The translations under genes were made by a program, and so were the position numbers. From Promethearchaeota archaeon (GTDB lineage Archaea; Asgardarchaeota; Lokiarchaeia; Sigyniarchaeales; Promethearchaeaceae): a stretch of 18,141 nt of DNA. Within the stretch, counting starts at the first letter, position 1. Each line of letters opens with the position of its first letter. The notes under the pieces were generated by a model. The model was given only the letters and a program-made list of their open reading frames with translations. It did not search any database and had not been told where the DNA came from. The stretch is from NCBI GenBank assembly GCA_016933055.1, contig JAFGBS010000015.1, positions 1-18,141 on the forward strand, given 5' to 3'. This document shows, piece after piece, positions 1 to 18,141 of the stretch.

Positions 1-97
1 CATCGCACAGTATAGGTACCCCTTTATACATCTGTCGTATGAAAAAAAACGAAAAAAAATGCAATTAGGTTCAACAAATGTAGATTATATTATCAAT

Positions 98-1669
98 TTA
101 AGTTTTTTTCTGCAATTTCAATGCAAACACACTAACTCCCAGCGAAATAGTACCAAGTAAGATAAATATATGATAACCAGGAATTAACCGTGTAATTTTA
201 CCCCATATTCCACGAATATCAAAGAAAGCTAAAAATACGGGATCGTGCTCAAGGCGTCCTCCTTTATACTCTCCGAAGTTTGGATAACAACTCACAAATA
301 AGGCTGCAGTACTCTCGGGATCAAAATAGTCCCACGCATCATCAAATGTGATACCATTTGTGAAATGATTTGTTTGGTTGACTGCATATGAAATCATGAG
401 TTGTGCAAACGGTCCGATTAACTGGGTCATTCCTGAAACTAGATTTATGAATTCTTCATTGCCTACAATATCCAAAGACTCATATATAACAGGATTTGTC
501 GTAGAGTTCGATGGATTTCCCCATTCATATTGAGTGTAATCGGGTTTCTGCTCGAATTCATAATTGAACACTTCTTCACCGGTCACAACCGCAGAAACAG
601 TAGTTAATCCATGATTTGTAGTCTGAGTATTAATTTCACTTCCAGTAGTATTTAATAATGAATAATCCTCATCAACCCCTGCCATTATAAGTGCATAAGA
701 TCCTATACATAGTGCCCAATCATCTGGTATATACTCAGAATCTTCTGGTAAAATTAATGTGAATGGATCTACCTGATTATCTCGCATATAGAGATGGGTT
801 ACTTCACCACCAATGTAATCATTTGTGAGAGTTGAAGTACCTGCATCTATGTTTAGAACTAATGTATATTCATAATAGATAAACTCTTGAACACCAAAAC
901 CTCGGGAACCATCCAAGTAAGTTCCCGGATCGTTATATTCAAATCCCCATTCAAAAGTATCGTTGCGCATGGCACCGGTGGGTAATAATGTACGATTCAC
1001 TTCGGGTAAATAGAAACAAACATCTGTATAGTTATATGCCCAAGAATAGGTTATTTCATTACCGCTAACTGAACGTTCCATAGGGGTTACTATCACATCA
1101 GGATCTAAACTAGCGGCAAGAGTTGGAAATTTCCCAGCCCAATTCTCGTCGATCATTGTCATATAGAAGAAAGGTGTAATTTCTTCATCTCCTTCTTCAT
1201 ATATTCCATTATGATTATGGTCCCCCCAACCAAACCACGCACTAAGCATATTGCCTATAAGCATCTCGTGTCCTTCGTAATAATAGTGCATATACCAGAA
1301 CTGAGCGGGAGTAAATACTATTGCATCCGGATCATTATCTATTCCGGATTTATTCATAAACGCAAGAAATCCCATCTCGAAATTTCCCTCAGATATCCAT
1401 TTGATATTCCACGTATTATTTAGCCAGGTGGTTTGATTATTAATTCCCATTGAGGGATCTTCCACCTCCCAATTTGAGTTGTTAAAGACCATGATATCCC
1501 AGTAATTCTCGTCATAGGTATGCCCATTAAACACTTCCTCTTGTGAGGGTGGACCTTCAGCTCGAACAGATAACATAAAAAATGGCACTACAAGCCCAAT
1601 TAAAATCGATACCAATACCAAAGAAGCAGTTTTAAACTGTAATTTTTTCATAAAATCACCTTTCACCAT
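98..1669 (-). CDS. Secreted acidic surface glycoprotein with C-terminal Loki-CTERM-type sorting tail (IPGY + TM + basic); S-layer/surface-protein-like, function unknown. Real start may be ATG at 1651 (MKKLQF...)
   Basis: N-terminal MKK + hydrophobic stretch + VRA|EG signal peptide. C-terminus RLIPGYHIFILLGTISLGVSVFALKLQKKT. Ten N-x-S/T sequons counted. D/E-rich mature part. GGTGAT lies 3 nt before both ATG 1669 and ATG 1651. Confidence 0.85.
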   Translation of the reverse strand: MVKGDFMKKLQFKTASLVLVSILIGLVVPFFMLSVRAEGPPSQEEVFNGHTYDENYWDIMVFNNSNWEVEDPSMGINNQTTWLNNTWNIKWISEGNFEMGFLAFMNKSGIDNDPDAIVFTPAQFWYMHYYYEGHEMLIGNMLSAWFGWGDHNHNGIYEEGDEEITPFFYMTMIDENWAGKFPTLAASLDPDVIVTPMERSVSGNEITYSWAYNYTDVCFYLPEVNRTLLPTGAMRNDTFEWGFEYNDPGTYLDGSRGFGVQEFIYYEYTLVLNIDAGTSTLTNDYIGGEVTHLYMRDNQVDPFTLILPEDSEYIPDDWALCIGSYALIMAGVDEDYSLLNTTGSEINTQTTNHGLTTVSAVVTGEEVFNYEFEQKPDYTQYEWGNPSNSTTNPVIYESLDIVGNEEFINLVSGMTQLIGPFAQLMISYAVNQTNHFTNGITFDDAWDYFDPESTAALFVSCYPNFGEYKGGRLEHDPVFLAFFDIRGIWGKITRLIPGYHIFILLGTISLGVSVFALKLQKKT

Positions 1670-1686
1670 CTTATCACCATTACCCG

Positions 1687-1699
1687 TTTTTATATATAT
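1687..1699 (-). promoter_or_regulatory. TATA-like element for the surface-protein gene
   Basis: Minus strand ATATATATAAAAA 18-30 nt upstream of ATG 1669, in an 84-nt intergenic gap. Confidence 0.45.
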
Positions 1700-1753
1700 G
1701 CTTCAACAGGATTTTTTGGGCACCTAAATTTCATTTAACGTGAAAAACACTAA

Positions 1754-3091
1754 TCATTCGGTCTTGTGACTCCTTTCCCATGAAAAATCAAGTTCGATGT
1801 ATTTTCTACTATAAAACAGCGTTATAATCAAAACTACGGATGTGATGGGGCCCCAAAGCACATATCCAATTGATTTCGATCCAACTACAAATCCATAATC
1901 TGGAAGTTTCAAAATTACTCCTGCGATAAACAGGCTCACTGCTTGGAATAGGTTTAAAGCAATTGACGGAAATCCCGCATAGATACCCGCTTTAATAGTT
2001 CCCTTTCCTCGTTTTTGACTATCCTCTGCTAAATCAGCATATATTAAGTAGGGATATATATTCCATGCACCAAGTGATAAACCAATGCCTGCAACAAAGA
2101 TTGAACCAAATATAAAATAATTAGATAAGGGAATTAATCCAAACAGTGAAAACAGCATAATAAAAGCTGCCATTCCTAGTAATATCAATAGAGGTTTCTT
2201 TTTACCAATCTTTGTGATCAACTTTCTCCATAAAATAACACTAACAATAGTCATTACAATAATTAGGCCTGCGGCAATATAGAATTGAAAACCCCCTAAA
2301 CCGAGGACTTCTTCGGTATATGATAGCATATACTGACCGATCATGGACCATGCGAATGAGGCAAGCCCAATCATGAGAGTAACTTTTAAGAAATTTTTAT
2401 CTCTTATTAAATTCAGGAAATCCTCCTTCATGTTCGTTTGGATGGGTTCCATTTTCTCAACGGGCATAATGAATGCAGTAGTGTACAGAAAAACTGTAAC
2501 AAGAATCGCAACTGTTATAGTGGATACTAAGAAATTCGTGGGTATTGCGGAGGGATCTACCTTTAAAAGGTCTTCCAAATCAGTTAATACTACCATTGTG
2601 AATAATGCAGTGATTGAAGTGCCTGAAAAATTTAGAATATTTTGAATCATGGACACTTTCGGTCTTTGTTGGACTGGAAAAAGTTCAGCTAACCACGATT
2701 GATAAGCAGTCAGCATGCCATATAATCCTTGAAATAGGAAATTGAATGACGCGAACCAAATAAACATCGGAACTCCGCCAGTAGTAGAACCTAAGAATAC
2801 TCCGGGCAGTAAAAGACAGATAAAACTTAAAGACATCAACGGAGAAAATGCAATGATATAGGGTTTTCTCCTCCCTATTTTAGTGGTGGTTTGATCAGAC
2901 ACCCATCCAAAAAAGAACTGGAAAAAAGCTATTGAAATTTTACCGAGAAATAATGAACTACCAATATATAAAGGGTCCAGACCATATCCGGAATCATACA
3001 AAAACAATAAAGCAAAATCCACGAAGCCGATTAACATAGAAGTAAATAATCTGGGCATACTAAACAAGAAAGCATTTGGTGTTTTTTCCAA
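1754..3091 (-). CDS. MFS transporter, glycoside-pentoside-hexuronide (GPH/MFS_2)-like
   Basis: About 12 hydrophobic segments. Loop 2-3 motif GWVSDQTTTKIGRRKPYI. AYQSWLAELFP and PYLIYADLAED segments are typical of GPH carriers. TTG start (caa at 3089-3091 on +). Confidence 0.85.
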   Translation of the reverse strand: MEKTPNAFLFSMPRLFTSMLIGFVDFALLFLYDSGYGLDPLYIGSSLFLGKISIAFFQFFFGWVSDQTTTKIGRRKPYIIAFSPLMSLSFICLLLPGVFLGSTTGGVPMFIWFASFNFLFQGLYGMLTAYQSWLAELFPVQQRPKVSMIQNILNFSGTSITALFTMVVLTDLEDLLKVDPSAIPTNFLVSTITVAILVTVFLYTTAFIMPVEKMEPIQTNMKEDFLNLIRDKNFLKVTLMIGLASFAWSMIGQYMLSYTEEVLGLGGFQFYIAAGLIIVMTIVSVILWRKLITKIGKKKPLLILLGMAAFIMLFSLFGLIPLSNYFIFGSIFVAGIGLSLGAWNIYPYLIYADLAEDSQKRGKGTIKAGIYAGFPSIALNLFQAVSLFIAGVILKLPDYGFVVGSKSIGYVLWGPITSVVLIITLFYSRKYIELDFSWERSHKTE

Positions 3092-3098
3092 TTTTTAT

Positions 3099-3148
3099 CA
3101 ATTCATTGTAGATCATTCATATATAAAAATAGTCGATCATCGGACATA
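3099..3148 (-). promoter_or_regulatory. Promoter of the GPH-MFS gene: TATA box TTTATATA (3120-3127) plus conserved blocks shared with the narK promoter
   Basis: Minus strand TATGTCCGATGATCGACTATTTTTATATATGAATGATCTACAATGAATTG; colinear match to 14008-14050. Confidence 0.6.
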
Positions 3149-3172
3149 ATATCAATTCAAATCAAATTTCCA

Positions 3173-3183
3173 TGAATCATTCA
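3173..3183. promoter_or_regulatory. Palindrome TGAAT-C-ATTCA, candidate operator
   Basis: Perfect 5+5 inverted repeat in the divergent intergenic region; the identical 11-mer is at 14020-14030 upstream of narK. Confidence 0.35.
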
Positions 3184-3337
3184 GACATCTAAATAAGATC
3201 CACAAATTCTGTGGTTCCGAGAATAATCATAAAAACCAATTGAAAACTGGATGCGATTTAAAATAACTATAAGACTTATATACTCAAAAAAAGCTTGTAA
3301 ATAATACGTTAGTGAAATTCTGCTGATGTGATATAAT

Positions 3338-3745
3338 ATGACAGAAATAACAAAACCCTATAGAATCATGCTAATTATAGATATAGTTATCTGTTTAGCT
3401 GTCTCGATTCCCTATATGTTTCTTATTGGAACTTGGTCACCCTTAATTGAATACTCATATTCCACACCATGGTACGCTCAAATATTCGGTGTACTTCTAT
3501 TCATGATCGCTGTGTGGTTGCTAAGAGCAATACTGCAAAAGAAAGAATGGCATGACATATCCTACTTTATGGAATTCTTGTTTGCAATTTTATTTGGTAT
3601 GATCATTTATTTTGCATTGGAACTGTTGTTCGTAGAATTAACCGATATTGCTTTGATTTACGCAATCGTCAGTACTTCAGTGACCGGGGCTCTTTTTGTT
3701 GCCAATATGATATTTTACTTTATTGAAACTGCCAAACATAAATAA
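3338..3745 (+). CDS. Hypothetical membrane protein, 4 TM helices
   Basis: 135-aa ORF with four hydrophobic segments, GTGAT 5 nt before the ATG and a T-tract (about 3762-3771) after the stop. No family recognised. Confidence 0.75.
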   Translation: MTEITKPYRIMLIIDIVICLAVSIPYMFLIGTWSPLIEYSYSTPWYAQIFGVLLFMIAVWLLRAILQKKEWHDISYFMEFLFAILFGMIIYFALELLFVELTDIALIYAIVSTSVTGALFVANMIFYFIETAKHK

Positions 3746-3817
3746 CTCTAACCATCTCCAATTTTTTTTTTGAAAGCGTTTTAATCTTTATAAAGAGTAA
3801 GAACCCCATTTATTAAT

Positions 3818-5881
3818 ATGAAAAAGTTAAGTGATGGTGCAAAAACCGAATTTTCTAAAATTGCTTTTGCGAGCATATTGTTCTTATTTTTCCTCCAATT
3901 ATTTTCAGATTTCATTGAAAGTGTATATATCTTCGCTTTAATGACATTATCTTTGAACGAAAATGTGCTAACAGTCTTATTCTTCCTATCCCCTATCTTA
4001 TTGATATTTGCTGGAAAAAAAGAATTACCCAAACTTCTGTTAGTTATCATCAACAGTATAATGGTATTAGCAAGAGTATTGGAACCTTTATTTGATACTA
4101 AATTACGTATGATTGTTTCTGGTCTTGGAGTGGGATGTTTCTTGCTCTTTTTCCCCGCATTTTTGTCTAGACAAAATTCCGATGAAAAACAGATTAGTGG
4201 TCACACACTTGGGGTAGGGATGGTATTAGCGTTATGCATTTCCATCCTTTTCAGAGTATTGAATTCATCTGTTGACATATCAACATATAGGTGGTTTCAA
4301 TCTATTGGATGGGTATTAGGATGTATTGAAATTATAATACTGTTGGATTTTTTTAATTTTCTCCATATTTTTGATGTCACTAACTCTACTGAAAGTGATT
4401 TTGAAACTTCTGCTGAAATATCCACTAAACTCATAGAAAAAAAGAAGAGGGGGAAAATATTTGGTGCTATATTGGGATTCTCATGTATATTCTTAATATT
4501 GTATTTTGTCTTCAGCAGCCCCGTAATGGTAACACGCTGGACAGAAGCAAATTTTGTATTGATTACCATATTCTTAATAGCAACATTTGGCATAAGTGCA
4601 GGAATTTTGATTTTCAAACCACAGGTCGTACATTCAATTAATCCTTTGATATTATGGATATGGAATGGACTCTTCACTCTAAGCCTAGTGGGAACCATTT
4701 TGATCAATCAGATAATTTTTCCATCAACCTCAGATTCCTATCCAATTCTGGTTTCCCAACCCCAATTTTTCCATTTAATTCCTCCGTTTATCCTAATCAT
4801 TTTATCGCCCGTACTTTTCATTGATCTCATATTAATGTTTACAAATCTAATAAAAAGTAAACCCTCTCTACCCAGATTAGGGGCTAGTTTTACTCTATCT
4901 GGTGGTTTATTTATGTTGGTTTTTGTGTTTGCATTAGTCTTTACTTCTACTTGGGGATTTGTTCCACCTGTAAGTTTTTACCTCAGAGATCAATTTTGGT
5001 CGGTATTTTTAATCGTCTCGCTAATACTCATGGGATTGGTATACTTTCAACGAAAGGGAGCTTTTACCATCCGAGTACCCAACTATACTAAAAAATTAAA
5101 AATTGGAGCTTCAATCTTTCTCGGGGTACTGGTTATAAGTACTATTACTGGAGCTTTTATTATAAAGGTAAATCCCCCGGAAATGCCGAGCGGAGTGACC
5201 TCCATGAAAATCTTAACATATAATCTTCAACAAGGTGTGAATGATGACGCTACCAAAAATTATGATGGACAATTAGAATTAATCCGAGAAATTAATGCAG
5301 ATATCATAGGATTACAAGAATCCAGTAAAATTGCAGGTAATTCAGACGTGGTCCAATATTTTGCCAATAAACTGGATATGTACTCATATTTTGGTCCGCG
5401 AGGTGTCACTGGTACTACGGGAGTTGCCCTACTTTCGAAATATCCAATTTCAAGCGTAAAAACTCTTTATCATTATAATGAAGATTCAGATCGCAAGCAA
5501 ACAGCAACTATTGAAGCAGAAATCACTATTGGAGTAAAAATATTTACCGTATATGTTACTCATACATTCGGATCAATGGAAGCAAAAAGTATGTTGGTAA
5601 ATGATACCCTCCTTAGAGCGCAAGGAAAAGAAAATGTATTATTTGTCGGAGATTTCAATTTCAGACAAGATTCTGAAGCTTATAATCTCACAACTGCTGT
5701 ACTAGTAGATGCTTGGTTAAACCAATGGCCGACGGGTATTGATGATTGGGGTGTGAATGCAACAAGACGAATTGACCATATTTTTGTGGGCACGGATTTA
5801 TCTATAACAGCCTGCCGATATGAGGATTGGGAAGAAACTCAATCTGATCATCCCGCTTGTTGGGCTACAATTAGTTGGTAA
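3818..5881 (+). CDS. Multi-TM protein with C-terminal endonuclease/exonuclease/phosphatase (EEP) domain; CWH43/PGAP2IP-like
   Basis: About 460-aa polytopic N-terminus. The EEP domain starts near nt 5204 with motifs LTYN, GLQE, GVALLSKYP, VTH, GDFN, RIDHI, SDH. Segments F-L-S-P-I, KLRMIV.GLGV, VTRW, FVP and GNSD...KLDMY..FGP match CWH43 proteins as recalled from memory. Confidence 0.85.
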   Translation: MKKLSDGAKTEFSKIAFASILFLFFLQLFSDFIESVYIFALMTLSLNENVLTVLFFLSPILLIFAGKKELPKLLLVIINSIMVLARVLEPLFDTKLRMIVSGLGVGCFLLFFPAFLSRQNSDEKQISGHTLGVGMVLALCISILFRVLNSSVDISTYRWFQSIGWVLGCIEIIILLDFFNFLHIFDVTNSTESDFETSAEISTKLIEKKKRGKIFGAILGFSCIFLILYFVFSSPVMVTRWTEANFVLITIFLIATFGISAGILIFKPQVVHSINPLILWIWNGLFTLSLVGTILINQIIFPSTSDSYPILVSQPQFFHLIPPFILIILSPVLFIDLILMFTNLIKSKPSLPRLGASFTLSGGLFMLVFVFALVFTSTWGFVPPVSFYLRDQFWSVFLIVSLILMGLVYFQRKGAFTIRVPNYTKKLKIGASIFLGVLVISTITGAFIIKVNPPEMPSGVTSMKILTYNLQQGVNDDATKNYDGQLELIREINADIIGLQESSKIAGNSDVVQYFANKLDMYSYFGPRGVTGTTGVALLSKYPISSVKTLYHYNEDSDRKQTATIEAEITIGVKIFTVYVTHTFGSMEAKSMLVNDTLLRAQGKENVLFVGDFNFRQDSEAYNLTTAVLVDAWLNQWPTGIDDWGVNATRRIDHIFVGTDLSITACRYEDWEETQSDHPACWATISW

Positions 5882-5953
5882 AATGAACTATAAACCTTCC
5901 ATTTTAAATAAAGTAACATCAATTAATCAGCAACTAGGGCAGATAGGTTCACG

Positions 5954-6817
5954 ATGAGTGTAATTGACGCACATGTTCATGGATTCCCAAATCGTTTGTT
6001 TCACGCAATTTGGGATTATTTTGAAAAAAACTATTGGGCTGTACAAAAAAAATTAGAATTCGAAGAGATTGTGCAATATCTTCCTAAATTTGGAGTGAGT
6101 AATTTTACTATTTTAAATTATGCTCATATGCCTGAAATTTCCAGAGATCTTAATGATTGGACTTATTCGATGAGCAAGAAATATCCTCAAACTATCCCAT
6201 TTGGAACTATTCATCCAAAAGATTCTTATTTTCATGAAGAAGTTATCCGCGTTTTATCCCCTGATCATCTGGATTTTTTTGGGTTGAAGTTTCAGCTTAT
6301 GGTTACTGATTTTGATCCGAACGATGCTTCTTTGGATTATATGTATGAGAAACTAATCGAATTCAGTAAAATTCTTGTAATGCATGTAGGTACAGGACCC
6401 GTTCCAGATATGCTATTAAATAAATCATTAAAGATAAATTCCCACGTAGGAATCGATAAATTAATTCCTGTTCTTGAGAGATATCCCAAATTAAAACTTC
6501 AGGTTCCTCATTTAGGATGTATGGAAACCAATGCATTTTTTGATTTAGTTTTGGACTATCCCCAGATCCATTTTGATACCTCTATGGCATTAGAATTCTT
6601 GTTTGGGGAATCAAAGAGTCAATTTTCTCAAGACATGGAACTTTCGATTGATCGATTAGTAGAATTACAAGATAATATCATATTTGGTTCGGATTTTCCT
6701 AACATACCCCATGCTTATTCCACATCATTGAATGCAATTAAGCAACTACGTTTAACTCAAGAAATTAGAAATAAATTCCTATATAAGAATGCTCAGAAGT
6801 TTTATAATTTGAAATAA
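5954..6817 (+). CDS. Metal-dependent amidohydrolase (Amidohydro_2 family), substrate unknown
   Basis: IDAHVH (HxH), FGTIHP, GLKFQ, MHVG, PHLG and FGSDFP motifs of the TIM-barrel amidohydrolase_2 family. Confidence 0.88.
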   Translation: MSVIDAHVHGFPNRLFHAIWDYFEKNYWAVQKKLEFEEIVQYLPKFGVSNFTILNYAHMPEISRDLNDWTYSMSKKYPQTIPFGTIHPKDSYFHEEVIRVLSPDHLDFFGLKFQLMVTDFDPNDASLDYMYEKLIEFSKILVMHVGTGPVPDMLLNKSLKINSHVGIDKLIPVLERYPKLKLQVPHLGCMETNAFFDLVLDYPQIHFDTSMALEFLFGESKSQFSQDMELSIDRLVELQDNIIFGSDFPNIPHAYSTSLNAIKQLRLTQEIRNKFLYKNAQKFYNLK

Positions 6818-6831
6818 GAAGAAAAAAAGAA

Positions 6832-7683
6832 TTAAAAGTTTAAATTCAATATCATCGATTCTTTCTTCGGTATTCGAAACACATACTCATAAAACACCCA
6901 GCTAACCGTCCACACGAAAGCGATAGCCCATAATACATCTGAAGCAAAATGTTTTCCGGCGACCACCCTACTTAATCCCATGATCACACTTCCGATAGTT
7001 CCAATCACAAAACCAAGCCATTTGAATATCCTTGTAATGATATAAATCGAAGTGTTTAATTTAGGGTTGTTGGGAACCATTTGCTTCCATATATCATTAT
7101 TTCTGAAAACAAAAAATATCAAAGAAAACATAGCAGTCGCAGATGTGTGACCACTTGGGAAAGATTTACCTTCCCCAATCAGTGCTGGGTTCTTGAGAAA
7201 TGCGGGTTCCCATACAAAAAAGAAATCATACATATCTGCGGAAAGAGAATTTGGCCATAAATCTGTTTGAACTGGCCTGGGTCGACCATATAATCCTTTA
7301 AATATCACATTCACAATCAATCCAACGCTGATTACTACCGAAATAATGATATATAATGAGTATCTTGTTAAGAGTTTTCCTTTGGGATGTTTCACTCGTA
7401 TCAGACCGATTATAAGTAATACTGCGAAAAAGATCACCATAGTAACATCGAACACAATTTCATTATCATTCATCCATTTCCAAGGATTATCATCCTCTAA
7501 AAAAAAGCGTTCCCCTAAAGGAAGGGTAGAATCATAAAATTGATTAGTGATAAGTTTATCTAACCAACCATCATTTATCATGAACATAATTGTGAGTAAT
7601 GCTAATGCTGAATAGAGAAAGATAAGCAATAATGCACGAATCCTTTTCATGATAGTTTTTCTGTGTTCGAAACTCGATTTCAT
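6832..7683 (-). CDS. PAP2-family integral membrane lipid phosphatase
   Basis: All three PAP2 motifs: C1 KGLYGRPRP, C2 SFPSGH, C3 SRVVAGKHFASDV; several TM helices. Start could be the ATG at 7650. Confidence 0.9.
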   Translation of the reverse strand: MKSSFEHRKTIMKRIRALLLIFLYSALALLTIMFMINDGWLDKLITNQFYDSTLPLGERFFLEDDNPWKWMNDNEIVFDVTMVIFFAVLLIIGLIRVKHPKGKLLTRYSLYIIISVVISVGLIVNVIFKGLYGRPRPVQTDLWPNSLSADMYDFFFVWEPAFLKNPALIGEGKSFPSGHTSATAMFSLIFFVFRNNDIWKQMVPNNPKLNTSIYIITRIFKWLGFVIGTIGSVIMGLSRVVAGKHFASDVLWAIAFVWTVSWVFYEYVFRIPKKESMILNLNF

Positions 7684-7762
7684 ATATGTCTTTTGTGGAT
7701 GTTCCTAAAAAAAGTCTATCCCAAAAATTTAAACTCATTTCTAAATACGTAAAATCATATAG

Positions 7763-7834
7763 GCACCATTCGTATAGTGGTTAGTATGTTGGCTTCCCAA
7801 GCCAACGAGCCGGGTTCAATTCCCGGATGGTGCA
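7763..7834 (+). tRNA. tRNA-Gly (anticodon CCC), intronless, CCA not encoded
   Basis: Acceptor stem GCACCAT/ATGGTGC with discriminator A. D arm GTAT-AGTGGTTA-GTAT. Anticodon stem TTGGC/GCCAA with loop TTCCCAA. T arm CCGGG-TTCAATT-CCCGG. TTTAAA about 30 nt upstream. Confidence 0.97.
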
Positions 7835-7864
7835 TGTTTTATAATATAAAAAAACATATGCGGA

Positions 7865-9949
7865 TTAGTTTACGTATTCTATTTTAGATTTGAGCGGCAA
7901 ATCTCTTGAAGATGTTCCAACCCAAAGTGTAAAACTTCCTGGTTCTATAATAAACTCATGATCTTTTTCAGAATAAAATTCAAAAGCGGATTGATCTAAT
8001 TCAACAGAAACAGTCTTGGTTTCTCCGGGATTCACATGGATTTTTACAAAATCTTGTAATTCTATTGGAGGACGTTCAATGGACGCATGGTCATCTGATA
8101 TGTATACCTGAACAACTTCAGATCCTGCTCTAGACCCGGTATTCTTGACATCCACACTAACTGCAAATTTACCATTTCTCTCAATTTTTGGGATGCTAAC
8201 TCGCAGATTAGACAATTTAAAAGTGGTATATGAAAGTCCAAACCCAAAAGGAAATTGAGGTTCTATATTTTCTTTATCGAAATACCGATATCCTACAAAA
8301 ATCCCTTCATCAAAATAGATTTTGAGTTCATCTAAATCACCCGGAAATCGTTTTTTTGATATATGTGCCGGATGATCCTCTAGCTTCTTGGGATAGGTAA
8401 CAGGGAGTTTTCCGGATGGATTAACCTCTCCAAACACTAATCGAGCTACGGCATCTCCCCCAGTCATGCCGGGATACCATACATTAAGTAGACCGCGAGA
8501 CTTTTCTAGAAAAATGGAACAATCCACTGGACTCCCCGCTACCAGAAGGACCACAGTATTAGAATTCTGTTTTATGGTGTCCTCAAATAATTTATTTTGA
8601 TCTTCTGGTAGTGAATAACTGGTTCGATCCTTTCCTTCCATATCTCCTTCAGTTTTATTACCAAATAGCATAGTTTTTAGGAAATGTCCTCCATGATTCA
8701 TACCAAGTACCAGAATCGTCACATCGGCATCCTTTGGGTCAGACACAATTTGAGCCTTTCCTTTTACGTATTTCGCAATTCCATGGTAAGGAGTAATGAA
8801 TCTGGGAGGCACTACGGCTGAGCTTCCTCCATGAAAAGGTGCACCAAATTTTTTTTGAGCATTTGGCCCAATAACAGCAATTTTCTTCACTTGATTTAGA
8901 TCGATTGGCAAGATCCCATCGTTTTTCATTAGAACCGCTCCCTCTTCTGCCACTTTTCGTGCCAAATCTTGGTGCTCAGGTATGTCCAAAATCTTTGATG
9001 GTTCGATAATCTCTTTATCGAACAATCCTACTCGGAAGAATGTACGTAACAGCGGTTTTACAACATAGTCTATATCTGATTCTGAGATTTTTTCTGCTTT
9101 TAGAGCTTTTTGTATGTTTTTCGGACGCATTGTTCTGCTCATTGCAATTCCAGGCATTTCGAGACTTAATCCCGCCTTGATACATTGAGCAGCACCCCCC
9201 TCAACATTTCGAGATGCGCCCCAATCAGTTACAACATGACCTGTGAATCCTAATTCATCGCGAAGTATGTCTTTCAACAAGTGTTTATTTCCAGAACCGT
9301 ATACACCATTTATTTTGTTGTAACAACTCATTAATCCCCAAGGACCACTTTTTTCGATTATTCTTTTGAAGTTTTTAATATATATCTCATGAAGAGCCCT
9401 TTCTTGGATTTCTGTACTAATTTCCATTCGTTTGGTTTCACTGCAGTTTGTTATGTAATGTTTGATGCAAGCGGCGATGTTTTCTGATTGGATTCCTCTC
9501 ACCACTTCTGCAGCAATATCAGAGGAAAGGATGGGATCTTCACTCAGATATTCGAAATTTCGGCCGCATAATGGACTTCGAATGAGATTAACACCGGGAC
9601 CTAAAATTTGATGTCTCCCTGCTAATTTGGTTTCTTTACCCATCACCTTCCCCGTACTATAAGCAAGTTCTTTATTCCAACTAGCTGCTAATGCAATGGT
9701 ACTTGGAAATCGTGTTCGTTTACCCTTAAAACTAGAATGATATGCCACTCCTAGAGGACCATCCGTCATGCCAAAGGCTGGAATCTGTAGTCGCTCAATA
9801 GGATTAGTGGTCCAAAAGTCTTTTCCTCGGAGTAGACGGATTTTTTCATCCAATGTTAATTGATTGAGTAGATCATCAACTCGTTCTTCTATAGGTGCAG
9901 ATTTATCTAAATATGTTTTCATCATATCACTTCTGTAAAAAAATGCCAT
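7865..9949 (-). CDS. Glycoside hydrolase family 3 (beta-glucosidase/BglX-like) with C-terminal Fn3-like domain, cytoplasmic. Real start probably ATG 9925 or 9922
   Basis: TDGPLG, GRNFEYLSEDP, CIKHY, MSCYN, VVTDWG (nucleophile Asp), EGKDR, WYPG, PSGKLPVT, VGYRYFD, PFGFGLSYT. No signal peptide. AGTGAT precedes the tandem ATGs. Confidence 0.95.
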   Translation of the reverse strand: MAFFYRSDMMKTYLDKSAPIEERVDDLLNQLTLDEKIRLLRGKDFWTTNPIERLQIPAFGMTDGPLGVAYHSSFKGKRTRFPSTIALAASWNKELAYSTGKVMGKETKLAGRHQILGPGVNLIRSPLCGRNFEYLSEDPILSSDIAAEVVRGIQSENIAACIKHYITNCSETKRMEISTEIQERALHEIYIKNFKRIIEKSGPWGLMSCYNKINGVYGSGNKHLLKDILRDELGFTGHVVTDWGASRNVEGGAAQCIKAGLSLEMPGIAMSRTMRPKNIQKALKAEKISESDIDYVVKPLLRTFFRVGLFDKEIIEPSKILDIPEHQDLARKVAEEGAVLMKNDGILPIDLNQVKKIAVIGPNAQKKFGAPFHGGSSAVVPPRFITPYHGIAKYVKGKAQIVSDPKDADVTILVLGMNHGGHFLKTMLFGNKTEGDMEGKDRTSYSLPEDQNKLFEDTIKQNSNTVVLLVAGSPVDCSIFLEKSRGLLNVWYPGMTGGDAVARLVFGEVNPSGKLPVTYPKKLEDHPAHISKKRFPGDLDELKIYFDEGIFVGYRYFDKENIEPQFPFGFGLSYTTFKLSNLRVSIPKIERNGKFAVSVDVKNTGSRAGSEVVQVYISDDHASIERPPIELQDFVKIHVNPGETKTVSVELDQSAFEFYSEKDHEFIIEPGSFTLWVGTSSRDLPLKSKIEYVN

Positions 9950-10108
9950 ATACTGGTAATATTACATGTATTATAATTTTGGTACATAAATCCAATGCAT
10001 GTTGATCCCTTAGAAAATGGTCTATAATCAAAAAACTACGATCCGATTAAATAGTAGAAAAATCAACTGTAATCCATTTTATTATTGTTATAAAAGTAGG
10101 TTAACCGA

Positions 10109-10561
10109 TTGCATGAATTTGCATTAGTTCAAAATATCATAGGACGTTGTTTACGTGTCGCGAATCAAAACAATGCTTCCATAATCACAGATATTGAATT
10201 GGAAGTGGGTGATTTTTCGCTGGTAATTGAACATATGTTCCAACAATCCTTCCGAACGTTAAAAAAAGACACAATTGCAGAAACCGCAATATTGCATATT
10301 AAACGAACTCCGGGAATTATTCATTGCAATTCATGTAATAGAGAATCTGAAATTTGGTGGAGATCTGCTGTACAGATCTCTGATTCCAAATATCAGCAAT
10401 CCCTTCAGAAATATGAAAAAAGTGTCACACCGCAGGATGTGTTAACGGGCAATTCAGATTTTGGAAAAAATTTATTCCAGTGCTTGTATTGTGAGAGTAA
10501 TGACACAGAGTTAATTAAAGGAAAAAGTATTGTTATAAAAAACATCAAGATTAAATCCTAG
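10109..10561 (+). CDS. hypA: Hydrogenase maturation nickel metallochaperone HypA/HybF family
   Basis: N-terminal MHE (TTG CAT GAA), LEVGDFS, two CxxC motifs (CNSC, CLYC) and a C-terminal GK..VIKNIKI strand. Confidence 0.88.
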   Translation: MHEFALVQNIIGRCLRVANQNNASIITDIELEVGDFSLVIEHMFQQSFRTLKKDTIAETAILHIKRTPGIIHCNSCNRESEIWWRSAVQISDSKYQQSLQKYEKSVTPQDVLTGNSDFGKNLFQCLYCESNDTELIKGKSIVIKNIKIKS

Positions 10562-10566
10562 AACCA

Positions 10567-12681
10567 TTATATGGGCTCAAAATCCTTTTTAACTTGAACG
10601 GCTGCAAATTTGTATCCTGGTTCTCTGGAATATTCGTCGAAAATTGGGAAAGTAAGCTTATTCGTTTCTTTATAATGCATAGGCATGAATACTTCACCCT
10701 CCTTCACCCTACCCCCGATTAAAGCTTTAACCTTTATCTTATCTCGCCGGGAAGATACTTGTACCCATTGGTTCTCTTCTATCCCTAAATTTTTGGCATC
10801 CGTGGTGCTAATTTCAATATAGGGGTCTTTTGGTAATTTTCTTGCTAATAATGGTACTTTCCCAGTTCGTGTATGAGTATGCCATGTAGATATATTTCCC
10901 CTTCCCGTGATTAATATGAAAGGATAATCTTGATTAATTTCTTCTGGATAGGGCAATATGTCGTCATAGAGGAACTGTGCCTTTCCATCTTCATGGTAAA
11001 ACACTCCATCATCAAATAACCTTCGGTAAGTGTCAGTCTTTTTATTTTTTGAACTGGGATATGGCCATTGAATTCCTCCGTGATCCAAAATCATTTGATA
11101 AGATTCTATACCACTAAAATCCCATGGTTTTCCTTTAGTTAGCTTTTTGATAACTTGAAAGGCAGATTCTGGATTTGTCCATCTCTTAAATAAATGGCTA
11201 CAACCCCACGTATCGGCAACTCGGTTAAATATATCAAAATCTGATAAAGCTTCTCCTGGTGGATCGAGGACTTTTTGTAGTAGTCCGATTCTTCGTTCCG
11301 AATTTACAAAAGTGCCGTCTTTCTCACCAGTTCCTGCGGCAGGTAGAATTAAATTAGCTAATTGAGCAGTTTCCGTCGTATAGTACATGTCCTGAACCAC
11401 GAGATACTCCAAGTTTTCCACAATTTCGGGAAATTCATTGCTATTTATCCACGAATGTGCTGGGTTGGTGCACACTACCCACAAACCCTTGATTTTCCCT
11501 TCTTTAATCTTTTCCAATATCTTTTCATAGGATGCACTATTAACATGGGGAATTACACCACTATCAATACCTAATATTTTAGCTACAGTGTTTCTATCGG
11601 ATTCCTTAGTGAAATCATATCCTCCCAGCAATGCTGTTGTATTGCTGAAGATTCTTGCTCCCATTGCATTACATTGTCCCGTAATCGAATTAGGTCCCGT
11701 TCCGGGTTTTCCAATATTACCAGTCATCAATGCAAGATTAATTAATGCTTGTGCCGTCCTTGTTCCTTGATGAGCTTGATTTACTCCTACCATCCACCAA
11801 AATGATACAGCTTTTCCTTTATGTATAATTTCAGCAAGTTTGCTTATCTGCTCTTCGGAAATACCTGTTTTTCTTGCTGTACTCTCGAGTGTATATTTAG
11901 CTATATGTTTCTTAAATTCCTTAAAACCAGAGGTATGAGTGTTAACAAATTCACCATCTACCCAATTATTTTGAATGAGTATATTTGCTATAGTATATAA
12001 TAAATACAACTCAGATTTCGCCTTTATTGGATAATAAAGAGAAGTAATCTCGTCCGTTGCGGTTTCTGTTTTTCGGGGATCTATCACGACTACAGTTGGA
12101 TCATTCAGATTATTTTGTATTCTCCACCATATAACCGGATGGGAAATTGCTGCGTTGGAACCAAAAAAAATCATCACATCTGATTTTTCCAAATCCTCGT
12201 ATGTAAAAGGAGGTGCATCCCACCCGAAGGATTGTTTATATGCTACTACTGAGGTAGCCATGCATTGTCTTGTGTTACCATCTCCATGGATCATCCCCAT
12301 GCCAAATTTTGCAAGTGCACCAAGAAAAGCATGTTCTTCATTAGTAATCTGACCCGTGCTTATGAATGCAATAGAATTTTTCCCGTAGTTGTTTTGAATT
12401 CTCTTAAAATTTCCCACAAATTCTTGTAGAGCTGCCTCCCACGTGATCGGGATAAAACGATTTTCATGATCTCTTATATATGGAGTGGTTGCTCGATCAT
12501 CCACATTTAAATGAGAAAGCAATTGAAATCCTTTCGGACAGGCTTTTCCTTGATTCACTGGGTAATCGAGATTTGCTCTAACTATTGGTTTACCTTTATC
12601 ATCAAATTTTATAATCATATTACATCCTGTGGAGCAATATCCACAAGTCAAGTAACGGATCTTATTTTCCATACTCATCAC
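10567..12681 (-). CDS. nasA: Cytoplasmic molybdopterin (bis-MGD) nitrate reductase catalytic subunit, NasA/NarB type
   Basis: N-terminal CGYCSTGC...CPKG [4Fe-4S] motif with the conserved Lys. NTRQCMATS carries the Mo-ligand Cys (TGC at 12262-12264). Also FG.DAPP, SITGQCNAMG, TFVNSERR and a C-terminal molydop_binding domain. No Tat RR signal, no C-terminal BFD domain. Overlaps narK. Start is GTG 12681 or ATG 12678/12672. Confidence 0.85.
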   Translation of the reverse strand: MMSMENKIRYLTCGYCSTGCNMIIKFDDKGKPIVRANLDYPVNQGKACPKGFQLLSHLNVDDRATTPYIRDHENRFIPITWEAALQEFVGNFKRIQNNYGKNSIAFISTGQITNEEHAFLGALAKFGMGMIHGDGNTRQCMATSVVAYKQSFGWDAPPFTYEDLEKSDVMIFFGSNAAISHPVIWWRIQNNLNDPTVVVIDPRKTETATDEITSLYYPIKAKSELYLLYTIANILIQNNWVDGEFVNTHTSGFKEFKKHIAKYTLESTARKTGISEEQISKLAEIIHKGKAVSFWWMVGVNQAHQGTRTAQALINLALMTGNIGKPGTGPNSITGQCNAMGARIFSNTTALLGGYDFTKESDRNTVAKILGIDSGVIPHVNSASYEKILEKIKEGKIKGLWVVCTNPAHSWINSNEFPEIVENLEYLVVQDMYYTTETAQLANLILPAAGTGEKDGTFVNSERRIGLLQKVLDPPGEALSDFDIFNRVADTWGCSHLFKRWTNPESAFQVIKKLTKGKPWDFSGIESYQMILDHGGIQWPYPSSKNKKTDTYRRLFDDGVFYHEDGKAQFLYDDILPYPEEINQDYPFILITGRGNISTWHTHTRTGKVPLLARKLPKDPYIEISTTDAKNLGIEENQWVQVSSRRDKIKVKALIGGRVKEGEVFMPMHYKETNKLTFPIFDEYSREPGYKFAAVQVKKDFEPI

Positions 12682-13993
12682 TACTCCTTTTCTTTAAGAT
12701 TATCATGATACCTATACAAATTACCGATAAAATCACAAAAATAATAAATCCGAGATTATATCCCTGCATGTCGAATATATCAACGAATAATCCCATCAAA
12801 GGGGGGATAATGAATCCTCCTAATGCTCCTAATCCTCCTACCCACCCCGCAGCTCCCCCCACAGCTTCAGGTACAATGCCGGGAACCATTTTAAATACTC
12901 CTGCATTTACCATTCCCATCCCAATTGCAATCAATACCATTGCGATGAGAGCAAGAATTATCATTGAGGACGAAAATATCATCATGATAGATCCTGATAG
13001 GAGAATCGAGATCCCGATAATAGTAACAACGGAACCCGTTATTTTATCAGCAATTGATCCAGAAAATACTCTGACTAGAGAACCAATTATAATAAAGATT
13101 GCATTTAAAATTAGCGCGATACTGAAACCGAGCTCACCTAAAATAAAATCCCCCGTTCCATAAAGGTTTGGCCAAAAACGAGGAAACCACGCGCTCAGTC
13201 CTATAAAACCTCCAAAGGTTGTAAAATATAATCCGACTAATGCCCAAGTTTTCCACATACTAGCAGATTTCAACAAACTATTTTTTAGACTATTATTCGA
13301 AAAAATTTCTTGTCCAAGAGATATTCCGATCTCCTTTGCATCTAGTTTACTTAATCCCTGCTCTTCCAGTTGAAAAGACCATGCATTGGATCCAATTCTA
13401 AAATAAACTCCAGTTCCTAGCACTAACACAATGAACCACAACAGATACGATCCTCCCAAACCCCAAAATGCTAATGTTATCGTCATAATCAAAGAGAATA
13501 TACCCGGAGCTAAATTGCCTATTCCCGCGTACAGACCTAATGCTTTACCTTGTTCGGATTTTTTAAACCAATACGATGTCTGAGATATCCCGACAGAAAA
13601 AGTTGCAATACCGCATCCCGATAGAAATCCGAATATCAGCAATAAACCGTAATGAGCAAGTGATATAGTAGGATATATGATGTAGGCGGTCAATACGAGC
13701 CCAAAGAGACCAGTAATTGCCATAAATAGCAATATGAGCATGGGTTTTTTTCCACCAATAGAATCTGACCACGCTGCAAATGGGATTCTTAAAAGTGAAC
13801 CTGATAAATTTGGCATCGCAACGAGTAAACCTATCATAGCGTCCGTTGCTCCACCAGCCTTTAAACCAGGTTCAAAAAATTTGGAAGTGGCACCCAACGC
13901 CACTACTGCTGTAAATCCTATAAAAAATCCTAGAGTGGAACCAATTATACCTTTGGTGGGATTTCCCTTAATAACATATTTTATTTCAGACAA
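12662..13993 (-). CDS. narK: Nitrate/nitrite porter (NNP) family MFS transporter
   Basis: Conserved substrate-binding Args in TM2 (GSLLRIPF) and TM8 (GSLVRVFSG), TM7 LYFTTFGGFIG, nitrate signatures AGIGNLAPG and GMVNAGVFKMVP. TTG start preceded by GGTGATC. 3' end overlaps the nitrate reductase start. Confidence 0.9.
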   Translation of the reverse strand: MSEIKYVIKGNPTKGIIGSTLGFFIGFTAVVALGATSKFFEPGLKAGGATDAMIGLLVAMPNLSGSLLRIPFAAWSDSIGGKKPMLILLFMAITGLFGLVLTAYIIYPTISLAHYGLLLIFGFLSGCGIATFSVGISQTSYWFKKSEQGKALGLYAGIGNLAPGIFSLIMTITLAFWGLGGSYLLWFIVLVLGTGVYFRIGSNAWSFQLEEQGLSKLDAKEIGISLGQEIFSNNSLKNSLLKSASMWKTWALVGLYFTTFGGFIGLSAWFPRFWPNLYGTGDFILGELGFSIALILNAIFIIIGSLVRVFSGSIADKITGSVVTIIGISILLSGSIMMIFSSSMIILALIAMVLIAIGMGMVNAGVFKMVPGIVPEAVGGAAGWVGGLGALGGFIIPPLMGLFVDIFDMQGYNLGFIIFVILSVICIGIMIILKKRSSDEYGK

Positions 13994-14007
13994 TTGATCA
14001 CCCTATC

Positions 14008-14050
14008 CAATTCATTGTGTGAATCATTCATAAAAACGATCACGAACATA
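14008..14050 (-). promoter_or_regulatory. narK-nasA promoter region with TATA-like TTTTTATGA and blocks shared with the GPH-MFS promoter
   Basis: Minus strand TATGTTCGTGATCGTTTTTATGAATGATTCACACAATGAATTG; colinear match to 3099-3148. RBS GGTGAT at 13997-14002. Confidence 0.55.
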
Positions 14051-14060
14051 TTCGTGTCGT
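14031..14060 (-). terminator. Stem-loop plus T-tract downstream of the Fe-S protein gene (alternatively an operator palindrome)
   Basis: Minus strand ACGA-CACGAA-TATG-TTCGTG-(A)-TCGT: 10-bp stem with one bulge (14036-14060), followed by TTTT. Confidence 0.45.
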
Positions 14061-14088
14061 CCTATTGTGAAAATGAAGAAAAAGGAAA

Positions 14089-15255
14089 TTATGAGGTTAT
14101 TTTGGGTGGGGGGACAAAAACGGTTCGTAACCCTTCTAAAAGTCGTATTGCATTTTCTGGACAAACTTTAGCGCATAACCCACACCCTATACATAGTTTC
14201 GGATTTACTATTGCAGAATCTCCCAATGAAATTGCACCCATCGGACACCGATCTACACACGTTCCGCAAGCGACACACTTCTCGGAAATTACTTCGGAAA
14301 GATAGTTGGTGGAATTAATTATCGGGACTGCCCCCATCCGCCACAATGTAAAGGTATCACAGCAATCAGTACAACAATTACATATAGAATTTTCAGGTTT
14401 CGTGATATCGCTACTATTGTGGAACGCTTTGTGTATCAATCCTACTTTTTCCGTCTCTTCTAAGATTTTAATTGCTTCATCTTGAGTTATCTTCCGAGCG
14501 AACCCTTGTTGAACCACATGTCGAGCAGATTTCCCAAATGTAAAACAAGTCTCCAAAGGTGCATGATATTTACAAGGTTGTCCCAAAGCCGACCTATACT
14601 GTCTGCAAAAGCAATAACCCACTGCAATGTCATCGTATTTGCGAATGATACTCTCAACTGTTTTTGTTGGGAGTATTTCCTCAGTAGTCTCACCCACATC
14701 TTCGTTCATTGTAATTTCAATCGACTCTCCGTCTTCACGAGTTGATAATGGTAATGTACGATCAGTGGGGGGTGCGCGTTTAAATACTTCAACAGCACCC
14801 TCGTAAGTCTCTTGAATAGAATCAGCAAACTCCTTCATGTATTTATCGTATAACATAGCTAATTCCTTAATTCTTAGATATTCACTGGAATTCACTTCAG
14901 GTAATTTATTCATGAAAGTATACTCAAATGTACCGATAATTACTATGGGTAGCAAACGAAAAACCATGACACCTGAAGAACTTGGTTGATTGAAAACAAA
15001 CCCCTTTTTTGCGAGTTTGTTTCCTAATCGAATAATTTCCCCTTCTGGAAGTTTGCTCTTCTTCATCAGTTGTTCGATACTCATAGAGGAACGGCTTTTA
15101 AAATTCGCTATAAAATCAAGATCTTCTTCATCCAGATAATATTTTAAGATTTGAATAAAGGTGTCATTATTTGGAAGTGGCAACATTCCAGCTTTTAATA
15201 TGGTCCTAGCGGCTACATTATATTTTTTTTCTAATTTTTCCTGGATTTCAGTCAT
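14089..15255 (-). CDS. Multi-cluster 4Fe-4S protein (N-terminal HTH-like region, Cys-rich middle, C-terminal 2x[4Fe-4S] ferredoxin domain), function unknown
   Basis: 17 Cys: CFC, PCK, TCF, ICNCCTDCC, CVACGTCVDRCP, CIGCGLCAKVCP. The N-terminal MSIEQLMKKSKLPEGEIIRLGNKLAKKG reads like a winged helix. Confidence 0.88.
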   Translation of the reverse strand: MTEIQEKLEKKYNVAARTILKAGMLPLPNNDTFIQILKYYLDEEDLDFIANFKSRSSMSIEQLMKKSKLPEGEIIRLGNKLAKKGFVFNQPSSSGVMVFRLLPIVIIGTFEYTFMNKLPEVNSSEYLRIKELAMLYDKYMKEFADSIQETYEGAVEVFKRAPPTDRTLPLSTREDGESIEITMNEDVGETTEEILPTKTVESIIRKYDDIAVGYCFCRQYRSALGQPCKYHAPLETCFTFGKSARHVVQQGFARKITQDEAIKILEETEKVGLIHKAFHNSSDITKPENSICNCCTDCCDTFTLWRMGAVPIINSTNYLSEVISEKCVACGTCVDRCPMGAISLGDSAIVNPKLCIGCGLCAKVCPENAIRLLEGLRTVFVPPPKITS

Positions 15256-15351
15256 TATAATAACCTTCTAACACGTATTCTATAATCTGATGAGAACTTA
15301 TTAAAGATTAATGGTAAAAAGAGTAAATTATAAAATAATTAGACCGTGAAT

Positions 15352-16185
15352 TTAATCGACTGATTTTTGTAATACAAAATGCCAGTAACCCATTTTTCCA
15401 TCCTTGAACAGTTGGTACCTTCGAGAACCCACTGTACCGGAAAATTCTTCAGAAGTTTTCAATAAAAATTTCGATTTGATTCGTTTGCGAATCCAATTCT
15501 TGCGACGTACATCATCAACTTCCAAAGCTTCAACAACATTGGGTAGTATGTTTTTTTCCACGAGTAATTCAAAACCAGCTTCTTCAAATTGGGATTTTAA
15601 AACCATATGATCTTCTGTATAACGCATATCAGAGAATAAAAGATGTCCTCCTGGTTTAAGCACACGCTTTACTTCAGTAAGAAATCCCATCATATCTGGA
15701 TAACAGCGAGATGATTCCACATTCACAACGGCATCAAATTTTTCGTCTTCAAAAGGTAAATCATCTGCACAACCTTGCACAAATGAGAGTCCAGGATTGG
15801 TAAAGGTTCGATTACATGCTTTAATGACTTTTTTATTTAAATCCAAACCTACATAAGTCTTTGGTTTCATGTAACGGGAGATATAATCCGCACCTCCCCC
15901 TCGACCACATCCCACCTCTAAAACTTCTTTTCCTTGTAAGTTTATATCAGAAACGTTCTGATGATATAAATTAACACAAAATCTTTCTACGGCGTCCTCT
16001 TCTGTTAATTGTATTGGTGAGCTGCTGAGTTCTTGGTCAATATACCCATAATTCATAAAACGAATGCGATGATTTCGATCCTTTGTTTGAATTAACCAAT
16101 GAAAAAAAGTCCAAAGAGGTTTCCTCCATCCCGGGGTCATTTCTGCATATTTTTCTGCAATGTTCCTGCGTGGCATGAATTTCAC
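15352..16185 (-). CDS. Class I SAM-dependent methyltransferase (Methyltransf_11), resembling the mycobacterial phthiotriol/fatty-acid O-methyltransferase group
   Basis: Motif I VLEVGCGRGGG, GLD, DDLPFEDEKFDAVVNVESS, LKPGG and N-terminal FMNYGY. Start is GTG 16185 or ATG 16176. Confidence 0.85.
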   Translation of the reverse strand: MKFMPRRNIAEKYAEMTPGWRKPLWTFFHWLIQTKDRNHRIRFMNYGYIDQELSSSPIQLTEEDAVERFCVNLYHQNVSDINLQGKEVLEVGCGRGGGADYISRYMKPKTYVGLDLNKKVIKACNRTFTNPGLSFVQGCADDLPFEDEKFDAVVNVESSRCYPDMMGFLTEVKRVLKPGGHLLFSDMRYTEDHMVLKSQFEEAGFELLVEKNILPNVVEALEVDDVRRKNWIRKRIKSKFLLKTSEEFSGTVGSRRYQLFKDGKMGYWHFVLQKSVD

Positions 16186-16768
16186 ATATAATTTTAATTT
16201 TAGAGCGTTATAACCGATCTTTTACTTTTTAAGGTAAAACTATTATTAAAACCTTGTTACATTCTCGCAGATCGCCAAAATTTCCCTCGTAATACAGTTA
16301 TCAAGTAATTTATATCTATAATGGACAGATTTTCAAGACATAACTATAATTTGCTTTGTTCTATCTGAAATTAACTGCATCATTTATTCATTGAAATTTA
16401 AACTGATCACCTATAAAGAAACAAAAATGGATAAGATATACTATTGTAATTTATAGCATATTAGGCTGCACAGCTTATATCTATATTCGGATCTAGCGTC
16501 GGAATGTTCTTATAAATCTGGGAATTAACTGATATCACAAGTCTATCAACGCCATTCTATCAATAGGTTTTTTTTGGATTTTTTACCATCTATGATTTTT
16601 ATGCCCTCAGCTCGAGTAATTTCACATAAATTTGTAATAAGTGAAATTTTATGTGTTTCAATTTAACTGTTCGATTCTTTCAAGTTTGATTCTAAACAGT
16701 CACTGAACAGAAAAGTGTACACGTTGGTATACAATTGATTTAAATAGGAATGTAAGGTTGTGCTATAC

Positions 16769-16785
16769 ATCCATGAATTATGGAT
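16769..16785. promoter_or_regulatory. Palindrome ATCCAT-N5-ATGGAT overlapping the predicted transcription start of the aminopeptidase gene
   Basis: Perfect 6+6 inverted repeat about 23 nt downstream of a TTTAAATA box (16739-16746) and 25 nt upstream of the ATG. Confidence 0.4.
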
Positions 16786-16809
16786 TTTGAAACATTTGGA
16801 GATTAAAAT

Positions 16810-17919
16810 ATGTATGATTTTAATGAAAAATTAGCCAAGCTCGCGGTTCGTTACGCACTGGATGTACAACCCGAGGATTTAGTTTCTATAGAGGGTTCCG
16901 AAGTGGCAAACGACCTTATGCGAGAGATGTACATTGAATGTGTTAAAGTAGGTGCATATCCAGTTGTACATTCAGCTATTAAAGGTATAGGAGTGGCACA
17001 CTTAAAACTGGGCAATGATAATCAATTAATGCATATTTCGCCTGTCATGAAAACAGTTTTGAATCAATACCACAAAAGAATACAAATTTCTGCAGATTAT
17101 AATCGTCAGAAGTTAACATTGATTCCACCAGAAAAAACAAATATGGTACAAAAAAATCCTGAGTTTCCCGAATTGATACAAATTTACCAAGAGCGCATTG
17201 CAAAAAAAGAAATGAAATGGGTAATTGTACCCTATCCCTGTGATGCAATGGCTCAAGAAGCAAAAATGGATACGCAGTCTTACACCGAATTCGTGTATAA
17301 GGCTTTAAAATTAGACCAAGACGATCCTGCAGCTTATTGGCGAAACATCGAACGAGAACAAGAAAATAAAGTACAATATCTCAACAATGTGGAGAGCATT
17401 CATGTATTAGGTGAAGACACTGATCTAACTCTTTCCGTAAAAGGTCGCCCGTGGGAAAATTGTTGTGGTCACGAAAATCTGCCAGACGGTGAAATATTTA
17501 CAAGTCCCGTAGAAGATTCAGTAAATGGATACATTAGATTTACTTTTCCCGGAATCTATCAAGGAAAAGAAGTGGAAAATATCTATTTGGGATTCAAGAA
17601 TGGTAAGGTTGTAAAAGCAACCGCGGAAAAGGGTCAAGAACTGCTGGAGACCATCTTGAAAATAGATAATGCAGATGTTTTGGGCGAATTCGCAGTAGGT
17701 ACAAATTTCGGAATAACACAATTCACTAAAAACATGCTTTTTGATGAAAAAATGGGCGGAACCATGCATTGTGCTTTGGGAATGGGTTTTCCAGAGACAA
17801 AAAGTGAAAATCTTCAATGTGCAATCCATTGGGATATCCTAAAGGATATGAAACCACCAGGTTCAAAAATCATCGCCGATGGTAAAGTGATCTATGAAGA
17901 GGGTAAATGGTTAATATAG
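16810..17919 (+). CDS. ampS: Aminopeptidase, peptidase family M29 (AmpS/AmpT/PepS type)
   Basis: NLPDGEIFTSP, VLGEFAVG, LFDEKMGGTMHCALG and AIHWD carry the Glu/His/Asp metal ligands of M29. RBS-like GGAGA upstream. Confidence 0.93.
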   Translation: MYDFNEKLAKLAVRYALDVQPEDLVSIEGSEVANDLMREMYIECVKVGAYPVVHSAIKGIGVAHLKLGNDNQLMHISPVMKTVLNQYHKRIQISADYNRQKLTLIPPEKTNMVQKNPEFPELIQIYQERIAKKEMKWVIVPYPCDAMAQEAKMDTQSYTEFVYKALKLDQDDPAAYWRNIEREQENKVQYLNNVESIHVLGEDTDLTLSVKGRPWENCCGHENLPDGEIFTSPVEDSVNGYIRFTFPGIYQGKEVENIYLGFKNGKVVKATAEKGQELLETILKIDNADVLGEFAVGTNFGITQFTKNMLFDEKMGGTMHCALGMGFPETKSENLQCAIHWDILKDMKPPGSKIIADGKVIYEEGKWLI

Positions 17920-17964
17920 TTCGAGATTAAACTATTTCTCGAATCATTTCTTTTTTAATTTTTT
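17920..17964 (+). terminator. Hairpin plus T-rich tract after the aminopeptidase gene
   Basis: TTCGAGA (17920-17926) / TCTCGAA (17937-17943) inverted repeat, then TTTCTTTTTTAATTTTTT. Confidence 0.55.
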
Positions 17965-18096
17965 AGTAATCAACATCTATACGGGTATATCCATTTAAAA
18001 TTTAATCCCTTTAACCTGATACTATCATAAAACAACGTCAAACCTATAAACCCGAATTAATTTACGAATTTACACCGATTTACTACCCGATCAGAT

Positions 18097-18141
18097 GTAG
18101 AATAGGTCGGTCCTCGGTGCGGGAACGTGGGCAGATTTCAA
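18097..18141 (-). other. GC-rich fragment cut by the window edge; candidate 3' end (domain VI) of a group II intron or another structured RNA
   Basis: 22 of 30 nt are G/C at 18105-18134 against an AT-rich background. Minus strand reads ...GAGGACCGACCT-A-TTCTAC, matching the AYYYYAY 3'-end consensus. Domain V is not visible. Confidence 0.25.

Follow-up and report, generated by a model that had tools for sequence, protein, structure and literature searches.

Does a prokaryotic genome encode a full-length counterpart of the eukaryotic proteins PGAP2IP and Cwh43, as a first-pass annotation of this DNA had claimed, and if so, which reaction would such a protein carry out? The question is raised by one open reading frame (protein P0001; Table 1) in the window, by which we mean the whole stretch of 18,141 nucleotides that was analysed. 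Our answer is that P0001 is a real but distant full-length relative of PGAP2IP/Cwh43 and not the closest one among Asgard archaea; that they share a homologous family and an architecture is very likely. A homologue search found full-length homologues of P0001 across Asgard lineages, and because these align from residue 1 with 100% coverage the start codon is supported. The annotation had also named a probable Asgard host, which agrees with the closest homologues, found in Promethearchaeota (67% identity) and Promethearchaeum syntrophicum (57%); the genome is that of a Loki-lineage Asgard archaeon. The strings previously quoted from the ORF are all present in the 687-aa translation, namely VYIFALMTLSL (residues 36-46), FLSPI (56-60), TKLRMIVSGLGV (94-105), VFSSPVMVTRW (231-241), WGFVPPVSFYLRD (379-391) and GNSD...KLDMYSYFGP...GVALLSKYPI (507-544), together with the EEP motifs LQE (499-501), GDFN (611-614), IDH (652-654) and SDH (676-678).

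Table 1. Features of the P0001 gene and its product, and loci of the related Asgard subfamily. Positions are those of the window unless another locus is named.
Feature	Residues	Position	Strand	Basis or remark
Complete ORF, P0001		3818..5881	+	687 aa, stop-free translation; MFS-fold membrane domain, 13th TM helix and C-terminal EEP domain
TATA-box-like element TTTATAAA		3787..3794	+	About 24-31 nt 5' of the ATG; read by eye from the sequence
MFS-fold domain, 12 helices (6+6)	1-418	3818..5071	+	AlphaFold2, VIA-align, Foldseek, hhalign
13th TM helix	425-449	5090..5164	+	Helix H425-449 in both models
EEP domain, extracytoplasmic (predicted)	463-687	5204..5881	+	Pfam, Foldseek, motif invariance
PGAP2IP-like Asgard subfamily		P0300 = L087:717-2606; P0301 = L088:653-2584; P0302-P0314		Labels Hodarchaeota, Kariarchaeaceae, Promethearchaeota

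An oligo-T run (3763-3771) lies between the stop of the upstream gene and the TATA-box-like element TTTATAAA, and the upstream sequence suggests that the P0001 gene may have its own promoter, with a leader that would be short or absent. The neighbourhood is not conserved: the window's neighbours amounted to one weak match in 80 related loci, and the commonest neighbour gene shared among these loci occurs in eight of them. An operon partner that could give a clue to the substrate is likewise not conserved among the 80. GH3 and sugar-type MFS genes lie close to P0001 within the window. As to expression, no RNA dataset is listed for the stretch, and its sole full match is a sediment metagenome, which may be the source of the DNA.

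The C-terminal third is recognised directly by two Pfam models. PF03372 (EEP) matches residues 466-678 over its entire profile (1-225 of 225, E 7e-22), and PF23226, the model of the PGAP2IP C-terminal domain, matches residues 468-585 at 54.6 bits (cut-off 27, profile positions 9-127 of 239; 57 bits in the genome-level search). The catalytic site, which had been described as intact, proved to be so: all canonical residues are present, in the motifs TYN(469), LQE(501), TH(582)T, GD(612)FN(614), ID(653)H and SD(677)H(678). N469, E501, H582, D612, N614, D653 and H678 are invariant in 24 Asgard homologues, conservation of H654 and D677 in the same 24 is 90% or more, and the catalytic core is likewise invariant in 36 wider homologues. 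Foldseek relatives of the EEP part are the EEP structures 4ruw, TDP2, 3mpr and 3g6s. By profile, the nearest solved relatives are uncharacterised EEPs, the mannosyl-6-phosphatase 4c1r (E 2e-8) and beta-hemolysin/SMase C, with 4c1r placed above the sphingomyelinases and both above nucleases. A sequence search of solved structures with the whole protein returned only a marginal AP-endonuclease match, and the PDB copy searched held no PGAP2IP or Cwh43 structure.

For the whole of P0001, AlphaFold2 predicts an alpha/beta EEP domain C-terminal to 13 membrane helices (pLDDT 81, pTM 0.83); the membrane part modelled separately reached pLDDT 87 and pTM 0.90. In VIA-align, all of the top 50 rows for the membrane part were MFS-type transporters or MFS-fold membrane proteins (Z 19.1 to 13.3), headed by NorA (Z 19.1, 331 aa, rmsd 4.6) and including the lipid-handling proteins EfpA, Spns1 and LtaA; for MFS transporters, these among them, Z ran from 14 to 19 over 320-370 residues. 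Foldseek gave 25 matches to this part at E <= 1e-3, all of them MFS and the first being EfpA with lipids. The Pfam MFS models did not match P0001 at E <= 1, and the TM2-TM3 loop, GKKELP, contains nothing like motif A (D-R-x-G-R-R). Since the MFS fold comes here without its sequence signature, the likeness to MFS proteins lies at the level of the fold and leaves common descent open.

The central loop of the MFS-fold domain (residues 179-210) is basic and disordered. Altogether, the predicted-inside loops contain 14 K+R residues versus three in the predicted-outside loops, a charge bias that fits the predicted orientation, with the N-terminus inside and the EEP domain outside. The 13th helix, preceded by a loop (412-424) with three K/R, is predicted to cross the membrane outwards, linking the cytoplasmic end of the MFS fold to the part of the chain that lies outside. 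In the homologues the 12-TM domain is conserved as strongly as the EEP domain, and the invariant membrane residues E34, Y37, R86, R146, D153, S155, R240, W241, T242 and R390 map to the predicted outer face.

How far does the relationship to PGAP2IP and Cwh43 extend beyond the EEP domain? Superposition on Cwh43, which had been proposed as a check, bore the family call out: with predicted models on both sides of every comparison, the P0001 model matched the fungal Cwh43 clusters with TM-scores of 0.79 and 0.78 by query, and a chordate cluster named 'PGAP2-interacting protein' with 0.79/0.78 over 620 residues (rmsd 3.9). The membrane part on its own reached TM 0.73 with fungal Cwh43, compared with 0.53-0.61 for ordinary MFS transporters. 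The sequence models of the two six-helix halves are less generous. PF23022 (first 6-TM) had no hmmscan match to P0001 at E <= 1, and in the genome-level search it scored 19.5 bits (cut-off 27) at window positions 3890-4270, a colinear match and the best in the genome; across the family one of 33 members matched it (E 0.011). PF23021 (second 6-TM) did not match P0001, and its scores in other family members were 30.3 bits for the bacterial P0245 and 83 and 64 bits for the Asgard proteins P0300 and P0301.

These two Asgard proteins belong to a PGAP2IP-like subfamily (Table 1) that provides the bridge. In hhalign, the profile of the P0001 family aligned to that of the subfamily with 100% probability (E 1.7e-54, 583 columns), and the membrane parts alone did so with 99.2% (E 9.1e-20, 315 columns). 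Because P0001 by itself falls short of the two Pfam membrane models, the case for a homologous membrane domain rests on predicted structures together with this transitive profile match. The similarity that the annotation had seen in the membrane part thus has to be divided: as a direct match it is non-significant (19.5 bits for PF23022, none for PF23021), whereas at the level of profiles it stands, and the membrane motifs in question coincide with conserved motifs common to the PGAP2IP-like subfamily. The CWH43/PGAP2IP family assignment as such is upheld by the passed PF23226 cut-off, the full-length superposition and the profile homology of the membrane part via that subfamily. A profile search of the whole library with the family returned prokaryote-like, full-length proteins for all of its best 150 matches; a word-index search among proteins over 875 aa yielded M48-fused and other bacterial forms only, and P0300, used as a more eukaryote-like query, retrieved its own Asgard subfamily only. 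In prokaryotic members the PF23226 alignment reaches no further than about profile position 175 of 239, as would fit a final segment that has diverged in eukaryotes.

Compared with known proteins, P0001 shares with mammalian PGAP2IP (gene CWH43) a length of about 700 aa, the 6+6 TM arrangement, the extra TM helix and the C-terminal EEP-type domain, but it stays under the cut-offs of PF23022 and PF23021 and matches PF23226 in its first half only. PGAP2IP is an ER protein whose biochemical function is not known (PMC7125958). The C-terminal two thirds of yeast Cwh43p have the PGAP2IP architecture found in P0001, whereas the N-terminal Frag1/PGAP2 domain (PF10277) of Cwh43p is missing from the P0001 ORF, which in this respect resembles the mammalian, unfused form. 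The yeast protein also differs in its setting, as its substrate is the GPI anchor, for which no biosynthetic pathway was detected in the genome of P0001. Cwh43p is a GPI lipid remodelase that brings in ceramide, and the chemistry proposed for it is an exchange at a phosphodiester, in which ceramide or ceramide-phosphate takes the place of diacylglycerol or phosphatidate (PMC4962981). An Asgard-Cwh43 link at the EEP level is already published and not new: a cluster of Asgard and Chloroflexota EEP domains beside Cwh43p/PGAP2IP was reported in 2023, when the role of these domains was called 'still vague' (PMC10704324).

The P0001 family is a large prokaryotic family of proteins of about 650-700 aa, which corresponds to PGAP2IP and, in Cwh43, to the C-terminal two thirds. 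PF23226 matched in 83 of 201 sampled Asgard genomes (41%), and the family is conserved at full length in Loki, Thor, Heimdall, Hod, Hel and Hermod lineages; among Chloroflexota, 27 of 201 sampled genomes had a match. In trees of prokaryotic sequences, P0001 falls into a large Asgard clade (SH-aLRT 98) whose sister group is a clade of Chloroflexota; some long-branch representatives (P0240, P0264 and others) changed their placement between the two trees built. The MFS-EEP proteins of Chloroflexota (Anaerolineae), the 'Asgard/Chloroflexus group' of Chuzel et al (2023), are full-length homologues with 35-42% identity, and their cluster matches the P0001 model with TM 0.90/0.92; they differ in being bacterial and, for the most part, in scoring lower on PF23226 (28-55 bits versus 50-112 for Asgard proteins).

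The PGAP2IP-like Asgard subfamily has the architecture and the intact catalytic core of P0001, but differs from it by a pairwise identity of 22%, by IDF in place of IDH and by forming a separate deep clade. On PF23022, PF23021 and PF23226 its member P0300 scores 42, 83 and 109 bits and P0301 scores 29, 64 and 100 bits, all above cut-off. It is rare: PF23021 exceeded its cut-off in three of the 201 sampled Asgard genomes, and the window's genome is not among them. Measured by these profile scores, the subfamily labelled Hodarchaeota and Kariarchaeaceae is far closer to the eukaryotic models than P0001 is. The suggestion that P0001 might be an ancestral form is therefore weakened, and P0001 is not the best candidate for one, given a clade sister to Chloroflexota on the one hand and a Hod/Kari subfamily that passes all three Pfam models on the other.

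With respect to function, we lean towards P0001 being an MFS-fold protein with an outward-facing metal-dependent phosphodiesterase, to which the MFS-like domain would present a phosphodiester, either lipid-linked or of a glycan. The part of this reading that makes P0001 an active phosphodiesterase facing outwards is likely; whether the substrate is lipid-linked, as opposed to soluble or glycan, is an even call. An amphipathic substrate, linked to a lipid, would be held at the membrane surface on the MFS-like domain's conserved outer face, and the EEP domain would then cleave the head-group phosphodiester or transfer the head group to another alcohol, in a reaction that may be phospholipase C/D- or sphingomyelinase-like, as proposed for Cwh43. 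The EEP active site would be docked on the outer MFS face, an arrangement suggested only by the positions of the conserved residues. In the Loki-lineage host, a phospho-glycolipid, a lipid-linked glycan or a phospho-decorated surface glycan would be a more likely substrate than a GPI or inositol lipid. Counting against a lipid substrate, the nearest characterised EEP relatives act on glycan sugar-phosphodiesters.

Those relatives lend substance to a different function, possible though on the unlikely side, in which P0001 is a surface glycan phosphodiesterase or phosphatase that strips phosphoethanolamine, phosphocholine or phosphate from the sugars of N-glycans or cell-envelope polymers. GlcNAc-PDase and BT3783 would be its models, and the MFS-fold domain would be an anchor or an importer of the released phospho-alcohol. 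The published clustering groups Asgard/Chloroflexota EEPs with GlcNAc-6-phosphodiesterases and Cwh43/PGAP2IP, adjoining SMases, so that P0001 shares with the GlcNAc-PDase family an EEP sub-cluster and metal-dependent phosphodiesterase chemistry, and the only characterised members of this sub-cluster are GlcNAc-6-PC/PE phosphodiesterases (PMC10704324). The rank of the mannosyl-6-phosphatase 4c1r over sphingomyelinases in the profile search of solved structures points the same way, as do related bacterial fusions of this EEP type with PF01663 phosphodiesterase/phosphotransferase domains and with glycosyltransferases (P0273; a Verrucomicrobiota cluster), and the GH3 and sugar-type MFS genes nearby. 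However, the enzymes characterised so far are secreted in soluble form, measure 219-357 aa and have neither TM segments nor a membrane domain, compared with 687 aa and 13 TM helices in P0001, and the same study sets the Asgard/Chloroflexus group apart from the GlcNAc-PDase family (PMC10704324). A membrane domain as conserved as the EEP domain, with its invariant residues on the outer face and not along a transport path, also argues against this function, and the window neighbours lack conservation in the 80 related loci. A nuclease function, with a membrane-anchored extracellular enzyme acting on environmental DNA or RNA and an MFS domain importing the products, could draw on the wealth of nucleases in the EEP superfamily, and on weak matches to the TDP2 and ExoIII folds and to exodeoxyribonuclease III models (TIGR00633). 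NCBIfam gave sub-threshold ExoIII models only (33.9 bits, far under the cut-off of 99), and we discarded the nuclease on this ground; PF23226, the model of the PGAP2IP type, gives a higher score that exceeds its cut-off, the glycan phosphatase and SMases outrank nucleases by profile, and the published clustering puts the group away from nuclease EEPs (PMC10704324), which leaves this function scarcely credible.

The annotation had gone further and proposed an intact, possibly ancestral form that could bear on the origin of GPI remodelling. Taken to its end, this reading makes P0001 a catalytically intact, ancestral GPI-lipid remodelase whose substrates would be inositol-based or GPI-like glycolipid anchors of archaea, and the direct ancestor of Cwh43/PGAP2IP. 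Full-length homology to these proteins speaks for it, as does a family that is monophyletic and widespread in Asgard archaea, and in a study of 2026, which scored whole pathways, the synthesis and maturation of GPI anchors come out as derived from Asgard archaea (PMC12872458). In the genome, which is 91% complete, PIG-M, PIG-V, PigN, GPI8/C13, PGAP2/Frag1 and PIG-A (PIGA domain) had no match at E <= 0.001 and GWT1 had a sub-threshold match only (21.7 bits), negatives that are weak because several of these models had no match in any control genome; inositol-1-phosphate synthase, which was matched in six control genomes, was not found either. With neither GPI assembly genes nor this synthase detected, remodelling of GPI or inositol lipids is unlikely in the host of P0001, and the GPI-remodelling interpretation is weak. 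Moreover, the eukaryotic Pfam models fit the rare Asgard subfamily much better, P0001 itself sits in the clade sister to Chloroflexota, and even mammalian PGAP2IP is without a demonstrated GPI function (PMC7125958). We regard direct ancestry as a GPI remodelase as highly improbable.

The whole architecture of an MFS fold, a 13th helix and a predicted outward-facing or lumenal EEP domain, with an intact catalytic site, is present in many Asgard archaea and some bacteria. Owing to this architecture and intact site, the prokaryotic members are candidate model enzymes for the chemistry, including those of two cultured species, the Asgard archaea Promethearchaeum syntrophicum (L020) and Lokiarchaeum ossiferum (L071). 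A bolder proposal, which we hold to be doubtful, is that Asgard archaea already had the PGAP2IP/Cwh43 machine, that the eukaryotic forms came from the Hod/Kari-labelled (Heimdall-side) subfamily and that the clade of P0001 is an older paralogue. If this were true, exchange of head groups or lipids on glycolipid anchors would be older than eukaryotes, and the prokaryotic enzymes would offer a tractable route to the reaction of PGAP2IP. The lead for eukaryogenesis is accordingly the rare Asgard subfamily that passes the three eukaryote-type Pfam models, not P0001, and this subfamily makes the origin of a GPI-maturation component directly testable by phylogeny. P0001 itself is mostly ordinary, another member of a group annotated as 'EEP family protein'. 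Human CWH43, for its part, figures in reviews of hydrocephalus that deal with its genetics and pathophysiology.

The open reading frame at 3818–5881 (+) is uninterrupted and encodes 687 amino acids, and all window strings quoted in the first-pass annotation are found in its translation. Its start codon can be regarded as fixed because homologues align from residue 1 with 100% coverage. GC content is low across the window (31–40%), and TTTATAAA together with an oligo-T run, both read from the sequence upstream of the ATG (see table), may represent the gene's own archaeal promoter, its leader being short or absent. The host had been described as a probable Asgard archaeon, which is correct, and its lineage is Loki-type: the closest homologues come from a Promethearchaeota archaeon (67% identity) and Promethearchaeum syntrophicum (57%), followed by Thor-, Hod-, Heimdall-, Hel- and Hermodarchaeota (40–50%). 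The genome comprises 3.76 Mb in 36 contigs and is 91% complete.

The C-terminal EEP domain is complete (PF03372, residues 466–678, profile positions 1–225 of 225, E 7e-22), and PF23226, the “PGAP2IP C-terminal nuclease-like domain”, scores 54.6 bits (cut-off 27), the match being limited to profile positions 9–127 of 239. In 24 Asgard homologues, residues N469, E501, H582, D612, N614, D653 and H678 never vary, and H654 and D677 reach at least 90% conservation; the catalytic core is likewise invariant across 36 sequences including distant bacterial ones, which supports the earlier claim of an intact catalytic site. We take these residues to be the complete metal-binding and general-base set of the EEP mechanism as established for APE1, DNase I and Bc-SMase.

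The full-length AlphaFold2 model, built with 24 homologues (pLDDT 81, pTM 0.83), places twelve helices in residues 1–418 and a 13th at 425–449 before the alpha/beta EEP domain; the membrane part modelled by itself reached pLDDT 87 and pTM 0.90. Compared with solved structures (VIA-align), this part matched NorA best (Z 19.1, 331 residues, rmsd 4.6), and all 50 matches listed were MFS-type transporters or MFS-fold membrane proteins, among them the lipid-handling EfpA, Spns1 and LtaA; the top Foldseek match was EfpA with bound lipids. Because Pfam MFS models do not match the protein and its TM2–TM3 loop (GKKELP) lacks motif A, we assign the modelled membrane part to the MFS fold and do not claim MFS membership. 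Loop lysines and arginines number 14 on the side of the N-terminus and central loop versus three on the opposite side, from which an N-in topology is predicted, with the 13th helix taking the EEP domain outside, the face that in PGAP2IP corresponds to the ER lumen. Most invariant residues of the membrane domain lie in outer loops or outer helix ends, on the EEP-domain side, and their positions suggest that this face may serve to dock the EEP domain or to offer it substrate.

Whether the protein is a PGAP2IP/Cwh43-like protein over its full length, as the first-pass annotation had proposed, depends on the membrane part, and here direct sequence evidence is weak. Hmmscan of the window protein returned neither of the two eukaryote-type membrane-domain models: PF23021 did not match at all, and PF23022 was matched by just one of 33 family membrane domains (E 0.011), while a genome-level search placed the genome's best PF23022 match, sub-threshold but colinear, at window positions 3890–4270 (19.5 bits, cut-off 27). 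By structure the proposal fares better. The full-length model superposes on a chordate cluster named “PGAP2-interacting protein” (699 aa, with PF23226, PF23021 and PF23022) with TM 0.79/0.78 over 620 residues (rmsd 3.9) and on predicted Cwh43 of two fungal clusters with TM 0.79 and 0.78; the membrane part by itself gave 0.73 to fungal Cwh43 versus 0.53–0.61 to ordinary MFS transporters. These models provide strong evidence for likeness beyond the EEP domain. A sequence bridge is provided by a rare three-domain Asgard subfamily (proteins P0300–P0314): in hhalign, the full-length alignments of the window family and of this subfamily matched with 100% probability (E 1.7e-54, 583 columns). Profile similarity is not limited to the EEP domain, since the membrane parts alone matched with 99.2% (E 9.1e-20, 315 columns). 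Motifs common to both are E..Y..L.TLS.N, G.GVG, FSS..V..RW and (W/Y)(G/D)(F/Y)VP...FR(D/E), the same ones that the first-pass annotation had matched to human CWH43. Because of the structural matches and this bridge, the family call stands as full-length homology, with the window protein an outlying member by Pfam criteria.

P0300 and P0301, subfamily members found among the Asgard genomes that score highest for PF23226, each exceed the cut-offs of the three PGAP2IP models, which match in order (see table); their relatives P0302–P0314 are labelled Hodarchaeota, Kariarchaeaceae and Promethearchaeota. The catalytic core is kept, with IDF where the window protein has IDH. PF23021 exceeds its cut-off in three of 201 sampled Asgard genomes, none in the window's own family or order. 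Judged solely by eukaryote-type Pfam scores, which are a proxy and not phylogeny, the window gene is not of the Asgard lineage nearest to the eukaryotic models; the Hod/Kari subfamily is the better candidate for the prokaryotic relative nearest to PGAP2IP/Cwh43, and the better lead on the eukaryogenesis question.

The wider family is large. A profile of the full-length window-family alignment retrieved 10,732 representatives from a 50%-identity library at E <= 1e-3 (380 at E <= 1e-30), the best 150 being mostly full length (~620–720 aa). Of 201 Asgard genomes sampled, 83 have PF23226 matches (38 of the 86 high-quality genomes), often in two to four copies; among 201 Chloroflexota genomes, 27 have them. 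A 106-row maximum-likelihood tree unites the Asgard sequences in a single clade (57–58 rows, SH-aLRT 98) adjoining a Chloroflexota clade with one Bacillota sequence. The window gene thus belongs to the “Asgard/Chloroflexus group” of Chuzel et al, which stands beside Cwh43p and PGAP2IP in EEP clustering (PMC10704324). In the tree the closest partner of the window protein is P. syntrophicum (SH-aLRT 100), and a Thorarchaeota group joins this pair next. Its full-length paralogue in the same genome, P0121 (679 aa, 38% identity), is placed in a Loki/Hermod group, another sub-clade of Asgard, which makes the paralogy old. In a second tree that includes the three-domain subfamily, these proteins make up a deep clade of their own and are joined there by the divergent tandem copies of Hodarchaeota and by haloarchaeal sequences, a placement that carries a long-branch warning. 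In the tandem Hodarchaeota loci, one copy belongs to the main Asgard clade and the other is very divergent (branch length 3.2 in the 106-row tree, 2.0 in the tree with the three-domain subfamily).

Coordinates of features in the window and at related loci
Feature	Location	Strand	Remarks
523-aa protein	98–1669	−	no family; hydrophobic N- and C-terminal segments
GPH-type MFS_2 transporter	1754–3091	−	
135-aa four-helix membrane protein	3338–3745	+	no family
Oligo-T run	between preceding gene and TTTATAAA, upstream of window ATG		read from sequence
TTTATAAA	~24–31 nt before ATG of window gene		upstream; read from sequence
Outer-side invariant residues of membrane domain	E34, Y37, R86, R146, D153, S155, R240-W241-T242, F301, P309, R390		window protein
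Amidohydro_2 protein	5954–6817	+	
PAP2 lipid phosphatase	6832–7683	−	
GH3 glycosidase	7865–9949	−	with Fn3-like domain
P0121 paralogue	L001:136–2172 = G000:C2 ~42445–44481	+	window's genome
P0300	L087:717–2606	+	G111:C285; PF23022 42.2, PF23021 83.1, PF23226 109.4 bits
P0301	L088:653–2584	+	G178:C375; PF23022 28.7, PF23021 64.4, PF23226 100.1 bits
Hodarchaeota tandem copies	L050:431–2368 + L050:3341–5359		
Hodarchaeota tandem copies	L075:621–2438 + L075:3425–5467		
f7 adjacent frames	G131:C22:38263–39410	−	
f7 adjacent frames	G027:C7:46151–47259	+	
f7 adjacent frames	G176:C21:43884–45103	+	

Regarding function, the PAP2, GH3, amidohydrolase and MFS neighbours are not evidence, because no neighbour of the window gene is conserved next to homologues at the related loci compared. 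Further along the window (10109–13993), a HypA-like gene (+) adjoins a molybdopterin oxidoreductase gene (−; 704 aa, N-terminal Fe4S4 domain), whose upstream neighbour, an MFS_1 gene (443 aa, −), shares 20 nt with it (12662–12681). The best explanation is that the window protein would act as an outward-facing, metal-dependent phosphodiesterase or phosphotransferase on the phosphodiester-linked head group of a membrane-embedded substrate, which the MFS-fold domain would hold for the EEP domain. By profile, the closest solved relatives of the EEP domain are the uncharacterised EEPs 3teb, 3g6s, 4ruw and 3mpr, then the glycan mannosyl-6-phosphatase 4c1r, staphylococcal beta-hemolysin and Listeria SMase C. 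Nucleases come further down this ranking, and ExoIII models score far under their cut-off. The rival explanation is that the protein trims phospho-decorations off surface glycans. Characterised members of the same EEP sub-cluster hydrolyse GlcNAc-6-phosphocholine and GlcNAc-6-phosphoethanolamine (PMC10704324).

Cwh43 is thought to swap diacylglycerol/phosphatidate for ceramide/ceramide-phosphate on GPI anchors (PMC4962981), and the function of mammalian PGAP2IP is not known (PMC7125958). GPI remodelling, on whose origin the first-pass annotation had thought the gene could bear, is unlikely in the Loki-type host. PIG-M, PIG-V, PigN, GPI8/C13, Frag1 and the PIGA domain were not found in its genome at E <= 0.001, the negatives being weak for several of these models, which were silent in all control genomes; nor was inositol-1-phosphate synthase, whose model matched six control genomes. 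The sole GPI-related model with any signal was the GWT1/PIG-W acyltransferase, matched below threshold (21.7 bits, cut-off 29.6) at G000:C2:111348–111761 (−), within a frame of 429 aa.

The window protein is one more member of an already known group: NCBI and JGI label these proteins “endonuclease/exonuclease/phosphatase family protein”, PF23226 is among their precomputed Pfam matches, and the EEP-level link between Asgard/Chloroflexota proteins and Cwh43 was published in 2023 (PMC10704324). A 2026 study scored the GPI pathway as Asgard-derived at the pathway level, CWH43 being unnamed (PMC12872458). We found no description in the literature of the full-length PGAP2IP/Cwh43 relation of these prokaryotic proteins, the MFS fold of their membrane domain, its outward-facing conserved face or the rare Asgard subfamily with complete eukaryote-type Pfam architecture.

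Several family members have unusual arrangements. The bacterial protein P0245 also passes PF23021 (30.3 bits); its contig, Gram-negative in origin, encodes a porin and a GGDEF-EAL protein, and the P0245 gene is preceded, at a distance of 27 nt, by a GDSL lipase gene in the same orientation (L086:4040–6594), a possible lipid-related pairing. In Asgard family f7, a PF23021-type membrane part (401–428 aa) and a PF23226 EEP part (192–312 aa) occupy adjacent separate frames, which may be split genes or frameshifts. P0270, P0271 and P0272 (926–1138 aa) are fusions of the MFS-EEP protein with a Ste24/HtpX-type M48 peptidase (PF01435, PF16491), and P0273 (1223 aa) combines glycosyltransferase domains with the same EEP type and a PF01663 phosphodiesterase domain, which is paired with PF23226 in a Verrucomicrobiota cluster as well.

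Follow-up and report, generated by a model that had tools for sequence, protein, structure and literature searches.

The window analysed here, a stretch of 18,141 nucleotides, carries a two-gene cassette composed of narK and the gene of a soluble nitrate reductase, the parts of which are of known types, preceded by a palindrome and an iron-sulfur protein gene (Table 1). We found that the suspected lokiarchaeal host is borne out: the M29 peptidase of the window shares 67–75% identity with genes from three genomes of the same family that each consist of a single contig, the reductase and NarK both have closest named homologues labelled Promethearchaeota/Lokiarchaeia, and the tetranucleotide distance of the contig is typical for its bin. 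The gene order around the cassette is common to L016, an independent assembly. The genome searched (G000) is 3.76 Mb in size and 91% complete.

Table 1. Features of the narK-reductase locus (positions within the window).
Feature	Position	Strand	Basis or placement
Nitrate reductase catalytic subunit, soluble, Cys-ligated (NC-type), Mo/W-bis-MGD	10567..12681	-	Pfam, motifs, model, tree
narK, NarK-family (NNP) nitrate/nitrite MFS transporter, 443 aa	12662..13993	-	TIGR00886, pocket residues
Palindrome, core GAAYATGTTC, candidate operator of cassette	14041..14056	.	~50 nt upstream of narK
Fer4-family iron-sulfur protein, 388 aa	14089..15255	-	PF00037 etc.; directly upstream, same strand

The reductase comprises 704 aa if read from the GTG, and 703 or 701 aa from the ATG at 12678 or 12672, and possesses a single domain set (Fe4S4, molybdopterin and dinucleotide-binding; PF04879/PF00384/PF01568). 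Its only N-terminal CxxCxxxC...C [4Fe-4S] motif is formed by C13, C16, C20 and C48, which are invariant among 55 homologues. The Mo ligand C140 is followed by M141; the alignment partners are HCMAS in E. coli NapA and xH in FdhF, His being the residue of formate dehydrogenases (FDHs). The GQxxAxG substrate-funnel motif reads GQCNAMG at residues 335–341. The Pro-to-Cys change in SITGQCNAMG, initially taken as unusual, turned out to be typical of the clade, as GQCNAMG is its majority state: the motif occurs in 96 of 120 homologues and accounts for 84 of the 89 matches at the loci examined, most of which are bacterial. No RR pair occurs in the first 45 residues, and the protein has neither a hydrophobic segment nor a C-terminal extension. 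Thus, the sequence agrees with the single cluster, Cys ligand and lack of Tat signal and BFD tail noted before, and supports a cytoplasmic location. The AlphaFold model (pLDDT 90.4) matches D. desulfuricans NapA (2nap) with a TM of 0.92, yet the four-domain bis-MGD fold is common to FDHs and does not separate Nas/Nap/NarB from them.

That the protein might instead be an FDH, or the contig misbinned bacterial DNA, is hardly credible. The top NCBIfam score is indeed that of Fdh-alpha (513 bits versus 440 for NasC, all below cut-off), and FDHs are the top matches in the PDB sequence search. However, the active site carries Cys-Met and not Cys/Sec-His, the motif pair RQCMATS and GQCNAMG differs from the CH..RGQNNVQG of FDHs, and grouping with FDHs, which the original prediction had named as an outcome contrary to its reading, is rejected with p-AU 8e-49 (quick tree, 46 rows). 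Otherwise, the tree gives poor resolution of the deep branches that separate Nas, Nap and FDH. Motifs, tree and AU test together support the predicted nitrate reductase identity. A bacterial contig is contradicted by the Lokiarchaeia flanking genes and the order kept in L016.

For NarK, the best NCBIfam match is TIGR00886 (E 9e-39, under the curated cut-off). Residues R89, R305, F49, F147, N175, Y263 and F267 of E. coli NarK correspond to R69, R308, F27, F132, N160, Y256 and F260, so that the two nitrate-binding intramembrane arginines and the Phe/Tyr/Asn pocket are kept; S411 and S366 of E. coli NarK are not. Antiport and symport are not distinguishable from the NarK sequence, and it is the context that points to nitrate/nitrite exchange. 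Identity reaches 59% with a Heimdallarchaeota NarK whose gene belongs to a narGHJI operon and 49% with the C. perfringens NarK, whereas NarK of assimilatory clusters is only 27% identical; in the NarK phylogeny, a quick tree, the reference transporters lie on saturated long branches. In C. perfringens, narK stands by itself. At the lokiarchaeal locus, narK runs 11–20 nt into the start region of the reductase gene before its stop, and a ribosome-binding site (AAAGGAG) lies in the last codons of narK. The overlap noted before therefore holds here, but not as a general trait, since the two genes are about 70–80 nt apart at other loci of the clade.

The palindrome core recurs with 0–1 mismatch 50–110 nt upstream of narK in L016, L017, L018, L159/L160, L170, L172, L173 and L174, and is absent upstream of narK in L019 and L158. 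A terminator scan scores it as a hairpin; yet it persists in L159, in which the upstream gene has the opposite orientation, and we regard it as a candidate operator of the cassette. A genome-wide regulon was dismissed, the palindrome not being enriched and having only 9 intergenic matches (≤1 mismatch) in the whole genome. The 388-aa Fer4 gene adjoins the cassette only in the closest relative, L016, and was rejected as a dedicated partner because its conservation ends there. The protein has four paralogues elsewhere in the genome, and its family is widespread in Desulfobacterota and Promethearchaeota, without known function; it probably stands outside the cassette and is a possible but weak candidate for the electron donor. 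Across the lokiarchaeal loci we found no conserved donor gene and no conserved linked Fe-S or NADH-oxidising subunit genes; a 72-aa ferredoxin gene follows the reductase in L018 only. As predicted, nir (nirA/nirBD), narHI, napB and Moco genes are missing from the window.

The reductase was detected in only 1 of the 400 Asgard species genomes surveyed, and the cassette is common to a scattered set of Loki relatives. The reductase and NarK trees contain matching Loki clades of 14 rows each, with one member (L021) devoid of narK. Compared with L016, the reductase has a dN of 0.17 and a dS of 2.5, i.e., a dN/dS near 0.07 indicative of purifying selection and comparable to that of the neighbouring housekeeping M29 gene (dN 0.12, dS 2.3). 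The matching clades and the low dN/dS imply long joint maintenance of both genes. Outside Loki, the nearest relatives are Bathyarchaeia, Desulfobacterota and PVC/Myxococcota sequences. The suspected horizontal acquisition is supported as to bacterial origin, and within Lokiarchaeia the acquisition is old, not recent.

We determined that nitrite reductases are missing not just from the window but genome-wide, and that those of the siroheme type are missing across the family as well: the NIR_SIR domain (PF01077) was found neither in the 91%-complete genome nor in 13 family genomes (0/14, three of them single-contig). NrfA, Hcp, Cu-oxidase (NirK), cytochrome cd1 (NirS), multihaem proteins and the ammonium transporter Amt were not found in the genome either, nor do any of the Loki-clade loci have a nitrite reductase nearby. 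By contrast, NirA or NirB is encoded beside the gene in 51 of 58 well-flanked bacterial relatives. A Prismane match was rejected as Hcp, its frame of 787 aa having CODH size, and a NirB-like match on contig C17, adjacent to a flavodiiron gene, consists of an FAD module of 398 aa and lacks the siroheme half.

As for cofactor supply, moaA, moaC, moaE and moeA were not found in the 91%-complete genome, nor were a Mo/W oxyanion binding protein or a molybdate transporter. Radical SAM matches of MoaA queries are longer and SPASM-type, the AOR-adjacent one scoring best as W_rSAM_matur. A PBP_like_2 match split over contigs C11/C10 is not TupA but the phosphate-binding PstS, and therefore no moa operon is hidden at this gap. 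The host thus appears, judging from its gene content, to be unable to make the pyranopterin itself. It retains mobA, mobB (MobB over the cut-off, the MobA-like match below it), moaB, moaD, 9 AORs, FwdB and a DmsA/PsrA-like enzyme, as well as an ECF-linked PF00174 protein, a candidate cofactor importer present in 34 of 44 moaC-negative versus 3 of 50 moaC-positive relatives; the importer query gave no match at 1e-8 in three closed family genomes. The original prediction regarded absence of Moco biosynthesis as contrary to its reading. The genes are indeed missing, but mobA/mobB, the 9 AORs and the candidate importer probably favour cofactor salvage over a dead enzyme. The review consulted (PMC9026282) does not mention Moco salvage by prokaryotes, and the literature searched contained nothing on Moco loss in Asgard archaea.

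It is from genes, motifs, trees, selection and gene absences in the assemblies that we infer activity, donor, transport mode, cofactor source and physiological role. The original idea of a nitrate-in/nitrite-out unit, strengthened by the genome-wide lack of a nitrite reductase, is the best reading: with reasonable though not high confidence, we propose a non-assimilatory nitrate-to-nitrite module with a salvaged cofactor that would scavenge nitrate and give the cell an additional outlet for electrons. NarK would import nitrate and most likely export nitrite in exchange. Nitrate would be reduced to nitrite by the monomeric cytoplasmic reductase, whose bis-MGD centre holds Mo or W with a Cys ligand. 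A carrier of the ferredoxin or flavodoxin type, presumably reduced by the AOR and 2-oxoacid oxidoreductases of the cell, would supply electrons by way of the single [4Fe-4S] cluster. The metal-loaded cofactor would probably be imported and GMP added by MobA/MobB. No known type of enzyme reducing nitrite further was found in the genome, nor any membrane module coupling nitrate reduction to ion translocation, which suggests an auxiliary role. Most likely, the cell disposes of some electrons on the side by reducing nitrate and exporting the nitrite, a route which would be active when nitrate reaches the sediment and would be neither respiration nor a substitute for the H2/formate-consuming partner.

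A full fermentative electron sink, in which nitrate would raise the ATP yield and permit growth without a syntrophic partner, is unlikely. The nitrate/nitrite couple at +433 mV (PMC10100899) would make ferredoxin oxidation independent of H2 pressure, C. ljungdahlii benefits from cytosolic nitrate reduction (PMC9124969), and the 44% identical Cetobacterium homologue has the clostridial three-gene layout. However, the clostridial system comes with dedicated Fe-S and NADH-oxidising subunits and carries the reduction through to ammonium, neither of which applies to the cassette, and the rarity of the enzyme among Asgard genomes fits an accessory role. Moreover, the only Asgard case put to the test, the cultured Hodarchaeales strain HC1, the enzyme type of which is not named in the main text, accumulates nitrite and passes ~15% of electrons to nitrate, but shows no growth gain, finds 1 mM nitrate inhibitory and still needs its methanogen (10.1101/2025.02.26.640444); the predicted relief from the H2-consuming partner is accordingly unlikely. 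Equally, a regulated soluble sink in some Lokiarchaeia, with Mo/W-pterin scavenged ready-made, that draws off enough fermentation electrons to loosen dependence on the H2 partner at nitrate-bearing redox boundaries seems quite improbable.

Nor is it probable that cellular nitrate reduction is negligible because the enzyme mostly lacks its cofactor or prefers another oxyanion (e.g., chlorate). Tungsten leaves many Mo nitrate reductases without activity, and activity may be low if W-cofactor alone is salvaged; the missing de novo pathway and molybdate transporter point the same way, and no clade member was found among solved structures, the nearest being ~29% identical. Yet the catalytic and cofactor-binding motifs are all intact, the dN/dS resembles that of the housekeeping neighbour, both nitrate-binding arginines of NarK are kept, and W-dependent nitrate reduction is reported in archaea. 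Very unlikely is assimilation of nitrate by means of a nitrite reductase that is unlinked, went unrecognised or was not assembled, in the manner of Methanococcales with Fsr. Assimilatory enzymes typically have the NC-type architecture, growth of M. infernus on nitrate is supported by a minimal narK-nas operon (PMC13381448), and about 9% of the genome is missing. Against this stand the failure to find siroheme, NrfA, NirK, NirS or Hcp nitrite reductases, the NIR_SIR domain shared by Fsr, NirA, NirB and AsrC being absent from 14/14 family genomes, and the lack of a detectable Amt. Besides, peptide fermenters release ammonium.

The proposed nitrite-exporting module resembles the NarK plus NC-type Nas operon of Methanocaldococcus infernus and Methanothermococcus thermolithotrophicus (PMC13381448) as an archaeal two-gene unit of bacterial origin with a monomeric, cytosolic, Cys-ligated enzyme with one [4Fe-4S] cluster, a proposed ferredoxin donor and possibly tungsten. 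In these two species, nitrite passes to F420-dependent Fsr and is assimilated, while no siroheme enzyme was found in the Loki case; by description, the two are also set apart by their relatives, Aquificales versus those named above. Like HC1, the Loki host would be an Asgard archaeon with nitrate reduction stopping at nitrite, here read from genes alone. Heimdallarchaeia use the membrane-bound NarGH(J)I type (10.1101/2024.07.04.601786) and not a soluble Nas/NarB-type enzyme; the Loki NarK is closest to a Heimdallarchaeota NarK from a narGHJI operon. The fermentative reductase of C. ljungdahlii (CLJU_c23710-30; PMC9124969) is likewise cytosolic and non-assimilatory, and the Cetobacterium protein belongs to the same GNTRxCMATS/GQCNAMG clade, but these systems add Fe-S and FAD/NADH subunits and, as proposed for C. 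ljungdahlii, Nir and Hcp leading to ammonium, all of which the Loki system lacks. Assimilatory NasA/NasC/NarB (NF047855, NF041323; cyanobacterial NarB) share the fold, Cys-Met motif, cytoplasmic site and single-cluster NarB-like architecture; NasA-type sequences are 32–36% identical, the NasC and NasA equivalog scores (440.1 and 439.5) stay far under cut-offs of 1100 and 1000, and the Loki unit has no nitrite reductase. The uncharacterised nitrate reductase clusters of PVC/Myxococcota/Omnitrophota encode enzymes of the same clade (50–56% identity), but with a DmsB/DmsC-like Fe-S membrane partner in 57 of 58 loci and the NirA or NirB mentioned above, neither of which occurs at Loki loci. Periplasmic Nap differs in its Tat signal and NapB/C/D/GH partners, and respiratory NarGHI in its Asp-ligated 1200-aa NarG with NarH/NarI, the narG model scoring 29.5 bits on the Loki reductase.

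Asgard nitrate reduction has been tied in the literature to NarGHJ in Heimdallarchaeia (10.1101/2024.07.04.601786), and nitrate is not used by P. syntrophicum in culture (PMC11316595). An earlier count by Wells et al. (PMC10100899) already included Nas/Nap-like genes from two Asgard MAGs. An old, jointly inherited cassette of NarK and a soluble reductase would mean that some members of the Loki lineage deal with nitrate in another way, releasing nitrite to their neighbours. Nitrite formation by a host without moaA/C/E and moeA would be direct evidence of prokaryotic Mo/W cofactor salvage.

In HMM and PDB comparisons, the scores of the reductase lean slightly to formate dehydrogenases (FDHs), all of them below the cut-off. 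Despite this lead, FDH identity is rejected by two sequence motifs and by the AU test: the residue after the metal ligand C140 is Met, a pairing shared with NapA and NasA (His in FDHs), and the funnel motif is GQCNAMG (RGQNNVQG in FDHs). In a quick tree of 46 rows, constraining the Loki sequences to the FDHs gave a fit 192 log-likelihood units worse (p-AU 8e-49), which upholds the grouping with nitrate reductases originally predicted. The Cys of GQCNAMG, first regarded as an unusual replacement of Pro, turned out to be carried by most homologues (96 of 120). The predicted structure, at pLDDT 90.4, resembles NapA of D. desulfuricans with a TM of 0.92, yet the fold is not discriminating, because FDHs fit about equally well. 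The sequence has neither a Tat signal nor a membrane segment and carries no additional domain; in the scheme quoted in PMC13381448 the protein is an NC-type enzyme.

The host of the cassette is a Lokiarchaeon, as first proposed. Contig C23, which is the entire window, belongs to a 3.76-Mb bin of 36 contigs (91.2% complete, 3.3% contaminated), from which its tetranucleotide distance is typical (0.0070; median of 18-kb windows 0.0066). Three other genomes of the family, each a single contig, hold genes 75, 72 and 67% identical to its M29 peptidase, and close homologues with names are labelled Promethearchaeota or Lokiarchaeia. L016, the closest relative and an independent assembly, retains the order M29, methyltransferase, Fe-S protein, narK, reductase, hypA, with 67–81% protein identity. 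Many C23 genes also have paralogues on other contigs of the bin. The candidate reductase starts (GTG 12681, ATG 12678, ATG 12672) imply an overlap with narK of 11–20 nt, and AAAGGAG sits within the narK 3' end. The junction is likewise tight in the two closest relatives, while gaps of ~70–80 nt are found in more distant loci.

Features of the window and of other loci
Feature	Location	Strand	Remark
narK, 443-aa MFS gene	12662–13993	minus	upstream of reductase
Molybdopterin oxidoreductase, 704 aa	10567–12681	minus	directly after narK
hypA, stand-alone	10109–10561		insertion between its two CxxC motifs
Fer4 protein, 388 aa	14089–15255		uncharacterised family
Methyltransferase	15352–16185		tandem-duplicated in L016
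523-aa protein	98–1669		hydrophobic segments at N- and C-terminus
Palindrome	14041–14056		core GAAYATGTTC
Palindrome copy, one mismatch	C17:373867		~118 nt upstream of a Fer4 paralogue
Candidate ECF importer	C15		two PF00174 proteins; S, A and T components
DmsA/PsrA-like molybdoenzyme	L146:5369–8245 (C16)		signal-less
FwdB-like gene, second, divergent	L182:5683–6900 (C17)
narK–narGHJI operon	L179:5308–15666		Heimdallarchaeota
TDT/SLAC1-family channels	L150:11774–12715; L161:10269–11201		two anaerobe loci
ECF-linked PF00174 protein	L180:1457–6601		nearly exclusive of moaC across genomes
Nitrate-reductase-like protein	L181:7897–10008		G150, another Asgard family

Among the neighbors, hypA lies on the opposite strand, convergent with the cassette, and has a second copy (40%) on C17. 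The Fe-S (Fer4) gene, located 96 nt upstream of narK, has four paralogues on C17. The methyltransferase scores highest against models of mycobacterial fatty-acid/phthiotriol O-methyltransferases (NF045823, 235 bits, below cut-off). The 523-aa protein matches no Pfam family, lacks paralogues and resembles a surface protein.

A clade of 14 rows (SH-aLRT 100) unites the reductase with every Loki-labelled sequence; its sister group includes a Bathyarchaeia-labelled cluster, and the clade is nested among bacterial sequences of Desulfobacterota, Spirochaetota, PVC and Myxococcota. The NarK tree mirrors it with a clade of 14 rows (98) that is similarly subdivided; for unlabelled rows of both clades, membership of Lokiarchaeia is inferred from the trees. 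Except for L021, narK is 5' of the reductase gene in all sufficiently long loci of the clade. The dN/dS values against L016 (reductase 0.17/2.5, narK 0.16/2.1, neighboring peptidase 0.12/2.3) put both cassette genes close to the peptidase, with dS near saturation. The enzyme occurs in 1 of 400 Asgard species genomes, the source genome, the next best match being 35% identical. The matching clades, the dN/dS values and this count show that the cassette is old, maintained and rare. A bacterial ultimate origin of the reductase agrees with the two Nas/Nap-like genes of Asgard MAGs that cluster with Firmicutes and Desulfobacterota (Wells et al., PMC10100899). G150, of another Asgard family, encodes a second, unrelated Cys-Met nitrate-reductase-like protein (35% identity, STRLCMASA); its gene has no narK and sits between formylmethanofuran/H4MPT genes, which immediately precede it, and a PAS kinase gene.

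In the transporter, both arginines of E. coli NarK are conserved, together with those residues that form the pocket. The nearest relatives outside its Loki clade include C. perfringens NarK (49%) and the NarK heading a Heimdallarchaeota narGHJI operon (59%), whereas NarK of assimilatory clusters is only 27% identical. In that operon (L179), among whose products is one of the nearest relatives of the clade, narK is followed by a DOMON-domain gene, narGHJI and a NarI/Fe-S fusion. Two anaerobe loci whose reductases belong to the same clade have a TDT/SLAC1-family channel where NarK would otherwise stand.

About 50 nt upstream of narK lies a palindrome, a candidate operator, whose core recurs 50–110 nt upstream of narK in eight further loci, some of them close kin, whatever gene precedes; L019 and L158 lack it. 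The genome has roughly one near-match per 24 kb; since only 9 are intergenic, the palindrome is a candidate local site rather than the mark of a large regulon. It points to a regulated promoter specific to narK, with the Fe-S gene as a separate unit; judged on the window alone, it may be a terminator. A one-mismatch copy precedes one of the C17 paralogues of the Fe-S gene.

Pfam models and profiles built from relatives found no moaA, moaC, moeA or moaE in the genome, and ModA/WtpA/TupA were not found either. In closed family genomes moaA, moaC and moeA are also missing, and among the order's 94 genomes of ≥90% completeness, 44 lack moaC. The genome retains nine AOR genes, FwdB, a DmsA/PsrA-like enzyme, mobB, a mobA-like gene, moaB and moaD. 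The 183-aa PF00174 protein linked to the candidate ECF importer occurs in 34/44 moaC-negative vs 3/50 moaC-positive genomes, which are related, so that the counts are not independent. The pattern holds within genera g9 (9/10 vs 0/29) and g15 (17/21 vs 0/6) and is opposite in g16. Putative cofactor salvage is its most economical reading, and absence of the pathway, although named in the original prediction as a refuting result, is therefore not enough on its own to overturn the finding. C. elegans has been named as the only known case of such salvage (PMC9026282). In G194, G278 and G281, the three genomes with both, the PF00174 protein is encoded on the same contig as moaC, at a distance of ~7 kb or less. 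The DmsA/PsrA-like enzyme is accompanied by a DmsB-type subunit without membrane anchor. FwdB (TIGR03129), intact in the source genome, was not found in G009, G010, G011 and G004 (three of the four single-contig).

The lack of a nitrite reductase, predicted from the window, extends to the genome, where NIR_SIR (covering NirA, NirB, Fsr and AsrC), NrfA, Hcp, Cu oxidases, cytochrome cd1, multihaem proteins and Amt were not found. Incompleteness is an unlikely cause, because NIR_SIR is also absent in 13/13 other family genomes, including three single contigs. Nitrate assimilation is therefore very unlikely. The bacterial relatives differ, with NirA or NirB encoded beside the gene in 51 of 58 well-flanked ones; a Desulfobacteraceae genome and further contigs of anaerobes also have the stripped form. 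In PVC/Myxococcota/Omnitrophota loci (L024–L103), a DmsB-like Fe-S protein of ~565 aa that has an additional C-terminal portion is encoded directly 5' of the reductase (57/58 well-flanked), usually alongside NirA or NirB. A C17 flavodiiron protein and NADH oxidoreductase could remove NO or O2.

Nitrate would enter via NarK, the reductase would be matured with imported cofactor and GMP, its [4Fe-4S] cluster would relay electrons of a low-potential carrier to nitrate, and nitrite would leave by exchange. Small two-cluster ferredoxins are encoded elsewhere in the genome, none linked to the cassette. As neither an NADH module nor membrane coupling is present with it, fermentation electrons would be diverted partially at most. 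The cultured Hodarchaeales strain HC1 shows this behavior: it accumulates nitrite and passes ~15% of electrons to nitrate, but its growth is unstimulated and it still needs a methanogen (10.1101/2025.02.26.640444). HC1 may use a different type of enzyme, and the likeness is one of analogy. A sink replacing the syntrophic partner, a strong form of the relief raised in the original prediction, seems unlikely. Negligible activity, or activity on another substrate, is judged quite unlikely, and an FDH or a misbinned contig hardly credible.

All parts of the cassette belong to known kinds. Methanococcales have a comparable two-gene unit, and another Asgard order is known for truncated nitrate reduction. 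In the literature examined, we found nothing on the Lokiarchaeia cassette clade, its lack of any nitrite reductase or the conserved upstream palindrome, nor on the occurrence of the cassette in a host without cofactor synthesis. The cassette probably serves as an auxiliary nitrate-to-nitrite electron outlet, whose nitrite would be exported and which would not replace the partner.
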